A model generated the notes under the pieces. That model did not search any database. It saw only the letters and a program-made list of their open reading frames with translations, and was not told the DNA's origin. A DNA stretch of 64,000 bases from Candidatus Bathyarchaeota archaeon (GTDB taxonomy: Archaea > Thermoproteota > Bathyarchaeia > TCS64). Position numbers and translations under genes: made by a program. Position 1 is the first letter of the stretch, and the number at the start of each line of letters is the position of its first letter. Below are positions 1 to 64,000 of the stretch, piece by piece. The stretch is from positions 1 to 64,000 of the forward strand of contig JBDRQD010000048.1 of NCBI GenBank assembly GCA_043826455.1. The letters run 5' to 3'.

Positions 1-486
1 AAAATCATTATCAAATCCAGCTTTTTTCATATTCTTAACAAAATCTTGGAAAGTTATTGTAGACGAAGGTATATCTGTTTCATCTTGTAACTTTATGTTG
101 AAGAAATCCGCAAATTCTTTTATACGTGCTAAACTAGCAGATTCATATTCATCTGCCTCATACCTTTGTATTTGTTGTTCTTTTAATCCAATTTTATTTG
201 CAAACTCTTTTTGGCTCATTCCTTGTGATAAACGTGCTCTAATTAATGCCTTAGGTATGTCATTTATTGATAATAATTTAGGAATTGGAGTTTTGCTATT
301 CCAAATTTTTTCGTACTCGTTTATTTGAATGTCAAATTCCTTGATTTGGTTTTGTATTGCTTCTTCTTCTAACTTCAATAATTCTAAATTTTCATCTTTT
401 CTAACTTTTTGTATTTTTTCAAGATGTTTCTTGAATTCTCTCAACTGTGCTTTATTTATTTTTAACTGTCTTTCATTTGTTATCAT
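1..486 (-). CDS. XRE-family HTH protein (possibly HTH-ImmA/IrrE peptidase type), truncated by window edge
   Basis: Not in ORF track. Manual translation from ATG at 486: MITNERQLKINKAQLREF...ALIRARLSQGMSQKEFANKIGLKEQQIQRYEADEYESASLARI, a classic XRE HTH. ATGA overlap with the upstream gene; open to position 1. Confidence 0.8.
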   Translation of the reverse strand, partial: MITNERQLKINKAQLREFKKHLEKIQKVRKDENLELLKLEEEAIQNQIKEFDIQINEYEKIWNSKTPIPKLLSINDIPKALIRARLSQGMSQKEFANKIGLKEQQIQRYEADEYESASLARIKEFADFFNIKLQDETDIPSSTITFQDFVKNMKKAGFDNDF

Positions 487-941
487 GGAAAATCCTCCAA
501 TTTTAATTTTATAATGCCTTTTCGTTCCATCGTAACTTTATCTGTTTGAAAAAAATCAAGAAAAGGAGTTCTTGTATTCTTCTCAATAAAGTTATTTGGA
601 ATGAATTCTCCTTTTAGGAGAAATTTTTGTATTTTTCTTTTTTTAGGATTAAAAAAATCCGGGAGTTTGGTGTGGTCTACTCCGGTTGTATCCCATAAAC
701 AGTCGTAATCATTAGGATACCTTTTTGATGTTACAAAACTTCCATCTATGTAAACTAATTTACAACCTGCCTTTTTTAAAAAATCTAATGAGATTCGAAG
801 GCCTTCTAATAGCCCTTCTCTATGCTCATTGTCGCCGTATCTTTCTCTAATTTCATCCCATGTTGCGTCATGAATTCCTTCTGTCAAGTTCCCACTCCCA
901 TTGAATTTAGGAATCATAACACAACAATTTTGTTGTGTCAC
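483..941 (-). CDS. Minimal nucleotidyltransferase-fold protein (DUF6932-like)
   Basis: IDGSFVTSKRYPNDYD matches the GS..DxD motif of the Pol-beta NTase superfamily; C-terminal KGIIKL; directly upstream of the HTH gene. Confidence 0.7.
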   Translation of the reverse strand: MTQQNCCVMIPKFNGSGNLTEGIHDATWDEIRERYGDNEHREGLLEGLRISLDFLKKAGCKLVYIDGSFVTSKRYPNDYDCLWDTTGVDHTKLPDFFNPKKRKIQKFLLKGEFIPNNFIEKNTRTPFLDFFQTDKVTMERKGIIKLKLEDFP

Positions 942-1001
942 TTAGTATTTATTTGTTGTGGTAAAACTAAAATATTTAGGGTAGGGTTCCAATAAACTAC
1001 T

Positions 1002-1475
1002 ATGGAACATGTCGCTATTATGCGCAAATCATTGGGATTTTTAGAAAAAATTTCGGAAGGATCAAAAAAGATAGAATCTCGATGGTATATAACAAAATAT
1101 GCTCCGTGGGGGAAAATTAGAGAAGGGGATGTTATTTATTTTAAAAATTCTGGAGAACCTATTACGATAAAGTCTAATGTCAAACGCGTTGAATTTTATT
1201 CCGACCTTAAACCAGACAAAGCTGAAGAGCTTTTACTAAAATATGGTCCAGAAGATGGAATTGGTATTGAAAATATTGGGGATTTTTATCAATCAGTAAA
1301 AGATAAAAAATATTGTATTCTTGTTTTTCTTTCAAACGTAGAAAATGTTGAACCATTTGAAATAGATAAATCAGGTTTTGGTGCTATGAGTTCCTGGATA
1401 TCTGTGAAAGATGTGAATTCGATCAAAAAGGGGTCAGATACTTTAATTAAACAAACGCAGATTCTTGAATATTAA
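1002..1475 (+). CDS. ASCH (PUA-like) domain protein
   Basis: GSKKIESR (GxKxxExR) followed by GDVIYF, the ASCH signature. Confidence 0.75.
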   Translation: MEHVAIMRKSLGFLEKISEGSKKIESRWYITKYAPWGKIREGDVIYFKNSGEPITIKSNVKRVEFYSDLKPDKAEELLLKYGPEDGIGIENIGDFYQSVKDKKYCILVFLSNVENVEPFEIDKSGFGAMSSWISVKDVNSIKKGSDTLIKQTQILEY

Positions 1476-2458
1476 TTTATTTTGACTTTATGTATCTCTA
1501 TTTTTCTTTCATTGTGAGTATATTTTTCTTCAAGTATTTGATTCCATACTTTTAGGGCTTCATGCTGATTTTCTAACGAACGTTTGTACTCTGTTGTTAT
1601 TCTTTTTGCTACTGGACTATATGCAACGATCTTCAAAGGAACAACTCGTAGGGGCATTTTATCATGTATTTCTGATAGTTTCATCACAAATTTATCCATC
1701 TTATTTCTTAGTGAATGATTGTTAGGAGAAGTGAAAGTAACATACCCATATATGTCTAAACCTTCTAAACGTAATTTGTTGAAGATTTCGAATTGTTTAT
1801 GGTATTTTTTCCCTAAGGTCTGAGTATTGAACGTGAAAGAACTTTCATCGAATCCCTTGAAGCATCCTACTTTGCCATAACTATCATATGATGCGATTTT
1901 ATCTCGTTGTTCTGAAGTTAAATATTTAAAATAATAATCTGTGCTGAGATTGTCATCCGACCAAAGGTAAGTTGTTTTATCTAGTTTGTTACTTTCCAAA
2001 GCTTCCATTGCCCAGACTATCCACTCTGGAACTAAATCTGGTTGGCCTCCTGAAAGAACGATGACTTGCGGTTTATTTTTTTCTTGTAAATATGCACTGA
2101 TCAACTCGCTTGGTGAGAAGAACTTTGATTTTTCCATGGTACCTGATCTTAATTCGTTATCAACAAAGCAATACCAGCAATTCCAATTACATCCTGCTAA
2201 TTGGAATACTTGAGCTAGGGTAATTTCTTCTGTTTTTTTATTTAGAGCTTCACTTGCTGGTAGATTAGGTAAAGGATCAAATACCCAGTCTTTATGTTCG
2301 TACATTCTATAGTGCCGTATTCTACCAAATCCATTGCAATTTACTGGTTTTGTAAGATCGTTCTCCTGCAATGAGTTATCTAATTTAGATATCAAAATTT
2401 TTTTTTCTAAAACGTTAATTAATTTGTTTCTCATTTCTTTATCAAAATCTTTATTCAT
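1472..2458 (-). CDS. Radical SAM enzyme, function unknown
   Basis: CNWNCWYC (CxxxCxxC) and LSGGQP (GGEP-like) motifs; ATGA-coupled to the upstream kinase. Confidence 0.85.
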   Translation of the reverse strand: MNKDFDKEMRNKLINVLEKKILISKLDNSLQENDLTKPVNCNGFGRIRHYRMYEHKDWVFDPLPNLPASEALNKKTEEITLAQVFQLAGCNWNCWYCFVDNELRSGTMEKSKFFSPSELISAYLQEKNKPQVIVLSGGQPDLVPEWIVWAMEALESNKLDKTTYLWSDDNLSTDYYFKYLTSEQRDKIASYDSYGKVGCFKGFDESSFTFNTQTLGKKYHKQFEIFNKLRLEGLDIYGYVTFTSPNNHSLRNKMDKFVMKLSEIHDKMPLRVVPLKIVAYSPVAKRITTEYKRSLENQHEALKVWNQILEEKYTHNERKIEIHKVKIN

Positions 2459-3051
2459 TTTTGAAACTCCTTTTTTCTTGTTTCTAAAATAATGTGATCT
2501 AAATAATCATGTTCTACAAGTTTAGATTCTACTTTTAAAATCATTTCATCTATCGTATTAGATCCATCAAGCACAAAATCTGACTTTTCTTTTAATTCAT
2601 TGATTTCTCTTTCAACAAGATGGTTTATAATATTTTTATTAAACTCTGAATATGATATTTTTTGATGATATTTATTAATATATCTTCTGAAAAGTATTTT
2701 TTTATCTACGTCAATAAAGAATATAATATTTTTATCATAATACTTTTCAACTTCTGATAATATACTTAAATGTCTAATACTATCATAAACATGAGTTCGG
2801 GTTTTAGGTTTATTAAATTTGATTACTTTTAGAAGAAATGTACGTGGGTCAGTATTTAAAAATACTTCGTATCCAATTCTCTGAAGATTCTCTCTGTTGC
2901 GAGATTGATTTTGAGCATCGGCAATATTTTTTATATATTTACTGAATGAAATCTCGTCCCACGGATATTTATTAATAAAATGATTACTAAGAGTAGTTTT
3001 ACCTGAACAAATATTTCCTAAGAAAACAACTGCGCCATTCATTAATATCAC
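2455..3051 (-). CDS. P-loop nucleotide/dNMP-kinase-like protein (copy 1)
   Basis: Walker A GNICSGKTT, plus RENLQRIG and YDSIRH motifs typical of dNMP/dephospho-CoA-type kinases. Confidence 0.75.
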   Translation of the reverse strand: MILMNGAVVFLGNICSGKTTLSNHFINKYPWDEISFSKYIKNIADAQNQSRNRENLQRIGYEVFLNTDPRTFLLKVIKFNKPKTRTHVYDSIRHLSILSEVEKYYDKNIIFFIDVDKKILFRRYINKYHQKISYSEFNKNIINHLVEREINELKEKSDFVLDGSNTIDEMILKVESKLVEHDYLDHIILETRKKEFQK

Positions 3052-3222
3052 TGAGAGTTAATAGTAAACAAACTAATATTTTCTTGCCTTAAAATACACG
3101 CTCGCTCGATTTCTTTATTCAATTTCATTTAAAAAAAAATTTTGGGTTTACCGATATTTTTTGAAATGAATATTCATTCACAAACCACATATTTTAAATT
3201 AAAACTTACTGCTGTATGATGT

Positions 3223-4959
3223 ATGAACTCTCAAAATGAATTAGAGTTAATTCATGGCGATACACATATTACTAAATTTAGTCAAGACTGGTTTGGTTTT
3301 TCTTCTCATGCAAAAAAATTAGTAAACGAAATCAGTGTCATCGCTATAGATTCCTGCATTTGTTGCGGAGTTATTGGAGAGTGGGGAACTGGTAAATCAA
3401 GTTTTATGAAATTAATGTCAAATTATATTCATGATGACTTTGATTCGAATAATTTAGTAATATGGTATATCGCTTGGGATCCATACGGACTATCGAATAT
3501 GGGAGATGCAATCTTATTCCATATTTTTAAAACTGTAGCTAACTATTCGGACCAAAATCCATCTGAATATTCCGAAACAATTAAAAAAGAATTTATAAAA
3601 TTTCAAGAAGCCTTAGGAATCCGAAAAGGACTTAGAAGTTCAGTGCAAAAAATTTTTAAAACGTTGTCTGCATCAGAGACCGCTCCTGGTTTACTTAAAG
3701 ATGTAGCTACAATTGGAGAAAAAACTATATCAGAAATGCAAAGCGCAACTGTTATTAGAAGTACTTTAGAAACGTTGAACGAGTATCTAAATAATAAGAA
3801 TATTTTTTTATATCTATTTATTGATGAACTTGATAGATCTACTGGAGACCAAATATTTAGTATCTTTTCAGAATTGAAGGCCTATTTATCTCATAACAGA
3901 ATAGCGATCATTCTTGGGTATTCAGAGTCATATGTTATTGAAGCAATTAAAAATGAGCTTCCTGAAGAAATTGATGCAAATCAATTTATTGATAAGATAA
4001 TTACTCTCAGAAAAAATATTCCTTTACCCGATCTAACAAGTCTAAAGAATATTGCATATAAATACTTACAAAAATACCCCATTATATCTGATTATCTTGA
4101 TGAATTATCAGAATACGCTGCTAATTTATGTGATTGGAATCCTAGACGTTTAAAAAGGATCCTTCTGTCCTTTATCCAACATTTGCCAGCTAAAGATATT
4201 GGGGAAAATAATTTTATTTGTTTATTAATAATGACAGCATTAGACGAATCAGGATTATTAAAATATCGAGAATTTAATTCAGCAATTATTAATAACGACA
4301 TTGATGTATTACTATCAAATCTTAAAAGTCTTTCAGATTCGAAGTTAGAAGATGAAGCAAAATGTATTTGTGAAGCTATAGAAAAGCTTAATTTAACATC
4401 CCGATTTTCCACTGTTTCTGTACAGAATCTCGGATTGCCTATTTTTAAATCAACAATAATAAAGAAAATGGTTACTGAATATGATCAATCGAAAAAATAT
4501 AATTGGAAACCTCAGATTTTTAAAATATTTTCAGTCCTGAAAAAACAAGGATTAGTAATATCCTCAGATTTTTTTGTTGGAGATGATGAACTTTGTATAA
4601 AGAATGCAGAAAACACTGAAATTAAAAAAGACATTATTAGGCAAATATCAATCTTTAGAAGTGATATTACGTACTATACAACTTCAGATTATGATTTATA
4701 TATATTATTCACTGAACAAATTACCAGAATCGTAGCAGAAATTTATTCGTTTATAAGTAAAATACCATACATTGTAAAAAAGATGCCAGTAATTTTGTGG
4801 ATAATTGATGATGGAGATTGCATTAAACAGATTGATATTGAAGATATCAGACAAACATTAAATGATATAAATAAAGGACTTAAAAATCCTGTTAAAATAA
4901 TATATACAAATTATGATCAAATTGATTCATTGATTGATTATCTTTTCACACATTTTTAA
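3223..4959 (+). CDS. KAP-family P-loop NTPase with uncharacterised C-terminal domain
   Basis: GEWGTGKSS, FIDELDR and NPRRLKR motifs; FIDKII segment. Confidence 0.85.
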   Translation: MNSQNELELIHGDTHITKFSQDWFGFSSHAKKLVNEISVIAIDSCICCGVIGEWGTGKSSFMKLMSNYIHDDFDSNNLVIWYIAWDPYGLSNMGDAILFHIFKTVANYSDQNPSEYSETIKKEFIKFQEALGIRKGLRSSVQKIFKTLSASETAPGLLKDVATIGEKTISEMQSATVIRSTLETLNEYLNNKNIFLYLFIDELDRSTGDQIFSIFSELKAYLSHNRIAIILGYSESYVIEAIKNELPEEIDANQFIDKIITLRKNIPLPDLTSLKNIAYKYLQKYPIISDYLDELSEYAANLCDWNPRRLKRILLSFIQHLPAKDIGENNFICLLIMTALDESGLLKYREFNSAIINNDIDVLLSNLKSLSDSKLEDEAKCICEAIEKLNLTSRFSTVSVQNLGLPIFKSTIIKKMVTEYDQSKKYNWKPQIFKIFSVLKKQGLVISSDFFVGDDELCIKNAENTEIKKDIIRQISIFRSDITYYTTSDYDLYILFTEQITRIVAEIYSFISKIPYIVKKMPVILWIIDDGDCIKQIDIEDIRQTLNDINKGLKNPVKIIYTNYDQIDSLIDYLFTHF

Positions 4960-5023
4960 ATTTATTTTGATTATTTTATATGTTATAGATTAATAGTATA
5001 AGTCATAGGTTTTTTTTAAATGA

Positions 5024-6259
5024 TCAAGAAAGCATATCATTAAGATATGACAATGCTTCATCTATATGTTGTTGAGTATTTTTCATTAATTTTAAGGGTA
5101 TATTTTTTTTAGAAAGAATCAATAATGCATGTAAAAAGGACGATTTTCCCTCAATTTTATAAACTCTATTATCTGAAATCCATAAATCAACAACAGACCT
5201 TTTATCATATTTTCTACTAACAGATGATAATACGTCGTTTTTCTCAATACGAATTAATTTAGGCCTCACATTATAATCATCAAATGGTCCTTTTATCATA
5301 ATCTTATGTTTTTTATGGTAAAAATCATGCCATTCATTTTTTTCGTTGTTTTTAACTATAGAATTCATGATTTGATTTATCTTTTCATTTTTTACTTGTT
5401 TATATTTTATCATTTTTACTAAATCAGCAGTTCTCCAATCTTTTATAAGATTTATTCCAGCACTTTTTAATGATGATTTTTCAAAATCTGGTGTTTTATA
5501 ATTTATAACATTTTTTTCAATGGATTCTAATGAAAAACCTAGTAATTGAGATACTTCAATTATTCTATTTCGCTCTGAATATGCTTCTGGTCTTGTATTC
5601 AACGAATATAATGTGGATTCAAGAGTTGAACCTATATTAGTTACCAATGAAGCTTGACATAAAAATGCAATATAATGTTCAAGATACCAAGGTGCGTCAA
5701 AAAAAACTTTTTCAATTTTTCTTGTAGAATTCCATTTATCTTGAAGTAGATTTTTTCTGTAAACTGATACATTAGATGATGTAACATTTTTTTTGAAAAA
5801 ATCTATTACTGAACGATTATTGTCAATCAAGATAACATTTGGGGTTGGTTCGTAAAGTAACAATTCAGCTAGTATTGACGGCGCTCCAAGTAATAATATT
5901 ACGTCTGTTTCAGAAATGTCCGCTAAAATATTTTTTGATATTGAAGATATTGTAGATTCTGTAAATCTCCAATCAAAATCATACAGATGTGGTTTAGGTA
6001 AAATTAATTTCTTATGATTAATGCTTCGGATATAATTCGTATTCTTTTTCTTTTCTATAAGTGTATATTTACTGTTACTTAACCTAATTATTTTTCCATC
6101 ATTTTCTAATTTATGTAATATTTGTTTTAAATCCAAAGGATATAATCCATAACATTTTTTGAAAATGGCTTCGAACGATGCACATTTTTTTGAAAGAAAT
6201 TTAATTATTGTTTTTTCAATTAAATCGTATTGAGAATAATTTATTTTATCATTAATCAA
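5024..6259 (-). CDS. Class I SAM-dependent methyltransferase-like protein (amino-MTase DPPW-like motif) with possible N-terminal wHTH
   Basis: LLLGAPS (motif I-like), VILID, FFDAPWY (DPPY/W-like motif IV); ATGA-coupled to the upstream kinase. Confidence 0.6.
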   Translation of the reverse strand: MINDKINYSQYDLIEKTIIKFLSKKCASFEAIFKKCYGLYPLDLKQILHKLENDGKIIRLSNSKYTLIEKKKNTNYIRSINHKKLILPKPHLYDFDWRFTESTISSISKNILADISETDVILLLGAPSILAELLLYEPTPNVILIDNNRSVIDFFKKNVTSSNVSVYRKNLLQDKWNSTRKIEKVFFDAPWYLEHYIAFLCQASLVTNIGSTLESTLYSLNTRPEAYSERNRIIEVSQLLGFSLESIEKNVINYKTPDFEKSSLKSAGINLIKDWRTADLVKMIKYKQVKNEKINQIMNSIVKNNEKNEWHDFYHKKHKIMIKGPFDDYNVRPKLIRIEKNDVLSSVSRKYDKRSVVDLWISDNRVYKIEGKSSFLHALLILSKKNIPLKLMKNTQQHIDEALSYLNDMLS

Positions 6260-6798
6260 AGATATTTCTCCTTTTTTAAAATTAGTTTAACTTTATTAAT
6301 AATTTCTTTAATTTGCAGAGTTTCATCTATTTGATGATCAGAATATGCTAATAAGCGAAGAATATCTTTTTCTACAGGATGGTTATTTATTTCTTTAAAT
6401 TGATCGAATGTTTTACCGTCGTTATATTTTTTAACATATCGTTCATATCTCTTACATTCAGACAAATTAAGATAAAATGAAGTTGTTTTTGAATAATAAT
6501 TTTTAACTTCAAATAACAAATCTGGATGTCTTATACTATCATAAATGTGAACATCAGAACTTGGATTATGGTAATCAATAACATTTTTTAAAAAAACATA
6601 GCATGAATATTTATTATAAAGATCATAACCAATATCTTGTAAGGATTTTCTACTCTTGGAAGATTTATTTTTATCCGCAATATGACTGATGTAATCACCA
6701 AAAGAGATTCTATCCCACCCATACTCATTACACAAATGCTTGGCAAGAGTTGTTTTACCGGCACAAATAAGTCCGTTGAATACAATTGCCTTTATCAA
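6256..6798 (-). CDS. P-loop nucleotide/dNMP-kinase-like protein (copy 2)
   Basis: GLICAGKTT, RKSLQDIG, YDSIRH; clear paralog of 2455-3051. Confidence 0.75.
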   Translation of the reverse strand: MIKAIVFNGLICAGKTTLAKHLCNEYGWDRISFGDYISHIADKNKSSKSRKSLQDIGYDLYNKYSCYVFLKNVIDYHNPSSDVHIYDSIRHPDLLFEVKNYYSKTTSFYLNLSECKRYERYVKKYNDGKTFDQFKEINNHPVEKDILRLLAYSDHQIDETLQIKEIINKVKLILKKEKYL

Positions 6799-7072
6799 TT
6801 ATTATCTCTTATTCTTATACACTATTTTTTTTTTAAATCTTTGTTTTTTTACTATGGGGAGTGTTCTAAAAACCTTAAACAATACTTGACGCATTTAACG
6901 GAAACGCACGATAAACGGTTGAAAAGGCTAAGCTAGCGGACATCCCCTAAGCAAATTATCGACCATACCCATAACAGCAGGTAAAATATATTGGGGAGAG
7001 GTGGAACGAAGAAGCCGTGTTATCCATCCCAATTCCTGACCCGTTATATCTACCTTAAACCTCGTTTTAATC

Positions 7073-7153
7073 ATGAAGTTTTTTATATCAGTTGATATGG
7101 GAAGCATTAGCGGCATAGTGGACACTGCCATAATTAGCCACATAAAACCCTAG
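7073..7153 (+). pseudogene. 5' relic of dppA-like M55 peptidase
   Basis: Translates MKFFISVDMGSISGIVDTAIISHIKP* versus intact 20874 MKVFISVDMEGISGIVDTTMTSRKEP. Confidence 0.75.
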
Positions 7154-7357
7154 CCACCCCTTAAAGCTGTTATAAGCCCACACGACAACCAAATATCGAC
7201 CCACATGAGAAACCCATACAAAAAGATGGGGAAAAGAAGAGTCATCAAAGCCGCCTCACGCCCCACCAGACCAAGCGGATCAACACCCCACCAAATCCAC
7301 AAAGCCATGCAGCAAGCCACCAAAACCTCCCAACAGACACCCCCACGCACCATTTAA
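7151..7357 (+). pseudogene. Degenerate copy of the promoter and 5' end of the selA-like gene at 18462
   Basis: Aligns with ~18407-18601. ATG 7205 gives MRNPYKKMGKRRVIKAASRPTRPSGS...KAMQQA, stop at 7357. Confidence 0.85.
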
Positions 7358-7497
7358 GGCAAAACGAAACAATAATAAAAGGCGCCAAAGAAAGTTTTAC
7401 ACGCTATAGTTCTGTGTTCAAAAAAAACTACAACTAGATCCAGCGCAAACGCTCCAAACATCTCGACAACTTCTACACAAACTATAGAGGTGAAAAA

Positions 7498-9693
7498 ATG
7501 AGTAAAAGGAAAAAAGAAGAAAAAACCATAACAATACACATCGACCTAACGGAAAAACCTGAAAGATGGCCCAAAATCGCGGCGTATCTAACGACACGAA
7601 CAGGTAGACTGTTAACCAGACAGGAGTTCAGACCAGACAAGGAAGGCAGAACCGGCGAAGCCAAGCTCAGCGTCGAAGAAGACCAGAAAACCTATATACT
7701 GAAGATAGGGCCCGACATCGACGACCCCAACCGCCTAGAAAGGTACCGGCCCTACGTAAAAACCCTCGAAAAGGCAGAGGAAGCCACCATAGAGATACCC
7801 AAGGAGATCTGGATCTGCTGGCTGAAAACCCCCTACCTGGTGACGGGCACAGTCAAGAAAGTATTACCCGGCAAACAAGCACCCATCTGCGTCGGAGAGG
7901 TCGAGATCTTCGACGTAGACATGAGACACTGCATCCTGAGACTGCCTGACCTCGTAATCGAGAGGATACGTGACGGCATCATAGACATCATCGTAGACCC
8001 GCCGCCGATAGACCCACGCATCATATGGAGGGATAAGGATCTCACTTGGTGGGGGCCCGATGACGACGACTGGTGCGGCACGGGGCCCAAGCCACCCTTC
8101 CCACCCAAAGCCGTAGACGTCCAGAAAAGGCTCCAGGCACTGCCCAAGGAGTGGAGCTTCGCCGTCGAACGCCATCAACGTCTAACCGACGCGAAGACCA
8201 GGGCCAACATGAAACTCCAGACCATGCCCCTGCATGAGAGAAACACCTTCCTCACCTCGATGGCGGTGGAGGGGGTAACCACCTCACAGGTACTCTACTC
8301 CAACACCAAACAGTTCCGCGATCTACTGATCAACAAACTGTTCTACTTCAAGTACTGGATATGCTGGTGGCCATGGATCTTCTGGTTATGGTGGCCCTAC
8401 TGCGGATACAGCCTTGAGTCTCTAGGCAAGGCCACACTCAACCCCGACGGCAGCTTCACTAAAACTGTCTGGCTCTCGGTCTGCAGACACGACAAACCTG
8501 ATCTCTGGTTCACGGTCAAGCAGACCATCGACGGCGTCGAGAGGGTGATCTACGCGAGGTACCCGGTCCCATGCAACACCTACTGGAACCACCCAAGCGG
8601 AGACCCCGTGGACTTGTTGGTGTCGCATCCCTTGGCGGAGACCTGCGTCGAATACATACCGGGTACCCCCGACCCCTACGTGATGCCCATGGGCGTCTAT
8701 GAGGACGAGTGGTACCAAGTACAGGACGCCCACATCAAGGCCCACTGCGACCCATCGACCCCACTTCCCCCAGCCTGCGGCCTCTACGGTGGGACAGACC
8801 CCTATGGGACGAGGCTCGACCTCCGGATGCAGTTCCACGACGCCATGTACGGCCACTACTACAGGTGGAGCATTAGACGCCACGGCGAGACCAGTTGGAC
8901 CCCATTGAATACACCCATAACCCATAGACACGTCGCTTGGAGCTCCGGGAAATGGGTGATCGTGGCTGACAACCTTGGACCCATGAACGTGGGCTCTGAG
9001 ACGGGCCTCTACAAGGTCCCCGACCCAAGCAAGGCCTGGCTTTCAAACAGAGACGACCTAGCCTACGCCGTATGGTACACGGCGGTCTGGGACGGCAGCC
9101 AGTACCTGAAACAGGTGAGTGACGGCAAGTACGATTTGCAGCTGGAGATATTCAACGCCAGCGGGAACAAGGTGACGCCGTCGGCGGCAGGGTTCAAGTA
9201 CATACTGCCGACCGCTGTCTTGGGCGATGTAGACGATGCCTTGTACGTGGAAGCGGGCGGAGAACTCATCATGCACTTACATGTTGATAATAGGGACACG
9301 GTGGCCGAGATATCGTCCGTGTCTTTGAATGGTGTAGCAGCTGGTGAGTGCCAGTTCCTGGAGTATAAGCATAAGGACACGGACACCGTGGAGATCGAGT
9401 ACGTTGCCTACCACCCTGCGACTCCGGAGAACTTCCTCAGCCACTACGTTTTATCGGTTACGCGTGGTATCTCTGGTACCTTGGTTCAATCCATTACGAG
9501 CAGTACTCCTGAGAGGACCCCGACACAGGCCGTCTACACCGTCGACGACCTGCTGGGGTCTTACGACCAGTGTGCCTTCAGCGTGTGGCTGCACACTTAT
9601 CCGCGGACACGTGATGGCCATAGCAGGATCAGGGAGTACGAGGACTCTGATAGGTCCTCCTTCGCGTTAACGAAAAACAAGGGCCCACCATAG
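7498..9693 (+). CDS. Large hypothetical protein (731 aa), Trp/Cys/Pro-rich, beta-rich C-terminus
   Basis: Long ORF, GAGGTGA SD just upstream, T-rich tract after the stop; no motif recognised. Confidence 0.8.
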   Translation: MSKRKKEEKTITIHIDLTEKPERWPKIAAYLTTRTGRLLTRQEFRPDKEGRTGEAKLSVEEDQKTYILKIGPDIDDPNRLERYRPYVKTLEKAEEATIEIPKEIWICWLKTPYLVTGTVKKVLPGKQAPICVGEVEIFDVDMRHCILRLPDLVIERIRDGIIDIIVDPPPIDPRIIWRDKDLTWWGPDDDDWCGTGPKPPFPPKAVDVQKRLQALPKEWSFAVERHQRLTDAKTRANMKLQTMPLHERNTFLTSMAVEGVTTSQVLYSNTKQFRDLLINKLFYFKYWICWWPWIFWLWWPYCGYSLESLGKATLNPDGSFTKTVWLSVCRHDKPDLWFTVKQTIDGVERVIYARYPVPCNTYWNHPSGDPVDLLVSHPLAETCVEYIPGTPDPYVMPMGVYEDEWYQVQDAHIKAHCDPSTPLPPACGLYGGTDPYGTRLDLRMQFHDAMYGHYYRWSIRRHGETSWTPLNTPITHRHVAWSSGKWVIVADNLGPMNVGSETGLYKVPDPSKAWLSNRDDLAYAVWYTAVWDGSQYLKQVSDGKYDLQLEIFNASGNKVTPSAAGFKYILPTAVLGDVDDALYVEAGGELIMHLHVDNRDTVAEISSVSLNGVAAGECQFLEYKHKDTDTVEIEYVAYHPATPENFLSHYVLSVTRGISGTLVQSITSSTPERTPTQAVYTVDDLLGSYDQCAFSVWLHTYPRTRDGHSRIREYEDSDRSSFALTKNKGPP

Positions 9694-9911
9694 AAGCATA
9701 CCATTTTTCCCCTTTTTTTAAAAAACTGCTGCCAGTGACTTGGTCTCCAATTATCTTGGCAGATTAATAATTGCTCGCGCGTGCATGCATATGTCAACTC
9801 CATGAATTTAGCTACAGGCCGTTAAAGTAGAGTCTAGAGTCTCTAGCTATTCGGGCGCATTTATTATTCGGGAAACAAATGTTAACTACAGTAAAATGCG
9901 GGGATTAGACC

Positions 9912-10349
9912 CTGAGCTCAATTGATGAAGAAGATATTACCAGCAAACTTACAGGCAACACCCTCAGGGCGTACTGGGCTATACTTAACGCCAAAGATGG
10001 ATTAATTGGTGTTAGAGAACTCCAGAGACGACTCGGTTTCTCAAGCCCAGCGTTAGCAGCATATCACCTAAACAAACTGGTTGACTATAAGCTAGTAATC
10101 AACGATAGAGGTGACTACCGACTCATTAGAGAGGTCAGGGTGGGCGTCCTAAAACAATACATCAAACTAGGCACATTCCTGCTTCCAAGATACATCCTGT
10201 ATGCCACCATGTTCACAACTCTATTACTTTTTCTTTTAACCAAAATGACTGAGACGACGTTTTACAGCGTCTACGCCCTCATGTTATCGATTCTTAGCAC
10301 CGCTGTTGCCTGGTATGAGACCATCAGAGTCTGGAGACAGAAACCGTAA
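9912..10349 (+). CDS. Membrane-anchored winged-HTH transcriptional regulator
   Basis: The frame of track ORF 10140-10349 is open upstream to CTG at 9912 (in-frame TAG at 9906): ...GNTLRAYW...IGVRELQRRLGFSSPALAAYHLNKL... followed by two TM segments. Confidence 0.75.
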   Translation: MSSIDEEDITSKLTGNTLRAYWAILNAKDGLIGVRELQRRLGFSSPALAAYHLNKLVDYKLVINDRGDYRLIREVRVGVLKQYIKLGTFLLPRYILYATMFTTLLLFLLTKMTETTFYSVYALMLSILSTAVAWYETIRVWRQKP

Positions 10350-10352
10350 CCA

Positions 10353-10372
10353 CTGTTCAACGACTTGAACAG
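10353..10372. promoter_or_regulatory. Palindromic operator CTGTTCAA-N4-TTGAACAG
   Basis: Perfect 8-bp inverted repeat plus an extra TGTTCAA half-site at 10375-10381, upstream of the 10440 gene. Confidence 0.5.
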
Positions 10373-10439
10373 AGTGTTCAAATGCATTTGATTATATTGC
10401 CCCCAGGGTTCATCAAGTGCGGTCATAAGGAGAACAAAA

Positions 10440-11027
10440 ATGGCTTACGACAAAAAAAAGGTAATGACGTATGGAGCCGCCGGTATAATCATCGCAGCAG
10501 CCATGGTAACAGTGTTTCTACCTGTTCAGGAACAAACTACACTCGTTTCCTACGTATCACTTGAACAGATACCGGGTTACGGACTCCAGTACATCAAAAT
10601 ATCTGAGGAGCAGGCAGACCTGACGCATCTACACCTAACCATTGAAAAAGTTGAGGTTCAGCTGTCAACCGGTGAATGGGTACAGGTCTCAGGTGGAGCA
10701 ACAAGCTGGGACCTCGTCAAAGAAATCCATAAAACATTTGCCATGAACATTGGGGTTCTTTCTCCGGGAAATTACTCAAGAATAAGGTTCGTTGTCGCAC
10801 AAGGTTTGGAGTACAGCAACGCGACTCTAAGTAATAACGTGACGACACGTGTGAATGCGCCTTATTCTTTTGAGTTAGATGTGCCTGAATTCACCGTGGA
10901 AACAGGCGCAGATGAGTTGACTCTATCCTTGAGCCTCGGACCGGGAGTATCATCTAACCAGATGTTGCCCCAGTATCACATAGCGATTATGACGGTCAGG
11001 CTTCAAGCAGAGGTATCACATCCATGA
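10440..11027 (+). CDS. DUF4382-like membrane-anchored beta-sandwich protein
   Basis: N-terminal TM helix; LHLTIEKVEV, DLV and GNYSRIRF segments resembling DUF4382. Confidence 0.55.
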   Translation: MAYDKKKVMTYGAAGIIIAAAMVTVFLPVQEQTTLVSYVSLEQIPGYGLQYIKISEEQADLTHLHLTIEKVEVQLSTGEWVQVSGGATSWDLVKEIHKTFAMNIGVLSPGNYSRIRFVVAQGLEYSNATLSNNVTTRVNAPYSFELDVPEFTVETGADELTLSLSLGPGVSSNQMLPQYHIAIMTVRLQAEVSHP

Positions 11028-11133
11028 TAACGAAAACTCGCTTGGTCCGGGCGTTCAACCTGAACCAGGATAATGTTAGGAAGAAAACAAACAATCATCT
11101 TTTGAAAAAAAGGTTCAGGGGGGATATGAAATA

Positions 11134-11307
11134 ATGGATTTTAGAGGACAGGCGATCTTCAGTGTCTGGGCTGGAACAGTAGCTCTTTCCGCTCTCTTTC
11201 TTCACTACGAGGTCATTGGAGAAGTTATCATGCTACTTTGGTTGACTGTAATCGGGTTAACCGTATGGTTGGCTAAGCTTAATCCTGAAGTGCGCTCAGT
11301 TGAGTAG
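11134..11307 (+). CDS. Small 2-TM membrane protein (57 aa)
   Basis: MDFRGQAIFSVWAGTVALSALFLHYEVIGEVIMLLWLTVIGLTVWLAKLNPEVRSVE*; below the track length cutoff. Confidence 0.45.
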   Translation: MDFRGQAIFSVWAGTVALSALFLHYEVIGEVIMLLWLTVIGLTVWLAKLNPEVRSVE

Positions 11308-11379
11308 CCGGGGAGATATTTGAACTACCGACCTTGGGGTTATGAGCTCCACGGGCTAACCTGGCCGCCCCACCCCACC
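11305..11379 (-). pseudogene. Degenerate initiator tRNA-Met(CAT)
   Basis: Reverse complement GGTGGGGTGGGGCGGCCAGGTTAGCCCGTGGAGCTCATAACCCCAAGGTCGGTAGTTCAAATATCTCCCCGGCTA. D-stem and CTCATAA loop intact; mismatches in the acceptor, anticodon and T stems. Confidence 0.75.
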
Positions 11380-11425
11380 CATCTTCAAGAAACTCTAAAA
11401 GAAATATGAAAAATTCAGTGCTAGG

Positions 11426-11731
11426 CTAAACCTTCTCCAGCTTGAAAACTACAGGCCTCATACCGTCCGTACAGCACACAACCCACGTCCCAGGCGACAC
11501 ACTCCACGGGTAATCGCCATACAGCATCACCTTCACATGAGGCAGTATATGATCCCAAGCCCATTGACAGAAACATTCAGGCATTGATGCGCCCTTTTCC
11601 ACTATGAACTCCTGTCCAACCTTGTGTATATCACAGGGACCAAAACCTTCTGGCACCGCCACAGGTGGCTCAGGGAACACCTCCTCGGGTTTAAACACCT
11701 TCAACACGGTGATCTTCAGTCTAGGATCCAT
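11426..11731 (-). CDS. TIGR04076-family protein
   Basis: C..HKVGQEF, FCQWAW and CCTDGMRPVVFKLE motifs. Confidence 0.8.
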   Translation of the reverse strand: MDPRLKITVLKVFKPEEVFPEPPVAVPEGFGPCDIHKVGQEFIVEKGASMPECFCQWAWDHILPHVKVMLYGDYPWSVSPGTWVVCCTDGMRPVVFKLEKV

Positions 11732-11833
11732 GAACCATCTGCATCTCTGTCTCTTATGAAATCATCCAGCAACGCATCCATATATTCAAGTACTCTATAC
11801 TTCGTGCCAACACAGTGAGGTGACGCAGATAGC

Positions 11834-11904
11834 TGGTAGCGGGGGTAGATTTGAACTGCCGGCCTCTGGATCGTGCAACGTATAGCTCATTTACAGTTCA
11901 TGAG
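11834..11904 (-). pseudogene. 3' fragment of a tRNA (Met-like, possibly with intron remnant)
   Basis: Reverse complement ends ...TCCAGAGGCCGGCAGTTCAAATCTACCCCCGCTACCA (T-loop, acceptor strand, CCA); CTCAT lies ~30 nt upstream; no 5' half. Confidence 0.65.
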
Positions 11905-11915
11905 GCACTTTTGGA

Positions 11916-12086
11916 TTATCCCCTCTGGATCTGCACCTTTCTACCGATGAAAGCCAGTCCAAAGAGGATTAATGCGATAGCTAAGTATATCTGCCAGATC
12001 CCTGCCTCCACGGACCCGGGCAGCGCCCCCATGAAGTCGAGGGGCTCCATTTGATTGAGTGGCCCGATATACCAGAGCAGGGTATA
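11916..12086 (-). repeat. Direct-repeat copy of the ABC permease 3' end (15486-15656)
   Basis: 171-bp alignment at offset 3570; 11947-12086 has one visible mismatch; reading frame and TAA stop preserved. Confidence 0.95.
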
Positions 12087-12098
12087 AAGAAGGGTATC

Positions 12099-12869
12099 TT
12101 ATTCTACTGTCAGCCTTACTTTCCTGCTGTCCAAGAACTGGTTCTCGTTAACGGCGTATAACGTTATTTCTGGTTCTCCAGGTTCTTTGGAAGTGTAAAA
12201 GACTATACCATCCTCGATGTATAATTCGCCGCGATCCACGAAGAATTTGTACCACAATCGCCTGTCAAGTGGGTCTCTTGCATCAACTCGGAGGCTTACC
12301 CGTTGAGCGATCTTGATCTTCAACGACTTCGGTGTGAACACCTCGATCTTGGGAAGGACCCCCACTTCAGCCACTTCCGGCCTCGACGTGAACAGGTCAT
12401 CTATGTAATTGGCGAATTTTATCACAGATACCTCCTGGGCTCCCACGCTGGTTGTCCGTATTATCATGTTCCCACGTGTGAACAGAAGGGATCCAACAGC
12501 TTCGCTGTGGCCCACGAAGGCGAGGTCACCAACGGTGATATCTCTCTCAGACGCCTCGGTTAACACGGGTGCTTGATAGCTCTCCAGCAGCCTCAACAGC
12601 GATGATTGGGCCTTGTGCCAGGACCCGGCCTCGATGACGTCAACCCGGACCAGTTCTTCCTCTTCGCTGAGGGCATTCTCCCAGACGTATGACCGGAATT
12701 CTGCGTCTTCCGCCAGTGGTACTGGTATCTGTTTTACTAGTTTCCAATCCGGGAACTCGTTCCCGGCGAGGAAGTAGCCATGGATCAACATCTGCTTGCT
12801 GAACTCCGCTTTTCCTAGGATGTCTTTCATCCAGACAGTGAGCCTAGACGCGCTTTTGTCCCCCATCAT
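12099..12869 (-). CDS. Hypothetical protein with probable C-terminal Ig-like domain
   Basis: 256-aa ORF, ATGA-coupled to the 12866-14074 gene; C-terminal DARDPL...ITLYAVN pattern. Confidence 0.7.
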   Translation of the reverse strand: MMGDKSASRLTVWMKDILGKAEFSKQMLIHGYFLAGNEFPDWKLVKQIPVPLAEDAEFRSYVWENALSEEEELVRVDVIEAGSWHKAQSSLLRLLESYQAPVLTEASERDITVGDLAFVGHSEAVGSLLFTRGNMIIRTTSVGAQEVSVIKFANYIDDLFTSRPEVAEVGVLPKIEVFTPKSLKIKIAQRVSLRVDARDPLDRRLWYKFFVDRGELYIEDGIVFYTSKEPGEPEITLYAVNENQFLDSRKVRLTVE

Positions 12870-14074
12870 ATCACCACCCTCCTCTGCTTCGTCGATGGAG
12901 CGGGGTCACACTTTGGGCAGCCGTTTGGATCGTTCGTGGTCAACCTTCTGCGGTAGTTCAACGGCCCTGTGCAATCGCCAAACTTCATGTTCACCGGTAA
13001 CAACGCCGTGTGGGGGGCCCCGTTGTAGGGATCGCTGTCCCCGTCAACCTTCAAGCATGCGTCGAATACCTCGTCGTCGACGCCGCAGGCCCCCTTCCAC
13101 GCCACCTCGTGGTAGCTGAACCCCCCTCCGAATGGCGCCTCCCAGTGGTTGAACCCGATGCTGATCAACTCGTTGAGGGCGAAGCTCCACTGCATACGTG
13201 ACTGCCAGAGGTCGCATCCAAGTATGTTTGAGAAGGTGGAGGTGATGGTGGCGCAATCCGTGCAGTTGACCTTCTCGCCTAAGCCGGGTCCCCCCTTGAT
13301 CCTGTCGAGGAACTCGGTGCACTTGAAGTCCCCCACGGAATAGAACGTCGCCCCCCAAGATGTATCGTATTTTATCCTTGAGGGACCGAGGTTGTTCACG
13401 TTCTCGGTCACCTTAGAAGCTGCGCTGTCTCTATCCTTTGCGGTCATGGCCCATGTGCAGGCGTAGTACATTACCTCGGTCCAAGGAAGCTGATCGTTCG
13501 AAGAGGAGTAGGGCTGCTGCTGCCATGGATCGTTCGGTTCCTCGAGCAACACGTATATCTGGTGCGTCGTTGTATCAAAGTCCTTCCACGAGCCTCCTGG
13601 AGGCCGGTACTGCCACCTCCACTTCGTGACCCTGACACCGACCCCATAGTTACCGATTCTAGTGTTCTTCAGTTCAAACGATACAAAACCTGAGTCTCCG
13701 CTAGCAAAGTTCACCGAACGTTCCTTGACGTCTCCTAACACGTTCCCGAAGAAGGCCTTGTATACGGCGATAATGAATGCTATTAGCCAGCCTATGCATC
13801 CCTTGGGCTCAGAGGGCACTGTGATGGCGTCAATGGCTCTAATCTCGGCAGTTTCGATATCGCTTGCAAGGAATCTAGCTTGAATCGTCACGGTGTTCCC
13901 CTGGGTCTCTTTTATAACGTAGGCTGCCTCAGAGTCCGTTGGCAGATGGCAGATCCCCCTCTGCCACTCGGGGACATCGATGAACTCCGTCTTATTTTTA
14001 CGTATGTTTAACGCGTCGGATGTATGAGACGTTGGATCGTGGTTGAATTTAATAGCTAGAATTTCAACGCTCAT
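12866..14074 (-). CDS. Hypothetical protein with putative transglutaminase/papain-like Cys-His-Asp core
   Basis: VNCTDCA...FSYHEVAW...VFDAC in the order and local spacing expected for that fold. Confidence 0.55.
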   Translation of the reverse strand: MSVEILAIKFNHDPTSHTSDALNIRKNKTEFIDVPEWQRGICHLPTDSEAAYVIKETQGNTVTIQARFLASDIETAEIRAIDAITVPSEPKGCIGWLIAFIIAVYKAFFGNVLGDVKERSVNFASGDSGFVSFELKNTRIGNYGVGVRVTKWRWQYRPPGGSWKDFDTTTHQIYVLLEEPNDPWQQQPYSSSNDQLPWTEVMYYACTWAMTAKDRDSAASKVTENVNNLGPSRIKYDTSWGATFYSVGDFKCTEFLDRIKGGPGLGEKVNCTDCATITSTFSNILGCDLWQSRMQWSFALNELISIGFNHWEAPFGGGFSYHEVAWKGACGVDDEVFDACLKVDGDSDPYNGAPHTALLPVNMKFGDCTGPLNYRRRLTTNDPNGCPKCDPAPSTKQRRVVI

Positions 14075-14159
14075 AGTTTAATATATCTTCAAGTTTTATT
14101 TAACGATTATATTCAAATCATGATTTCATTATATCTGCGTAGGCAGGAGGTATGGGCCG

Positions 14160-14414
14160 ATGGAAATTTCTGGTCGTGAAACGGCATCCAAGAAAAATTT
14201 AGGCTTGTCAAACAGGCTAGCTATCATGTTCATTCGAGTGTACCAGAAAGTCACTGAGAACTGGTGTCACGCTTGCCTGTACCATCCATCCTGCTCAGAG
14301 TATTCGATTCTGGCGTATCAGAAATATTCCTTCTGGGAGGCGTCAGTCCTAACATGTCGAAGATTGCTGGATTGCCACCCCTTCTCAGACAGACCGCGCA
14401 TCGATTATCCATAG
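14160..14414 (+). CDS. yidD: YidD / membrane protein insertion efficiency factor-like
   Basis: IRVYQ...CLYHPSCSEY...RRLLDCHPF signature. Confidence 0.8.
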   Translation: MEISGRETASKKNLGLSNRLAIMFIRVYQKVTENWCHACLYHPSCSEYSILAYQKYSFWEASVLTCRRLLDCHPFSDRPRIDYP

Positions 14415-14649
14415 CAAGATGCTGCGAATAGCCTTTAACGTGTTTTACTTGGTGATCCTGATGTCGTCCACGACGTAGTCTGATCCGAAGGCCTCGGTTA
14501 TCGTGACTCACATAACATCAACCATTTGGGATCAAAGAGGTGTCGCTGGATGCCTCCTCAGCCCCTGCAGTAAGCCGCGGCTGTCCCTGCGTGTATCAAA
14601 ACCATTATGAATCTTGTAGAGAAATGTCTCCACGAGGGGATGAGGGAAG

Positions 14650-15060
14650 GTGGCGGGTACGCTGCTCGTCAGGGACGTGATGACGAGGGACGTGAAGGTC
14701 GTTGACCCGGACGCCAGCGTGGCCGAGGTCGCGGCCGCCATGAATAGGTTCGGCGTAGGCTCAGTAATAGTCGTGGCGGGCGGCGAGCCGGTGGGCGTGG
14801 TATCCGAGCGCGACATCCTCAGGAGGGTAGTGGAGCCCTGCCTCCCGCCGGAGGCCACGGCGGCGAGGCAGATCATGTCCAGCCCGGTCGTGTCGATCCA
14901 CGAATCGGCGACCCTGGGCGAAGCGGTGAGGCTCATGGCTGAGAAGCGGGTCAGGAAGGTGCCCGTCGTGATGGAGGGGCGGCTGGTGGGCATAGTGACC
15001 TACACGGACGTCGTTTCGGAGGCGCTGGCCATGGTTTCTTTGCTGGGAGAGCTTGTTTGA
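14650..15060 (+). CDS. CBS-pair domain protein
   Basis: VRDVMT...VGVVSERDI...IMSSPV...LVGIVTYTD. Confidence 0.9.
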   Translation: MAGTLLVRDVMTRDVKVVDPDASVAEVAAAMNRFGVGSVIVVAGGEPVGVVSERDILRRVVEPCLPPEATAARQIMSSPVVSIHESATLGEAVRLMAEKRVRKVPVVMEGRLVGIVTYTDVVSEALAMVSLLGELV

Positions 15061-15485
15061 CTCGGGTTTCATTGCTGAAACACTTGGCGTGACAGAGGGT
15101 TCCACGAAAACCGGGCGTGGAAATCACCATATGTAGAGTCTTCAAATACCAACTAAAGTAGGATGAAATACACGGTTGCTTTATTTTGCTCTGAAACTGG
15201 TTCAGAATACTAAACATGATAGGAATAAGGAGAACCCCAAGACCGTGTGGCTCGACATGGGTTCCTTATTTTTGTTCAGGATCGCGGGTCTGAGACGGTG
15301 TAGGCACCTCTAGACCAGGGGCACCTCTCTCGTCGATGCTCAGACCGAGGAACAAAGCCCAACCTAGATTCTACGCAAATGATTGAGGGAAAGGATGGTG
15401 ACTGGGGGAGGTGTAGATATGAACAACAGACATCGGGTCACGCAATATAAAGCATCATCACATGTCAAACGGTCACTTTGAGGGG

Positions 15486-17105
15486 TTATCCCCTACTGAT
15501 CTGCCATTTTCTACCTATGAAAGCCAGTCCAAAGAGGATTAATGCGATAGCTAAGTAGATCTGCCAGATCCCTGCCTCCACGGACCCGGGCAGCGCCCCC
15601 ATGAAGTCGAGGGGCTCCATTTGATTGAGTGGCCCGATATACCAGAGCAGGGTATAGATGAACTCAAACGATTTGCTGGAGCCCGTCCATACTCCCAGAC
15701 AGAGCGCCAACGAGGGAATAAACAAGGCTCCTACACCCCAAGCGAGCACTCCAAGCCATTCGCCGTGTAGCGCCATGTTCAGTGCGACCCCGCAACCAGT
15801 CACCACAGCCAGAAGCACCCCGGACAACCACACCGCCGGAAGCTGGCGGCTGAGGGGTTTCGCAGAAGAGAAGACTAGTTGATCCGTCCGGTGGCGAGCC
15901 TCGCGAGTTCCCAGCTTCGACCACACCAGCACCGGTAAGAACCAGGCGAGAGGTAGCATTATCCCCCGGGCCGTGTCGATGGGGAGGAGCAGACCCGCGA
16001 TGATCAACGCGCCGGCGGCCGCTGATCCCCACACCCCAAATAGAGGCAGCTCTCTCAGCTCCTTCAACATCAACCGGCACTCGGCGAGAAGCAACGGCCC
16101 AAAGCGAAACTGAAGCGCATCCACACCAAGAGGTCTCAACTGGACTTCCTTGAGGGGGACGACCATGGACTCGATAGCCTCCTCCACACTCAGGGCTTCC
16201 GACGGGGGAGGCTCTGGGATCTTCTTGGATTCACGGGAGGGATCAAACCGGCTGAAGCGCATTGAAGCGAGCAGGGAGATCCCCACCGCGACTCCCACCA
16301 GAACCAGGCGGCTCTGAATGACCGCGGGCGTCCAATTGACGCCGTGCCAGGTAAACGGGGCCAGCGCCCTGTCTTGAGTGAAGCCCCACTCCAACCCCAA
16401 TATGGATTGATTCTGATCCAACTCGGGATACATCGCCTGGCCCGCGGCGCCCATGCTCGACAGAATCCCCATAATCCCAAACATGTCAAAGAGCTCCGAG
16501 AAGAGGGGGAGGCCGAACAGCCACACGAATGCATAGACGATGTTCCCGGCCCCACCGCGCAGCATGGGCCTCGTCTCAAACAGGACGGCGACGGCCGCCA
16601 CCAGGAACATAAGGGGCAACACGAGCACCAGGAAAGGGGCCGAGAGGACCCACAGGTCAATTGCGAGGACCTCCCCCCTGACGAGCTGCATCCCCAGGGC
16701 TGTCAGAAGGACGATGGCGACCATCGTCGAGAGGACGGCGAAATTGCAGAGGGCATTCCCCAACGTGTAAACCATGTTACTCAGCGGAGTGGTCGCGATG
16801 ATCTGCCCGACCCCCGTCTGTTCGTCACGCTTGACGGAGTCGTTGACGACGTAGAACCCCAGCAGGGTCAGGAACGCCCCCGTCAGCATGGCGACCATGG
16901 CGCCGACCCAAGCACTGTTATAGACGCCTCTATAGAGGGTGGTGGCTGAGACCCACGCCAGAGTCACGTAGTCGGCGTCTGACGGGGGCACGAAGCCGTA
17001 TCCCGCGACGATGGTGAGAGCCAGGATTATCAGGAAGCGATATGTGCGGACCTTGTTCAGATAACCTGCCCGCATGATGGCGTAGAGCACATGTAACGTG
17101 TTCAT
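15486..17105 (-). CDS. ABC-2-type transporter permease
   Basis: Multi-TM 539-aa protein, ATGA-coupled to the ABC ATPase. Confidence 0.8.
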   Translation of the reverse strand: MNTLHVLYAIMRAGYLNKVRTYRFLIILALTIVAGYGFVPPSDADYVTLAWVSATTLYRGVYNSAWVGAMVAMLTGAFLTLLGFYVVNDSVKRDEQTGVGQIIATTPLSNMVYTLGNALCNFAVLSTMVAIVLLTALGMQLVRGEVLAIDLWVLSAPFLVLVLPLMFLVAAVAVLFETRPMLRGGAGNIVYAFVWLFGLPLFSELFDMFGIMGILSSMGAAGQAMYPELDQNQSILGLEWGFTQDRALAPFTWHGVNWTPAVIQSRLVLVGVAVGISLLASMRFSRFDPSRESKKIPEPPPSEALSVEEAIESMVVPLKEVQLRPLGVDALQFRFGPLLLAECRLMLKELRELPLFGVWGSAAAGALIIAGLLLPIDTARGIMLPLAWFLPVLVWSKLGTREARHRTDQLVFSSAKPLSRQLPAVWLSGVLLAVVTGCGVALNMALHGEWLGVLAWGVGALFIPSLALCLGVWTGSSKSFEFIYTLLWYIGPLNQMEPLDFMGALPGSVEAGIWQIYLAIALILFGLAFIGRKWQISRG

Positions 17106-17992
17106 TCAGCTCCCGCCCCTCGATGGGTGGAGATGCAGTACAGGTACGCCTCCTCAAGGGTCGGTGAGCTGGCTGGCCGCGCCTCACTAGCAGGGCTTTT
17201 CTCCGCGACAACCCGCGTGTGTAGGCCGTCCTCGCGGCGGATTATGCTGCTGAGGAGGTGCCTCTGCTTAGCGGAGGGGAGCTTAGAGCTAGAGATGACC
17301 CAGTCCCATACCTTCCCCTCGACCGACTGCAGCAGCTCCTCCGGGGACGACCGGACGAGTAGACGCCCCCGGTTGATGATGGCGATGTCGTTGGCCGTTG
17401 CCTCGACATCGGAGACAATGTGGGTCGAGAGGATCACGACACGGTCGCCGGCCAGCTCCGCCAGCAGATGCCTGAACCGCACCCGGCCCTCGGTGTCAAG
17501 CCCGACAGTCGGCTCGTCGACGATCAGTACCCTGGGGTCGTTCAGCAGGGCCTGGGCGATACCGATCCTCTGCTTCATGCCCCCCGAGTAGTCTCCCAGC
17601 GGGCGTTTACGCGCATCGATGAGGTTGACGAACGCCAGCAGGTCATCGATCCTTTCCTTCGCGGCGCCGGAGTCGACTCCCTTGATGGCGGCCATGTAGC
17701 GCAGGAACTCGTCGGCGTCGAGGTTGGGGTAGACCCCGAAGTCCTGGGGGAGGTAGCCCAGCACCGCCCGTATCTCATCCGGCTTCTCATTGATGTCGAC
17801 GCCGTCCCAGGTTACTGTACCTTGAGTGGGCTTTGTGATGGTCGCTATGATGCGCATCAGCGTGGACTTTCCAGCGCCATTGGGGCCAAGTAACCCTATA
17901 ACTCCTGAGCCAACTTCCAAACTGATGTTTTGTAAAGCGTAGACTTCACTTCCTTTGTAACGTTTACAAACCTTTTCAATGATTAGACTCAT
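17102..17992 (-). CDS. ABC transporter ATP-binding protein
   Basis: GPNGAGKS, YSGGMKQR, IVDEPT; ATG 17992 preferred over GTG 18001. Confidence 0.95.
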   Translation of the reverse strand: MSLIIEKVCKRYKGSEVYALQNISLEVGSGVIGLLGPNGAGKSTLMRIIATITKPTQGTVTWDGVDINEKPDEIRAVLGYLPQDFGVYPNLDADEFLRYMAAIKGVDSGAAKERIDDLLAFVNLIDARKRPLGDYSGGMKQRIGIAQALLNDPRVLIVDEPTVGLDTEGRVRFRHLLAELAGDRVVILSTHIVSDVEATANDIAIINRGRLLVRSSPEELLQSVEGKVWDWVISSSKLPSAKQRHLLSSIIRREDGLHTRVVAEKSPASEARPASSPTLEEAYLYCISTHRGAGAE

Positions 17993-18461
17993 GAGTCCCA
18001 CCGATTATATATCCAAATTCGGTATTTTGCAGGAGCTTTCAATGAAATTTCAAATTTACTTGCGAACATTAGTTAATTAAACTTGTTTAGTTTAACATCT
18101 TTAACATGTATGACGTTTCCAAGAATACCAACTTTGCACTATGTGCACACGTACGATGCATATTACACAAAGAACCATCCGATCCATAGTTTTTCGTCAC
18201 TTTATCTGGTCTAGGTGGACCCGCCCTTGATTTAGCCTAGGAGTTGGGTTCAGACTCTACCGCCGAGGGGTATCTCCCCAAACTTTAATTTTTTTTAAAA
18301 AAGTACGCTAGGTACGTGGCATGATCTTGGGAGGGGTGTGCCCGTAGTGGTATCTGCACAATCATTGACACGTTCATGACTACCGAACACAGTTGGACTG
18401 CAAGAATAGTCACGCCTTGAAGCTGTTATAAGCCTCCGCGACAACCACATATCGATCCCAC

Positions 18462-19643
18462 ATGAGAAACCCCTACAAACAGATGGGAATAAGAAGAGTC
18501 ATCAACGCCGCCTCATGCCTCACCAGACTAGGCGGCTCAATACCAGACCCACGCGTCTACAAAGCCATGCAGCAAGCATCTAAAAGCTTCGTCCAGATAC
18601 CTGAGCTCCAGCAATGGGCAGGAAGAGCCATCGCCAAAGCCACAGGAGCAGAGGCCGGCCTACCCACGGCCGGAGCCAACAACGCCATAACCCTGGCGGC
18701 AGCCGCCTGCATCATGAAAGGAACAGAACTCGAAAAACACGACCCCCTAAAGCTTGAAACCTGGACACCCCTAATCAAGAAGCTCCCAATGCACACACAG
18801 GGCCTAAAAACCCGCTTCATAGTCCAACGCAACAACCGCAACGTCTACGACCACGCCGTCGAGTGCGCCGGAGGCACTTTCGTCGAGGCCGACCCCACAG
18901 AGCAGGCCCTTCACAAAGCCTACGACCCGGCCACCACCGCCGCCTACTACTACACAGTCCGCTCAGCGGCTAACGCCCTGCCCCTCGAAACCCTCGTCAA
19001 GGTCGCCCACAGCCACAACACACCCGTCATCGTTGACGCCGCAGCCGAGCTACCCCCCAGAGCCAACCTAACCCGCTACACAAAGGCAGGAGCCGATCTC
19101 ACCATAATCAGCGGAGGCAAGTACATCGCAGGCCCCAACAACTCGGGAATCCTCGCAGGCAGAGCCGACCTCATCAAACTCGCCCACCTCCAAGCCTACC
19201 CCTTCCACGGCGTAGGCAGAGCCTCCAAGATGAGCCGCGAGACAATCGTAGGCTTCGTCACAGCCCTAAACATCTACCTAGAGGAAGACGAGCAAGAGAA
19301 GTACGCCGAATGGCTAACCAAAGCCGAGTGGATCAGAGACCAGTTCAAAGGAGTCCCCGGCGTAGAGGCCAGCATCGGCCACCACTCAACCATCGAGGAC
19401 GACCACCCCATGGTACCCGTGTGCACCCTAAAACTCGACCCAGCCACAACACACATAACCAGCGCCGAACTCACCGCACGCCTCCGCGACGGAGACCCCA
19501 GCATAGAGGTCCTCAACGAGCCCGCCTTCATCCTCAAGCAACCCAAAGGCAAGATGGTCATAAACCCCGAGTTCCTACAGCCTGGAGAAGCCGAGACCGT
19601 CGTCAAAGAGATCAAATCCATCTTCAGAAAAGCCGGGAAATAA
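18462..19643 (+). CDS. SelA/DgaE-like PLP-dependent enzyme
   Basis: RVINAAS..TRLGGS, IVDAAAE, SGGKYIAGP (PLP lysine), GRASK. Confidence 0.8.
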   Translation: MRNPYKQMGIRRVINAASCLTRLGGSIPDPRVYKAMQQASKSFVQIPELQQWAGRAIAKATGAEAGLPTAGANNAITLAAAACIMKGTELEKHDPLKLETWTPLIKKLPMHTQGLKTRFIVQRNNRNVYDHAVECAGGTFVEADPTEQALHKAYDPATTAAYYYTVRSAANALPLETLVKVAHSHNTPVIVDAAAELPPRANLTRYTKAGADLTIISGGKYIAGPNNSGILAGRADLIKLAHLQAYPFHGVGRASKMSRETIVGFVTALNIYLEEDEQEKYAEWLTKAEWIRDQFKGVPGVEASIGHHSTIEDDHPMVPVCTLKLDPATTHITSAELTARLRDGDPSIEVLNEPAFILKQPKGKMVINPEFLQPGEAETVVKEIKSIFRKAGK

Positions 19644-19702
19644 CCCCATTTTTCTTCACGTACACCACAAGCCTATGAACGCATCCGGCAAGCCCCCGCC
19701 CA

Positions 19703-20314
19703 TCAAGGAGCGCGCAACCCATAGATCACCATACCTGAGCCAACGTCCCGGATGAGAATGCTGGAAGGATAACGAAGAAGCACAAAGATCATCACCAGGT
19801 CCCCAGCCGACCCCGCAGCGTTCATGGCCACAAACAACACGTCAAGAAGCAACAACGAGGGAGGCAGGAAGAAGACAAGCAAGACCCCGACCAGGGTCAG
19901 AGAGATGAGGGGAGCCGCCCCCACCCACAGATACCTGTCACGCTGAAAATAGACATCTGGCGGCGCGGAAACGTAGACGAACACCCCTTTCAGCCCCACC
20001 GTGGGCGCCACACCCGACACACGCCAGAAGACGACCCCATGAACGAGCTCATGGAAAACCAACACCAAAACCAACACGGCGAAGCCGCTCAACAAGGACC
20101 CCAAGTCAAAGCTAACTATGATTCCACCCTCTTGATAATCCGCTATACCCAGGTCAAGGACGCCTGGACGCACAACATCCACGTACCAGGCCATGGCGAC
20201 GGCCACGGCGACGATCAGAATCAACCCGAGCAGAACCGCTGAAAACTTCATTCTCTGCTCACTGGTCAAGTCAATGACAGCCTTTTCGACGTACCCTTCT
20301 GGAGGAGACCCCAT
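19703..20314 (-). CDS. DUF3267-like membrane zinc metalloprotease
   Basis: HELVHG, AAPL and NAAGSAGD motifs; several TM segments. Confidence 0.75.
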   Translation of the reverse strand: MGSPPEGYVEKAVIDLTSEQRMKFSAVLLGLILIVAVAVAMAWYVDVVRPGVLDLGIADYQEGGIIVSFDLGSLLSGFAVLVLVLVFHELVHGVVFWRVSGVAPTVGLKGVFVYVSAPPDVYFQRDRYLWVGAAPLISLTLVGVLLVFFLPPSLLLLDVLFVAMNAAGSAGDLVMIFVLLRYPSSILIRDVGSGMVIYGLRAP

Positions 20315-20410
20315 TAAACCAGATCAACTCAAAGTGAAACATATTTCTTGTGGACACCGCCCGCGGCTCCACAACGCTTATTTCTAGAGAATCAAAAAAT
20401 AAACACAGAC

Positions 20411-20599
20411 ATGAAAACCAGGGTAGTCGTGGCGCTCCTCGCCATAACTCTGCTCCTAGCCGCAGCATACCCCGCCCTAGCCCAACTGAACACGGACGAG
20501 CAGAGCGAAGCCCTGCCCACCCCCATGAGCGACCCCTACCAGGAAGACTACATACCGTGCACCAACGCCAGATACAGGGCCTGGTTCGGCGCCTCATGA
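20411..20599 (+). CDS. Small secreted protein (62 aa)
   Basis: MKTRVVVALLAITLLLAAAYPALA-Q, a signal-peptide-like N-terminus. Confidence 0.5.
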   Translation: MKTRVVVALLAITLLLAAAYPALAQLNTDEQSEALPTPMSDPYQEDYIPCTNARYRAWFGAS

Positions 20600-20873
20600 A
20601 GAATGATAACCACCGGACGGGACCCGACACGAAGGAATACTACTATTTAATCGAGCCCCGAGTAGAATCCTTCACATACCTCTGAGAAAGCTGCCTGCCC
20701 TACATGCTCCCATCCCAAGTCCATGGGCATCATAGCCTCGGACAGGTCTTACGCAAGAATCAACACAGATTCAAAGTATATATTCATTGTGAATCGTAGG
20801 TGCCGAGGCAATGATCCCCACCCAACGACACCAAAACGTTAACCACTCGGCCAACAAATAAAGATCGATCAAG

Positions 20874-21698
20874 ATGAAAGTATTCATCAGCGTGGACATG
20901 GAGGGCATCAGCGGCATCGTAGACACCACCATGACCAGCCGCAAAGAACCCGACTACGAGAAAGGCCGATCCCTGATGGCTAAGGACGTCAACGCCTGCA
21001 TCGAAGGCATCCTACAAGCCGGCCCAGCAGAAATCACCGTCTGCGACGCCCACGGAGGCATGAACAACATAAACCCCGAGGACCTCCACCGGGACGCCGT
21101 CCTCGTCAGAGGCAGCCCCAAACCCCACAGCCAGATGAGCGGCATAGACGCAACCTACGACGCCTGCATCTTCATAGGCTACCACAGCAAGAAGGGCACC
21201 CTGGGCGGCATCCTCAGCCACACCTACAGCGGAGCCAGCGTCGAGTCGCTCCACATCAACGGCTCCGAGTCCGGGGAGACAGCCATGAACGCAGGCATCG
21301 CGGGCCACCACGGGGTCCCCCTCATAATGGTAGCAGGAGACCAGCAGGTGGCAGCCGAAGCAAAGAGCCTCAACCCCGACATCGAGGCAGCGGTAGTCAA
21401 GACCGCCGTGGGCCGCAGAGCCGCCCACTGCCTCCACCCCGAGAAGGCCCGGCAGCTCATCAAGGAGACCGCGGCCAAAGCCATCAAGAAGCACCGACGA
21501 GTCAAACCCGTGACATACACCACCCCCGTCACCTACACCATCAGATTCACCGACGCAACAAGAGCAGACGCAGCCGCCTACATCCCAGGAGCCAGACGCC
21601 TCGACGGCAAAACCATAGAGCTCACCGCCGACGACTACCTCACGGCCTACCACGGGTTCCTCGCGGCCGTCCTATGCGCCCAAGCCGTAAGCCAGTGA
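20874..21698 (+). CDS. dppA: M55 D-aminopeptidase
   Basis: ISVDMEG, CDAHG, IGYH, SHT and GET motifs. Confidence 0.92.
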   Translation: MKVFISVDMEGISGIVDTTMTSRKEPDYEKGRSLMAKDVNACIEGILQAGPAEITVCDAHGGMNNINPEDLHRDAVLVRGSPKPHSQMSGIDATYDACIFIGYHSKKGTLGGILSHTYSGASVESLHINGSESGETAMNAGIAGHHGVPLIMVAGDQQVAAEAKSLNPDIEAAVVKTAVGRRAAHCLHPEKARQLIKETAAKAIKKHRRVKPVTYTTPVTYTIRFTDATRADAAAYIPGARRLDGKTIELTADDYLTAYHGFLAAVLCAQAVSQ

Positions 21699-21764
21699 CT
21701 GGGGCCACAGTCAAAAAACCGCAGTCAAAAACCCTTTTTTAGCCCAAAAGAGACCAGAATACAC

Positions 21765-22322
21765 GTGAAAACCCAGAAAGACGAGCTCGAGGAAGCCCTC
21801 TTCCAGGCCCTAGCGGCGTCCGAGAGACGCGAGATACTCCGAGTAGCAGCCAGGGACCAGGGCGCCACATACACCCAGATACTGGGCGAGCTGAACATGA
21901 CCACGGGCAACCTCAACTACCACCTCAAACAGCTGGAGGGACTCCTAGAGAAAGACCAGGAACGCAGGTACAGGCCAACGCCCCTCGGAGCAGCCGCAGT
22001 CAACGTCCTCGCCTCCGCCTCAGAGGCCCCGCCGTCCGCCGAAGGCTACGTGGAGGCCGCCAGAGACTCCCAAACCGGCAGCGTCCACCCCACCGTCACC
22101 CGCATCCTACTCCTCGCCGCGGCCTTCAACGCCCTATTCCTCGCCATCTGGGGCTACATAGCGTACATAGCCGTCACCGAGGGCGGACCCACCTTCGTCC
22201 TCGGTGTCCTTGGCTTCCTCCTAGCCGCCGGCGCCCTCACACTCACATGGCTACTGAGGAGCCTCAGGACTGCCCCAGCATACGTCCGCCGCCTGGAGAG
22301 AAAGCTTGGGCTCACAGGCTGA
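21765..22322 (+). CDS. ArsR-like wHTH regulator with C-terminal TM helices
   Basis: FQALA..RREIL...TGNLNYHLKQL followed by two TM segments. Confidence 0.8.
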   Translation: MKTQKDELEEALFQALAASERREILRVAARDQGATYTQILGELNMTTGNLNYHLKQLEGLLEKDQERRYRPTPLGAAAVNVLASASEAPPSAEGYVEAARDSQTGSVHPTVTRILLLAAAFNALFLAIWGYIAYIAVTEGGPTFVLGVLGFLLAAGALTLTWLLRSLRTAPAYVRRLERKLGLTG

Positions 22323-22384
22323 CAGGCGTGGGCTATTCTAACGCCCGGTGAGCCGAAACAATCAAACAAAAGGGGGATGCGGGC

Positions 22385-24250
22385 CTACCTGAGCCCGGCC
22401 ACGCTCTTCTCCAGGAAGCCCAGGTCCAGCCTCTTCAGGGTCTCCTTCGTCGGGATGCCCCGCTCGTCCCAGCCCAGGGTCTCGTTGTACGCCTTCAGCT
22501 TCCTGTCCACCAGCTTCCTGTCCGTAGTCTTGCCCTTGTAGGGTCCGCTGGGCAGGGGCTCGTAGAACCGGGGCGGGTTGTCGTCGTCCTTCACGGGCGT
22601 CCACTTGAGGTCTGGCCCACCCAGCATGAGGAGCACCCTCTGCAGGGTCACGATCCTGGGGCCCGTCACCGTCCGCCAGCTCTCCAAGGTTATGGGGAAC
22701 CCGGTCACCGCCTTGGCGAAGTCGAAGATGATGGCCTTGGGTATGCCTGTGCAGAAGTCGCAGAAGACGCCGCTGTCGGCGAAGACGGCTTCGCTCATGT
22801 CGCTGTAACCGTCCTTGCTGACGCTTGTGTGGTCGCCGCCCTGCACGTTAGCCGCGTAGCTGATGTCATGGGTGTAGTCGGCGTCGCTCCGCGTACCATG
22901 GGCCCCGATCTCGATGCCCTTCACGTGCACCACGTATTTGAGGAGCTCCTCAGGCTTCCTGCCCTTCATCTCAGCTATCTTCAACGCGGCCCGGTAGGTG
23001 CCCTCGGCCAGCACGTCCCCGATCTTCTCCCGCTTCACCATCATCCTGAGTATCCTGTCAAAGGTCTCCACGTCGCCCCACCTGGGCTTGAACCCGAAGT
23101 CACTGTCCTTCAGTATGCCCCGCTGGTGGAGCTCAACCGCGAAGGCTGCCGTGTTGGGTCCGTTGATGCCGCTGTGACCCAGCTGGTCAGCTAAAGCGCT
23201 CAGGTGGATGTTGGCCTCGGGGTCGAAGATGCCGAAGTTGGTCCCGCAGTAAGCCTGAAGCTCATAGTCCGGCAAGTCGGTGATGTCGCCCTTCCACTTG
23301 CCCGTCTTGATGCAGCTCACCTTCATACAGTTGGTGGTGCAGTTGAAGTCGGCCCACTTCTTCTTCACCCAGAACCTGTCCTCGAACCTGGGTCCGCCGT
23401 AGCTCTTCTCGTCGTGCCACTCCTCCTGCCAGTTGCGGACGGGCTCAGAACTCATCTTTGCACCAACCTCATAGCCAAGATAGCCGGTGCCGTGGCGCCT
23501 GAACTGAGAGTCTTTTATTAGAAGCTGGTGGGTCTTCTTCCAGAGGAGCTTCACCGCTTCCGGCGCGTCCACCTTGGGGAATATGCCTCGGCTCTTGGCC
23601 ACCACTGCCTTAAGGTTCTTGCTGCCCATGAGACTGCCATAGCCGCCGTAGCCCGCCGCGTGACAAATCTTCGCCATCACCGCCGCGTTGCGGACGAGGT
23701 TCTCCCCGGCGGGGCCGATATAGATCATGCCCGGCTCCTTCCACAGGCCAACGCCAGGCTTCCGCTTCTGAAGCAGCTCGGTGACCTCCTTGTTCAGCTT
23801 AATCAGCGTCTTCTCGCCGTCCAGGCCCCACAGGTGGCCCGCGTCCCTGATCTCAGCGCCGTCATCGGTGATGAGCAGGTAGACGGGCTTGTCGGCTTTA
23901 CCGACGAAGGTTACGCCGTCGTAGCCTGCCTGCTTGATCTCGTTGGCGAACTCGGTGGCAGCGGTGCTGCCCACGGTGCCCATGCTTACGGGGCTCTTGC
24001 CGCTGACGCATATCCTGCTGCCAGGGTAGATGCCCGTCATTGGCCCGGTGTAGACCATCAGGGGGCTCTCAGGCGCAAGGGGGTCCAGGTCGGCCCACTT
24101 CTCTCCCACCATGTCCCAGAGGACCTTGGCTGCCAGGCCCCTGCCTCCGAAGTACTGCTCAAGCGTCTTGTCGCTGATGGTGACATCCTTGATCTTGTCC
24201 TTGGTGAGGTCCACCTCAAGCCACTTGCCTGCGTATCCGCCCGGGGTCAC
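22385..24250 (-). CDS. aor: Tungsten-containing aldehyde:ferredoxin oxidoreductase family protein
   Basis: FGGRGLAA, GKSP, IGPAGEN, MGSKNLKAV, GWDERGIPT. Confidence 0.9.
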   Translation of the reverse strand: MTPGGYAGKWLEVDLTKDKIKDVTISDKTLEQYFGGRGLAAKVLWDMVGEKWADLDPLAPESPLMVYTGPMTGIYPGSRICVSGKSPVSMGTVGSTAATEFANEIKQAGYDGVTFVGKADKPVYLLITDDGAEIRDAGHLWGLDGEKTLIKLNKEVTELLQKRKPGVGLWKEPGMIYIGPAGENLVRNAAVMAKICHAAGYGGYGSLMGSKNLKAVVAKSRGIFPKVDAPEAVKLLWKKTHQLLIKDSQFRRHGTGYLGYEVGAKMSSEPVRNWQEEWHDEKSYGGPRFEDRFWVKKKWADFNCTTNCMKVSCIKTGKWKGDITDLPDYELQAYCGTNFGIFDPEANIHLSALADQLGHSGINGPNTAAFAVELHQRGILKDSDFGFKPRWGDVETFDRILRMMVKREKIGDVLAEGTYRAALKIAEMKGRKPEELLKYVVHVKGIEIGAHGTRSDADYTHDISYAANVQGGDHTSVSKDGYSDMSEAVFADSGVFCDFCTGIPKAIIFDFAKAVTGFPITLESWRTVTGPRIVTLQRVLLMLGGPDLKWTPVKDDDNPPRFYEPLPSGPYKGKTTDRKLVDRKLKAYNETLGWDERGIPTKETLKRLDLGFLEKSVAGLR

Positions 24251-24771
24251 TCTATCACCTCCTCGCCTTTCTCTCCGAAGAACTTGATGGCCAGGTCCCT
24301 GGCAACCTCCACGGGGTGCCTGCTGTAGAGCTTCTTGTGCACGTTGGGGCCCTCATTCGTCAGAGTCAACGCGTTGTACCCTGCCTCGGTGCACACCTCA
24401 ACACATTTCGGCTCTCCTCCGCAGAGGTCGCATATCGTCGCCTTGTTGTCGCCGGGGTGGAGGAAGGGCACCGTGCCGGGGCACGCCGTTATGCAGGCAC
24501 CGCAGCTGGTGCACTTCTCACGGTCCACCAGCACGGCCCCCGTGTTGGTGTCTGTGCTCAGCGCATCAACGGGGCACGAGGCCACACAAGGGTAGTCCTG
24601 GCACTGGGCGCATAGGTGGGCCACCTCCAGGCCAGGGAAGGGCATGAACACTCTTACGCGTGACGCCTCAGGCCACATCCAGCCCTCGTGGTGCATGCTG
24701 CAAGCAAGCTCACAGCGTCTGCACCCTGAGCAGGCTGACTGGTCCCTGGCGATCCAGATCGGTTTAACCAT
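24247..24771 (-). CDS. 4Fe-4S dicluster protein (AOR partner)
   Basis: CSGCRRCELAC, CAQC..CVASCP, CTSCGACITACP, CDLC..CVEVC; ATG 24771 or GTG 24780. Confidence 0.9.
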   Translation of the reverse strand: MVKPIWIARDQSACSGCRRCELACSMHHEGWMWPEASRVRVFMPFPGLEVAHLCAQCQDYPCVASCPVDALSTDTNTGAVLVDREKCTSCGACITACPGTVPFLHPGDNKATICDLCGGEPKCVEVCTEAGYNALTLTNEGPNVHKKLYSRHPVEVARDLAIKFFGEKGEEVIE

Positions 24772-24856
24772 ATAATTCACCAGAAGTTGTCACTTTACCC
24801 AATTGTGAGAGACGTATAAAAAATGTGATGCGCACGCATAATCCAAAAAGGAGGGG

Positions 24857-25699
24857 CTACGCGAACGCCTTAGGAGTAGGGATCGTCTTCCACACCCTTA
24901 TGAACTCCGAGACGAACCCCACCCGCTCCTCGAAACGCTTCTTAGCTTCCTCAGCGTCCGCGTCCCTGGGATCATTCTTACCGTACACACCGCTGCTGGT
25001 GAAGTCATCCGTGTCCGGCTGGCCGCAGGCAGAGTACACCTGGCTCACCACCTCATAGTCCTTACGATCCGGGTCCAGGAACTCCATCAGCTTAGGGTCC
25101 AGCTTCAGGGTGACCTCCCAGTCCTCCAGCCGCCCCATCTCCACCAGCTCCGGGAACAGGGCCAGCGCCGTACCCGTCTCCGTAGGCCCACTGTGCACAT
25201 CCCAGTGCCGCTTCTGCCTGTCAGCCACAACCTTCGCCAGCTCTGTGCCCCCCGGACCCGTGGGCGCAGACACCATGACCCCGAACTCCCGCTTCGCCTG
25301 CTGAACCACCAGGTTCATGATCTGGGTGTTGCCGCCATGCCCGTTCATCAACACGAACCGTTTCACGCCGTGGTACGCCAGCGAGCCTATGGTGTCCATC
25401 AGCACCCCCGTCAAAGTCTCCACGCTGAAGGTCACAGTCCCCGGGAAACCCAGGTGATGCGGGCTGAACCCGGGCCAACAAGGGTGAACAGCCACACTGT
25501 TAGTCCGCCGCGCCACCTCGTGGACGTACTCGCGGATGGCCAGGGAGTCCGTCCCCAGGGGCAGGTGCGGCCCATGCTGCTCGATGCTGCCTATGCCTAT
25601 CACCGCCACGGGGCAGGGCTCATTGGTCAGCCAGTCCGCGAAGGCCGGCCGCGTCAACTCGTACAACCAGAACCTGCTCAAAACACCGTTCTCACTCAT
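24857..25699 (-). CDS. Creatininase-family amidohydrolase
   Basis: GSIEQHGPHLPLGTD, NGHGGN, HSGPTET; start chosen at MSENG. Confidence 0.9.
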   Translation of the reverse strand: MSENGVLSRFWLYELTRPAFADWLTNEPCPVAVIGIGSIEQHGPHLPLGTDSLAIREYVHEVARRTNSVAVHPCWPGFSPHHLGFPGTVTFSVETLTGVLMDTIGSLAYHGVKRFVLMNGHGGNTQIMNLVVQQAKREFGVMVSAPTGPGGTELAKVVADRQKRHWDVHSGPTETGTALALFPELVEMGRLEDWEVTLKLDPKLMEFLDPDRKDYEVVSQVYSACGQPDTDDFTSSGVYGKNDPRDADAEEAKKRFEERVGFVSEFIRVWKTIPTPKAFA

Positions 25700-25788
25700 T
25701 AAACCACCGAGGATACCTTGCAGCCGAAAACATAAAACATCATCCCCCGGGCCCCACACCTTATCAACCCAGAGGCCCAGAAATATCC

Positions 25789-27096
25789 ATGAACGTACTC
25801 AAACAGTACAGAGCCCAGAACAAGAGGAGCCTCCAGCTCTTCACAAGGGCCCAGAGGAGCCTGCCTTCAGGCAACACCAGGTCAGCCCTATACTGGCCCC
25901 CCCACCCCCTATACCTCGTGAGCGGGGCCGGCGGCAGGGTCACAGACGCCGACGGAAACACCCGCATCGACCTCAACTACAACAACACGGCCCTCATCCA
26001 CGGCCACAACCACCCGGAGATCGTCAAGGCCGCCCAGGAACAGTTCTCCCACGGCACAGTCCTGGGCGCACCCACGGAGCCCGAGGTCAAGCTGGCGGAG
26101 GAGCTGGTCAAGCGTCTCGGCGGCGGCCATAGGATACGGTTCACCCCCTCAGGCACAGAGGCAAACATGCAGGCCACCCGCACCGCCCGATCCGCAACAG
26201 GCAGACACATGATAGCCAAGTGCCTCGGCGCCTACCACGGCAGCTGGGACGCCGTGCCCCTCACCCCCGACGCCCCGGACATACCCCAGGGAGTCAAGGA
26301 CAACACCCTCTACTTCCCCTACAACGACCCCGACGCGGCCGAGAAGCTCATCAAGAAGCACAGGGACACCCTGGCCGCCGTCATCCTGGAGCCCACCATG
26401 AGGGACATGACCCCCGAGCCAGGGTTCCTGAAAGCCGTCCGGGAGGCCACGGAGGCCAACGACGTACTCCTCATCTTCGACGAGGTCATATCCTTCAGGC
26501 TTAGCCCAGGCGGAGCCCAGAGGCTCTACGGGGTTATCCCCGACATGACCACCATGGGCAAGATCATAGGAGGCGGCTTCCCTGTGGGCGCCTACGCCGC
26601 GCCCGAGGAGCATATGGCGCCGCTGATGATCCCTGAGGTGGAGCTGCCTGAGACCGCGTCGCCCGCCCTGGGCTTCAGCGGCACCTTCAACGCCCACCCC
26701 GTCACCATGGCCGCCGGCCTGGCAGCCATGAAGATGCTCACCCAGGCCAAGTACAAGAACCTGGCCTCCATGGGTGAAAGGATGCGTACAGGGCTGAGGA
26801 ATGTCCTAGATGAGGCGGGCCTGAAAGCCTACGTGGGCGGCGCCGGCAGCCTCTTCTTCATCTCCTGGACAGACCAGACTGTGAGAGACCACGCCTCATC
26901 CCAGACAGCGAACCGGGCCCTGAGCCACCTCTTCAACCTGGGGATGATGAACAAGGGCGTCTTCATACTGGGCCACCCCAACGTGTCCACTGTCCTGACG
27001 GGGGAGGACGCGAAGACGGTCCTGGAGGCGGCCCGGGCCACGGTGGAGGAGCTCAAACCCTTCATCAGGGACAGGGCCCCCCACCTGGTGGCCTAG
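25789..27096 (+). CDS. Class III PLP aminotransferase (GSA-aminomutase-like)
   Basis: SGTEA, LIFDEVIS, GKIIGGGFPVGA, GTFNAHP. Confidence 0.88.
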   Translation: MNVLKQYRAQNKRSLQLFTRAQRSLPSGNTRSALYWPPHPLYLVSGAGGRVTDADGNTRIDLNYNNTALIHGHNHPEIVKAAQEQFSHGTVLGAPTEPEVKLAEELVKRLGGGHRIRFTPSGTEANMQATRTARSATGRHMIAKCLGAYHGSWDAVPLTPDAPDIPQGVKDNTLYFPYNDPDAAEKLIKKHRDTLAAVILEPTMRDMTPEPGFLKAVREATEANDVLLIFDEVISFRLSPGGAQRLYGVIPDMTTMGKIIGGGFPVGAYAAPEEHMAPLMIPEVELPETASPALGFSGTFNAHPVTMAAGLAAMKMLTQAKYKNLASMGERMRTGLRNVLDEAGLKAYVGGAGSLFFISWTDQTVRDHASSQTANRALSHLFNLGMMNKGVFILGHPNVSTVLTGEDAKTVLEAARATVEELKPFIRDRAPHLVA

Positions 27097-27319
27097 CCCT
27101 CTAACATTTCTGGGGACCACATGCGGGGCCCCACCATGTGGATCACCGATCCGGATCACGGTTACATCAACCCTATTTACGGTGCCCCCCGGCTTCCCCC
27201 CATGACAAGCGTCGAGGCCCTGCTTTACGCCGCCCTGTACGCCTACGCCGCCCTGGGCCTAGGATACCTTCTGAGAAAGCTCACGGACGGCGGCCTAAAC
27301 CTGGAGCCCTGAGCCCAGC

Positions 27320-30300
27320 CTAGCCCTTCAGCGGCAGCCTCAGAGTGAACACCGTGCCCACGCCCACCTCCGACTCGTAGCCTATGCTACCCCCGTGGGC
27401 CTCCACGCCTTGCTTTGCTATGGCAAGCCCCAGCCCCGTGCCCCGGGGCTTGGTGCTGAAGAAGGGCTTGAATACGCTGGCCCGGGCCTCCTCCGGGATG
27501 CCGCCCCCCGTGTCCCCCACAGATACCACGGCGTCCCCGTCTACCTGAGCCAGCCCCACGGTCAGGACACCGCCCTTGGGCATGGCCTCCACGGCGTTCT
27601 TGATGAGGTTCTCCAGGGCCCTCCTCAGCTTCACGGCGTCCACGTTGGCCGCCAGGAAATCCTCCTGGAACTCCCGCCTAACCTCCACGGAGTCGGGGAC
27701 CGCGGACTCGCCCAGGGCCGCGGACACCAGCTCCACCAGGTTCACGGGCGCCCTCCTCAGCTTACCCGGGGCCACAGCGTCCCGGAGGTCCTCCACTATA
27801 CTAGAGGCGTACCTCACGTTCTCGTCGATGACGGGGCAGTACTCCTTGGCCTTGGACGGGTCCCGGCTCACCAGGTAGCTGACGTTCCTGATGGTCTGGA
27901 GGGGGCTCCTCAGGTCGTGGGCCACCATGGAGGCCACCCGCCCCACGGCGGCCAGCCTCTCGGCGTCCAGGAGCTCCCCTGTCTTCTCGGCCACCTGCTG
28001 CTCCAGCTCGTCCATGGCGGTTAGGCGGCTGAGGGACGACGACACGTGGAGGGCCAGGAGCTCAAGTAGCCGCCGGTCATCCCCCGCGAAGGCGTCCAGC
28101 TCGGTGCTCTCAACATTGATAACAGCCCTCACGTCCCCGTCCACCCTCACAGGAACCGCAATCTCCGACAGGAAGTGAACCTCCGCGCCGCTGAGGATCA
28201 CATAGTCAGGGTCCTCTCTGACGTCCCTCACCAGCTGGGTCTCCCCCGACTTGTAGGAGCGCACCATGACGCTTCTGCTGCTCAGGTGAACCCGGTCCGA
28301 ACCCTCGATGCTGATCCCCGAGTAATACATGTACCTGAGCCACTCACCCTGGATCTCACCGACGCCGGCCCACTGGAACCCGAAGTCCTCCCTGATTATC
28401 TCTGTTGCCGCCCTGTACACGTCGTACGCAGTCTCCGCCTCCGAGAGGGCCAAGGCGCCCCTGTGAAGGGCCTCCAGTTTAGCGGCCCACACCCTCTCCT
28501 CCTCCAGCGTACTGAGGCGCTTCAATGCCGTGGACGCGTAGAGGCCCAGCATCTCCAGCAGCCTCCTGGCGTTGTCGTCGAACCCGTCAACCCTGGGAGA
28601 CTCGAAGTTAATCACCGCCACCGGGGCATCGTCCACAGTTATTGGCACAGCCAGCTCTGATCTGTAGTCGGGTGTGTCCCTCAGGCCCCCCGGCTGCACG
28701 TAGTCTTCGTCCAGGGACACGTCCGGCACGTACACTGCCAGCCCTGTCGCCAGGGCCCTGTTCACGATGCCCCGACCATCAAGGGGCATTTTGAAGCCCT
28801 TGTACTCGTCCCTCAGCCCCGAGGTGATGTACCTGAAATCCACTTTATCGCCCTCGATTACTCCTAGGGACCCGTCCCCACCACTCAGGATGGCCTCGGC
28901 CACGTCCAGGCAAGTTGAATAAACCTCTTCGGTTGAGGTGGACTCGATGATGTCTACGGCGCTGGAGTGGAGGGCCTCCAGGCTCCTCCGCAGCTGCCTC
29001 TCCCTCTCCAGGTTCAGCACGCGCTCCATGGAGGAGGCCACGTGACCCGCGAAGACCTCCAGTAGCCTCCTGTCGTCGTCGGTGAACGCGGAGGCCTCCG
29101 TTGACTCCAGGTTGATCACCGCGGCCACTCTACCATGAACCTTCACCAGGACATCCAGCTCCGAGAGGTGCTTCACGCCCCGGTACTTCTCCAGGTTGCT
29201 AACGAAGTCCGAGTCCAGTCTGGTGTCGGCTACCAGCTGGGCCTCACCCGTCCTGACGGCCCTGACAGTGATCCCTGGCCCGTCCAGAGCCAGTCTAAAT
29301 TCAGGCAGACTAGCGCTGCTCTCGTCGATCCACTCAAGGTAACCGTCCCTGACGACCCCGAAGGCCCCTTTGGGAAACTGGAGGGCGTCCTCGATTATCT
29401 CCAAGGATCTATCCGCTATCTCTTGAAGGGACTGGGTCTCAGAGAGCCGCAGGACGTGGGAGTGGAGCGCCTCCAGGCGCCTCCTGGCCCGGGTGAGCTC
29501 AGTGATGTCCCTGGATACGCTTAGCACCTGCACCATCCGGCCCTCCTCGTCTCTGATGGGGGACGCGAAGGTATGGAGTATCCTGCCGTCCGGAAGCTGC
29601 GCCACATCTTTCCGGGGCTCACCCGTCTCCAGGACCACGGCGTAGACGCAGCCTTCACAGGGCCGATCACGCTGATAGTTGACCTCGTAGCACATCCGCC
29701 CCACGGCGTCCTCCGGCTCTGTTTTACCGTCGGGGAAGGCGGCGTCGTTGACAAAGATGTAATGGTATGATAGGTCCTTCAGGCTAACGATGTCCTGCAT
29801 GGAGCGAAGGATGGTCTCACGGAGCTCCACCTCCTTCTGTACGGCCTCCTCTATGGCCTTCCTGTCCGTGACGTCCCTGTTGAAGGCCAGGTTGGCTGGG
29901 TTCCCCCTGTAGTTTACGCGGCTGAAAGAGGCCTCGATGATCCTCTCCTCGCCATTCGGCTTCACGATCCTGAACTCCAGAAACTTGGGGGCTTCCTGAC
30001 CGTTTTGGCGACTCAGTGTCCAGTTTATGTAAGTGTCCTGGTCGTCCGGGTGGACCCATGTGGAGGCGTCAACGCCGACGAGGCCCTCAGGGCCCTGGAA
30101 CCCCACCAGGTCAGCCATGGCCTGGTTAGCGTAGACTATCGTTGTGCCGTCCTTGATGGTGAAGGCGTCCCTGCTGCCGTCCACCACCGTCCTGTATAGC
30201 TCCTCGACCCGGTACCTGGCGACGGCCTGCTCGACTCTCCGGGCCAGTAACTGGTAGTGGCTCGGGTCCACCTCCTTCCTGACGTAGTCGTCAGCGCCGG

Positions 30301-30658
30301 CGTGGAAGGCCCTCTCGGCCACCTCCTCGCTCCCCTGACCCGTGTAAATTATGAAGGGTGTGTCCACCTTCTCCTTAATCCTTTTACAGAGCTCCACCCC
30401 GTCCATGGCAGGCATCTTGTAGTCCGAGACTATGCAGTCGAACGCGCTGTCCTTGATGGCGTTAAGAGCCTCGCGAGGAGAGGTGACCGTCTCCACGGTT
30501 ATGGCCTTATTCAGGCGTTCAAGGTTTCTCTTCAAAAAGAACAGCTGGTCGGAGTCGTCGTCTACGCTCAGCACCTGTATTACTTCGTCTATGGCGTCTC
30601 GCCCCCAGCAGAAAGGAGTTTTAATATAATATATACTTGTAGATGAAGGAATTACCAC
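27320..30658 (-). CDS. Hybrid sensor kinase REC-PAS-PAS-GAFx3-HisKA-HATPase
   Basis: VDDD..SDYKMP (REC), RDVTDRK/RDITE (PAS), three repeated SEL.VP..INxES GAF units, HDLRSPL, NAVEAM, GTGLGL; true start may be slightly downstream. Confidence 0.9.
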   Translation of the reverse strand: MVIPSSTSIYYIKTPFCWGRDAIDEVIQVLSVDDDSDQLFFLKRNLERLNKAITVETVTSPREALNAIKDSAFDCIVSDYKMPAMDGVELCKRIKEKVDTPFIIYTGQGSEEVAERAFHAGADDYVRKEVDPSHYQLLARRVEQAVARYRVEELYRTVVDGSRDAFTIKDGTTIVYANQAMADLVGFQGPEGLVGVDASTWVHPDDQDTYINWTLSRQNGQEAPKFLEFRIVKPNGEERIIEASFSRVNYRGNPANLAFNRDVTDRKAIEEAVQKEVELRETILRSMQDIVSLKDLSYHYIFVNDAAFPDGKTEPEDAVGRMCYEVNYQRDRPCEGCVYAVVLETGEPRKDVAQLPDGRILHTFASPIRDEEGRMVQVLSVSRDITELTRARRRLEALHSHVLRLSETQSLQEIADRSLEIIEDALQFPKGAFGVVRDGYLEWIDESSASLPEFRLALDGPGITVRAVRTGEAQLVADTRLDSDFVSNLEKYRGVKHLSELDVLVKVHGRVAAVINLESTEASAFTDDDRRLLEVFAGHVASSMERVLNLERERQLRRSLEALHSSAVDIIESTSTEEVYSTCLDVAEAILSGGDGSLGVIEGDKVDFRYITSGLRDEYKGFKMPLDGRGIVNRALATGLAVYVPDVSLDEDYVQPGGLRDTPDYRSELAVPITVDDAPVAVINFESPRVDGFDDNARRLLEMLGLYASTALKRLSTLEEERVWAAKLEALHRGALALSEAETAYDVYRAATEIIREDFGFQWAGVGEIQGEWLRYMYYSGISIEGSDRVHLSSRSVMVRSYKSGETQLVRDVREDPDYVILSGAEVHFLSEIAVPVRVDGDVRAVINVESTELDAFAGDDRRLLELLALHVSSSLSRLTAMDELEQQVAEKTGELLDAERLAAVGRVASMVAHDLRSPLQTIRNVSYLVSRDPSKAKEYCPVIDENVRYASSIVEDLRDAVAPGKLRRAPVNLVELVSAALGESAVPDSVEVRREFQEDFLAANVDAVKLRRALENLIKNAVEAMPKGGVLTVGLAQVDGDAVVSVGDTGGGIPEEARASVFKPFFSTKPRGTGLGLAIAKQGVEAHGGSIGYESEVGVGTVFTLRLPLKG

Positions 30659-30728
30659 AGAACACAGTAAGAGACACCTGTTTTACGGAAAATATGAAAG
30701 ATATGCGCTCTCGACGACTTTTAGCTTC

Positions 30729-31622
30729 TCAAGGTCTCAAATTTATCCTGAGGCCCGGCTCAGCGGCCTCGTTGTAGAGCTCCGTGAAGGCCAAGGGGCC
30801 TGACTTGAAGGTGGACACCAGCTCACCCCGGCCCAATTCCTCCTCGATAACCCTGCACATGCGGGCGCCCACCGTGTAGAAGGCTCGGCCAATGACCCCC
30901 ATGTCCCACATCATCTTCTCAACCTCCGACCCAGGCTTCTCGGCGACGGCTCGGAGGATCATGTTCACCTGGTCCAGGTGGTCTCTCACCGTCTCAGGGT
31001 CCTCCAGCATCTGTAAGTCCTTGTCGTCGGGGGCCGGGAACAGGTGCCTTGCCGTGTAGGCCGCGTAGGTGGCGGAGCCCTCGCTGTGAATGTTGCGGAG
31101 AATCTTCTCCTGTAGGCTGCTGTCCTCGTCATCTCCGAGCCAGTAACTGTAGCCGGCGTGGAATACCTCGTGGACCATTGTGTTCAGTATGTTGTCCGGG
31201 TTGCCCTTCCAGTAAGTGGCCGCCACGTTGAACACTATCTCCCCCATGGCGAAGGCCCTTGGTGGGATGAAGGCGGTGAGGTAGACCCCCACGTCAAGCA
31301 CCGTAGCCTCAGGTAGGTAGTCTAGGAGGTGTGGTATGGCGTCCCTCAGGAAGCGCTCTCTGGCACCCACTATGGTCTCGGTGATGCTGAGGAGGCTACT
31401 AGCACGTCTCTCATCCTCCGGCACCCGAGACCACTCGTCGATCCTTCTGCGCCAATCAACATAATCTATCTCGTAGTTCACCGCATTGGCCCAGTCCCTG
31501 GTGCACCTCTGGGCTGGGTAGCCGCCCCAGAACTCCTCCTCGTTATCAAAAACCCAGCGGGGCTCGTACACAATCTTCTCCAACGCCCCCGTGTCGAACC
31601 TGATGTCGTGACTCTTACTCAT
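30729..31622 (-). CDS. Putative Zn-dependent protease (DUF5700-like)
   Basis: HEVFH and EGSATY gluzincin-like motifs. Confidence 0.65.
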   Translation of the reverse strand: MSKSHDIRFDTGALEKIVYEPRWVFDNEEEFWGGYPAQRCTRDWANAVNYEIDYVDWRRRIDEWSRVPEDERRASSLLSITETIVGARERFLRDAIPHLLDYLPEATVLDVGVYLTAFIPPRAFAMGEIVFNVAATYWKGNPDNILNTMVHEVFHAGYSYWLGDDEDSSLQEKILRNIHSEGSATYAAYTARHLFPAPDDKDLQMLEDPETVRDHLDQVNMILRAVAEKPGSEVEKMMWDMGVIGRAFYTVGARMCRVIEEELGRGELVSTFKSGPLAFTELYNEAAEPGLRINLRP

Positions 31623-31724
31623 CCCAACGCCCTGAAAGGTGCACACCTGAAACTTATTTAAATGTGAGTAACATCATGTGACCACCTCGATACAGACTTA
31701 AAGAGCGCACCTTCTTCATCATGT

Positions 31725-32363
31725 ATGGTAACCGTCACGTGGCACGGCCACAGCCTCTTCCAGGTGCAGGGATCAGCCACAGTGGCCACCGACCCCCACA
31801 ACGGCGTCAGCTTGGGGCTACCCATCCCCCGATTCAAAGCCGACATGGTGACGGTGAGCCACGGCCACGGCGACCACGTGAGCGGCCTTAGCCTCTTCCA
31901 GGGCGTCACGGTGCTCACAGAGGCCGCGGAGGCCACTGTGAAAGGCGTCCGCCTGAAGGGCGTGGAGTGCCACCACGACGACGACAGGGGCCGTAGGCTG
32001 GGGTCTAACGTGGTGTGGAGCTTCAACGTGGATGGCGTCAGGTTCACCCACACCGGCGACCTGGGCCACCACCTCAGCGTCAGGCAGCTGTCCGAGATAG
32101 GCCCAACGGACGTCCTGTTCCTCGCCACCGGCTCAGACCTACCCCTGGCCGAGGAGAACGCAGCCCTCCTGGACCCCCGGGTCGTGGTGCCCATGCACTA
32201 CGAGACCCCCGGCATTGTCTTCCAGTGGTTCAAGATGAAGACGGTGGACGAGTTCATAGGGGGCAAGCAGCGGGTGGTGAATGTCGGCAGAAGCCACGAG
32301 TACGCCCCGGAGACCCTGCCCCAGAGACCCGAGATACACGTCTACACGCCGCCTAAGTTATAG
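31725..32363 (+). CDS. MBL-fold metallo-hydrolase
   Basis: WHGHS, SHGHGDH, HTGDLG, PMHY. Confidence 0.88.
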   Translation: MVTVTWHGHSLFQVQGSATVATDPHNGVSLGLPIPRFKADMVTVSHGHGDHVSGLSLFQGVTVLTEAAEATVKGVRLKGVECHHDDDRGRRLGSNVVWSFNVDGVRFTHTGDLGHHLSVRQLSEIGPTDVLFLATGSDLPLAEENAALLDPRVVVPMHYETPGIVFQWFKMKTVDEFIGGKQRVVNVGRSHEYAPETLPQRPEIHVYTPPKL

Positions 32364-32386
32364 AGGGCCGCCGCTGAACCATACCC

Positions 32387-33016
32387 ATGGAAGGCGTCAG
32401 GCAGATCATAGCGGAGGCGGTGAGGGGGCTCAGGGACAGGGAGACGGCAAGGGATGAGGCCCTGGGCCGGGCACGCCGCGCCAGGATGCTATCCAAGCGG
32501 GCCATCCTCCACCTCCACAACCTGGAGCCGGGGGACGCAGAGGACAGGCTCCTGGAGGCGGGGCGACTCCTGATGGAGATCGTGGGCTACACGGCGGAGC
32601 ACCCAGAGATGGAGTTCTACGAGGCCGTGGAGGCCGCCCGCCAGGAGTACGCGGAGGCCCAGATACTCTACGGGCTGAACACAGGCGCAGGGTACCCCTC
32701 GCCTGAGAGCCTGGGAGTCCCAGAGACCGACTACATTATGGGGCTGGCCGATGTCCCCGGCGAGCTCAGGAGGCAGAGCCTGGACCACCTCAGGGCGGGC
32801 AGCCTGGACAGAGCCGAGGCCAACCTGAGGGAGATGGAGGAGATATACATGAGCCTGGTGGAGGCCGAGGAGGCCAGCCTCCTCCTCAGGGGGCTCCGCA
32901 GGAAACTGGACGTGGCCAGGGCCGTGAACGAGCGGACCAGGGCCGAGATCACTGAGGAGGCCAGCAGAGCCAAGCTCACGTCGGAGCTCAGGAAGCTGGG
33001 AGACCGGCTGAGCTAG
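32387..33016 (+). CDS. Translin/Trax-family protein
   Basis: QEYAEA, YIMGLADVPGELRR, LRRKLD. Confidence 0.85.
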   Translation: MEGVRQIIAEAVRGLRDRETARDEALGRARRARMLSKRAILHLHNLEPGDAEDRLLEAGRLLMEIVGYTAEHPEMEFYEAVEAARQEYAEAQILYGLNTGAGYPSPESLGVPETDYIMGLADVPGELRRQSLDHLRAGSLDRAEANLREMEEIYMSLVEAEEASLLLRGLRRKLDVARAVNERTRAEITEEASRAKLTSELRKLGDRLS

Positions 33017-34229
33017 GGCTAGCCTCCTCCGGGGGCCTTACGTCCTTGAAGAGGAGGTACATGAGGGCCGCGGAGGCGAACTGGAAACCCGCTGCGAACA
33101 TGAAGGGCAGGTCCACCGAGACGTACTGGATTATGTACCCGGAGACCAGGGGCGCCCCTGCGGCGGTGAACCTGCTTATTATGGACACCATGCCGACGGC
33201 TGAGGCTTTCCGCCTGCTCCTTATGACCCCCATGAGGTAGCTTTGCCGGAGGGGCACATCGATCATGCTGAAGAAGGACTTGAACACCTGCATGTAGGCG
33301 GCTACAGCGAAGCTAGGGGCCAGTGGCGTCAGGAAGTTAACCGCCACTCCTGGCATCCTTGATAAGACTATGGCTTTAATGGTACCGACCCTCTGAGCCA
33401 TCCTCAGCCCCAGGTAGTAGCTGAGGGATGAGAAGAGGCGTGTGGCCCCGAAGAGGACCCCTATCTGGGCGGGCCCCATGCCCCACTTGAGGTAGAACCA
33501 GTAGCTGAGGAAGTTCGTGATGAAGCTGCCCCCGATCACGTCCAGGGCCAGGACGGCGCTCCACTTGAGAACCAGCGTCCTCTCGTACTCCGTCGGCTCA
33601 TCCTCCTGGCTGTGAACCGTTTTTTCTATCCTGGTCTCCCGGACAACGGTGTAGAGCAGAAAGGAGGCCGTCCCGCTCAACGCGAACAGCAGAAAAACAG
33701 GCCTGTAGCTCTCCAGCTCGGCCACCCCCCAGCCCTGAAGAACCTCGGGGGCAGCCGCCACCAGGGACCCGAAGACCCCGGCCATGGTCTCCATGAAGCT
33801 GTTGAGGCTGAACACAGAGGTCCGGTGCTCCGGGGCCACCTTCTCGCTCAGCATGGCCTGCTCAGCAGGCGTGTAGGGAAGGGAGCCGCTCACCGTGAAG
33901 ACCACGGCGGAGGCCATGAGCGGCCAAAGCTCTGTGGTCAGGACGTAGACGAGGCCTCCGGCGGCCATGATGGCCCCAGTGAAGAGGAGCACCGGCTTAC
34001 GCCCCCACCTGTCAGCCACCAGGCCCTCGGGGAGACTGCGGACCGCTGCGAAGAGGCTGGTGGCCGTGAACAGGAGGCCCAGGGTGAGGCTTGAGGCCCC
34101 CAGCTTGCTTAGGTAGATGGCCAGGCTGACGCTGAGGATGGAGGCGCTGAAGCTCCTGAGGGCCCTGGTGGAGAGGAGAATCCACGCGTCCCTGTCGAGG
34201 GACCTGAGCACCCCCAAGCTTCCAGACAT
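32988..34229 (-). CDS. MFS transporter
   Basis: Multi-TM pattern; GLVADRWGRK motif A; start chosen at MSGSLG. Confidence 0.85.
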   Translation of the reverse strand: MSGSLGVLRSLDRDAWILLSTRALRSFSASILSVSLAIYLSKLGASSLTLGLLFTATSLFAAVRSLPEGLVADRWGRKPVLLFTGAIMAAGGLVYVLTTELWPLMASAVVFTVSGSLPYTPAEQAMLSEKVAPEHRTSVFSLNSFMETMAGVFGSLVAAAPEVLQGWGVAELESYRPVFLLFALSGTASFLLYTVVRETRIEKTVHSQEDEPTEYERTLVLKWSAVLALDVIGGSFITNFLSYWFYLKWGMGPAQIGVLFGATRLFSSLSYYLGLRMAQRVGTIKAIVLSRMPGVAVNFLTPLAPSFAVAAYMQVFKSFFSMIDVPLRQSYLMGVIRSRRKASAVGMVSIISRFTAAGAPLVSGYIIQYVSVDLPFMFAAGFQFASAALMYLLFKDVRPPEEASPSSAGLPAS

Positions 34230-34284
34230 GTCTCCCCATACTGGTCTCAACCTGTATATAGATGATGAGAGCAGTGATACGTAC

Positions 34285-36114
34285 ATGGTGGACGCCGGGG
34301 AAGGGTACAGCCCCTCAGACTGGGAGCTCACCAGGCGGCTCCTAGGCTACATGAGGCCCTTCATGGGCATATTCGTGGGCATAGTTTTGACGGCCTTCGG
34401 CCGCCACGGCGTCTACGCCCTCATAGTGCCCCTCCTAGTGATGCTCATCATAGACTATATTCTGTTGCCGGTGCCGGGCGCGTCCCACTGGTTCCTGGAG
34501 CTGGTGAAGAGCCTCACCGGGGTGCAGACCCAGATGGGGCTCCTGGCGGCCCTGTGCCTGCTGATAGTGGCCCTGGCCGTGGTCAGGGGCCTCTTCCACG
34601 TCACCCACATAACCCTCCGCGCCGCCCTCAGCCAGAACATCCTCAGAGTCATGCGCAGGGACTTCTACTACGCCCTCATCCACAAGAGCTTCAGCTACCT
34701 GGACCGGGTCATGTCCGGCCAGATAATAAGCAGAGTCACCAGCGACATGGGGGCCATCGACCTCTTCTACAGCGAGACCGTCCGGGAGATATTCAGGCAC
34801 GGCATGCAGTTCCTGTTCACCATCTACATCCTGTACACGGTGGACCCGGGCCTCACCCTGGCGTGCTGCCTGCCCTTGCCCGTCATCTTCCTCTTCACCA
34901 GGCTCTACAGCAGCAGGGTCAGCGGCTATCTGGCGCGCGCCAAGAACCAGTTCGGGGACCTGAGCGGCATACTGGTGGAGGGCATAGTGGGCCACAAGCT
35001 CATAGTCACCCACGGCCAGGAGAGCCACATCACAGCCCGCTTCAGAGAGGAGAACCAGGCCTACGTGGACACCAGCCTGGGCGCAGCCCGCATCCAGAGC
35101 CTGTACAGGCCCAGCTCGGCTGTGATGGTGGCCGCGGGCCTCAGCCTCGTGGTCTACTACGGGGGCCAGCGGGTGGTAGCGGGGCAGCTTACCGTCGGCG
35201 AGATGGTGCTCTTCGGCATCTACTTCACCCAGCTGGTAGGCCCCGTCCGCATGTTCGCCCGCCTCATCATGTTCTACCAGGACGCCCTGGCCAGCGCCCG
35301 ACGGGTCTTCGAGGTCATAGACGTAGGGGAGGACGTACCGGAGCCAGAGAACCCCGTGGAGCTGGGCGAGGTGCAGGGGGAGATAGCCTTCGAAGGCGTA
35401 TCATTCAGCTACGGCGGCGCCGAGACCCTCACAGACATCAACCTGCGGGTGGCGCCCGGCGAGAAGGTGGCCCTCATGGGGTATGTGGGCAGCGGCAAGA
35501 CCACCCTAGCCGAGCTGGTGCCCAGGTTCTACGACGTGTCCGCGGGCCGGGTCACAGTGGACGGCGTGGACGTAAGAGAGATCAAGCTGGACACCCTGAG
35601 GCGCAACGTAGGCATAGTCCTCCAGGACGTATACGTGTTCAGCGACACCATAAGGAACAACATAGCCTTCGGTAAACCCGACGCCACCACCGAGGAGGTG
35701 GAGAATGCCGCCAGGGCCGCCCAGATACACGACTTCATAGCGGGGCTGCCGGAGGGCTACGAGACAGTCATCGGGGAGCGGGGCATCACCCTCTCGGGGG
35801 GCCAGAGGCAGAGGCTCACCATAGCCCGGGCCCTCCTCACGGACCCCAGGATACTGATACTGGACGACAGCACCAGCAACGTGGACGCGGAGACCGAGAC
35901 CCTCATCAGGCGAGCCATAGACGAGCTGCTCAGGGGCAGAACCGCCCTCATAATAACCCAGAGGGCGTCCACATGCGAAGCCGCGGACAGGGTCCTGGTC
36001 ATGGAGAAGGGTCGGGTCACCGCCCAGGGCACCCACAAGAAGCTGCTGAGAGGCAGCCCAGACTACAGGAGGCTGATAGAGAGCCAGGCCTTCCAGATAG
36101 GAGGTGAGGCCTAG
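34285..36114 (+). CDS. ABC exporter, fused permease/ATPase (subunit 1)
   Basis: GYVGSGKT, LSGGQRQR, ILDDSTS (degenerate Walker B); start MVDAGE. Confidence 0.92.
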   Translation: MVDAGEGYSPSDWELTRRLLGYMRPFMGIFVGIVLTAFGRHGVYALIVPLLVMLIIDYILLPVPGASHWFLELVKSLTGVQTQMGLLAALCLLIVALAVVRGLFHVTHITLRAALSQNILRVMRRDFYYALIHKSFSYLDRVMSGQIISRVTSDMGAIDLFYSETVREIFRHGMQFLFTIYILYTVDPGLTLACCLPLPVIFLFTRLYSSRVSGYLARAKNQFGDLSGILVEGIVGHKLIVTHGQESHITARFREENQAYVDTSLGAARIQSLYRPSSAVMVAAGLSLVVYYGGQRVVAGQLTVGEMVLFGIYFTQLVGPVRMFARLIMFYQDALASARRVFEVIDVGEDVPEPENPVELGEVQGEIAFEGVSFSYGGAETLTDINLRVAPGEKVALMGYVGSGKTTLAELVPRFYDVSAGRVTVDGVDVREIKLDTLRRNVGIVLQDVYVFSDTIRNNIAFGKPDATTEEVENAARAAQIHDFIAGLPEGYETVIGERGITLSGGQRQRLTIARALLTDPRILILDDSTSNVDAETETLIRRAIDELLRGRTALIITQRASTCEAADRVLVMEKGRVTAQGTHKKLLRGSPDYRRLIESQAFQIGGEA

Positions 36115-37988
36115 TGGCCGAGTACGTTGACAGGTACGACGTGGGCAGCCTAGAGTCCACCCAGAGAAGGTACACCGACGCCCAGCTGGTGAGGCGCCTG
36201 GTGGGCTATATGTTGAGGCACAAGGCTCTGCTGGCCCTGGAGCTGGTCCTGTTGACACTGAAGACGGCCACGGTGCTGGCGGGCCCCTACCTCTACAAGG
36301 TGACCCTGGACTTCTACATAGTGAACACCCCGACGAGCGACGGCGCCTGGCTGGCTGACACCATCAAGAGCCTGGCAACCACCCTAACAGGGATCACCGT
36401 TCCGGGAACCGCTCAGCTGCTGTTATCGGCGGCCCTAATCTACGCGGCCATTGCCCTGTGCGAGTGGGCCGCCACCAGCGCCCAGCTCTACTACGTGGAG
36501 AAGCTGGGACTCCTAGTCATAGCCGACATAAGGATGGACTTCTTCGACCAGATAAACAGGCTCAGCCAAAGGTTCTTCGAGTACGGGAACACGGGGAGAC
36601 TGGTTTCCAGGGTAACCAACGACGCCGAGGCCCTGAAGAAGGTCCTCAACACGGGCGTCATAGGGCTCCTGGCCGACCTCCTCATGGCCTTCAGCATATT
36701 GGCCATGATGGCCGCCCTGGACCTGCAGCTCACCCTCATAGCGCTGCTGCTGGCGCCCCTCCTGGCTCTGGTGAGCAAGGTCTTCCAGGGGTGGATACAG
36801 GAGGCCTGGAGGACGGCCAGGAGGAACGTGGCGAGCCTCACAGGCAAGGTCCAGGACCTGATGTACGGAGCCAAGGTCACCAAGGCCCTCAACCAGGAGG
36901 CGAGGAGCCTCCGGGAGTTCGATGCTGTGAACGAGCAGAACATGGAGAGCCAGATAAAGGCCGAGACCGTGTCGGTGGCCTTCAGCAGCGTGGTGACGGT
37001 GCTGAGCAGCGTAATGACGGCGGCCATCTGGTACCTGGGCGGAAGCAAGGTGATGACAGCGGCCCAGACCCTAGGCAGACTGGTTGCCTTCAGCAACTAC
37101 GCCGAGACCTTCTTCGAGCCCATACAGAACCTGGCCACCATGTACGGCGAGATCCAGAGCGCCCTCGCCGGCGCCGAACGCATCTTCGTCATACTGGACC
37201 AGGAGCCCGAGGTCAGGGAGGCCCCGGAGCCGGTGGAGTCGGAGACTGTACGGGGCGAGGTGGAGTTCAGGGACGTAGGGTTCAGCTACGTCAAGGATCA
37301 GCCCGTCATCAGGGGCGTCAGCTTCAAGGCGGTGCCCGGGGAGATACTGGCCATATTCGGGCCCACAGGCTCAGGCAAGAGCACCATAATAAACCTCATG
37401 GGCAGGTTCTACGACCCCACTCAGGGATCGGTGAGCCTGGACGGCGTAGACCTCCGGCAGCTCAGCTTCAAGACCCTCAGGCGGAGCACCTCCATAGTCC
37501 TCCAAGAGCCCTACATCTTCGCGGGCACTGTGGAGTACAACCTCAAGTTCGGGCGGCCCGAGGCCACCGACGAGGAGATGATTCACGTGGCCGAGGTGCT
37601 GGGCATCCACGACACCATAACCAGGCTGCCGGACGGCTACAAGACCGCCATCCACGAAAAGGGGAGCAACCTGAGCTACGGGCAGAGGCAGCTACTGTGC
37701 CTGGCCCGGGCCATAATTGCTGACCCCCGGGTCATAGTCTTCGACGAGGCCACCAGCAGCGTAGACCCCTACACAGAGTCCATGATCCAGGGTGCCCTCA
37801 GGAGGGAGATGGAGAAGCGGACCGTGGTACTGGTGACCCACAGGGTCTCCACGGTGAGGGACGCAGACAGGATCATTGTCTTGGACGGGGGCCTGATAGT
37901 TGGTGAGGGGCCCCACGAGGAGCTGGTGGAGAACAACGAGATGTACCGTAGGCTCTGCGAGATGCAACTAGTGGAGATACAGGATTAG
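36114..37988 (+). CDS. ABC exporter, fused permease/ATPase (subunit 2)
   Basis: GPTGSGKS, LSYGQRQ, VFDEATS; likely heterodimer partner of subunit 1. Confidence 0.92.
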   Translation: MAEYVDRYDVGSLESTQRRYTDAQLVRRLVGYMLRHKALLALELVLLTLKTATVLAGPYLYKVTLDFYIVNTPTSDGAWLADTIKSLATTLTGITVPGTAQLLLSAALIYAAIALCEWAATSAQLYYVEKLGLLVIADIRMDFFDQINRLSQRFFEYGNTGRLVSRVTNDAEALKKVLNTGVIGLLADLLMAFSILAMMAALDLQLTLIALLLAPLLALVSKVFQGWIQEAWRTARRNVASLTGKVQDLMYGAKVTKALNQEARSLREFDAVNEQNMESQIKAETVSVAFSSVVTVLSSVMTAAIWYLGGSKVMTAAQTLGRLVAFSNYAETFFEPIQNLATMYGEIQSALAGAERIFVILDQEPEVREAPEPVESETVRGEVEFRDVGFSYVKDQPVIRGVSFKAVPGEILAIFGPTGSGKSTIINLMGRFYDPTQGSVSLDGVDLRQLSFKTLRRSTSIVLQEPYIFAGTVEYNLKFGRPEATDEEMIHVAEVLGIHDTITRLPDGYKTAIHEKGSNLSYGQRQLLCLARAIIADPRVIVFDEATSSVDPYTESMIQGALRREMEKRTVVLVTHRVSTVRDADRIIVLDGGLIVGEGPHEELVENNEMYRRLCEMQLVEIQD

Positions 37989-37996
37989 CACGGGCG

Positions 37997-38290
37997 CTAC
38001 TTGTGGCGCTTGATCCTGTCCGCCTTTCTCTCAGCCGCCCTATAGGCGAACTTGCGGGTGCCGCTTATCTGGCTCCTGTGGAACCGGTGCCCCTGATCGC
38101 CCTTGTTCACGGCATCATAGAACTCCGGGTACGATATCTCCTCCCCGTGAAGCTTGGTGATCACCTCATTGAGAGACTCGCGCCTCTCGTCGTCGGCTCC
38201 GTCGAAGGCGTCGCTGTAAGCCTTGTACGCCACATTGAACTTGAAATCGGAGCCGTCGAAAACCAGTTTCTCTACGCGTCTATCGCTCAT
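37997..38290 (-). CDS. Hypothetical protein (97 aa)
   Basis: Fills the gap between genes; genome-typical codon usage; basic C-terminus. Confidence 0.65.
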   Translation of the reverse strand: MSDRRVEKLVFDGSDFKFNVAYKAYSDAFDGADDERRESLNEVITKLHGEEISYPEFYDAVNKGDQGHRFHRSQISGTRKFAYRAAERKADRIKRHK

Positions 38291-38450
38291 ACTCTAACTT
38301 TCCAGCACCACGAATATGTGTGAGGCTTCATTTAAGTCTCTTCATGGGGTCCAGGGTGAAACCCTTAAATGACGCGGGTAAGGCGATAAAACTGGATGCA
38401 TGAGGGCCCAGGGGCCCTGAGTGTATACCGACGAAGTAGGAGTGAAAGAG

Positions 38451-38615
38451 TTGAGTCAGAGAAGGCGAAGCTTCGACAGAGGCCCCCGTGAGATGACAAA
38501 GGCCGTCTGTTCAGACTGCGGCCAGGAGTGCGAGGTCCCGTTCAAGCCCACCGAGGGCAGGCCCGTGTACTGCCGCGAGTGCTTCGATAAGCACCGGCCT
38601 CCGCGCCGATACTAA
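38451..38615 (+). CDS. CxxC-x17-CxxC zinc-ribbon protein
   Basis: CSDCGQECEVPFKPTEGRPVYCREC; TTG start after GGAGTGA. Confidence 0.88.
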   Translation: MSQRRRSFDRGPREMTKAVCSDCGQECEVPFKPTEGRPVYCRECFDKHRPPRRY

Positions 38616-38734
38616 AATATCGTACGTAATTACGCACGATATTCATCGTTTTTTGCAGAAACCATCCCCCTGAGGATGAGCTGATTTCTCTGTTGGCTTA
38701 ACAGGAATATTTTCGTATGTAATTACGTACGAAA
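38616..38734. repeat. Two copies of the long palindrome TCGTAYGTAATTACGYACGA
   Basis: 38616-38643 AATATCGTACGTAATTACGCACGATATT and 38711-38734 TTTCGTATGTAATTACGTACGAAA, each with one mismatch. Confidence 0.85.
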
Positions 38735-38885
38735 CCTTTGAGTTATAGCATCTAACCAACATAATTTATATCTCACCCGCCCCATCCTTTCACCGCTAGA
38801 CAGGGAAGAATGAGACTATTGTGTACCTTAGCCTAACCAGGGTCTCACAAACGGCTGGCCTAGCGGGTTCTATGGAGGAAGCAAC

Positions 38886-40331
38886 ATGAGAGAGCACCCC
38901 ATCCGGATCTATGACACCATGACCAGGCGGAAACGCCAGTTCAAGCCCCTCAACCCACCGGAGGTGACCATGTACGTCTGTGGCCCCACAGTCTACGGGG
39001 AACCCCACATAGGCAACCTGCGGACCTTCACCAGCGGCGACCTTATACGCCGGTGGCTGGAGTACCGGGGCTACAGGGTGAAGTACGTGATGAACATCAC
39101 GGATATCGAGGACAAGACCATCAGGGACAGCGGCAGGGCCGGGAAGACACTGAAGGAGTTCACCGACCACTACACCGGCGTATTCCTCCGCGGCCTCGAC
39201 ACCCTCAACAACAGGCGCGCCACGGCCCACCCCAGGGCCACAGTCTACGTGCCCCAGATGATAGAGTTCATCTCGGAGCTGATGGCGAGAGGCTTCGCCT
39301 ACGACGCCGAGGACGGCGTCTACTTCGACATCGACAAGTTCCCCGGCTACGGCCGCCTCAGCGGCGTGGACGTCACCAAGACTGAGCGCACCGAGCGGGT
39401 GGCCGACGACGAGTACGACAAGGAGGACGCCCAGGACTTTGCGCTCTGGAAGAAGGCCACCCCCGAGGAGCTGGAGCGGGGCATCTACTTCGAGTCACCC
39501 TGGGGCAGGGGCCGCCCCGGTTGGCACATAGAATGCAGCGTCATGACCCGGGAGCTCCTGGGCGACACCATAGACATCCACGCAGGCGGCGAGGACCTGA
39601 CCTTCCCCCACCACGAGAACGAGGTGGCCCAATCCGAGAGCCTGACCGGCAAGCAGTTCGTCAGGTTCTGGCTCCACATGAGGTTCCTCAGGGTCGGCGG
39701 CAGAAGGATGGGTAAGAGCCTGGGCAACTACGTGAGCTTCGACCAGATACTGGAGAAGCACAGCCCCGAGGCCCTCCGCTACTTCTACATAAGCACCCAG
39801 TACAGGAGGCCCCTAGACTTCACCTGGCAGGCCATGGAGGCAGCCGAGAACACGGTCCGGCGCCTGGGAAACACCCTAGACCTGATAGAGAACGCCATGA
39901 GGGGCCCCGACGACAACCTGGACTACGGTGAACGGGAGAACCTGCTCCTCAAGAAGGTGCATGCAGAGGAGGAGGCCTTCGGCGCCGCCATGGATGACGA
40001 CTTCGACACCCCTGTGGCTCTGGGCCACTTACACGCCGCGGCCGGCACCGTCAACGAGTACATCACGGGCCCCGCCAACAAGGGGGTGCTTCTGGAGGCC
40101 GCGGACGCCTATCGGAGGATGCTTAACGTCCTAGGCCTCTTCGAGGAGAAGAAAGGAGGCTCCGACGAGGCCACCGAGCAGCTCATGGGCATCATCCTCG
40201 ACATTCGGGATGAGCAGAGAAAGGCTAAGAACTACGCCTTCGCCGACATTATCAGGGACAGGCTTCAGGAGGCGGGGGTGACCATTCAGGACACCGCCGG
40301 CGGAGCCACCTGGAAGATAGCCAAGAGGTAG
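38886..40331 (+). CDS. cysS: Cysteine--tRNA ligase
   Basis: YVCGPTVY, HIGN, DFALWK, GRPGWHIECS, FPHHENE, RMGKS (KMSKS variant). Confidence 0.97.
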   Translation: MREHPIRIYDTMTRRKRQFKPLNPPEVTMYVCGPTVYGEPHIGNLRTFTSGDLIRRWLEYRGYRVKYVMNITDIEDKTIRDSGRAGKTLKEFTDHYTGVFLRGLDTLNNRRATAHPRATVYVPQMIEFISELMARGFAYDAEDGVYFDIDKFPGYGRLSGVDVTKTERTERVADDEYDKEDAQDFALWKKATPEELERGIYFESPWGRGRPGWHIECSVMTRELLGDTIDIHAGGEDLTFPHHENEVAQSESLTGKQFVRFWLHMRFLRVGGRRMGKSLGNYVSFDQILEKHSPEALRYFYISTQYRRPLDFTWQAMEAAENTVRRLGNTLDLIENAMRGPDDNLDYGERENLLLKKVHAEEEAFGAAMDDDFDTPVALGHLHAAAGTVNEYITGPANKGVLLEAADAYRRMLNVLGLFEEKKGGSDEATEQLMGIILDIRDEQRKAKNYAFADIIRDRLQEAGVTIQDTAGGATWKIAKR

Positions 40332-40332
40332 C

Positions 40333-40980
40333 ATGTACGCCAACGCCCGACCACCCCATGAGGAGCTCCTCAGGCTGGAGGAGGAGCAGCTAGCCCGCTC
40401 CCTAGAGGTGACCTCTGACGGCCCCGAAGGCGGCTTCGAGCTGGTGGCCGGCGTGGACGTAGCCTACCGGGAAGGGGTGGCCTACGCGGCCGCCGTGGTG
40501 ATGGACGAGGAACTGGGCCTGGTGGAGACGGCGGGCGCCCAGTGCGTCGCCGAGTTTCCCTACGTCCCGGGCTTCCTCAGCTACCGTGAGCTCAAGCCGG
40601 CCAGGCTGGCCGTGGAGAAGCTCACGGAGTACGATGTGCTCATGGTGAACGGTCACGGCCTTGCACACCCCAGAGGCTTAGGCCTCGCCAGCCACCTTGG
40701 CCTAACCCTCGGTAAACCCACGGTGGGTGTCGCCCGGAGGCTGCTGGTGGGCGCCCTCGCCGACCCAGGCTCCGAGGAGACCCATGTAACGTTAAACGGG
40801 AAGGTCATAGGGGCCAGACTCCTGTCCCCGACGGGCGCCCCCGTGTATGTCTCCGTGGGCCACATGATCTCCCTGGAGGCCGCCGTGGAGTTGGTCATGG
40901 ACTACACCTTGGAGGGCAGGCTACCGGAGCCTCTGCGGCTGGCCCACGAGGCCGCGAGGATGCTGATGGAGGAGAGCTGA
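40333..40980 (+). CDS. nfi: Endonuclease V
   Basis: AGVDVAY, FPYVPGFLSYRE, GHGLAHPRGLGLASHLG, PVYVSVGH, RLPEPLRLAH. Confidence 0.93.
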   Translation: MYANARPPHEELLRLEEEQLARSLEVTSDGPEGGFELVAGVDVAYREGVAYAAAVVMDEELGLVETAGAQCVAEFPYVPGFLSYRELKPARLAVEKLTEYDVLMVNGHGLAHPRGLGLASHLGLTLGKPTVGVARRLLVGALADPGSEETHVTLNGKVIGARLLSPTGAPVYVSVGHMISLEAAVELVMDYTLEGRLPEPLRLAHEAARMLMEES

Positions 40981-41041
40981 GACCGCGCACCCCGAGCCCC
41001 AAGGGTAACCATCTTTTATCTCCACCCCCCATCTTCAAGCC

Positions 41042-42493
41042 ATGAACGAAGCTAAACGCACGGCCTTAAGCTGGCTCCAGGACAACGCCGCCGAAATGAA
41101 CCGGATGAGCGACCAGCTGTTCAAGTGGGCGGAGCCTGGGCTCAGAGAGTACAGGAGCAGCAAGCTGTTGGCCGACTTCCTAAAGAGCTACGGCTTCGAG
41201 GTGGACAGCGGCGTCAGCGGCATGCCCACGGCCTTCACCTCAGAGTGGGGCGAAGGCGGACCCGTCGTGGGCTTCTTCGCCGAGTACGACGCCACACCGG
41301 GCCACAGCCAAAGGCCTGTGCCTTACGAGGAGCCCGAGGTGTCCTACGGGCCCGGGTTCACGGACGCCCACAACATGCTGGGGGTGGCCAGCGTCATGGC
41401 CGCCCTGGCCCTGAAAAACGCCTCCGAGGAGCACGGCCTCCCTGTGAGGATCAGGCTCCTGGGGACGCCCGCCGAGAAGCTGTGCGTGGGCAAGCCCTAC
41501 ATGGCCCGGGACGGCTTCTTCGACGGCATGGATGCTCTATTGGCTTGGCACCCTGGGGGCCCGACCACGGTTCTCGGCGATGAGTGGCCCCGCACCTACA
41601 AGAGCGTCCTGTACAGCTTCAGGGTGGAGGCCGCCTCGGAGGGCCAGAGCGGCGCTGTCTCCTACCCTGGGGCCCTGGACGCGGCCGTTCTCATGTACGG
41701 CAACGTTAACATGATGAAGGAGCATATGCCTGCCCTCATGCGCCGCGGTGGCAGCGTCAACGAGTTCATGATGACGGGGGGCCAGTGCACTGTGGCTACC
41801 CCGGAGTTCAGCCAGCTGGTCTACGCCTGGAGGAACAGCAATCTGGCGGACCAGGAGGCCGTGGGCAGAGTCATCGACCGGTGCGCCCGGGGTGCCGCCC
41901 TGGTGGCCGACTGCGTCGTTGAGCCCAGGGTCCTGACGGCTGTCCGCACCGGGCTGCCAAACACCGTGATGAGGGACATGGTGTGGAGGAACCTCACCGA
42001 GATCGGGGCCCCCGCCTACACGGAGGAGGACAAGGAGTTCGCCAGGGCCATCCAGCGCACCCTGGGCGTCAAGCCCATGAAGGAGCCCCTCTACACGGAG
42101 ATCGTGGCCCCGGAGAAGGCGTACGGCGACTTCTACCCCGCCGACGACGTCAACGAGTTCACCTGGCACTGCCCAACGGCGCGCCTCTACGTCAGCAAGG
42201 CCCTGACCCCCGCCCCCGGCGTATCCTACCCGCGCTGGGCCTCCAGTGCCCTGTGCGGAGTCGGCGTCACCCACAGGATGGGGATGTGCGCGGCCCAGGT
42301 GCTCAGCGTGAGCGCCGTGGAGCTCCTCCTGAAGCCCCGGCTGCTGAAGGAGGCCAAGGCCGAGTTCCTGGAGCGTAAGAAGCTTCACGACGAGCCTCCT
42401 TTACTACCAAAGGACTTGAGGCCTCCCGTTGAGCTCAGGTGGCCCGAGTGGGTGGGCAGACCCGGGGATCAGTGGTGGATTCCTCCACCGTGA
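41042..42493 (+). CDS. M20 amidohydrolase (AbgB-like)
   Basis: AEYDA.PG, HNMLG, GTPAE, WHPG. Confidence 0.85.
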   Translation: MNEAKRTALSWLQDNAAEMNRMSDQLFKWAEPGLREYRSSKLLADFLKSYGFEVDSGVSGMPTAFTSEWGEGGPVVGFFAEYDATPGHSQRPVPYEEPEVSYGPGFTDAHNMLGVASVMAALALKNASEEHGLPVRIRLLGTPAEKLCVGKPYMARDGFFDGMDALLAWHPGGPTTVLGDEWPRTYKSVLYSFRVEAASEGQSGAVSYPGALDAAVLMYGNVNMMKEHMPALMRRGGSVNEFMMTGGQCTVATPEFSQLVYAWRNSNLADQEAVGRVIDRCARGAALVADCVVEPRVLTAVRTGLPNTVMRDMVWRNLTEIGAPAYTEEDKEFARAIQRTLGVKPMKEPLYTEIVAPEKAYGDFYPADDVNEFTWHCPTARLYVSKALTPAPGVSYPRWASSALCGVGVTHRMGMCAAQVLSVSAVELLLKPRLLKEAKAEFLERKKLHDEPPLLPKDLRPPVELRWPEWVGRPGDQWWIPPP

Positions 42494-42610
42494 TCCCTTT
42501 TCACCTCTTTTTTATGGTGTACGGTAGGTACTCTTTATATTACGGAAGGAATTTCGTCGCAAGTACTTTATAGAAAAAAGGGAACCTTGTAACCACTCAA
42601 GGTGTGTTTA

Positions 42611-43768
42611 ATGTCAAGCGATAACACTAAGCTGTACGCCGGAGTAGTCATCGCCCTCATACTGGGGGCGGCAGTGGGCTGGTTCGCCAAGCCCGCACCA
42701 CCAACTGGAGATACGGTGCCTAAGGCAACGTACGACGCGTTACAAGCGCAGCTCACTCAGACGCAGAGTCAACTCACGCAGAAGCAGAGCCAGCTGGCGC
42801 AGGCTCAGGCCCAGATAGCTGAGCTGAGCAAGCCGCCGAAGGTTGGCATCGTATTCGCCACAGGCGGCCTCGGGGATAAGTCCTTCAACGACATCAGCAT
42901 GGCTGGTGCCCAGAGAGCCTATGACAACCTGGGAGTAGAGTTCGACTACGTGGAGCCCACGGCCATCGCCGAGTACGAGGGCTTCCAGAGGGACTTCGCC
43001 ATGTCGGGTGAGTACATCCTCATAGTCTGCATAGGCTTCGACCAGGCTGACGCGCTGACCGTGGTCGCCTCCGAGTACCCTGACCAGAACTTCGCCCTTG
43101 TGGACATGGTGGTGGACAACGCCAACGTGGCCAGCCTCACCTTCAGGGCCAACGAGGGCAGTTTCCTCACGGGGGTCGTCGCCGGCCTCACCACCACCAC
43201 GGATAAGGTGGGCTTCGTGGGCGGCATGGACATCCCCCTCATCAGGGACTTCTACGTGGGCTACAAGGCGGGCGCCGAGTGGGCCAAGCCGGGTGTCCAG
43301 GTCCTTGAACCAGTCTTCGTCGGCAACTGGGCCGACCCCACCAAAGGGAAGGAGCTGGCAGTGGGCCTCTGGGAGCTGGGCGCCGACTGCATCTTCTCAG
43401 CCGCCGGCAAGAGCGGCCTAGGTGCCCTTGAGGCGTGCGACGAGAAGAACATCAACGGGTTCGGCGTCGACGCCTGCCAGTGCTACCTCAACGACAACAT
43501 GGTGGCCTCCATGACCAAGCGGGTCGACGAGGCCGTCTACCAGATGATCCTGAACGCCCTCGTGGACAAGTTCCAGGGAGGCTTCTACAGCGGCGGCCTG
43601 TCCGAGGGATGGGTTGGCATGTGCCAGCTTCCCGACGAGAAGGCCCTCTGGGAGGAGACCTTCGACTTCACCCACAAGGATCTACCCGACACGGTCATAA
43701 ACAAGGTCCTGGAAGCCAAGAGCAAGATCATCTCAGGCGACATCTCTGTCCCCAGCGGGTACGGCTAA
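42611..43768 (+). CDS. BMP-family nucleoside ABC transporter substrate-binding protein
   Basis: GGLGDKSFN, EGSFLTG, ASMTKRVD; N-terminal TM helix plus Q-rich coiled-coil stalk. Confidence 0.92.
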   Translation: MSSDNTKLYAGVVIALILGAAVGWFAKPAPPTGDTVPKATYDALQAQLTQTQSQLTQKQSQLAQAQAQIAELSKPPKVGIVFATGGLGDKSFNDISMAGAQRAYDNLGVEFDYVEPTAIAEYEGFQRDFAMSGEYILIVCIGFDQADALTVVASEYPDQNFALVDMVVDNANVASLTFRANEGSFLTGVVAGLTTTTDKVGFVGGMDIPLIRDFYVGYKAGAEWAKPGVQVLEPVFVGNWADPTKGKELAVGLWELGADCIFSAAGKSGLGALEACDEKNINGFGVDACQCYLNDNMVASMTKRVDEAVYQMILNALVDKFQGGFYSGGLSEGWVGMCQLPDEKALWEETFDFTHKDLPDTVINKVLEAKSKIISGDISVPSGYG

Positions 43769-43812
43769 GGAAAACCCTAAATCCCCTCCTCTTACCCTTT
43801 TTTCCATCACCC

Positions 43813-45327
43813 ATGACCCCAGCAATCCAGATGCAGGGCATCACCAAGTCCTTCCCAGGGGTACTAGCCAACGACCACATAGACTTCTCCGTGGAGAAGG
43901 GGGAGATACATGGACTGCTGGGGGAGAACGGCGCAGGCAAGACCGTCCTCATGAGCATCCTGTACGGTCTGTACCGCCCGGATGAGGGCAGCATAGCGGT
44001 GGACGGCCGGGAGGTACGGATGGATAGCCCGGGCCACGCCATGAGGCTCGGCATAGGGATGGTGCACCAGCACTTCATGTTGGTGCCTAGCCTCACCGTC
44101 CTTGAGAACATAACCCTGGGCCGGGAGCCCGTGAGGAACGGGTTCCTCCTGGACAGGAAGCGCATGCACCGGGACGCCAAAGAGTTCTGCGACCGGTACA
44201 AGCTCGACGTGGACCTCACCGCCCCAGTGTACACGCTGCCCGTGGGGGTGCAGCAGAAAGTGGAGATACTGAAGGCCCTCTACAGGGGCGCCGATGTCCT
44301 CATCCTGGACGAGCCCACCGCGGTGCTTACACCCATAGAGGCCGAGGAGCTGTTCGGCGCCGTTAGGGCGCTGAAGGCTGAGGGGAAGACGGTGATCTTC
44401 ATCAGCCACAAGCTCAGGGAGGTGCTCGCCATCTGCGACAGGATAACGGTGCTGAAACGGGGCAGGGTGGTGGACACCGTTGCCGCCGAAGCCTCCACCG
44501 AGGAAAGCCTGGCCCAGATGATGGTGGGCAGGAAGATCGTCTACGAGTTCCAGAAGGGGGATGCCGCCGGCCAGAAGCCCGTGCTTACGGTTAGTGGGTT
44601 AAAGGCCCTCAGCGACAGAGGCATCCCCGCCCTCAAAGAGATCGACTTGGAGGTCCGCAGCCACGAGATACTGGGCCTCGCAGGCGTGGAGGGGAACGGC
44701 CAGACCGAGCTGGTGGAGGCCTTGACGGGTCTCAGGGAGGCCGTTGAGGGCACAGTTATCCTAAACGGTGAGGACATCACGAAGGCGACTCCCCTGAAGA
44801 GGATAAGGATGGGGGTAGCCCACATCCCCGAGGACAGGTACAAGCGGGGCGTGGTCCCTGACTTCTCCGTTATGGAGAACCTCATCATGGGCGGCCAGAG
44901 GGATAGGTTCGCCAGGAACAGCGTCGCCATCGACTTCCGTGAGGCCTCCAGCTTCTCCAATGAGATGATGAGGGACTACCAGATACAGGCCCCGGGGAAG
45001 GATACCCCCGTGATGTACCTGTCGGGCGGTAACCAGCAGAGGGTGGTGGTGGCCAGGGAGTTCAGCAGGAACCCGAGGCTTGTGGTGGCGGCCCAGCCCA
45101 CTAGGGGCCTGGACGTTGGGGCCACCGAGTACGTCCGCGGCAAGCTGGCGGAGATGCGGGACAACGGGGCAGCCGTGCTGCTCATATCCGCGGACCTGGA
45201 CGAGATCTGGGCCCTCAGCAACAGGATCGCGGTCATCTACGAGGGCAAGATCGTGGCGGTGAAACCCGTGGGCGAGACCACGGAGCAGGAGATCGGGTTG
45301 CTGATGGCGGGGGGCAGGAATGATTGA
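43813..45327 (+). CDS. Nucleoside/sugar ABC transporter ATPase (CUT2, double NBD)
   Basis: GENGAGKT, LDEPTAVL, LSGGNQQ, QPTRGLD; start MTPAIQ. Confidence 0.93.
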   Translation: MTPAIQMQGITKSFPGVLANDHIDFSVEKGEIHGLLGENGAGKTVLMSILYGLYRPDEGSIAVDGREVRMDSPGHAMRLGIGMVHQHFMLVPSLTVLENITLGREPVRNGFLLDRKRMHRDAKEFCDRYKLDVDLTAPVYTLPVGVQQKVEILKALYRGADVLILDEPTAVLTPIEAEELFGAVRALKAEGKTVIFISHKLREVLAICDRITVLKRGRVVDTVAAEASTEESLAQMMVGRKIVYEFQKGDAAGQKPVLTVSGLKALSDRGIPALKEIDLEVRSHEILGLAGVEGNGQTELVEALTGLREAVEGTVILNGEDITKATPLKRIRMGVAHIPEDRYKRGVVPDFSVMENLIMGGQRDRFARNSVAIDFREASSFSNEMMRDYQIQAPGKDTPVMYLSGGNQQRVVVAREFSRNPRLVVAAQPTRGLDVGATEYVRGKLAEMRDNGAAVLLISADLDEIWALSNRIAVIYEGKIVAVKPVGETTEQEIGLLMAGGRND

Positions 45328-46390
45328 GAGGCTGACAGGGGCCGCCAGAAAGACGCTGGCGGACGTGAGGCGGGGCTCAGAGGGTGCCCTGTTCCAGGTG
45401 GCGGCGATCCTGTTGGCGTTCATCGTGGGTGCCCTGGTTCTCTACGCATCCGGCTACGACCCAGTCTTAGCCTACGCTGCCATGTTTAAGGGGGCCTTCG
45501 GCGACATGTACGGCGTAGGCCAGACCCTGACCCAGGCGACGCCCATCATATTCACGTCCCTCGCCTTCCTCATATCCAGCAAGGCCGGCCTGTTCAACAT
45601 TGGCGCCGAGGGCCAGTTCCTAGTGGGGGCTTTCACATCCTCCTTAGTCGGGATATATTTAGCGGGGCTGCCCTGGATATTGCACATCCCCCTGGCGCTT
45701 CTGGCGGGGGCCATGGCCGGGGGCGCCTGGGGGCTCATCGCCGCCGTCCTCAAGGCTCGCTTCAACGCCCACGAAGTCATAACCACAATGATGCTGAGCT
45801 ACGTTGCAGCGTACCTGACCGGGTACATGGTGAACTATCCCTTCAAGGCCCCCGGATGGGTCAGCCAGACAGTCAAGATCGCCCCGTCCGCTGAACTCCC
45901 TCGTATACTACCTCCAACCCAGCTGTCGGCCGGCATCCTAGTCGCCCTAGCCCTGGTGGCATCCACTACATACTTGCTCAGGAAAACCATCCTGGGCTTC
46001 GAGCTACGCGCCATTGGACTGAACCCTTCGGCGGCTGAGAGCGCCGGAATAAGCATCAACCGGGGCATAATGGTGGCCATGTTCCTCAGCGGAGCCATGG
46101 CGGGCCTGGGCGGAGCCTGCGAGATCCTGGGGGTCCACAGGCGGTTCATCGAGGGCTTCTCTCCAGGCTACGGGTGGGACGGCCTGGCCGTGGCCCTAGT
46201 CGGCGGCCTGGACCCCGTGGGCTCGCTCCTAGCATCCATCCTGTTCGGGGCGCTGAGGAGCGGCGGAATGATAATGACCCGGGCCACCAAGGTGCCCCTG
46301 GATATAGTGATAATCCTACAAGCCCTTGTCATCCTGTTCGTGGCCGCCCCCATGTTCATCCGTTCCCTGCTCAAGAGGAGGAGTAGATGA
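45320..46390 (+). CDS. Nucleoside ABC transporter permease
   Basis: FNIGAEGQ, GYGWDGLAVA. Confidence 0.9.
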   Translation: MIERLTGAARKTLADVRRGSEGALFQVAAILLAFIVGALVLYASGYDPVLAYAAMFKGAFGDMYGVGQTLTQATPIIFTSLAFLISSKAGLFNIGAEGQFLVGAFTSSLVGIYLAGLPWILHIPLALLAGAMAGGAWGLIAAVLKARFNAHEVITTMMLSYVAAYLTGYMVNYPFKAPGWVSQTVKIAPSAELPRILPPTQLSAGILVALALVASTTYLLRKTILGFELRAIGLNPSAAESAGISINRGIMVAMFLSGAMAGLGGACEILGVHRRFIEGFSPGYGWDGLAVALVGGLDPVGSLLASILFGALRSGGMIMTRATKVPLDIVIILQALVILFVAAPMFIRSLLKRRSR

Positions 46391-47316
46391 TGGTAAACCT
46401 GCTTGACGTCATCAGTGTGGGTCTCTTCGCGGCGGCCATCCGCATGGCCACCCCGATAGTCTATGCCGCCCTGGGGGGCATGTTCAGCGAGAGGGTGGGC
46501 GTCGTCAACATAGGGATGGAGGGCATGATGCTCACCAGCGCCCTGGGCGGCGTCACCGTCAGCTACTACACGGGGAACCCGTGGCTAGGCGTCGCAGCCG
46601 CAGTGGCTACTGGAGGCCTCCTAGGCCTCATCCACGCCGTGGTGACAGTGAAGTACGCCGGCAACCAGATCGTGAGCGGCACGGGCCTCAACATCCTAGC
46701 CATGGGGTTCACGGCCTACATGAGCCAGATCCTGTGGGGCTCCAGGGGCGCCTCTGAGAGGGTGGCCGGCATCAAGGACATAACCATACCCATTCTGAGC
46801 GATGTGCCCGTCATCGGCCCCATCATTGGCACCCACTCGCCTCTTGTCTACCTCATGCCCGTGGTCACCATCCTATGCTACGTGGTCCTCTTCAGGACGC
46901 CTCTGGGGCTCCACATAAGGGCCGTGGGTGAGCACCCCACCGCGGCGGAGACGGCGGGCATCGACGTCGTCAAGATAAAGTACATGGGGGTCATAGTCAG
47001 CGGGATGCTGGCGGGCCTCGGCGGCGCCTTCCTCAGCCTCAGCCACCTTAACCTCTTCGCCCGGGGCATGACGGGAGGCCGCGGCTTCATAGCGTTGGCC
47101 GCCCTCATCTTCGGCAAGTGGATGCCCTTCGGCGTCCTGGGGGCGGGCCTCCTCTTCGGTTTCGCTGACGCCCTACAGATGCGGCTGCAGAGCCTGGGCA
47201 TCCTGCCGCCTCAGATAATCCTCATGATCCCCTACGTCTTGACGGTGGCCATCCTGGCGGGGATGGTGGGCAGGGCGAGGCCACCCAGTGACTACAAACC
47301 CTACAAGAGGGAGTAG
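46387..47316 (+). CDS. Nucleoside ABC transporter permease
   Basis: SERVGVVNIGMEG, GRGFIALAALIFG. Confidence 0.9.
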   Translation: MMVNLLDVISVGLFAAAIRMATPIVYAALGGMFSERVGVVNIGMEGMMLTSALGGVTVSYYTGNPWLGVAAAVATGGLLGLIHAVVTVKYAGNQIVSGTGLNILAMGFTAYMSQILWGSRGASERVAGIKDITIPILSDVPVIGPIIGTHSPLVYLMPVVTILCYVVLFRTPLGLHIRAVGEHPTAAETAGIDVVKIKYMGVIVSGMLAGLGGAFLSLSHLNLFARGMTGGRGFIALAALIFGKWMPFGVLGAGLLFGFADALQMRLQSLGILPPQIILMIPYVLTVAILAGMVGRARPPSDYKPYKRE

Positions 47317-48066
47317 CTAGCCCTCATCCAGCATCTGTATGGCTCTGACGGCTACCCTGATCTCGTCCTCTATGCTCCTCTGGACCCTGTCCGCGAGCTC
47401 CCCGCTCCTCTCCCCGGGCTCGAACTCGCCTTTGCCGGTGCCTTTGAAGATGTTGCCGTCCACCGTGCATATGGCTCCGGCTCGGACGCCTCTGACGGAG
47501 GCCAGGGTGAACATGAGGCTGCTCTCCATCTCTATGGCCAGCACGTTGGCCTCGCCGAATTTTCTCAGCACCTCGTCGTTGCCCCCGTAGAAGGCGTCGC
47601 TGCTGATGATGATCCCCGGGTGAACCTTCACCTTCAGCTCCTCGGCTGCCCCTAGGAGGGCGTTCACCACCTGGTAGCTCGCTACGGCGGGGTACTCCAG
47701 AGGCACATAGGTTCTGGAGGTGCCCTCCCACCTGACCGCGCCGGTGGCCACCACTATGTCGCCGCTATCCAGGCTGGGTACCAGGGCGCCGATGGTCCCT
47801 ACCCTGATGAAGGTGTCAGCCCCAATCTTCATGAGCTCCTCCATGGCTATGGCGGTGGACGGGCACCCTATCCCGGTTGAGCACGCAGAGATTTCCACGC
47901 CACCAGCCTTGCCAGTGTAGGTCACGTAGCCGCGGTACGACGCCACCTTACGGGCCTCATCGAAGAAGCCCGCGATCCTCTCGACACGGTTAGGGTCCCC
48001 GGGCATGAGCACGTACCGCGCGACGTCGCCGACCCCGCACATTATGTGGGGCTGAATGCGCTTCAT
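47317..48066 (-). CDS. udp: Uridine/nucleoside phosphorylase
   Basis: PGDPNR, STGIGCPS, IRVGT, SSDAFY, EMES. Confidence 0.88.
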   Translation of the reverse strand: MKRIQPHIMCGVGDVARYVLMPGDPNRVERIAGFFDEARKVASYRGYVTYTGKAGGVEISACSTGIGCPSTAIAMEELMKIGADTFIRVGTIGALVPSLDSGDIVVATGAVRWEGTSRTYVPLEYPAVASYQVVNALLGAAEELKVKVHPGIIISSDAFYGGNDEVLRKFGEANVLAIEMESSLMFTLASVRGVRAGAICTVDGNIFKGTGKGEFEPGERSGELADRVQRSIEDEIRVAVRAIQMLDEG

Positions 48067-48168
48067 ACCTGAAGCCTCGGTTTCAACCTATAAAACATCA
48101 ACTATGAGGCTGCTCAGCCTCTGGAATGGGTTTAAAGGTAGGCTCCACACCCCTATCCGTGATTCCAA

Positions 48169-49137
48169 GTGAAGATCATTGAAGGCGTGCACCAGCTGGA
48201 GATACCCATGGAGAGGAACCCCCTGGGTAAGACCTTCAGCTACCTGCTGACAGAGTCCAAGACCTTGATAGACACGGGGGTGCCCACAGATTACGCCTAC
48301 AAGGGCCTCCAGAGGCAGCTGGAGGAGCACAGCCTCAAGCCCCAGGACATTGAGCGGGTCATCATAACGCATCTGCACAACGACCACATCGGACTCGCGC
48401 AGACGCTCCAGGAGCACGGTGCTGAGCTGGTTGCCAGCAGGGTCGCCGCGGAGAAGCAGGCCCAGGTGCAGGAGGAGTACAGGAACCTCTACGAGCTCAC
48501 CGTGGAGGAGACCCGGCTCTTCGGGGGCGCAGAGTACCTGAACTTCCTAGCCCGATTCGTGTACGCCTTTAGGGACGTCCCCCGGCCCCTCAAAATCGAC
48601 GGGACCCTGGAGGACGGTGAAACCTTCAGCCTGGATGGGTTCAGTTTCAAGGTGATCTGGACTCCGGGCCACAGCCATGAACATATAGTGCTATACGATG
48701 AGGCGGACAGGCTTCTCTTCAGCGGCGACCATGTTCTACCTAAGATCACCAGCCACGTGGCCCTCCACAGCTACGAGCACCGGGACCCCCTGGGCGAGTA
48801 CCTGGACAGCCTGGAGAAGGTGAAGGACCTAGACGTGGAGACGGTGCTGCCGGGCCACGAGTGGGCCTTCCATAACCTCAAGGAGCGCGTAGAGCAGCTC
48901 CGCTCCCACCACAGCAGGCGCCTCCAGGAGATGAGGGACACCCTCCAGGACGGCGAGAGGACCGTCTACCAGGTGGGCAGCAGAGTCCACTGGGACAGCC
49001 GTCCATGGCCCGAGATGAGCTTCTGGACCAAACGCATGGCCGCCACCGAGACCTACGCCCACCTAGTGTACCTGAGAAACAGAGGCGAGGTCAAAGAGGA
49101 GAAAAAGGGCGACACCCTGTACTACAGTTTAACTTGA
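48169..49137 (+). CDS. MBL-fold hydrolase with C-terminal wHTH
   Basis: THLHNDHIG, TPGHS, SGDH, LPGH. Confidence 0.88.
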   Translation: MKIIEGVHQLEIPMERNPLGKTFSYLLTESKTLIDTGVPTDYAYKGLQRQLEEHSLKPQDIERVIITHLHNDHIGLAQTLQEHGAELVASRVAAEKQAQVQEEYRNLYELTVEETRLFGGAEYLNFLARFVYAFRDVPRPLKIDGTLEDGETFSLDGFSFKVIWTPGHSHEHIVLYDEADRLLFSGDHVLPKITSHVALHSYEHRDPLGEYLDSLEKVKDLDVETVLPGHEWAFHNLKERVEQLRSHHSRRLQEMRDTLQDGERTVYQVGSRVHWDSRPWPEMSFWTKRMAATETYAHLVYLRNRGEVKEEKKGDTLYYSLT

Positions 49138-49147
49138 GTGAAGGGGT

Positions 49148-49182
49148 GCCCCCTCCCCTCCCCAGGGAGGGGGCGGTTTTTT
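49148..49182 (+). terminator. GC-rich hairpin plus T tract between convergent genes
   Basis: GCCCCCTCCC-7nt-GGGAGGGGGC followed by GGTTTTTT. Confidence 0.6.
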
Positions 49183-49205
49183 GGGGGAGTTATGGGGAGA
49201 GTGAT

Positions 49206-49868
49206 TCACCGCCAGACCTTGATGCCGCGCTCGTGGAGGTACTGGGCGGCCAGGTCCGCGATGTCTGGGCCCTTGAAGGGTATCTTCAGCTCCCTCACCT
49301 GGAGCATGATGTCCCTGTAGTTGATCTCCAGGGGTATACCCTTCTCGGCGAACTCGTCAAGGATGGTCTGGGCTACTTCCTCGGCCACCCTGAACTTGGG
49401 GCTCAGCATCCTGTAGTGGTGCTTCAGGGCGGTGCTGACCTCCTCCGGGGTGGCGCTGTCTATGGCCCACACCGTTGGCCGGGGGCCACCCTTGCTGCGC
49501 TTCACCTTGCTCACCTTCAGGGCGGGCACCACGACCCCCATGGCGCGGAGTCTCTTCAGGGCCCTGTATACGGTGGCCTCGGGCATGTTGAGCTCGCACT
49601 GGAGAACCCAGGCAGTGCTCGCGCCGTGGAGGCAGAAGTACAGGAACGCCTCGCTGACCGCGCTGCTGCTGAAGATCTTCTCGCTGAAGCTCATGAGCTC
49701 CTGGATATTCTTCAGGGTCGTGGCCAGGTCGTTCTTCTCGTTTAAGAGTAACAATTTCCGGAAAACATCTACATATTTGGCGAAGTTCGCCTCTCTCCCG
49801 CTGGGTACTCGGACCGAGCGTTTTTTATTCTTGGAGAGTGTCTTATCTAGGGCTACCGTGTTTGACAC
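49206..49868 (-). CDS. Winged-HTH DNA-binding protein
   Basis: LNMPEATVYRALKRL HTH and GGPRPTVW wing. Confidence 0.75.
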   Translation of the reverse strand: MSNTVALDKTLSKNKKRSVRVPSGREANFAKYVDVFRKLLLLNEKNDLATTLKNIQELMSFSEKIFSSSAVSEAFLYFCLHGASTAWVLQCELNMPEATVYRALKRLRAMGVVVPALKVSKVKRSKGGPRPTVWAIDSATPEEVSTALKHHYRMLSPKFRVAEEVAQTILDEFAEKGIPLEINYRDIMLQVRELKIPFKGPDIADLAAQYLHERGIKVWR

Positions 49869-49934
49869 TTACATCTAACTCCGGACTCCCCACCCGGGGC
49901 TAAAATGTAAACAGCCCCGATAAGTTTATAAGTA

Positions 49935-49988
49935 TACTTGTTAACAAGTAAACAAGTTAACAAATAAACAGGTGCAACAGTAAACATG
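49935..49988. promoter_or_regulatory. 8-bp tandem array (TWAACARG-like) with a 16-bp palindrome in a divergent promoter
   Basis: TTAACAAG TAAACAAG TTAACAAA TAAACAGG TGCAACAG TAAACATG; TACTTGTTAACAAGTA at 49935-49950. Confidence 0.75.
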
Positions 49989-50429
49989 CCGCGTAAAACC
50001 GTCGCAATAAGGGGCCTGAACACGGATTTGTACAACGAGGTCTTCTCCATGGCCAAGAAGGACGGTAAGAACGTGGCCGACGTCGTCAACAACGCCCTCG
50101 AGGCCTTCATAAACGGTGAGGGTGATGACCCCGACGCCACCGTCAGCCTTGGTCAAGCATCTAACTCCGGACCAGAATTTGTATTGACCATCGACGACGA
50201 CGGCGAGGTGAGCCTTTCTAAGGAGGACATCAAGGAGATCGCCTCCGAGATGGGTCCCTTCGCCATCGAGAGCAACGGTAGCCTGGTTTTTGAGAAGGAC
50301 GTCGACAAGAACGCATTGCAGTGCATCAGCAGAATCACTGTGAAGTCGGGGACCGTCAAGGTCCCCAAGTCGGCCTACGCCCAATTCCTAATAAAGACCA
50401 AGATCCAAGGAAAACTCGACAAGTATTGA
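49986..50429 (+). CDS. Ribbon-helix-helix protein with C-terminal beta-rich domain
   Basis: KTVAIRGLNTDLYNEVFSMAKKDGKNVADVVNNAL fits a beta-helix-helix pattern. Confidence 0.7.
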   Translation: MPRKTVAIRGLNTDLYNEVFSMAKKDGKNVADVVNNALEAFINGEGDDPDATVSLGQASNSGPEFVLTIDDDGEVSLSKEDIKEIASEMGPFAIESNGSLVFEKDVDKNALQCISRITVKSGTVKVPKSAYAQFLIKTKIQGKLDKY

Positions 50430-51025
50430 GACCCCATTATACGGTAGCGGGGGTCGAAGACGGCAGCTTCGAGGCTTTCCGCAGGGGCTCAGCGGATGCT
50501 GGCCAGTACACCTTACTTTGTTTAACAGTGATGCGGGGCTCTGTTATACAGGATGTGCGGCTCCGCAGGATACTTGTGGATGGGCTGGACGCCACGGATG
50601 CTTTGTTAAACATGTTATCGGGGCTGGATGTGGACGCCATCATTCTTGGAGGCGTCACCTTCGGGGGCTTCAACGTGGCAGATGTTGAACAAATACACCG
50701 CGCAACAGACACCCCTATAATAGTTTTCAGCACGGAGCGCCCCGACGTGGAGGCAACCCTTGGCGCTCTCAGTAAACATTTCAGTGACTGGCGTGAGCGG
50801 TGGAGGCGCTACGAGGCCCTGGGCCCGCTCCACAGTTTGAGGATGGGCGACTGGCCTGAAGTGTTCTACGAGGCTGTGGGTTGTTCAGCGGAGCTGGCCG
50901 AGAAGATCATTAGAGACCAAGCCTTAACCTCCAGGACCCCTGAGGCGCTCCGTGTGGCTAATATGGTTGCAAAGGGTCTCAGTTTAGTCGTTCAAGGTCT
51001 AGAGGTATGTGCTGATGGGTCATGA
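50426..51025 (+). CDS. DUF99 (EndoV-like) family protein
   Basis: AGVEDG, VDGLDATD, GVTFGGFNV, PEALRVA; TTG start overlapping the RHH stop. Confidence 0.85.
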   Translation: MRPHYTVAGVEDGSFEAFRRGSADAGQYTLLCLTVMRGSVIQDVRLRRILVDGLDATDALLNMLSGLDVDAIILGGVTFGGFNVADVEQIHRATDTPIIVFSTERPDVEATLGALSKHFSDWRERWRRYEALGPLHSLRMGDWPEVFYEAVGCSAELAEKIIRDQALTSRTPEALRVANMVAKGLSLVVQGLEVCADGS

Positions 51026-52445
51026 GGTTATAGACGGAGATGACCCCGGGCGTAGGCTCCAGCTTCATGCGCTTCTGGAAGGGCGTCTGGTCCTGGAAGC
51101 TGCCTGAGCAGATGAGGGATAAGCCGTGGTACTTCCTCATCTCGTGGATGTGGATGTGGCCGCAGACAACCACGTCAGGTATGGTGTCTACCACCAGGCG
51201 GTCCACCTTCTCGGGGGCTATGGGCGTGCTCTGCCCGTAGATGGGGGCGACGTGGCGGCACCTCATGAGGAGCTCCAGGCCTTTCACCGGGCTGTGGAAG
51301 TCGTAGCCCGGGGTGGAGCTCAGTATATCGTCCAGGGCTTTGCCGTGGAAGATGAGAGCCTTGACTCCGTGGAGGCTCAGGTTGCACGGGTTTGGCAGCA
51401 GGTGTATCCTAGGGTCCTTGTATAGGGCTGGGGCGTACTTTTCGGGGATGGGGGGCTGGGGTAGGCTGCGCCTCACGGCGTCGTGGTTCCCCGGTATGAC
51501 GAGTATCTCTACGTGCTCAGGAAGCTGGGACAAGAGCCGGGCGGCCTCCTCGTACTGGGCCTTCTGGGTGGTGATGGTGAGCTCGTCCAGCTGCTCAGGG
51601 TAGATGCCTATGCCGTCCACCAGGTCACCTGTAACTACCAGGTACTTCACTAAGCCGGCCAGCTCCCTGCTGGCCGGTGGCCCCAGGTCCCTGTTCATCC
51701 ACTTGATGAACTTGTCGAAGAGGTCGGCCCGGAAGTACTTGCTGCCCACGTGGATGTCTCCCACGAATACGGCGCACACGTTCTCATCGGCCCGGCTTAT
51801 GTCGTGCATGGGGACGTCGGGCCATATGAGGTCGTTGGCTATGATGAGGTCGTCCCTGTACTTGAGGCCGTCCACGCATATGATCTGGTCGTCCAGGATC
51901 TCCAGGCCTTTCCTGGAGACCTCCTCCCCTGACACCATGACGGTGACGCTGGTGTCAGGGTCCTCCAGGTCCAGGAATAGGCGGCTGCTCCTTGTGCTCT
52001 TGCCAGCCACCAGGCCGATGGTCTTGAACTTGGTTTTCACAGGCTGCTTCACGGCCTGGCTGAGGGGGATGGCGTCCCTGACATCGAACCTGTTCTTGAG
52101 TATGGCCTCCAGCTGTCTGAACCTGCTGTTGAAGTAGTCGATGAAGCCGTTCACGTCCCCCACAGGCTGGGACTCCCTGCCTGAGAGAAGCTCTATCCTC
52201 GACTGGAGCCGGGCTACTGGGGGTTTCATTGCTGGACGGGTCTGCTTGTGCTCCTCGAGGCCTCGCAGGAACTCCTCGTCTATTATGAATAGGTCTGGCC
52301 GAGTCTCAGCCGCTTCCAAGGCTCTCCTGATCACCTTGTCCAGCCTTTCGGCGGGCATGGACTGTAGGAGGTTGAAGGCCTCCGGGGTCAGCTGTAAACC
52401 GACCTCTATGATCTTGTTGATGACTGGTTGGAGTTCCTGTGTCAA
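50979..52445 (-). CDS. polB: DNA polymerase D small (proofreading) subunit DP1
   Basis: OB fold followed by DIHVGS, GDLVDGIGIYP, PGNHD, HVAPIYG, GHIH. Confidence 0.95.
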   Translation of the reverse strand: MTQELQPVINKIIEVGLQLTPEAFNLLQSMPAERLDKVIRRALEAAETRPDLFIIDEEFLRGLEEHKQTRPAMKPPVARLQSRIELLSGRESQPVGDVNGFIDYFNSRFRQLEAILKNRFDVRDAIPLSQAVKQPVKTKFKTIGLVAGKSTRSSRLFLDLEDPDTSVTVMVSGEEVSRKGLEILDDQIICVDGLKYRDDLIIANDLIWPDVPMHDISRADENVCAVFVGDIHVGSKYFRADLFDKFIKWMNRDLGPPASRELAGLVKYLVVTGDLVDGIGIYPEQLDELTITTQKAQYEEAARLLSQLPEHVEILVIPGNHDAVRRSLPQPPIPEKYAPALYKDPRIHLLPNPCNLSLHGVKALIFHGKALDDILSSTPGYDFHSPVKGLELLMRCRHVAPIYGQSTPIAPEKVDRLVVDTIPDVVVCGHIHIHEMRKYHGLSLICSGSFQDQTPFQKRMKLEPTPGVISVYNLMTHQHIPLDLERLN

Positions 52446-52454
52446 CCTTGTTCC

Positions 52455-52796
52455 TTATCTCACCTTGATGACGTAGTCGGTCCTGGGTGGGGCGAAGGTC
52501 TCTATGATGACGGCGGGCTCCTTGCCCGTGGTCTCAAACTTGTGCTCCTCGTTGGGCTGGAGGAACCAAGCTGCCCCAGGCTTGGCCTTCACCTTCCGGG
52601 CTCGGGTGCTTAGCTCCCCAGCCCCCGATAGGAGGGTGCCCATCTGCTCGTGGGGGTGGCTGTGCCAGTCCACCACGGCTCCTGGCTGGATGACTATGTA
52701 GCACTGGGTGGCGTGCATGCCGTTTCCTATTACGCTTATCTTTACTCCGGGTACGGGTTCGAAGCTCGGGGCTTTCTCCCATGTCGTGTCCTGCAT
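52455..52796 (-). CDS. Cupin domain protein
   Basis: WHSHPHEQ, PNEEH, FAPPR. Confidence 0.88.
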   Translation of the reverse strand: MQDTTWEKAPSFEPVPGVKISVIGNGMHATQCYIVIQPGAVVDWHSHPHEQMGTLLSGAGELSTRARKVKAKPGAAWFLQPNEEHKFETTGKEPAVIIETFAPPRTDYVIKVR

Positions 52797-52832
52797 GGGC
52801 AGAGAATAGGTGGCGAGGGTATATGAATTAAG

Positions 52833-53531
52833 CTAGAGGCCTATGGTTGCCTCTCTTTTCTCCAGGAGGAGGTCCTTGATCTCCTTTCTCACGGCGTACC
52901 TGTAAGGCATGCTGTTGGTGTTGCGGTCTATGAAGCCGCTGTCGTAGAGCTTCTTGAGGAGCCTGGCCGTGTGCTCCCGGGTCTTGTTGATCTTGTCCCT
53001 GATCTCGGGGACGGAGCCCTCATCTAGGTCCATGATCATCTGGAGGACCTCCAGCTCCGTGTCGGTGAGCCTCTGGAAGATGTCCTCTCCCTGAACGGGG
53101 ATGGGGGCGTCCACTGGGGTGGCGGCGGGGGCAGCGGCTCTCGGTAGGGACGCTAGCTTCTGGAGTTCGCCCCGCATCTTCTCGATGCTGCCCTCTATGT
53201 TTTCGACTCTGCCTGAGAGCTCCTTCACCTTCTCCAGCTCTTGGAGGGCGGCCTCGCTTGTTCCTTGCCCGGCCTTCAGGGCCTCAGCGGCCATGTACTT
53301 GGCCTGGATGGCGTCGCCCTCAATTTTTTGGAGGCCTGACTCCATCTTCTTCACCTGGCGGGTGAACCCGGAGGTGATGTTCATTACTGACTCCTTGCTG
53401 CCCTCGTACTCGGCCTGAGCCATTTTGATGCGCTTGTAGAATATGTAGCTGGCCACTATGGTCACCGTGAACAGCGCTATGGTTGTGAAAACCAGCTCCA
53501 ATTCTTTCCCCATGATAGTTGTGACAGTCAC
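52833..53531 (-). CDS. TM - coiled-coil - winged-HTH protein
   Basis: N-terminal TM helix, long heptad-like region, Ala/Pro linker, LTDTELEVL...TREHTARLLKKLYDSGFIDR...PYRY. Confidence 0.8.
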   Translation of the reverse strand: MTVTTIMGKELELVFTTIALFTVTIVASYIFYKRIKMAQAEYEGSKESVMNITSGFTRQVKKMESGLQKIEGDAIQAKYMAAEALKAGQGTSEAALQELEKVKELSGRVENIEGSIEKMRGELQKLASLPRAAAPAATPVDAPIPVQGEDIFQRLTDTELEVLQMIMDLDEGSVPEIRDKINKTREHTARLLKKLYDSGFIDRNTNSMPYRYAVRKEIKDLLLEKREATIGL

Positions 53532-53611
53532 CCCTTTTTACCGTTTCGTATCAGAAGATGATTCTATGTTAATATTCGAAATGATCTTTTCATAGGACAA
53601 TCGTAGTGATA

Positions 53612-53628
53612 GTAAACGATTCGTTTAC
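53612..53628. promoter_or_regulatory. Palindrome GTAAACGA-T-TCGTTTAC in a divergent promoter
   Basis: Perfect 8-bp inverted repeat between the TM-wHTH gene and hypF. Confidence 0.45.
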
Positions 53629-53689
53629 CTGGCTCCGAGCTTGTTGCCCATAGTTTAAATTACGCTGTTCATCATAGACGTGAATACCG

Positions 53690-56014
53690 TTGAGTTCTGG
53701 CGGAAAGGTTGAGGCGAAGGTAAGCATCACGGGCAGGGTCCAGGGGGTAGGCTTCAGGCCCTTCATCTACAGGATGGCCGCCAGGAACGGGCTCAGGGGA
53801 TACGTGATTAACCTTGGGGACGCTGGGGTTGAGGCCGTCGTGGAGGGCACAGAGCCCCAGGTTAAAAGGTTCCTCGACGATGTCAGAGAGAGCGCCCCAG
53901 AGGTCTCCGAGATCGAGGACATCTCGTACGAGCTCAAGCCCTATAGGGGCAGGTTCAAGGGTTTCCGGATCGATAAGAGCCAGAACCGCGGAAAAGTCGC
54001 CTCAGGCATTTTTCCGCCGGACATAGGCATTTGCCCCCAATGCCTCGCCGACATGGCTACTCCTAGGGGTCGGTGGTACGATTACCCTTTCACCGCCTGC
54101 GCCTGGTGCGGGCCTAGGTTCACGGGCGTCAACGCCCTGCCCTACGACAGGGAGAGGACTCACATGCACGGGTTCCCCATGTGCAGCGACTGCCACGGAG
54201 ACTACTATGATCCCATGGACAGGCGGTTCGACGCCCAGGGCATGACCTGCAGCCAGTGCGGGCCCACCATGAGCCTTCACGACAGCGAAGGGAGACTGCT
54301 TGAGACGGAGGACATCTTCACTGAGACAGCTAAACTTCTGCTGGAAGGTAGCATCGTCGCCGTGAAGGGCATCGGCGGCGTACACCTCGCCTCGCTTGCC
54401 ACCCGAGACGACATCATCGAGGAGTTCAGGAGGCGTAAACGCCGTCCCTACCAGCCCTTCGCCTTGATGTCACCCAGCCTCGATGACGTTGAGATTTATT
54501 CGGAGTTCACATCAGATGAGAGAAGGTTCCTGGTGTCTTGGCGTAAACCCATCGTTTTGCTGAAGAAGAGGTTTAAGGTCATCTCGGAGCTGGTTGCCCC
54601 GGGCCTGGACAGGGTGGGCGTGATGCTCCCCTACACGGGGATCCAGACCATGCTCTTCAGACGGCTGAGTGAGCCGGCCCTGATAATGACCAGCGGAAAC
54701 AAGCCTGGACTGCCCATGGCAATAACAAACGAGGCCGCGTTCAAGGAGCTGGGTGGCCTGGCGGACTATTTTCTGCTTCACAACAGGGACATCGTCAACA
54801 GGAGTGATGACTCCGTTCTCAGAGTTATCAGGGGTCATCCGTCATTTACTAGGCGCTCCAGGGGCTACGTTCCTGACCCGATTGATATTCCTTTCAAGAA
54901 GGGCACATGTATCGCATTGGGGGCGGAGCTCAGGAACGCGGCGGCTGTGGCCACCAATGGCAAGGTCTTCATGACCCAGTATCTCGGAGACACCGTTAAC
55001 CTTGAGGGCTTGGAGTTCGAGAAGCATGCCCTGCACATCATGTGTGACCTGCTAAATATCACACGTAACCCGGATGTGATTGGCTGTGACCTGCACCCAG
55101 AGTATATGACATCACAGTACGCTCAAGTGATATCACAGGAGATAGGTGTTGAAGCCGTGAGGTCACAACACCATCACGCCCATATAGCCTCAGTTATGGC
55201 GGAAAACATGGTTCCAGCGGAGGAAGAGGTACTGGGTATCGCTTTGGATGGCGCGGGATACGGCCAAGATACGCAAATTTGGGGCGGAGAGGTACTAAAA
55301 TCAACATACTCGGGCTTCGAGAGGCTCGGACAACTAGAATACCTACCCATGCCCGGAGGAGATCAATGCGCCTATTATCCCTACAGGATGCTTGTGGCCG
55401 GCCTCACAAACATTGTCACAGATGATATTATACGTGATATCACAGAAAATCACGTCGAAAATGCGTTACCTCACGGTAAAAAAGAGCTGGAACTGATACT
55501 CAGACAGTCAAGAAAATTGGATGTGCTTAAAACTTCAGGGGCTGGGCGATTCCTGGATGCTGTGGCTTCTCTCCTTGATCTAACATATTACAGGACTTAT
55601 GAAGGCGAACCCGCTATGCGATTGGAGGCTTTAATCTCAAGGAATGTATCCGATACTTTACATTTCGAGCCCGAAATATCCGTTATAGATGAAGAATATA
55701 TCCTTAAAACATCAAATATACTCTATAATTATTTAATAAATAAAAATAGTCACAAATATGCCGATATTGCTTATTCTGCCCATAAATATTTGGCAGAAGG
55801 AATGAGCAACATAGTAATCTCTGCCTCAGAGGCAACTGGCATAAAAAAAGTCGCACTGTCTGGTGGAGTCTTGATCAACGAATTCATCGCAGAGACCATA
55901 CATCGAACTCTTTCAACCACCGGATTAGAGGTAATGTTCAATCGTAAAGTCCCTCCAGGTGACGGTGGGACAGCTCTTGGCCAGTGCTGTGTAGCCCTTT
56001 CATCTGTGATATGA
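53690..56014 (+). CDS. hypF: Carbamoyltransferase HypF
   Basis: Acylphosphatase GRVQGVGFRPF, Zn fingers, KGIGG, DLHP, QHHHAH, DGAGYG, PPGDGG..LGQ. Confidence 0.96.
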   Translation: MSSGGKVEAKVSITGRVQGVGFRPFIYRMAARNGLRGYVINLGDAGVEAVVEGTEPQVKRFLDDVRESAPEVSEIEDISYELKPYRGRFKGFRIDKSQNRGKVASGIFPPDIGICPQCLADMATPRGRWYDYPFTACAWCGPRFTGVNALPYDRERTHMHGFPMCSDCHGDYYDPMDRRFDAQGMTCSQCGPTMSLHDSEGRLLETEDIFTETAKLLLEGSIVAVKGIGGVHLASLATRDDIIEEFRRRKRRPYQPFALMSPSLDDVEIYSEFTSDERRFLVSWRKPIVLLKKRFKVISELVAPGLDRVGVMLPYTGIQTMLFRRLSEPALIMTSGNKPGLPMAITNEAAFKELGGLADYFLLHNRDIVNRSDDSVLRVIRGHPSFTRRSRGYVPDPIDIPFKKGTCIALGAELRNAAAVATNGKVFMTQYLGDTVNLEGLEFEKHALHIMCDLLNITRNPDVIGCDLHPEYMTSQYAQVISQEIGVEAVRSQHHHAHIASVMAENMVPAEEEVLGIALDGAGYGQDTQIWGGEVLKSTYSGFERLGQLEYLPMPGGDQCAYYPYRMLVAGLTNIVTDDIIRDITENHVENALPHGKKELELILRQSRKLDVLKTSGAGRFLDAVASLLDLTYYRTYEGEPAMRLEALISRNVSDTLHFEPEISVIDEEYILKTSNILYNYLINKNSHKYADIAYSAHKYLAEGMSNIVISASEATGIKKVALSGGVLINEFIAETIHRTLSTTGLEVMFNRKVPPGDGGTALGQCCVALSSVI

Positions 56015-57038
56015 TGTGATATCACACCATTTTGATGCTAGTGGGAGAACCTAAACGTGATATTCCCTCCACCAGTTCTGTCTCAATCTGTTTCAGAAGA
56101 TCCTTTGAAGCGTTTAACTCTCTGCTCTCCAGCATGATAACGTATTCTTTTAATTTTTCAGCTAAAAAATAATAGTCGTCGAAGGGCCTGGCCTCAAACA
56201 CACCGATATAACTCAACAAAACAATGGTAAAGATGCTTGAGATAACGTTACCACGAGCCTGAGCTAACGAGCGGCTAAATGAGCCCCTACTTACTTTTTT
56301 ACGTCTAAAATATGCTTTTTGATGAAAAGGGATTTTTTTATCTGATATTATGTCAGTTAGTAAATCAATTACAAGCGATTCAAATTGTACTCTTGTTAAA
56401 TTACTGTTTTTAAGTAATAGGTCTGATATCGGGTCCTGAAACGTTTTTTGGATAATATTTTGGTAATTCTCTGACGCCAATCTAGGCTCGCCTCACAGTG
56501 ATATCACATTAACGAGATATAACGTTGTCTACAAAATCGTATACCAATGAGCGTGGTCTTGTATTGAAAGTGATTGCCTTCTACAACACTAAAACTTTAC
56601 GTTTTGATGCAATATACATGTAAATAGATTAATAATATTTATATAAAAATGTAAATGGGCTGGATGGAAGTCTTTATTATCACTTAATTCAAGTCATCTA
56701 AACATGGTCACGGTCAAAGATCTAGAGATAAACTGCGAGAAAATTGAGCCAAAAATCAAAGAATTCATAGCTGACAACATTAAAAATGCAGGCCTAAAAG
56801 GAGCAGTCGTGGCTGTCAGCGGAGGAATAGACTCAGCCGTAGCCCTTTCACTGACAGTTAAGGCACTAGGCCCCGAGAAGGTCACAACTGTCACACTTCC
56901 AGACCGTGATGCGACACCTAAGCGTGATATCATGGATGTGATGCAACACTGTGAGAGCCTCGGCGTCACATGTAACACGGTGGATATCACGCCAATATTA
57001 CATGTGATACGTGATACGCTACCCCTCTATGACATCAC
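55056..57038. repeat. Cluster of GTGATATCAC palindromes
   Basis: Exact copies at 55127, 55434, 56016 and 56498; near copies at 55106, 55157, 56006, 56924, 56981 and 57029. Confidence 0.85.
56022..56480 (-). CDS. Uncharacterised protein (152 aa), possible HTH DNA-binding
   Basis: LT..Q...RKKVSRGSFSRSLAQARGN recognition-helix-like segment; fills the gap between hypF and nadE. Confidence 0.7.
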   Translation of the reverse strand: MASENYQNIIQKTFQDPISDLLLKNSNLTRVQFESLVIDLLTDIISDKKIPFHQKAYFRRKKVSRGSFSRSLAQARGNVISSIFTIVLLSYIGVFEARPFDDYYFLAEKLKEYVIMLESRELNASKDLLKQIETELVEGISRLGSPTSIKMV

Positions 57039-57498
57039 AGACAGAATATCCAGCGGCAACATCAAATCCAGGCTCAGGATGATAGCGGCCTACCACTTCG
57101 CCAACAGGCTGAACCGGATGGTGATAGGCACCTCCAACAAGACCGAGCTCATTACAGGGTTCTTCACCAAACACGGCGACGGCGGAGTGGACCTGATGCC
57201 CCTTGCTGACCTCTACAAGACCCAGATAAGGCAGCTGGCCGGGCACCTCAACGTACCAAATGGCATCATCAGGAAGCCTCCGTCACCGGGGTTCTTTCCG
57301 GGGCAGACGGACGAAGGCGAACTGGGGATAGACTACACGACGCTGGACCTGATCCTCTTCAGCTTGGAGAAGGGTATGAGCGCCCAGATGATAGCAGAGG
57401 ATCTGAAAATTGAAGTTGATCAAGTTGAGGCTGTTCTGAGACGAATAAAAGCAAACGAACATAAACGGCGGCTTCCACTACTCTTAAGACTAACCTAG
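56704..57498 (+). CDS. nadE: NH3-dependent NAD+ synthetase
   Basis: SGGIDS, GNIKSRLRM, GTSNKTE, TKHGDG, EHKR. Confidence 0.95.
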   Translation: MVTVKDLEINCEKIEPKIKEFIADNIKNAGLKGAVVAVSGGIDSAVALSLTVKALGPEKVTTVTLPDRDATPKRDIMDVMQHCESLGVTCNTVDITPILHVIRDTLPLYDITDRISSGNIKSRLRMIAAYHFANRLNRMVIGTSNKTELITGFFTKHGDGGVDLMPLADLYKTQIRQLAGHLNVPNGIIRKPPSPGFFPGQTDEGELGIDYTTLDLILFSLEKGMSAQMIAEDLKIEVDQVEAVLRRIKANEHKRRLPLLLRLT

Positions 57499-57526
57499 AG
57501 GACTCCTAACCAACAGAGGGAGCAAG

Positions 57527-57775
57527 ATGGGACGAAAAAGACAGAAAGTAGTCAAAATAATAAAGAGGAGACTGCCAGACCAGTACCTATGCCCCAACTG
57601 CGGCATGAACACGGTTGGCATCATAATTCACCCGAGCGAAGGCCTGGCCAGGATCATCTGCAGCAGCTGCTCCCTCAAGAACCAGTTCCCGGTCCCGGAG
57701 AACACCGACCCCGTAGACGCCTACTGTATCTTCGTGGACAAGTTCTACGGCGTTGAGGAGCCTCCGAAGCAATGA
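57527..57775 (+). CDS. elf1: Transcription elongation factor Elf1
   Basis: MGRKR..., CPNC, CSSC, PVDAYC.FVD. Confidence 0.85.
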   Translation: MGRKRQKVVKIIKRRLPDQYLCPNCGMNTVGIIIHPSEGLARIICSSCSLKNQFPVPENTDPVDAYCIFVDKFYGVEEPPKQ

Positions 57776-58521
57776 CCGGAAAAGTGGAGCAGTACCTACT
57801 CGACAAGATCAGGGAAGACGGCTGCATACACATCACACTGGTAGACCCCGACAAGAGCTCGGGCCACGACTGCGCAGCCACGGCTCACGAGGCCGAGAAG
57901 GGCGGCACAGCAGCCATCATGGTGGGCGGCTCAACCCTGGCAGCCAAGGAGGACCTGGACGCAGCCATCCAGAGGATAAACGAGAAGGTCGACGTGCCTG
58001 TGATCCTCTTCCCCAATGGCCCCATGGGGGTCAGCAGACACGCCGACGCCATCTGGTTCATGAGTCTGCTGAACAGCCAGAACACCTACTACATCATCGA
58101 CGCCCAGGTCATAAGCGCCCCACTGGTCAAAAGGTACGGCCTTGAGGCCATACCCATGGGCTACATAATTGCTGGGGAGGGCTGCGTGGCCGGCTACATA
58201 GGCCAGGCCAGGCTCATCAACTACAGGCACCCTGAGCTGGCCGTGGGGTACAGCCTGGCCGCTGAGAGCCTGGGCATGAGGTTCGTGTACCTGGAGGCGG
58301 GCTCAGGCGCCAGGGAACCCATACCTCCTGCGATGATAGGCGCGGTCAAGAAACACCTCAGCGTCCCGCTGGTGGTGGGTGGAGGCATCAGGTCCCCGGA
58401 AGCCGCGGCAGCCGCGAGCAAGGCTGGCGCGGACGCCATTGTGACTGGCACCCTAGTAGAGGAGGAGAATCAGATCAAGGATAAGATAGGTGCCCTCGTC
58501 CAGGCCATGAAGAAGACGTGA
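57772..58521 (+). CDS. Geranylgeranylglyceryl phosphate synthase
   Basis: TLVDPDK, MVGGS, PVILFP, YLEAGSGA, VGGGIR. Confidence 0.93.
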   Translation: MTGKVEQYLLDKIREDGCIHITLVDPDKSSGHDCAATAHEAEKGGTAAIMVGGSTLAAKEDLDAAIQRINEKVDVPVILFPNGPMGVSRHADAIWFMSLLNSQNTYYIIDAQVISAPLVKRYGLEAIPMGYIIAGEGCVAGYIGQARLINYRHPELAVGYSLAAESLGMRFVYLEAGSGAREPIPPAMIGAVKKHLSVPLVVGGGIRSPEAAAAASKAGADAIVTGTLVEEENQIKDKIGALVQAMKKT

Positions 58522-58600
58522 GCCGGCTCGAGTAAAAGTAAAGAGCCTTGAGCCACCAGTATCATACACCCACTTAGATAGCCCATAGGAAACCCCCAAG

Positions 58601-61600
58601 TTGATTGAAGTCCAGATGCCCCCGGCCTACAAGACGTACTTCAAAGAGTTAGAGGACAAGCTCAACAGCCTGTACGAGGTGGCGGAGGAGGCCCGGCTGA
58701 AAGGCCTGGACGCCGCCCTAAAGCCTGAGCCGGCGATAACCACGGACATCGCGGACCGGATCGAGAAGCTCATCGGTCCGCCGGGCATCACTCAGAGGAT
58801 GCGGGAGCTGGAGGGCATGGACCGCCAGGAGATGAGCTTCAAGATAGCCCAAGAGATAACGCTGGGCAGGTTCGGCTCCATGGAGCGGGAGAGAGCCGCG
58901 GACCAGGCCATCAGGACGGCCCTCGCCATCATGACCGAGGGAGTCACCATAGCCCCCATAGAGGGCATACCCAAGATCGTCATCAAACAGAACCCGGACC
59001 GCTCCGAGTATCTCAGCGTCTACTTCGCTGGCCCCATCAGGCCCGCCGGAGGAACCGCCCAGGCCCTCACCCTGGTCATCGCCGACGTCGTGCGGCGCTC
59101 CCTGGGGCTAGAAAAGTACCAGCCCAGCGAGGACGTCGTCAACAGGTTCATCGAGGAGGTTCGCATCTACGAGCGCAGCGTCAGACGGTTCCAGTACCAC
59201 GTCACCGACGAGGACCTGGAACTAGCCATGAAGCACATCCCCGTCGAGGCCACCGGCGTCTCCACCGACCCCTACGAGGCCTCTAACTACAGGGACGTCC
59301 CAGGAATCGAGACCAACAGGCTCAGGGGCGGCGCCCTTATAGTGGTCGTCGACGGCGTGGTCGGCCGCGCCCGCAAGCTCTGCGGTGTATGCGAGACCAT
59401 AGGCATAGATGGCTGGGACTGGCTCAACAAGCTGGGTAGGAAGAAGCCCAGCAACGGCGAGGAGGAGACCAGGAAGCCCACCGCGGCCTTCATGGAGGAG
59501 ATAATCGTGGGCCGCCCCGTGTTCAGCTTCCCCAACACCCCCGGCGGCTTCCGGCTCAGGTACGGCAGAGCCCGTACCACGGGGCTGGCCGCCTGCGGAG
59601 TCCACCCGGCCACCATGATCACCCTCAACGGCTTCATGACCACCGGCCTGCAGCTGAGGATAGAGCTGCCCGGCAAGTCAGCGGCCGTGTGCCCCGTGGA
59701 CACCATCGAGCCGCCCGTCGTACGCCTCAAGGACGGTAGCGTGGTGCGCGTGGACGACGAGGAGACGGCCCGCAGGGTCTACGACAGGGTTGACCGGATA
59801 CTGTTTAACGGCGATGTCCTCATCAACGCCGGGGACTTCATCCAGTTCAACCACCCGCTGCTGCCAGCCGGCTACGACGAGGATCAGTGGCGGTACGACA
59901 TTGAATTCGCCCTCGAGGCGCTCGGAGAGAAGCCTGTCGAGGAACTCACAGGGATCAGCGAGGAACGGATTCGTGGACTCCTGGGTGATTCCTCCGAGGC
60001 GCCGACGCCTGAGGAGGCCCTAGCCCTCACCAAGATAGATGCGCCCCTCCACCCCCGCTACACCTATGACTGGTCCAAGGTACCCATGCAGCGGCTGCTG
60101 AGCCTCAGGAACATGTTAGCCGAGGACTGGGGCGCCCCAGAGATAAAGCTGAGCCCTGAGGACAAGGAGGCCCTCGAGATTCTTCTGGTGCCCCACAAGA
60201 CGGAAAATGGCGGGGTGGTTCTGGAGGGGGCCGCCCCCATCCTTGAACGCTGCCTGGCCCTGGGCTCGAAGTACGTGGAGGCAAAGGAGGCTGAGCCCCT
60301 CGCCCAGGTGAACACATGGGCCGGCTTCAGGGTCATGGAGAAGGCCTACGTCTACGTGGGGGCCCGCATGGGCCGCCCCGAGAAAGCCAAGGAGAGGAAG
60401 ATGAACCCCTACGTCCACGGCCTGTTCCCCGTGGGCAACGCGGGTGGCCCCCAGAGGGACATCACCAGGGCCAGGCGCGGGGAGAAGGTCAGGGTCGAAC
60501 TGGCGCAGAGGGAGTGCCCAACGTGCGGCTACTACTCTACCACGCCGCTGTGCGAGAACTGCGGAGGCCTCACCAGGGTCACCAAGAAGTGCCCCCGGTG
60601 CAGGAGGCCCGTGGAGGGTGACAGGTGCCCAGCCTGCAACGTTGAACCCGTGATGTATGAGACGTTGGAGCTGGACCTCCGCGAGGAGCTGGAGAAGGCA
60701 CGCAGGCACGTAGGTGGCAGCATCCCTGACAGGATCAAGTGCGTCAAGAGGCTGATGAACAAGGCCAGGATGCCGGAGCACCTGGGCAAGGCCATACTCA
60801 GGGCCCGGTACGACCTCAGCGTGTTCAAGGACGGCACCCTACGGTACGACCTCACGGACATACCACTGACCCACTTCAAGCCCTCCGAGGTGGGGGTCCC
60901 AGTGGATAGGCTGCGTGAGCTGGGGTACACCCACGACGTGGACGGAGAACCCCTGACCCGGGGCAGCCAGATGCTGGAGCTTATGGTCCAGGACGTGGTT
61001 CTGCCCGAGGACTGTGGCGACTACCTGGTCAAGGCAGCCAGGTTCCTGGACGACGAGCTGCGCGACTTCTACAAGTTGGAGCCCTACTACAAGGTGGAGA
61101 ACAGGAACCAGCTGGTGGGCCACATAATTGTCGGGTTGGCGCCTCACACCTCCGCCTCCATAGTGGGCCGCCTCATAGGTTGGAGCAAGGTGAGGAACTG
61201 CTACGCCCACCCCTACTGGCACGCGGCCAAGCGCAGGAACTGCGACGGCGACGAGGACGCCGTGCTTTTAGCCCTGGACCCGCTGCTCAACTTCTCCAAG
61301 GCCTATCTCCCCGAGCAGAGTGGCGGCCTCATGGATGCGCCCCTATTCATAATACCCAACCTGAACCCCGAGGAGGTGGACAAGGAGAGCCACAACATGG
61401 ACGTCGTGGGCAGGTACCCGCCCGAGTTCTACGACATGACCATGAGGAGGGCCAAGCCGGGCGACTTCGAGGGACTGGTGGACACCCTGGGCGGCAGGCT
61501 GGGCACCCAGGCCCAGTACGCGGGCTTCAGCTACACCAAGGAGTGCAGCGACATCAACCTCGGAAGCCACCTCGGCGCCTACACCACCCTGCAGACTATG

Positions 61601-62026
61601 CTGGACAAGCTGGATAGCCAGCTGGACCTCACCAGGAAGCTGCGAGCCGTGGACGGCCAGACCGTAGCCCTGAAGATACTGAACAGCCACTTCATGAAGG
61701 ACATTGTCGGTAACCTCCGCGCCTTCACACGCCAGGGCTTCAGGTGCAGCAAATGCAACAAGAAGTTCAGGAGGCCCCCGCTGAAGGGCGGCTGCGACAG
61801 GTGCGGAGGCAACATAATCATGACGGTGCACAGGGGCGGGATAGAGAAGTACCTGGACCCCGCCGCCAAGATAGTGGACAAGTACAACCTGGGGGACTAC
61901 TACAGCGACAGGTTAGAGCTGGTGAGGGAGGAGCTGGACAGCATCTTCGTGGACGAGAAGCCCAAGGAGGATGAGCCCACCCAGTTTAACCTCACCGACT
62001 TCATGAGGCCCAAGGAGAAGAGGTAA
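58601..62026 (+). CDS. polC: DNA polymerase D large subunit DP2
   Basis: YFAGPIRPAGGT, GFRLRYGRAR, KDGTLRYD, HAAKRRNCDGDED, C-terminal Zn finger; no intein seen. Confidence 0.98.
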   Translation: MIEVQMPPAYKTYFKELEDKLNSLYEVAEEARLKGLDAALKPEPAITTDIADRIEKLIGPPGITQRMRELEGMDRQEMSFKIAQEITLGRFGSMERERAADQAIRTALAIMTEGVTIAPIEGIPKIVIKQNPDRSEYLSVYFAGPIRPAGGTAQALTLVIADVVRRSLGLEKYQPSEDVVNRFIEEVRIYERSVRRFQYHVTDEDLELAMKHIPVEATGVSTDPYEASNYRDVPGIETNRLRGGALIVVVDGVVGRARKLCGVCETIGIDGWDWLNKLGRKKPSNGEEETRKPTAAFMEEIIVGRPVFSFPNTPGGFRLRYGRARTTGLAACGVHPATMITLNGFMTTGLQLRIELPGKSAAVCPVDTIEPPVVRLKDGSVVRVDDEETARRVYDRVDRILFNGDVLINAGDFIQFNHPLLPAGYDEDQWRYDIEFALEALGEKPVEELTGISEERIRGLLGDSSEAPTPEEALALTKIDAPLHPRYTYDWSKVPMQRLLSLRNMLAEDWGAPEIKLSPEDKEALEILLVPHKTENGGVVLEGAAPILERCLALGSKYVEAKEAEPLAQVNTWAGFRVMEKAYVYVGARMGRPEKAKERKMNPYVHGLFPVGNAGGPQRDITRARRGEKVRVELAQRECPTCGYYSTTPLCENCGGLTRVTKKCPRCRRPVEGDRCPACNVEPVMYETLELDLREELEKARRHVGGSIPDRIKCVKRLMNKARMPEHLGKAILRARYDLSVFKDGTLRYDLTDIPLTHFKPSEVGVPVDRLRELGYTHDVDGEPLTRGSQMLELMVQDVVLPEDCGDYLVKAARFLDDELRDFYKLEPYYKVENRNQLVGHIIVGLAPHTSASIVGRLIGWSKVRNCYAHPYWHAAKRRNCDGDEDAVLLALDPLLNFSKAYLPEQSGGLMDAPLFIIPNLNPEEVDKESHNMDVVGRYPPEFYDMTMRRAKPGDFEGLVDTLGGRLGTQAQYAGFSYTKECSDINLGSHLGAYTTLQTMLDKLDSQLDLTRKLRAVDGQTVALKILNSHFMKDIVGNLRAFTRQGFRCSKCNKKFRRPPLKGGCDRCGGNIIMTVHRGGIEKYLDPAAKIVDKYNLGDYYSDRLELVREELDSIFVDEKPKEDEPTQFNLTDFMRPKEKR

Positions 62027-62071
62027 GAAAACCTTATTATTCCAGCCCCGTGTACCCTTTGGCGAACAACT

Positions 62072-62245
62072 ATGAGCAAGAAAAAGAAGCAAAGCAGCGC
62101 CGGTATGCCTCAGAGCAGCGCCGGACTAATGAGGTTCTTCCAGGACGAGACGAACGGGGTCAAGATTCCGCCGGAGTTCGTGATTGGCGCTTCAGTGGTG
62201 CTCATAGCTGCAGTGGTACTCGCCCGGGTGTTCTTCCCTTTTTAG
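62072..62245 (+). CDS. secG: Preprotein translocase subunit Sec61beta
   Basis: Not in track: MSKKKKQSSAGMPQSSAGLMRFFQDETNGVKIPPEFVIGASVVLIAAVVLARVFFPF*. Confidence 0.9.
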   Translation: MSKKKKQSSAGMPQSSAGLMRFFQDETNGVKIPPEFVIGASVVLIAAVVLARVFFPF

Positions 62246-62316
62246 AGCACCCGTCGGCTCCGAGGACGACGCAGCCTCACATTGTTCACATTTATCGCAT
62301 CTAAAGGAGCTCAAAG

Positions 62317-62619
62317 GTGGAGAGACAGATATCAAGCAGTGAACCCAGGAAGAGAAACGTGGTCATAATGGGCATTAAACCCATAATGAACTACGTGGTG
62401 GCCTGCCTGACCCTGTTCAACGCCGGCGCCGAGACGGTGCTCATAAGGGCCCGTGGCAAGCACATCAACAAGGCGGTAGACCTGGTGGAGCTCCTCAGGA
62501 GGGTGTTCCTCAAGGACGCCGTAATCAGGAACATCAGGGTGAGCACTGACAATTTAAAACGGGACGACGGCAATGAGGCCCACGTCTCCGTCATCGAGAT
62601 AACCCTCTCCCCCAGCTAA
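62317..62619 (+). CDS. albA: DNA/RNA-binding protein Alba
   Basis: GIKPIMNYV, IRARGKHINKAVD, VSVIEI. Confidence 0.9.
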   Translation: MERQISSSEPRKRNVVIMGIKPIMNYVVACLTLFNAGAETVLIRARGKHINKAVDLVELLRRVFLKDAVIRNIRVSTDNLKRDDGNEAHVSVIEITLSPS

Positions 62620-62668
62620 GGCAGCCTTTTAAAGCCGAGAAACAGAGTTCAGAGGAAGGGTGTCAACT

Positions 62669-64000
62669 TTGACATATCCAAAGATAAAAGTAACACCGCC
62701 CGGCCCCAAGGCCAAGAAGATCGTTGAGAGGGACGCGGCGGTCATATCCCCCAGCTTCGGTAGAGCCTACCCCCTGGCAATAGAGCGAGGCGAGGGCAAC
62801 ATAGTCATCGACGTAGACGGCAACGAGTTCATAGACATGAACGCGGGCCTAGCCGTCTGCAATGTGGGCCACAGCCACCCCAAGGTGGTGAAAGCCATCA
62901 AGGACCAGGTGGACAAGTTCATCCACTACAGCTACACGGACTTCTACTACGACGACTACGTGAACCTGGGCGAGACCCTCCACGACCTGGTGCCGGGTAA
63001 ACACAAGAAAAAGTTCTTCTACGGCAACAGCGGCGCCGAGGCCATCGAGGCCGCCATAAAGGTGAGCCGCTGGCACAGCCAGAGGCAGGGCCTGCTAGCC
63101 TACATAGGCAGCTTCCACGGCCGCACCATGGGCGCCGTCAGCCTGACCGCGTCCAAGCCCTACCAGAGGCGCAGGTTCAGCCCCCTGGTGCCCGGCGTTG
63201 AGCACATCTTCTACCCGTACTGCTATAGGTGCCCGTTCCACCTGGAGTGCCCCAGCTGCAACTATGCCTGCGTAGACTACATCGACGAGTACCTGTTCCA
63301 CAAGTACGTGCCCGGAGAGGAGGTGGCCATGCTGCTGGCGGAGCCCATCCAGGGCGAGGGCGGCTACGTGGTGCCCCCCGACGGCTACTTCAAGAAGCTG
63401 AAGAAGCTGCTGGACGAGAATGGCATCCTGTTCGCCGTGGACGAGGTGCAGTCAGGCATCGGCCGCACGGGGAAGTGGTTCGCCATAGAGCACTGGGGCG
63501 TGGTGCCGGACATCGTGTGCATGGCTAAGGGCATCGCCGCGGGCATGCCGTTAGGCGTCATGGCGTCCCGGGCCGACATCCAGGACTGGACACCGGGCAG
63601 CCACGCATCCACCTTCGGCGGCAACCCGGTGAGCTGCGCCGCGGCCCTGGCTGTCATCGACATCATCAAGTCGGAGAAGCTGCTGGAGAACGCCCAGAGA
63701 GAGGGCGGTTACATCAAGAAGCGGCTGGAGGAGATGATGGAGAAGCACCCCATGATAGGTGACGTCCGAGGCAAGGGCCTCATGGTGGGCGTGGAGCTGG
63801 TGAAGGACAAGGACAGCAAGGAGTACGCCAGGAAGGAGACGGAGGACGTGATGATGGAGTGCTTCAGGCAGGGACTGGCTATCGTCAACTGCGGCGTCAA
63901 CGTCATCCGTTGGATGCCCCCACTGACCATAACCCGGGACCTGGTGGAGCCCAGCCTGGAGATATTCGAGAGGAGCCTCAGCAAGGTGGAGAAGGGCAAA
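62669..64000 (+). CDS. Class III aminotransferase (acetylornithine/4-aminobutyrate type), truncated at window end
   Basis: TTG start MTYPKIKVTPPGPK...; NSGAEA, FHGRTMG, EPIQGEGG, DEVQSGIGRTG, STFGGNP. Confidence 0.92.
   Translation, partial: MTYPKIKVTPPGPKAKKIVERDAAVISPSFGRAYPLAIERGEGNIVIDVDGNEFIDMNAGLAVCNVGHSHPKVVKAIKDQVDKFIHYSYTDFYYDDYVNLGETLHDLVPGKHKKKFFYGNSGAEAIEAAIKVSRWHSQRQGLLAYIGSFHGRTMGAVSLTASKPYQRRRFSPLVPGVEHIFYPYCYRCPFHLECPSCNYACVDYIDEYLFHKYVPGEEVAMLLAEPIQGEGGYVVPPDGYFKKLKKLLDENGILFAVDEVQSGIGRTGKWFAIEHWGVVPDIVCMAKGIAAGMPLGVMASRADIQDWTPGSHASTFGGNPVSCAAALAVIDIIKSEKLLENAQREGGYIKKRLEEMMEKHPMIGDVRGKGLMVGVELVKDKDSKEYARKETEDVMMECFRQGLAIVNCGVNVIRWMPPLTITRDLVEPSLEIFERSLSKVEKGK

Follow-up and report, generated by a model that had tools for sequence, protein, structure and literature searches.

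Comparative sequence analysis identifies an AT-rich island in a Candidatus Bathyarchaeota archaeon as foreign DNA, a rearranged (shuffled) copy of a conserved bacterial seven-gene operon. All seven genes are passed on together, under a single operator. The operon probably marks nucleic acid chemically and ties the mark to a toxin, perhaps in virus defence. The initial annotation of the 64,000-nucleotide stretch analysed here (the window) had proposed a modified-nucleotide system, which is still the best reading of the operon; it drew the unit wrongly, missing the toxin-like gene, the HTH-peptidase, the DUF4186 gene and the operator.

Seven genes inherited as one unit

The operon runs from a toxin-like gene through an HTH/IrrE-type peptidase, DUF4186, a radical SAM enzyme, a DPPWY transferase and an ASCH protein to an NMP kinase, and all seven genes stand in this one order at 50 of 80 genome loci. 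Neighbourhoods centred on the radical SAM gene (80 loci) contain ASCH and kinase genes 75 times each, DUF4186 74, the HTH-peptidase 73 and the transferase 65 times. Centring on the transferase (34 loci with enough flank) recovers radical SAM, HTH-peptidase and DUF4186 genes at 33 loci each and ASCH and kinase genes at 32 each, and a peptidase-centred search among 72,556 plasmids returned the same 7 plasmids as the radical SAM gene. The co-occurrence anticipated in the initial annotation holds for radical SAM, transferase, ASCH and kinase, found together across many phyla, but not for its KAP NTPase, which is present in 0/80 genome and 0/80 metagenome loci.

Radical SAM, ASCH and kinase genes form the least dispensable trio (58/59 well-flanked loci), and the toxin-regulator pair is absent from 6/59. 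The transferase is missing at 15/80 radical SAM loci and was not found in 8/8 genomes of such loci searched (positive controls 2/2), so it cannot be the sole writer. The first position is interchangeable, held by a DUF6932 nucleotidyltransferase (51/80 genome loci, 29 of 80 metagenome loci) or by DUF4160 (19/80 and 7), and by both at none of the loci in either set. Fusions (radical SAM-transferase, transferase-ASCH, ASCH-kinase, ASCH-DUF4186 and peptidase-kinase) link most operon components. An optional dCTP-deaminase-like gene occurs at 5/80 and 17/80 loci; its products have altered active-site motifs and, in 21/22 cases, a C-terminal hydrophobic segment.

A palindromic 20-bp operator lies directly before the nucleotidyltransferase start, in the window between this gene and the divergent ASCH gene. 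Within two mismatches it is found at 72/73 nucleotidyltransferase loci, compared with 2 sites in 1.0 Mb elsewhere there, and the window copy is the sole site within one mismatch in the whole genome. A further half-site is visible at about 952-960, and a sigma-70 scan of 900-1060 gave 1 site versus 1.0 expected. We infer that the HTH protein binds the operator.

The operon is spread over many bacterial groups, patchily: it was found in 0/40 relatives and 0/400 phylum genomes. Six of the seven operon-bearing plasmids are conjugative. The 50,697 GenBank phages contained no match, and IMG/VR yielded one 28% relative and a single contig on which a radical SAM gene, an ASCH gene and a split transferase gene lie near an integrase. 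The accessible part of one report (PMC9679502) lists operon genes within an 18,401-base plasmid insertion, without interpretation, and two other sources deal, in their accessible parts, with other systems (10.64898/2026.10.19.760177, PMC10853773). We found no description of the operon in the literature covered, which did not extend to a likely place, Iyer et al. 2013 (NAR 41:7635). New here are the operator, the component fusions, a BpsA-fold transferase without GDDD, and short transferase relatives before PUA-calcineurin proteins.

The archaeal island

All six open reading frames of the initial annotation are present at their positions, and its AT-rich island is confirmed, with a GC content of 0.280 over 1002-6798 versus 0.584 for 6851-64000; this region is the lowest-GC 6-kb bin among 870 in the genome. 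The island is wider than described and takes in the nucleotidyltransferase, the HTH gene and the operator at 1-938 (Table 1). It probably continues on the AT-rich end of a second contig, C40 (about 19900-21480), where GC is 0.326 versus 0.544 and the reading frames match profiles of operon families. The window HTH fragment and the C40 peptidase fragment do not overlap, and about 12-15 codons are missing between them; they are likely to be one regulator cut by two contig ends.

Table 1. Features of the archaeal island (window coordinates unless C40 is given)
Feature	Position	Strand	Basis
AT-rich foreign island (window part)	1..6850	n/a	GC 0.282 vs 0.584
HTH/IrrE-type (M78) peptidase regulator, N-terminal 162 aa	1..486	-	HTH_3 43.8 bits
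DUF6932 minimal nucleotidyltransferase, putative toxin	483..917	-	DUF6932 112 bits (Pfam)
Palindromic 20-bp operator ACACAAC-N6-GTTGTGT	919..938	n/a	exact match
ASCH (PUA-fold) protein	1002..1475	+	Pfam ASCH 15.6 bits, under cut-off 21.2; family profile 2.5e-35
Radical SAM enzyme, uncharacterised well conserved family	1472..2458	-	2165 relatives (clusters)
NMP-kinase-fold protein, copy 1	2455..3051	-	AAA_17 25.9 bits
KAP-family NTPase	3223..4959	+	KAP_NTPase 81 bits (Pfam, cut-off 20); Walker A + B
Predicted SAM-dependent amino-group transferase	5024..6259	-	fold, motifs; 1775 representatives
NMP-kinase-fold protein, copy 2	6256..6798	-	AAA_18 30.6 bits, cut-off 29.4
Peptidase half of regulator	C40:20539-21480	-	Peptidase_M78 24.9 bits, cut-off 22
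DUF4186	C40:19959-20525	-	profile match

An archaeal PolD DP2 gene lies on the same contig (58601-62026). The border between AT-rich and GC-rich DNA is not specific to this assembly, since a Logan contig from the possible source run, not an independent sample, spans 4997-9000. We detected no integration scars: the contigs do not overlap, and the island borders have neither a tRNA nor a common repeat of more than 10 bases. No RNA run is listed as containing the sequence, and two RNA runs of the same study gave only 18-21 base matches, which says nothing either way on expression.

The two kinases are paralogues, as annotated initially (41.6% identical over 178 aa, all three quoted motifs present), and their family profile matches the adenylate-kinase-like structures 3lw7 and 3h0k at 3e-11. 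In a quick 68-row tree, where both are flagged for unusual composition, they group as sisters with SH-aLRT 98; the pair is a local duplication. Elsewhere a single kinase ends the operon, after ASCH; a second kinase-profile match occurs at 7/80 loci, mostly in longer or fused proteins, most of them outside the length filter of the tree. The proposed ATGA coupling is found for kinase copy 1 and the radical SAM gene (2455-2458), but kinase copy 2 and the transferase overlap by TTGA (6256-6259), the start codon being TTG and the neighbouring ATGA out of frame. The KAP NTPase matches the PifA profile at 4e-24 over residues 10-277. Two KAP relatives were located among 150 genomes of the class, with operon genes absent from the stretches fetched. 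The KAP NTPase is a passenger and not part of the conserved operon; we reject it as operon core, given its absence from all 160 loci and its relatives without operon genes in those stretches, and we also reject two dedicated kinase modules, the kinases being sisters and second kinase-profile matches falling mostly in longer or fused proteins. The archaeal copy is best explained as lately acquired and rearranged, with the kinase duplicated and an unrelated KAP gene inserted.

Enzymes and regulator of the operon

The radical SAM enzyme has the expected CxxxCxxC motif, with C90, C94 and C97 invariant in 40 sequences, as is C199. In its structure model (pLDDT 94.3) the nearest fold is predicted to be that of PFL-activating enzyme (Z 16.8, r.m.s.d. 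3.1, 226 aligned residues); lower on the list are QueE (Z 13.6), spore photoproduct lyase (Z 12.2) and, in ninth place, viperin (Z 11.6). PFL-activating enzyme acts on a protein, not a nucleotide. Sequence searches of the PDB gave weak matches alone for both this enzyme and the transferase.

The transferase model (pLDDT 94.4) suggests an N-terminal helical/winged-helix part, a class I Rossmann core with a D-A/P-P-W-Y motif and an extra C-terminal domain without an assigned fold, for which Atlas returned nothing usable (residues 290-411 blank). Its predicted nearest fold is BpsA (Z 21.8-22.2, r.m.s.d. 2.9-3.0, 220-223 aligned residues; Foldseek E 3e-12); RNA m6A enzymes, METTL5 among them, come next (Z 16.5-16.8). 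After strand 4 the protein has the DPPY-type motif of amino (N6A/N4C-type) methyltransferases: D188, P190 and Y192 are invariant, and DPPWY is found in 113/122 transferases, the window protein having DAPWY. Pfam gives a single match, to PF10237, a family that includes a protein lysine methyltransferase (18.7 bits in the window; 28.1, 23.5 and 20.7 bits in relatives, one having no match; gathering score 23.2). ZCCHC4 and EEF1AKMT1, which may nevertheless be kin, have no structure among the fold matches listed. The GDDD motif, described as indispensable in the accessible part of a BpsA study (PMC12979288), is found in 0/122 sequences, with G-x-P-S/T in its place. Short relatives of the transferase, with 22-28% identity to the window copy, immediately precede proteins that combine PUA-like and calcineurin parts in 4/4 cases opened; a PDB sequence search with the PUA-calcineurin protein gave no match.

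The ASCH gene converges on the radical SAM gene, as noted initially, their stop codons overlapping at 1472-1475. Its G-K-x-x-E-x-R motif is intact (G20, K22, E25, R27), and K22, E25 and R27 are invariant among 31 sequences. The window protein is without the N-terminal extension of about 35 aa found in most relatives, one of which (L031) reaches 22.7 bits versus the Pfam gathering score of 21.2, and the family weakly matches the PH0355, PF0455 and CXorf40A structures. A G-K-x-x-E/T-x-R octapeptide with a Lys/Glu dyad has been described for ASCH proteins, and those with this motif remove N4-acetyl from cytidine and tRNA, according to the accessible part of that report (10.64898/2026.02.27.708502).

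The nucleotidyltransferase starts at a conserved ATG at 917, where the ORF finder had given GTG 941, and overlaps the HTH gene by ATGA. GS-x-DxD is present in 43/44 nucleotidyltransferases, M9 is nearly invariant, and the protein matches the PADLOC profile PDC-M63A at 7e-11. The regulator fragment comprises a helical extension and an XRE HTH and shares 51.5% identity with the L003 protein over residues 1-163 of the latter; the contig end cuts the gene, the full protein having about 485 aa, and HExxH is found in 64/64 operon peptidases. The pair has the layout of a type II toxin-antitoxin module: genes for a small enzyme and an HTH protein are coupled, with a palindromic operator in front. Pairs of nucleotidyltransferase and short HTH genes also stand alone, outside the operon; the full-length HTH-peptidase fusion is specific to it. 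When the nucleotidyltransferase was modelled in complex with residues 1-140 of the HTH protein, the score was 0.01, which is evidence neither way. The DUF4186 domain is cysteine-rich and is fused elsewhere to RecD2-like helicases.

Possible functions and relation to known systems

PADLOC finds no matching system, as had been expected, and its related candidate PDC-M63AB did not protect E. coli in one test reported in the accessible part of a preprint (10.1101/2024.12.20.629700). The predicted defence-island enrichment is modest after exclusions (36/277 defence-like neighbours versus 0/39 control ORFs, p=0.013, the control being one archaeal window) and vanishes without them (42/277 versus 4/39, p=0.63); at 52/77 loci none of the nearest ORFs has a defence match.

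At a probability of roughly 45%, we favour an operon that installs its own modified base, the freed modified nucleotide being read and cleared or else triggering the toxin. It would be a mobile, self-regulated cassette that writes, reads and kills. An unusual base would be installed in host DNA or RNA by the radical SAM enzyme, the transferase or both, with DUF4186 as a possible guide; in healthy cells the kinase would recycle, and ASCH bind or hydrolyze, a small leak of modified mononucleotide. Once viral attack or damage breaks up nucleic acid, single-stranded DNA or modified nucleotide would build up, the IrrE-type peptidase would inactivate its own HTH part, and the released operator would allow the first-gene product (nucleotidyltransferase or DUF4160 nuclease-like protein) to arrest the cell, joined at some loci by the membrane-anchored dCTP-deaminase-like protein. 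ASCH or the kinase may be linked to the toxin by sensing. We count in favor the co-inheritance from three starting points, the fusions, first-gene swaps, operator and HExxH conservation, the short transferase relatives beside PUA-calcineurin proteins, the optional deaminase-like gene, the mobile, patchy spread and the defence-like neighbours after exclusions. Counted against it are the neighbour test without exclusions, the many loci without a defence match nearby, the loci without transferase or toxin-regulator pair, the absent PUA-calcineurin effector, the negative PDC-M63AB test and the protein-acting nearest fold of the radical SAM enzyme. Whether the operon stands for an undescribed class of immune system is more doubtful: the radical SAM family and the BpsA-fold transferase (possibly by aminoalkyl, not methyl, transfer) might write a base new to biology, the freed nucleotide acting as a private alarm to a self-cleaving repressor and interchangeable toxins, in a system of many bacterial phyla that entered archaea with its operator unchanged.

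Alternatively, radical SAM enzyme, kinase and optional transferase may produce a nucleotide analogue in free form, toxic to viral polymerases, with ASCH detoxifying it and the toxin-antitoxin pair only regulating and stabilizing the locus. The least dispensable trio, weak matches to pVip (E 5e-5) and VakA (2e-5) profiles, and HicA/RelE-type genes adjoining viperins in the accessible part of a survey (PMC12926258) point this way; the enzyme scores 19.9 bits against a viperin-model (NF038283) cut-off of 180, viperin ranks below PFL-activating enzyme and QueE in fold, and the transferase relatives pair with sensor-effector rather than biosynthetic genes, so that we regard this scheme as unlikely. 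A damage-inducible repair or salvage operon for altered nucleotides or RNA, without antiviral role and maintained on mobile elements by a toxin-antitoxin pair, seems to us similarly unlikely. Spore photoproduct lyase among the fold matches, the DUF4186-helicase fusions and the weak defence enrichment would fit it, and IrrE-type peptidase regulators respond to DNA damage. The N4-acetylcytidine activity reported for ASCH proteins with this motif also fits, but the swappable first gene, the optional membrane-anchored deaminase-like gene, the patchiness and the Metis-like setting in which transferase relatives occur suit conflict systems better. Modification of a protein or polyamine, in which the radical SAM protein would act on a partner as activating enzymes do and the transferase would resemble BpsA or a lysine methyltransferase, is improbable: PFL-activating enzyme and BpsA lead their fold lists by several Z units each and PF10237 includes such a methyltransferase, but GDDD is missing throughout, the next transferase folds are RNA m6A enzymes, and the operon partners are ASCH and a nucleotide kinase. 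Two kinase-enzyme modules acting with the KAP NTPase as one system, the layout first proposed, are largely refuted and very improbable, although both kinases keep their motifs and overlap the next gene by four bases, since KAP occurs in 0/160 loci, the kinases are sisters, and a single kinase elsewhere comes after ASCH.

Our preferred reading of a self-written base comes close to Metis, in which a PUA-calcineurin architecture senses m6dAMP and versions with their own methylase are predicted (10.1101/2025.11.05.686725, accessible part). Like Metis / PUA-Cal-HAD, the operon brings together in one locus a likely modifier, a PUA-fold domain, a putative toxic output and a candidate for clearing basal mononucleotide, and the four short transferase relatives before PUA-calcineurin proteins resemble predicted type III Metis (MisD-MisA), although the window gene is without such a partner. 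Unlike Metis, the operon lacks the PUA-calcineurin (MisA) effector (0/160 loci and host genome, with a profile of four proteins), keeps ASCH separate from the effector and adds a radical SAM enzyme, kinase, DUF4186 and peptidase-repressor with operator. Neither a HAD phosphatase (MisB) nor a three-helix membrane effector (MisC) was found among conserved clusters or window ORFs, the optional deaminase-like protein being single-helix; ASCH, radical SAM and kinase go unmentioned in the accessible main text of the Metis preprint. Prokaryotic viperins with nucleotide kinases share the CxxxCxxC motif and the pairing of radical SAM and NMP kinase near toxin-antitoxin genes, but belong to another radical SAM family and lack the five further conserved genes. 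In the accessible part of Bell et al. 2020 (PMC7641849), (PIN)-GNAT-EVE operons likewise place ASCH by a P-loop protein of AAA_17 type, together with a toxin-like domain and a modifier of nucleic acid, but the modifier here is a SAM-dependent pair, not GNAT; conserved families contain no EVE, PIN or GNAT-EVE fusion, and window ORFs no GNAT-EVE. BpsA, the closest solved fold to the transferase core, differs in GDDD, DPPWY and C-terminal domain, and the operon transferase is found in mesophiles on mobile DNA. CapH-CapP, ImmR-ImmA and RosmerA-type HTH/M78 regulators also join an HTH to an HExxH peptidase, but profile matches to these and to PDC-M63 are only partial, with no PDC-M63B match. PifA and QatA share the KAP domain, but the NTPase domain alone is matched (PifA 5-264 of 720; QatA 34.5 bits versus 600); PifA/Qat partner genes gave no matches, and the KAP gene is independent of the operon.

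The operon forms a complete system, open to experiment, with two large enzyme families without a known reaction at its centre, and it gives DUF4186 and DUF6932 a context. It is directly testable, because cultured, harmless hosts carry all of it and because an insertion containing it distinguishes Tolypothrix PCC 7712 from PCC 7601. If our best reading is true, the operon would be a self-contained form of the modified-nucleotide danger signal predicted by the Metis authors, with different chemistry, and a new nucleic-acid modification would be likely.

Gene content and operator of the conserved operon

The AT-rich island of the window carries a copy of a real and conserved seven-gene operon, which encodes a nucleotidyltransferase (DUF6932) or DUF4160 protein, an HTH-peptidase, DUF4186, a radical SAM enzyme, a transferase with a DPPWY motif, an ASCH protein and a kinase. 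The operon is apparently undescribed as a system: a literature search returned no description of it, and Iyer et al. 2013 or bioRxiv supplements may list the neighbourhood or the transferase. A radical SAM alignment (40 of 2165 relatives) gave 259 genome matches, and partner profiles were built from the best 80 loci. These best 80 of 259 loci contain, by profile, ASCH (75), kinase (75), DUF4186 (74), HTH-peptidase (73), transferase (65), nucleotidyltransferase (51), DUF4160 (19) and dCTP-deaminase-like (5) genes; the nucleotidyltransferase and DUF4160 never occur together, and all seven genes are co-inherited in one order and direction in 50/80. The hosts fall into 15 phylum-level groups labelled in the kinase tree, and harmless cultured hosts with the seven genes include Tolypothrix PCC 7712, Pedobacter, Spirosoma and Kribbella. 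A transferase-centred set (122-sequence alignment; best 80 of 343 metagenome matches, 46 of them on short contigs) left 34 loci with enough flank, some near duplicates, in which profiles trained on the radical SAM set identified radical SAM (33), HTH-peptidase (33), DUF4186 (33), ASCH (32), kinase (32), nucleotidyltransferase (25), DUF4160 (5) and deaminase-like (13) genes. An independent HTH-peptidase search recovered the same seven plasmids as the radical SAM search, and we observed radical SAM-transferase, transferase-ASCH, ASCH-kinase, ASCH-DUF4186 and peptidase-kinase fusions. In three loci the operon is flanked by a ∼400-aa protein (weak kinase-profile match) and a ∼290-aa partner, neither with a Pfam family (L008:3698-4912, L045:3446-5421, L061:11155-13244), and in three by a class I methyltransferase and a ∼380-440-aa gene (L056:9538-11375, L062:3072-5113, L068).

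The operon upstream regions share a palindrome, ACACAAC-N6-GTTGTGT. With duplicates dropped and three loci lacking an anchor, 72 of 73 nucleotidyltransferase loci have it, with at most two mismatches, no more than 120 bases from the start (41 exact), compared with 2 such sites in 1.0 Mb elsewhere in the same loci. The window operator (919-938) is an exact match that does not differ from the Thorarchaeota copy, and no other site in the host genome comes within one mismatch. At two mismatches such a site arises in 11/100 shuffles of the window alone, and the weight of this operator comes from its position and conservation. The palindrome is found in 0/19 DUF4160 loci, several of which carry another one. 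A different palindrome (TTAACAT-N2-ATGTTAA-like) precedes DUF4160 in Bacteroidota-type loci (L019, L029, L043, L050, L059, L070, L079), and a third (ACGTATACGT-like) is common to L002, L032 and L041.

The archaeal copy

The six ORFs of the initial annotation are present as described, and its low GC is borne out (0.282 from the contig start to ∼6850 versus 0.584); in a genome of 58% GC, none of the other 870 6-kb bins is as AT-rich as the island. Its right border is crossed by a contig from what may be the source run, and the host is an archaeon, since PolD DP2 is encoded on the window's contig. The radical SAM gene was not found in 40 relatives or 400 phylum genomes. In a Pfam scan, KAP_NTPase, DUF6932 and HTH_3 passed their cut-offs, kinase 2 narrowly passed that of AAA_18, and the radical SAM, ASCH and PF10237 matches fell short of theirs; PADLOC, as anticipated, and NCBIfam returned partial or far-below-cut-off matches only.

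The proposed layout of two kinase-enzyme modules around a KAP NTPase does not hold: KAP occurs in 0/160 loci, and the two kinases, indeed paralogous (41.6% identical), are sisters (SH-aLRT 98) and closest to Anaerolineales L002 and Thorarchaeota L003 in a quick tree with a composition warning. Their label as dNMP kinases was a guess; the profile is closest to adenylate-kinase-like proteins. Among 150 class genomes we located two KAP relatives, with no operon genes in the stretches fetched; the one closest to the window's (L170:3351-15619, genome G121) has DUF365 nearby, as well as a GmrSD-type gene that is divided between two ORFs.

All seven operon genes are present in the host genome. The missing half of the peptidase, together with DUF4186, is encoded on a second host contig, C40, at its AT-rich end, with matching strand and a gap of 12-15 peptidase codons as measured against two homologues; no overlap was found between the ends of C40 and the window contig, so that we infer the join. 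The gene order is shuffled: putative toxin (nucleotidyltransferase), regulator (HTH-peptidase) and DUF4186 run leftwards, ASCH is divergent from them (as in L002 and L048), and radical SAM and transferase follow ASCH, each behind a kinase. Of the two ATGA junctions previously proposed, one is ATGA, but the other is TTGA with a TTG start.

Large ORFs beside the island (731 aa at 7498-9693 and 402 aa at 12866-14074 in the window, both without a Pfam family; 410 aa at L081:9370-10602 on C40) appear to be bacterial-type cargo of a variable region. At the left, far border on C40, a short ORF (L081:11614-12009) resembles a HicB-type antitoxin by eye, and contig C68 has a 78% copy of the surrounding 70 bases. 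A 49-base repeat (86% identical) is intergenic at 7151-7199 and 18407-18455 of the window.

Folds and motifs of the enzymes

The radical SAM model (pLDDT 94.3) is closest to PFL-activating enzyme (Z 16.8) and QueE (Z 13.6), with viperin ninth among the fold matches (Z 11.6). A 28% relative on an IMG/VR contig (L084:6667-12934) has MT-A70 methylase-, sugar isomerase-, sugar kinase- and glycosyltransferase-like neighbours, named by eye, and may belong to a DNA hypermodification cluster. The transferase model (pLDDT 94.4) best matches BpsA (Z 21.8-22.2, r.m.s.d. ∼3, 220 residues), followed by PH1948 and METTL5 (Z 16.5-16.8). The GDDD motif, described as indispensable in BpsA (PMC12979288), occurs in 0/122 transferase-family sequences, whereas DPPWY is found in 113/122; we therefore regard the transferase as amine-directed and not as a BpsA.

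The window ASCH retains intact the Lys-Glu-Arg motif reported as catalytic in ac4C-removing ASCH proteins (10.64898/2026.02.27.708502), and ASCH domains have been described as fused or linked to adenine methyltransferases (PMC4738411). DUF4186 contains conserved Cys/His motifs and is elsewhere fused to RecD2-like helicases and DUF5131. The RSS-x-GR and LE residues are catalytic in dCTP deaminases. An optional deaminase-like protein, encoded between DUF4186 and radical SAM (L057:7201-7974 and 21 similar genes), has RNK and IR in place of these residues of the solved enzymes and a C-terminal hydrophobic segment in 21/22 cases. Judged by sequence, it would be an inactive sensor on a membrane anchor, possibly a nucleotide-gated membrane effector.

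Mobility, defence neighbours and short transferase relatives

The operon is clearly mobile. Six of its seven plasmids are conjugative, integrases and relaxases lie near operon loci, and a strain-specific 18.4-kb insertion with operon genes is reported in Tolypothrix (PMC9679502). Of the ORFs closest to the core genes, 280 were picked; among 277 of these, from 77 loci (some perhaps spurious, two being kinase genes picked by mistake), 42 match PADLOC at 1e-20. Exclusion of two ABC-type mad3, two short DrmD-profile and two TniQ/TnsC matches leaves 36 defence-like neighbours in 25 loci, including restriction-modification, Thoeris, CBASS cyclase, Argonaute (three loci that are kin), Druantia and RosmerA. 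Control ORFs from this window gave 4/39 matches, all mad3, and the enrichment has a Fisher p of 0.013 with exclusions and 0.63 without.

We identified six short transferase relatives, on four plasmids and two viral contigs. In the four examined, the motifs of the family are retained and the N-terminal part is missing; each gene overlaps the start of one for a 477-497-aa protein. Two scanned partners contain Pua-like (PF24405) and calcineurin domains, and the remaining two share 34-49% identity with these over their full length. One such two-gene pair is from Loktanella salsilacus.

Cassettes of a short DPPWY transferase and a PUA-like/calcineurin protein
Locus	Coordinates	Neighbour
L178	6680-9048	primase-like gene
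L179	742-3110	
L180	4474-6881	
L181	4420-6875	ATPase-UvrD pair

The partners share the architecture of MisA, the Metis effector, which reportedly detects m6dAMP released when host DNA is degraded; pairs of a methylase with MisA are predicted by its authors to form type III Metis (10.1101/2025.11.05.686725), and a second report has the same theme (10.64898/2026.01.15.699771). The cassettes are candidate type III Metis systems. Their transferases are only 22-28% identical to that of the window, and transfer of function to the latter is therefore our inference.

The operon may install its own modified base, and the freed modified nucleotide would then be cleared or trigger the toxin; substrates, toxicity, sensing and a role in defence are all putative here. 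Several observations count against this reading. The transferase is missing in 15/80 loci and was not found elsewhere in 8/8 such genomes searched (positive controls 2/2); it is dispensable to the operon. The toxin-regulator pair is missing in 6/59 well-flanked loci, the nucleotidyltransferase with a short HTH also occurs alone, PDC-M63AB, a related PADLOC candidate, gave no defence in one study (10.1101/2024.12.20.629700), and no MisA-like effector was found in the operon. Overall, the architecture of the initial annotation falls but its modified-nucleotide theme stands, and the pairing of short relatives with MisA-like proteins is the strongest clue to the function of the family.

Follow-up and report, generated by a model that had tools for sequence, protein, structure and literature searches.

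A conserved array of palindromes lies between the two PolD genes of a Candidatus Bathyarchaeota archaeon, in a gene neighbourhood which in other orders is that of the replication origin, and it has been kept in an order from which that origin has been lost. The palindromes most likely dock an adjoining 232-aa candidate DNA binder with a predicted membrane anchor, as its occurrence beside them indicates. We tentatively regard the array as a membrane tether or centromere-like landmark, which would function like RicO/ricS of Staphylococcus aureus. The window analysed is the whole stretch of 64,000 nucleotides of contig JBDRQD010000048.1 (assembly GCA_043826455.1).

The palindrome array and its locus

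The locus is bounded by the genes of the two PolD subunits and comprises the following genes.

50979..52445, minus strand: PolD small subunit DP1, the left landmark
52446..52832: interval holding here only a cupin gene (52455-52796)
52833..53531, minus strand: 232-aa protein, the predicted reader; likely start ATG at 53513
53690..56014, plus strand: hypF, intact, flanked by the winged-helix gene on one side and the 152-aa gene on the other
56022..56480, minus strand: conserved protein of 152 aa, all-helical, which has an HTH-like segment and no Pfam family
56704..57498, plus strand: nadE, intact, bearing the distal sub-array
58601..62026, plus strand: PolD large subunit DP2, the right landmark

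The 3′ third of hypF, where GC3 is low, bears the array, whose elements are listed below.

55127..55136: full palindrome GTGATATCAC, read in hypF as codons GTG-ATA-TCA; the half-site sub-array at 55043-55167 is centred on it
55434..55443: second full palindrome within hypF, in codons CGT-GAT-ATC-ACA
56016..56025: full palindrome in its 12-bp form TGTGATATCACA, which shares bases with the stop codon of the 152-aa gene
56481..56703: AT-rich divergent intergenic core with few sites (GC 0.32), separating the two sub-arrays
56498..56507: full palindrome lying upstream of the 152-aa gene at a distance of 18 bp
56881..57039: distal sub-array of half-sites within nadE, including a 1-mismatch copy at 56924-56933

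A search of the window returned exact GTGATATCAC at 55127, 55434, 56016 and 56498, just where the initial annotation had placed its four copies; the position of the third at the stop of the 152-aa gene, that of the fourth 18 bp upstream of this gene and the different hypF frames (GTG-ATA-TCA and CGT-GAT-ATC) were likewise correctly described. Of near copies it had counted about six, and eight extra ones with 1-2 mismatches each were found in 55056-57038. The genome (2.95 Mb, 81 contigs) contains five exact copies, against an expectation of 1.0-1.1 from order-4/5 Markov models, and the motif is not spread evenly, as four of the five lie at the hypF-nadE locus. With no more than one mismatch, the window holds 7 copies versus 1.44±1.23 in shuffles, and none of 100 shuffles reaches 7. 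When two mismatches are allowed, 25 copies are counted over the window, no excess over chance (21.2±4.7), and 12 of these 25 are concentrated within 2 kb; because the window-wide count is at chance level, only this local clustering is informative.

The half-site type at the array is TGTGAY/ATCACA, and its genome-wide peak falls at the hypF-nadE locus. There are about 20 half-sites in 2 kb, the tandem ones spaced 10-11 or 21 bp, while head-to-head pairs make up the 10-12 bp palindrome. All five half-site patterns tried reach their highest count in the genome in the 2-kb stretch near 55,000; GTGATR/YATCAC occurs 18 times there versus 8 in the next-best 2-kb window of the whole genome and 2.0 on average. 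One array is found per genome. The AT-rich dip reported earlier is also real: GC is 0.39 across 55500-57000, within the lowest 1.4% of 1.5-kb windows, and is lowest at 56480-56700 (0.32, with 0.26 in 56560-56700). A dip at the core is present in all three groups of loci. The stretch at 56480-56700 doubles as a divergent promoter region. A sigma-70 scan and a terminator scan stayed at chance level.

Conservation of the array and its candidate reader

The array is kept across Bathyarchaeia. At orthologous loci, where the initial annotation had suggested looking for the motif, GTGAYRTCAC stands around the 152-aa gene in 28 of 30 cases, and the two genomes in which it is missing have no winged-helix gene. 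The 56016 palindrome is the best conserved copy and is found at or just past the 152-aa stop class-wide, whereas the 56498 palindrome is the least conserved of the four exact copies. Across 24 hypF sequences synonymous codons are fixed, those of the 55127 palindrome among them, with conservation of 0.96 (3 codons) and 0.84 (8 codons) versus 0.45 (259 codons), and in the nadE sub-array two Val codons are fixed as GTG; codons frozen in this way exclude a codon artefact, as had been argued from the frames. In clades without hypF the array position is intergenic, and the distance from the array to the 152-aa stop is unchanged in the 18 loci that have hypF in this position.

The 232-aa protein is predicted to combine a DNA-binding domain, a coiled coil and a membrane anchor in one chain. 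Its predicted parts are an N-terminal TM helix (encoded at about 53439-53495; hydropathy 2.15), a helix of ~100 residues forming the coiled coil, a linker and a C-terminal winged helix, with almost nothing outside the membrane and no sensor domain there. The structure model has a pLDDT of 90.9; a dimer prediction, with a score of 0.02, is given no weight. Within the family alignment, REHxxR is invariant in the recognition helix. Matches to Pfam are MarR/TrmB-like, below or near the family cut-offs, and no ParB domain was found among them; PDB gave no sequence match for the winged helix, and in Foldseek searches AspA ranks 3, 5 and 10, tied with MarR proteins. The family is present in 169 of the 301 Thermoproteota genomes sampled, and the winged-helix gene was not found in G034, G105 and G292.

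In its occurrence the array tracks this gene and not the 152-aa gene. The median enrichment ratio of the array is 2.65 where both genes are present (34 loci), 2.4 where the winged-helix gene stands alone (14 loci) and 1.0 where the 152-aa gene does (8 loci); the p-values of this comparison are overstated, because kin loci are not independent. ATCACA is the first-ranked de novo 6-mer in all 14 winged-helix-only loci, for which the recognition-helix and motif analysis leaves out f24 proteins. In these 14 loci and in L096 and L122 the family member is soluble, without a TM helix, and the half-sites are still there. Both genes coexist with little enrichment in L081-L083, L087, L121 and L033, and L147/G336 has the winged-helix gene without the array and without the 152-aa gene. 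A dedicated reader had been proposed initially, with two proteins named: that of 52833-53531 stands as the candidate by co-occurrence, while the 152-aa protein, which has its own palindrome, is probably not the reader.

Origin loss and possible functions of the array

In other orders the array lies in the neighbourhood of oriC, separated by a few kb from orc1-1 and ORBs. The initial annotation was right about a single-locus, conserved protein-binding array in PolD surroundings. In those orders orc1-1 lies no more than 6 kb from the array locus in 38 of 44 loci, and the equivalent of 52446..52832 contains a small winged-helix gene, ORBs and orc1-1. ORBs are found at the locus in 39 of these 44 loci versus 0 of 36 loci of this lineage; at the present locus both ORB and cdc6 are absent, in agreement with the earlier observation. 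A strict ORB pattern occurs in 3 of the 52 genomes of the order, with a single match each. An orc1-1 orthologue is absent from the search results in 51 of 52 genomes: the best match has 28-34% identity in 50, there is none in one, and it reaches 47% in G349, whereas orthologues in other orders have 55-81%. The remaining Cdc6 of the order groups with the second paralogue in a tree in which the L105 row (a clamp-loader-like ORF) was disregarded and L212 has no row, and the array locus has no copy of the box that precedes this remaining cdc6.

Raw cumulative GC skew and gene orientation (G341, G000) were uninformative and were replaced by a per-gene test. In this test, applied to one genome each with half or a quarter sampled, the skew of single-contig G341 switches nowhere, the array included (best absolute z 1.8), while that of the orc1-1-bearing control G191 does so at the locus (z -10.6). 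The contigs of G000 are flat, with no switch, and the skew inflection envisaged for the array is therefore missing from both G341 and G000. By gene content and box searches, this order has lost the orc1-1/ORB origin yet kept the array. This would uncouple the array from replication initiation, and an order-wide loss of the most conserved archaeal initiator, its boxes and strand skew would parallel, in the wild, the origin-less laboratory strains.

It is suggested that the 232-aa protein binds the palindromes, together with the TGTGAY half-sites around them, as one array. The winged helix would read one half-site, as co-occurrence implies, and the tandem spacing would put several protomers on the same DNA face. 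Occupancy of the array would keep a single chromosomal locus at the membrane, because the protein is predicted to have one N-terminal TM helix, little outside the membrane and a long stalk. The purpose would most likely be chromosome positioning or segregation by a centromere-like anchor, which may have arisen next to oriC and been retained in this order after the loss of the Orc1-1/ORB origin; it would act in the manner of RicO/ricS or RacA/ram, to which it is presumably unrelated. In a broader version, which we put forward with more reserve, Bathyarchaeia and Nitrososphaeria would share a self-anchoring TM coiled-coil winged-helix centromere, in this order on a chromosome without an Orc1-1/ORB origin and with no fixed start; centromere and origin would therefore now be separate elements.

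Several known systems resemble such an anchor. In Bacillus subtilis, RacA/ram and Noc/NBS each employ an HTH protein on palindromic sites which ties a chromosome region to the envelope; RacA requires DivIVA and Noc is a ParB-family CTPase, whereas the 232-aa protein has its own predicted TM helix and no ParB domain. RicO, as described in the accessible part of the preprint (bioRxiv 10.64898/2026.03.06.710092), joins a DNA-binding domain, a coiled coil and a membrane anchor in one protein with near-origin sites, and is proposed to be a DNA-membrane bridge acting on nine ricS sites over about 700 kb. On that description the 232-aa protein has the same three parts in reversed order, and kinship is not expected; the RicO anchor is an amphipathic helix versus a predicted true TM helix, the nine ricS sites are dispersed whereas the half-sites here are packed within 2 kb, and RicO is bacterial whereas the 232-aa protein is archaeal. 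With ParABS, SegAB and AspA-ParBA the locus shares a palindromic site cluster near the origin region. The available part of PMC5120986 describes for SegAB and AspA-ParBA a dimeric site-specific protein binding palindromes near its own gene, AspA being a winged-helix centromere binder; both systems have the same operator-or-centromere ambiguity as here. Unlike the 232-aa protein, neither has a TM helix or a long stalk. No Walker-type ATPase was found at the array locus (the nearest PF13614 is at 257860, 200 kb off on the same contig), nor any PF13614 near the locus in five of five genomes. A ParA/SegA gene was likewise not found at the array locus, which speaks against a tether. So do the compact array compared with the dispersed ricS sites, the half-sites kept beside soluble family members, the filling of the reader's own promoter in most orders, the loci with both genes but little enrichment, the genomes lacking the gene and L147/G336.

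The same binder might instead be a membrane-bound repressor, which we consider less likely than a tether. Sub-arrays ~1-2 kb apart would loop out the 152-aa gene and the divergent promoter, ancestrally the reader's own promoter would have been looped too, and attachment to the membrane would be a side effect or a means of regulated release. As in an autoregulated repressor, the promoter of the reader is filled with half-sites in all 41 loci of other orders (mean 6.0, 4-9 each); in addition, the winged helix is MarR/TrmB/Lrs14-like, L081-L083 have one palindrome directly upstream of the two-gene unit, and neighbouring genes each seem to own private boxes. However, the sites are gone from the reader's promoter in this clade (0.56 per locus in 18 hypF-containing loci), selection holds sites inside coding sequence 1.5-3.5 kb away from it, and the 152-aa promoter itself is avoided (0.15-0.56 per locus). 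Neither a sensor domain outside the membrane nor a regulon was found, with the single array per genome. MarR/TrmB/Lrs14 autoregulators share with the present system the winged-helix fold and, in other orders, palindromic own-promoter sites, but not the TM helix, the stalk and the sites within neighbouring genes.

A replacement origin is improbable. The winged-helix or the 152-aa protein would act as a WhiP-like initiator at the AT-rich core, permitting the Orc1-1/ORB loss; boxes on both sides of the core, a position between DP1 and DP2 where oriC ancestrally lies nearby, the failure to find orc1-1 in nearly all genomes of the order and the winged-helix initiator of Sulfolobus agree with this. 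Such an origin is unlikely because replichore skew is lacking in G341 and G000 while the G191 control has it. Moreover, array and core are the same in orders keeping ORBs a few kb off, and therefore nothing new was built. To our knowledge, no initiator has a TM anchor. According to the accessible part of PMC4010727, Orc1-1/ORB origins and oriC3/WhiP also combine a position between PolD genes with boxes around an AT-rich stretch, whereas this order is without ORB, orc1-1 and a skew switch. Of the initial alternative of a non-canonical origin or a segregation site, a segregation site or landmark fits best; the origin is disfavoured by the missing skew and by the ORB origin being a separate element in related orders.

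An origin accessory factor (UBP-, SeqA- or Fis-like) tuning the adjacent ORB origin, and persisting here as a relic with a secondary role, has an equally low probability. Linkage to oriC is constant over the phylum sample, and UBP/ucm provides a precedent: in the available part of PMC12141716, UBP is a soluble 111-aa protein with >300 sites, and ucm lies between ORBs in Sulfolobales; both systems have their own motif associated with archaeal origins and a non-initiator protein. Unlike ucm, the sites here form one array kilobases from ORBs, not between them, and they are still under selection in an order without ORBs. Finally, chance or a codon-usage by-product in an AT-rich patch, to which two copies in coding sequence might point, is refuted to near certainty by the genome count, conservation, different frames, intergenic position where hypF is missing, frozen codons and other AT-rich regions without an array.

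Among the matches listed, openly accessible main-text literature holds no report of a GTGATATCAC-type motif, of the winged-helix family or of orc1-1 loss in Bathyarchaeia, and the accessible part of PMC4104785 has nothing on the array locus. Archaeal chromosome segregation has been called a black box, with centromeres among the outstanding questions (PMC5120986, accessible part). At the array locus both the protein and the site are defined, and within a widespread family each of them has been lost naturally in places. The centromere question thereby becomes testable in cultured relatives, and the array can be put to the test as a candidate chromosome anchor of archaea.

The 152-aa gene and its own palindrome

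Upstream of the 152-aa gene lies a palindrome of another type.

56526..56545: palindrome present as a single copy, with consensus TGTATACA-N4-TGTATACA, at a distance of 46-65 bp from the gene

The 152-aa protein was rejected as array reader, since it has this palindrome of its own and the array is missing where its gene stands alone. Foldseek returned nothing for it at E 0.001, and comparisons with Pfam and PDB profiles were blank. The best VIA-align score, Z 7.0, covers no more than the C-terminal hairpin, and a single LuxR-type HTH row reaches Z 5.7. Profile comparison with the winged-helix family gave no likeness, and the 361 representatives of the 152-aa family are all without names. The 56526-56545 box may be the operator of the 152-aa protein, which is probably autoregulated through it. 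This box is the top genome-wide match of the consensus, which exceeds all 30 shuffles in 94 of 107 regions upstream of the 152-aa gene, and a box above shuffles is also present in 7 of 7 loci without the winged-helix gene.

Palindrome array and its conservation

The array lies between the genes of the two PolD subunits, in the following order:

50979-52445 (-): DP1
next: cupin gene
52833-53531 (-): 232-aa MarR/TrmB-like protein, with predicted TM helix, coiled coil and winged helix
53690-56014 (+): hypF
56022-56480 (-): 152-aa protein, assigned to no family
56526-56545: second palindrome (20 bp), best genome-wide match of its matrix
56704-57498 (+): nadE
next: Elf1 and PcrB genes
58601-62026 (+): DP2

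The names of its homologues assign the genome to Bathyarchaeia. All four exact copies of the 10-bp palindrome reported by the initial annotation were found (55127, 55434, 56016 and 56498), and the GC dip described there is real. The whole genome of 2.95 Mb holds 5 exact copies, 4 of them at the locus, versus about 1 expected from the 5- and 6-mer content. The locus is also the half-site maximum of the genome for 5/5 patterns tried; 21 TGTGAY/RTCACA half-sites occur within 53400-57600, of which 20 within 55043-57039. Palindrome copies with two mismatches are not enriched over the whole window.

Of 30 loci with a homologue of the 152-aa gene, 26 have an exact copy at most 1.5 kb from it; the remaining four comprise two with a one-mismatch palindrome and two with none. 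The class-wide consensus GTGAYRTCAC is found in 28 of 30 loci. In most lineages a copy stands at, or directly after, the stop codon of the 152-aa gene. The layout relative to this stop is invariant in all three locus groups compared (18, 6 and 41 loci) and consists of a sub-array near -1000, an AT-rich, site-poor core, and further sub-arrays between 0 and +1000. Half-sites are paired head to head (offset 5 bp) or arranged in tandem with spacings of 7, 10-11 or 21 bp. In 24 hypF sequences, one synonymous codon is kept at 0.96 under full sites (3 codons, only those of 4- or 6-fold amino acids being counted), and synonymous-codon conservation is 0.84 under half-sites (8 codons) and 0.45 elsewhere (259 codons). 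The codons under the sites are frozen, and therefore selection acts on the DNA sequence itself. The GC3 of the same sequences drops toward the 3' end, from about 0.65 to 0.2-0.4. The array is real, conserved and confined to a single locus, and its role in binding is predicted.

Two proteins and two palindromes

Members of the 152-aa family were found in 124 of the 301 genomes sampled from the phylum (43 of 45 for the class), and members of the 232-aa family in 169 of 301 (39 of 45 for the class). Alignment of the 232-aa family shows an invariant REHxxR helix, and its members in Bathyarchaeia and several other families have a hydrophobic N-terminal stretch; the structure model of the 232-aa protein predicts an N-terminal helix of 120 residues together with a winged helix.

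The median enrichment of TGTGA/TCACA is 1.0 where only the 152-aa gene is present (8 loci, one of which, L090, was left out of the test, having the winged-helix gene elsewhere), 2.4 where only the winged-helix gene is present (14 loci) and 2.65 with both (34 loci). Where a soluble winged-helix protein is encoded and the 152-aa gene is absent (14 loci), the de novo search ranks ATCAC, ATCACA and TATGTGA highest. Both genes accompany a weak 5-mer enrichment at L033, L036, L081-L085, L087, L121 and L124, several of which are nevertheless high in 6-mer count. The palindrome-less class loci of G034 and G105 belong to genomes where the search did not find the 232-aa family, and G292 and the loci of families f41 and f43 follow the same pattern.

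In the alignment of the intergenic core, the second palindrome, TGTATACA-N4-TGTATACA, precedes the 152-aa gene by 28-68 bp; it is tied to this gene across the phylum sample and is probably the operator through which the 152-aa protein regulates itself. Its score exceeds that of every one of 30 shuffles in 94 of 107 upstream regions, 23 of which seeded the matrix and some of which repeat a genome. It passes in 7/7 loci without the winged-helix gene and fails the shuffle test in the six loci of f20, a family that is probably Nitrosopumilus-like, judging from gene content and Nitrososphaerota clusters.

A dedicated reader had been proposed for the array. The 52833-53531 protein is a likely reader, as the array follows the winged-helix gene. 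The 152-aa protein is probably not the reader and was rejected, because loci with its gene only are unenriched and because it appears to have a separate palindrome of its own. By this crossed co-occurrence of two genes and two palindromes, a double dissociation, GTGATATCAC is assigned to the 232-aa protein, its predicted reader, with good comparative support.

At L147 (genome G336) the winged-helix gene adjoins a truncated hypF, and neither the array nor the 152-aa gene was found at the locus; an assembly gap or rearrangement may explain the gene without array. A palindrome pair, 18 bp apart, lies at 542457-542484, distant from the winged-helix gene, and the state of the locus reflects either an assembly gap or a true break-up. 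Soluble coiled-coil winged-helix forms occur at L107-L120, L096 and L122; they are often convergent with the small origin-adjacent winged-helix gene and close to ORB-like boxes, but there is no cdc6 within 6 kb. Contigs L127, L154 and L156 carry this Bathyarchaeia locus under bacterial genome titles and are probably mis-binned.

A possible membrane tether or operator

The tentatively preferred reading, put at somewhat under an even chance, is that the array tethers its chromosome locus to the membrane via the 232-aa protein. This protein would hold the array at the membrane as a chromosomal landmark, and RacA/ram would be among the known systems that work most like this one. Use of the array as a regulatory operator or loop is a less likely but credible alternative: the reader's promoter carries 4-9 half-sites in 41/41 loci of other orders, as autoregulation would predict, but only 0-2 in the 18 loci with hypF between the two genes, at which the array still surrounds the 152-aa gene, lying within hypF and nadE. 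A landmark is favoured over a plain operator because the array keeps its place despite a 2.3-kb difference in gene order and sits in foreign codons, and because it occurs once per genome and its reader is modelled as a stalked, membrane-anchored protein that lacks an outside sensor. Against tethering, half-sites are kept where family members are soluble, ParA was not found near the locus, and the 232-aa gene is missing from three class genomes (G034, G105 and G292), while L147 has the gene without the array. SMC is present in G341, G191, G034 and G105; full-length SMC was not found in the window's own assembly.

Among known systems, RicO/ricS appears nearest in predicted mode of working, as far as the part of its description covered goes (bioRxiv 10.64898/2026.03.06.710092). 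Judged from the passages covered, the array system probably does not belong to ParABS, SegAB or AspA-ParBA (PMC5120986), and it differs in kind from UBP/ucm (PMC12141716) and from the ORB origins (PMC4010727). No description of it was found in the openly available literature covered. Its predicted function is that of a DNA-membrane tether or a winged-helix operator array of an undescribed archaeal family.

The neighbouring replication origin of other orders

Three elements lie between the winged-helix gene and DP1 in other orders, namely ORBs, orc1-1 and a small winged-helix gene; cdc6 is present in 38 of 44 loci and ORB in 39 of 44, the misses being mostly short contigs. Families f20, f24, f30, f31 and f37 have the same gene order. 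All three elements are missing from the 36 loci nearest to the window's protein, 34 of which reach DP1. Across the 52 genomes of the window's order, an Orc1-1 query gives only 28-34% identity in 50, nothing in one and 47% in G349, versus 55-81% for orthologues in other orders; the genome's own single Cdc6 groups with the second paralogue. The strict ORB pattern occurs in 3/52 genomes, with one match each, not above the reversed control. The order appears to have lost orc1-1, the ORBs and the small winged-helix gene throughout.

The initial annotation had proposed an origin or centromere-like locus; the centromere-like half of this proposal fits best and the origin half is disfavoured, as the expected skew inflection is absent from G341 and from the large contigs of the genome itself. 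The orc1-1-bearing control G191 shows a switch of four-fold-site strand bias at the locus (purine z -10.6, 0/300 block permutations; 385 genes from 520 kb). The single contig of G341, from the window's order, has no switch anywhere (best |z| 1.8; 918 genes from 1.16 Mb), this comparison being of one closed genome per side, with unlike GC content and possible misjoins. The genome's own large contigs are flat (purine z 0.0 for 212 genes and -2.3 for 236); a G191-like effect would give about 6.6 for 150 genes. The skew data speak against a single fixed origin here and fit dispersed or origin-less replication, though a weak origin may exist. That the array is a replacement origin is improbable, given the missing switch and its distance of kilobases from the ORBs in G191 (114-115 kb versus 119-121 kb), positions which make array and origin neighbours and not one element; a role as an origin accessory element is just as doubtful.

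The sole Orc1-1-like match of the order (G349:C37:455-1654; 47% identical, with one internal stop) is either contamination or late retention. A conserved box, CACTTTCACTCACC..TCCAC, precedes the promoter of the second-paralogue cdc6 at G000:C60:3137-3178, upstream of the only cdc6 of the genome, and also occurs in L101, L210, L211 (followed there by an ORB-like word), L215 and L103; high-scoring relatives of the box lie at five further places of the genome (contigs C65, C81, C36, C12 and C72), which suggests a small regulon. In f20 and f24, TGTTAACA is repeated beside the small origin-adjacent winged-helix gene (L092:7652-7920, L093:4393-4649, L094 and L087) and is possibly the site of its product, which has no Pfam family. 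Beside DP1, at 49206-51025, lies a trio of genes conserved in the window's taxonomic order: one for a TrmB-like winged-helix protein, one for a 147-aa protein with an N-terminus that looks ribbon-helix-helix-like by eye, and one for endonuclease dU. At the contig start, 1-7000 is a low-GC island (0.22-0.33) encoding a DUF6932 protein, a radical SAM-like protein, two small P-loop kinases, a KAP-family NTPase and two unknown ORFs; it looks acquired and is perhaps defence-related.
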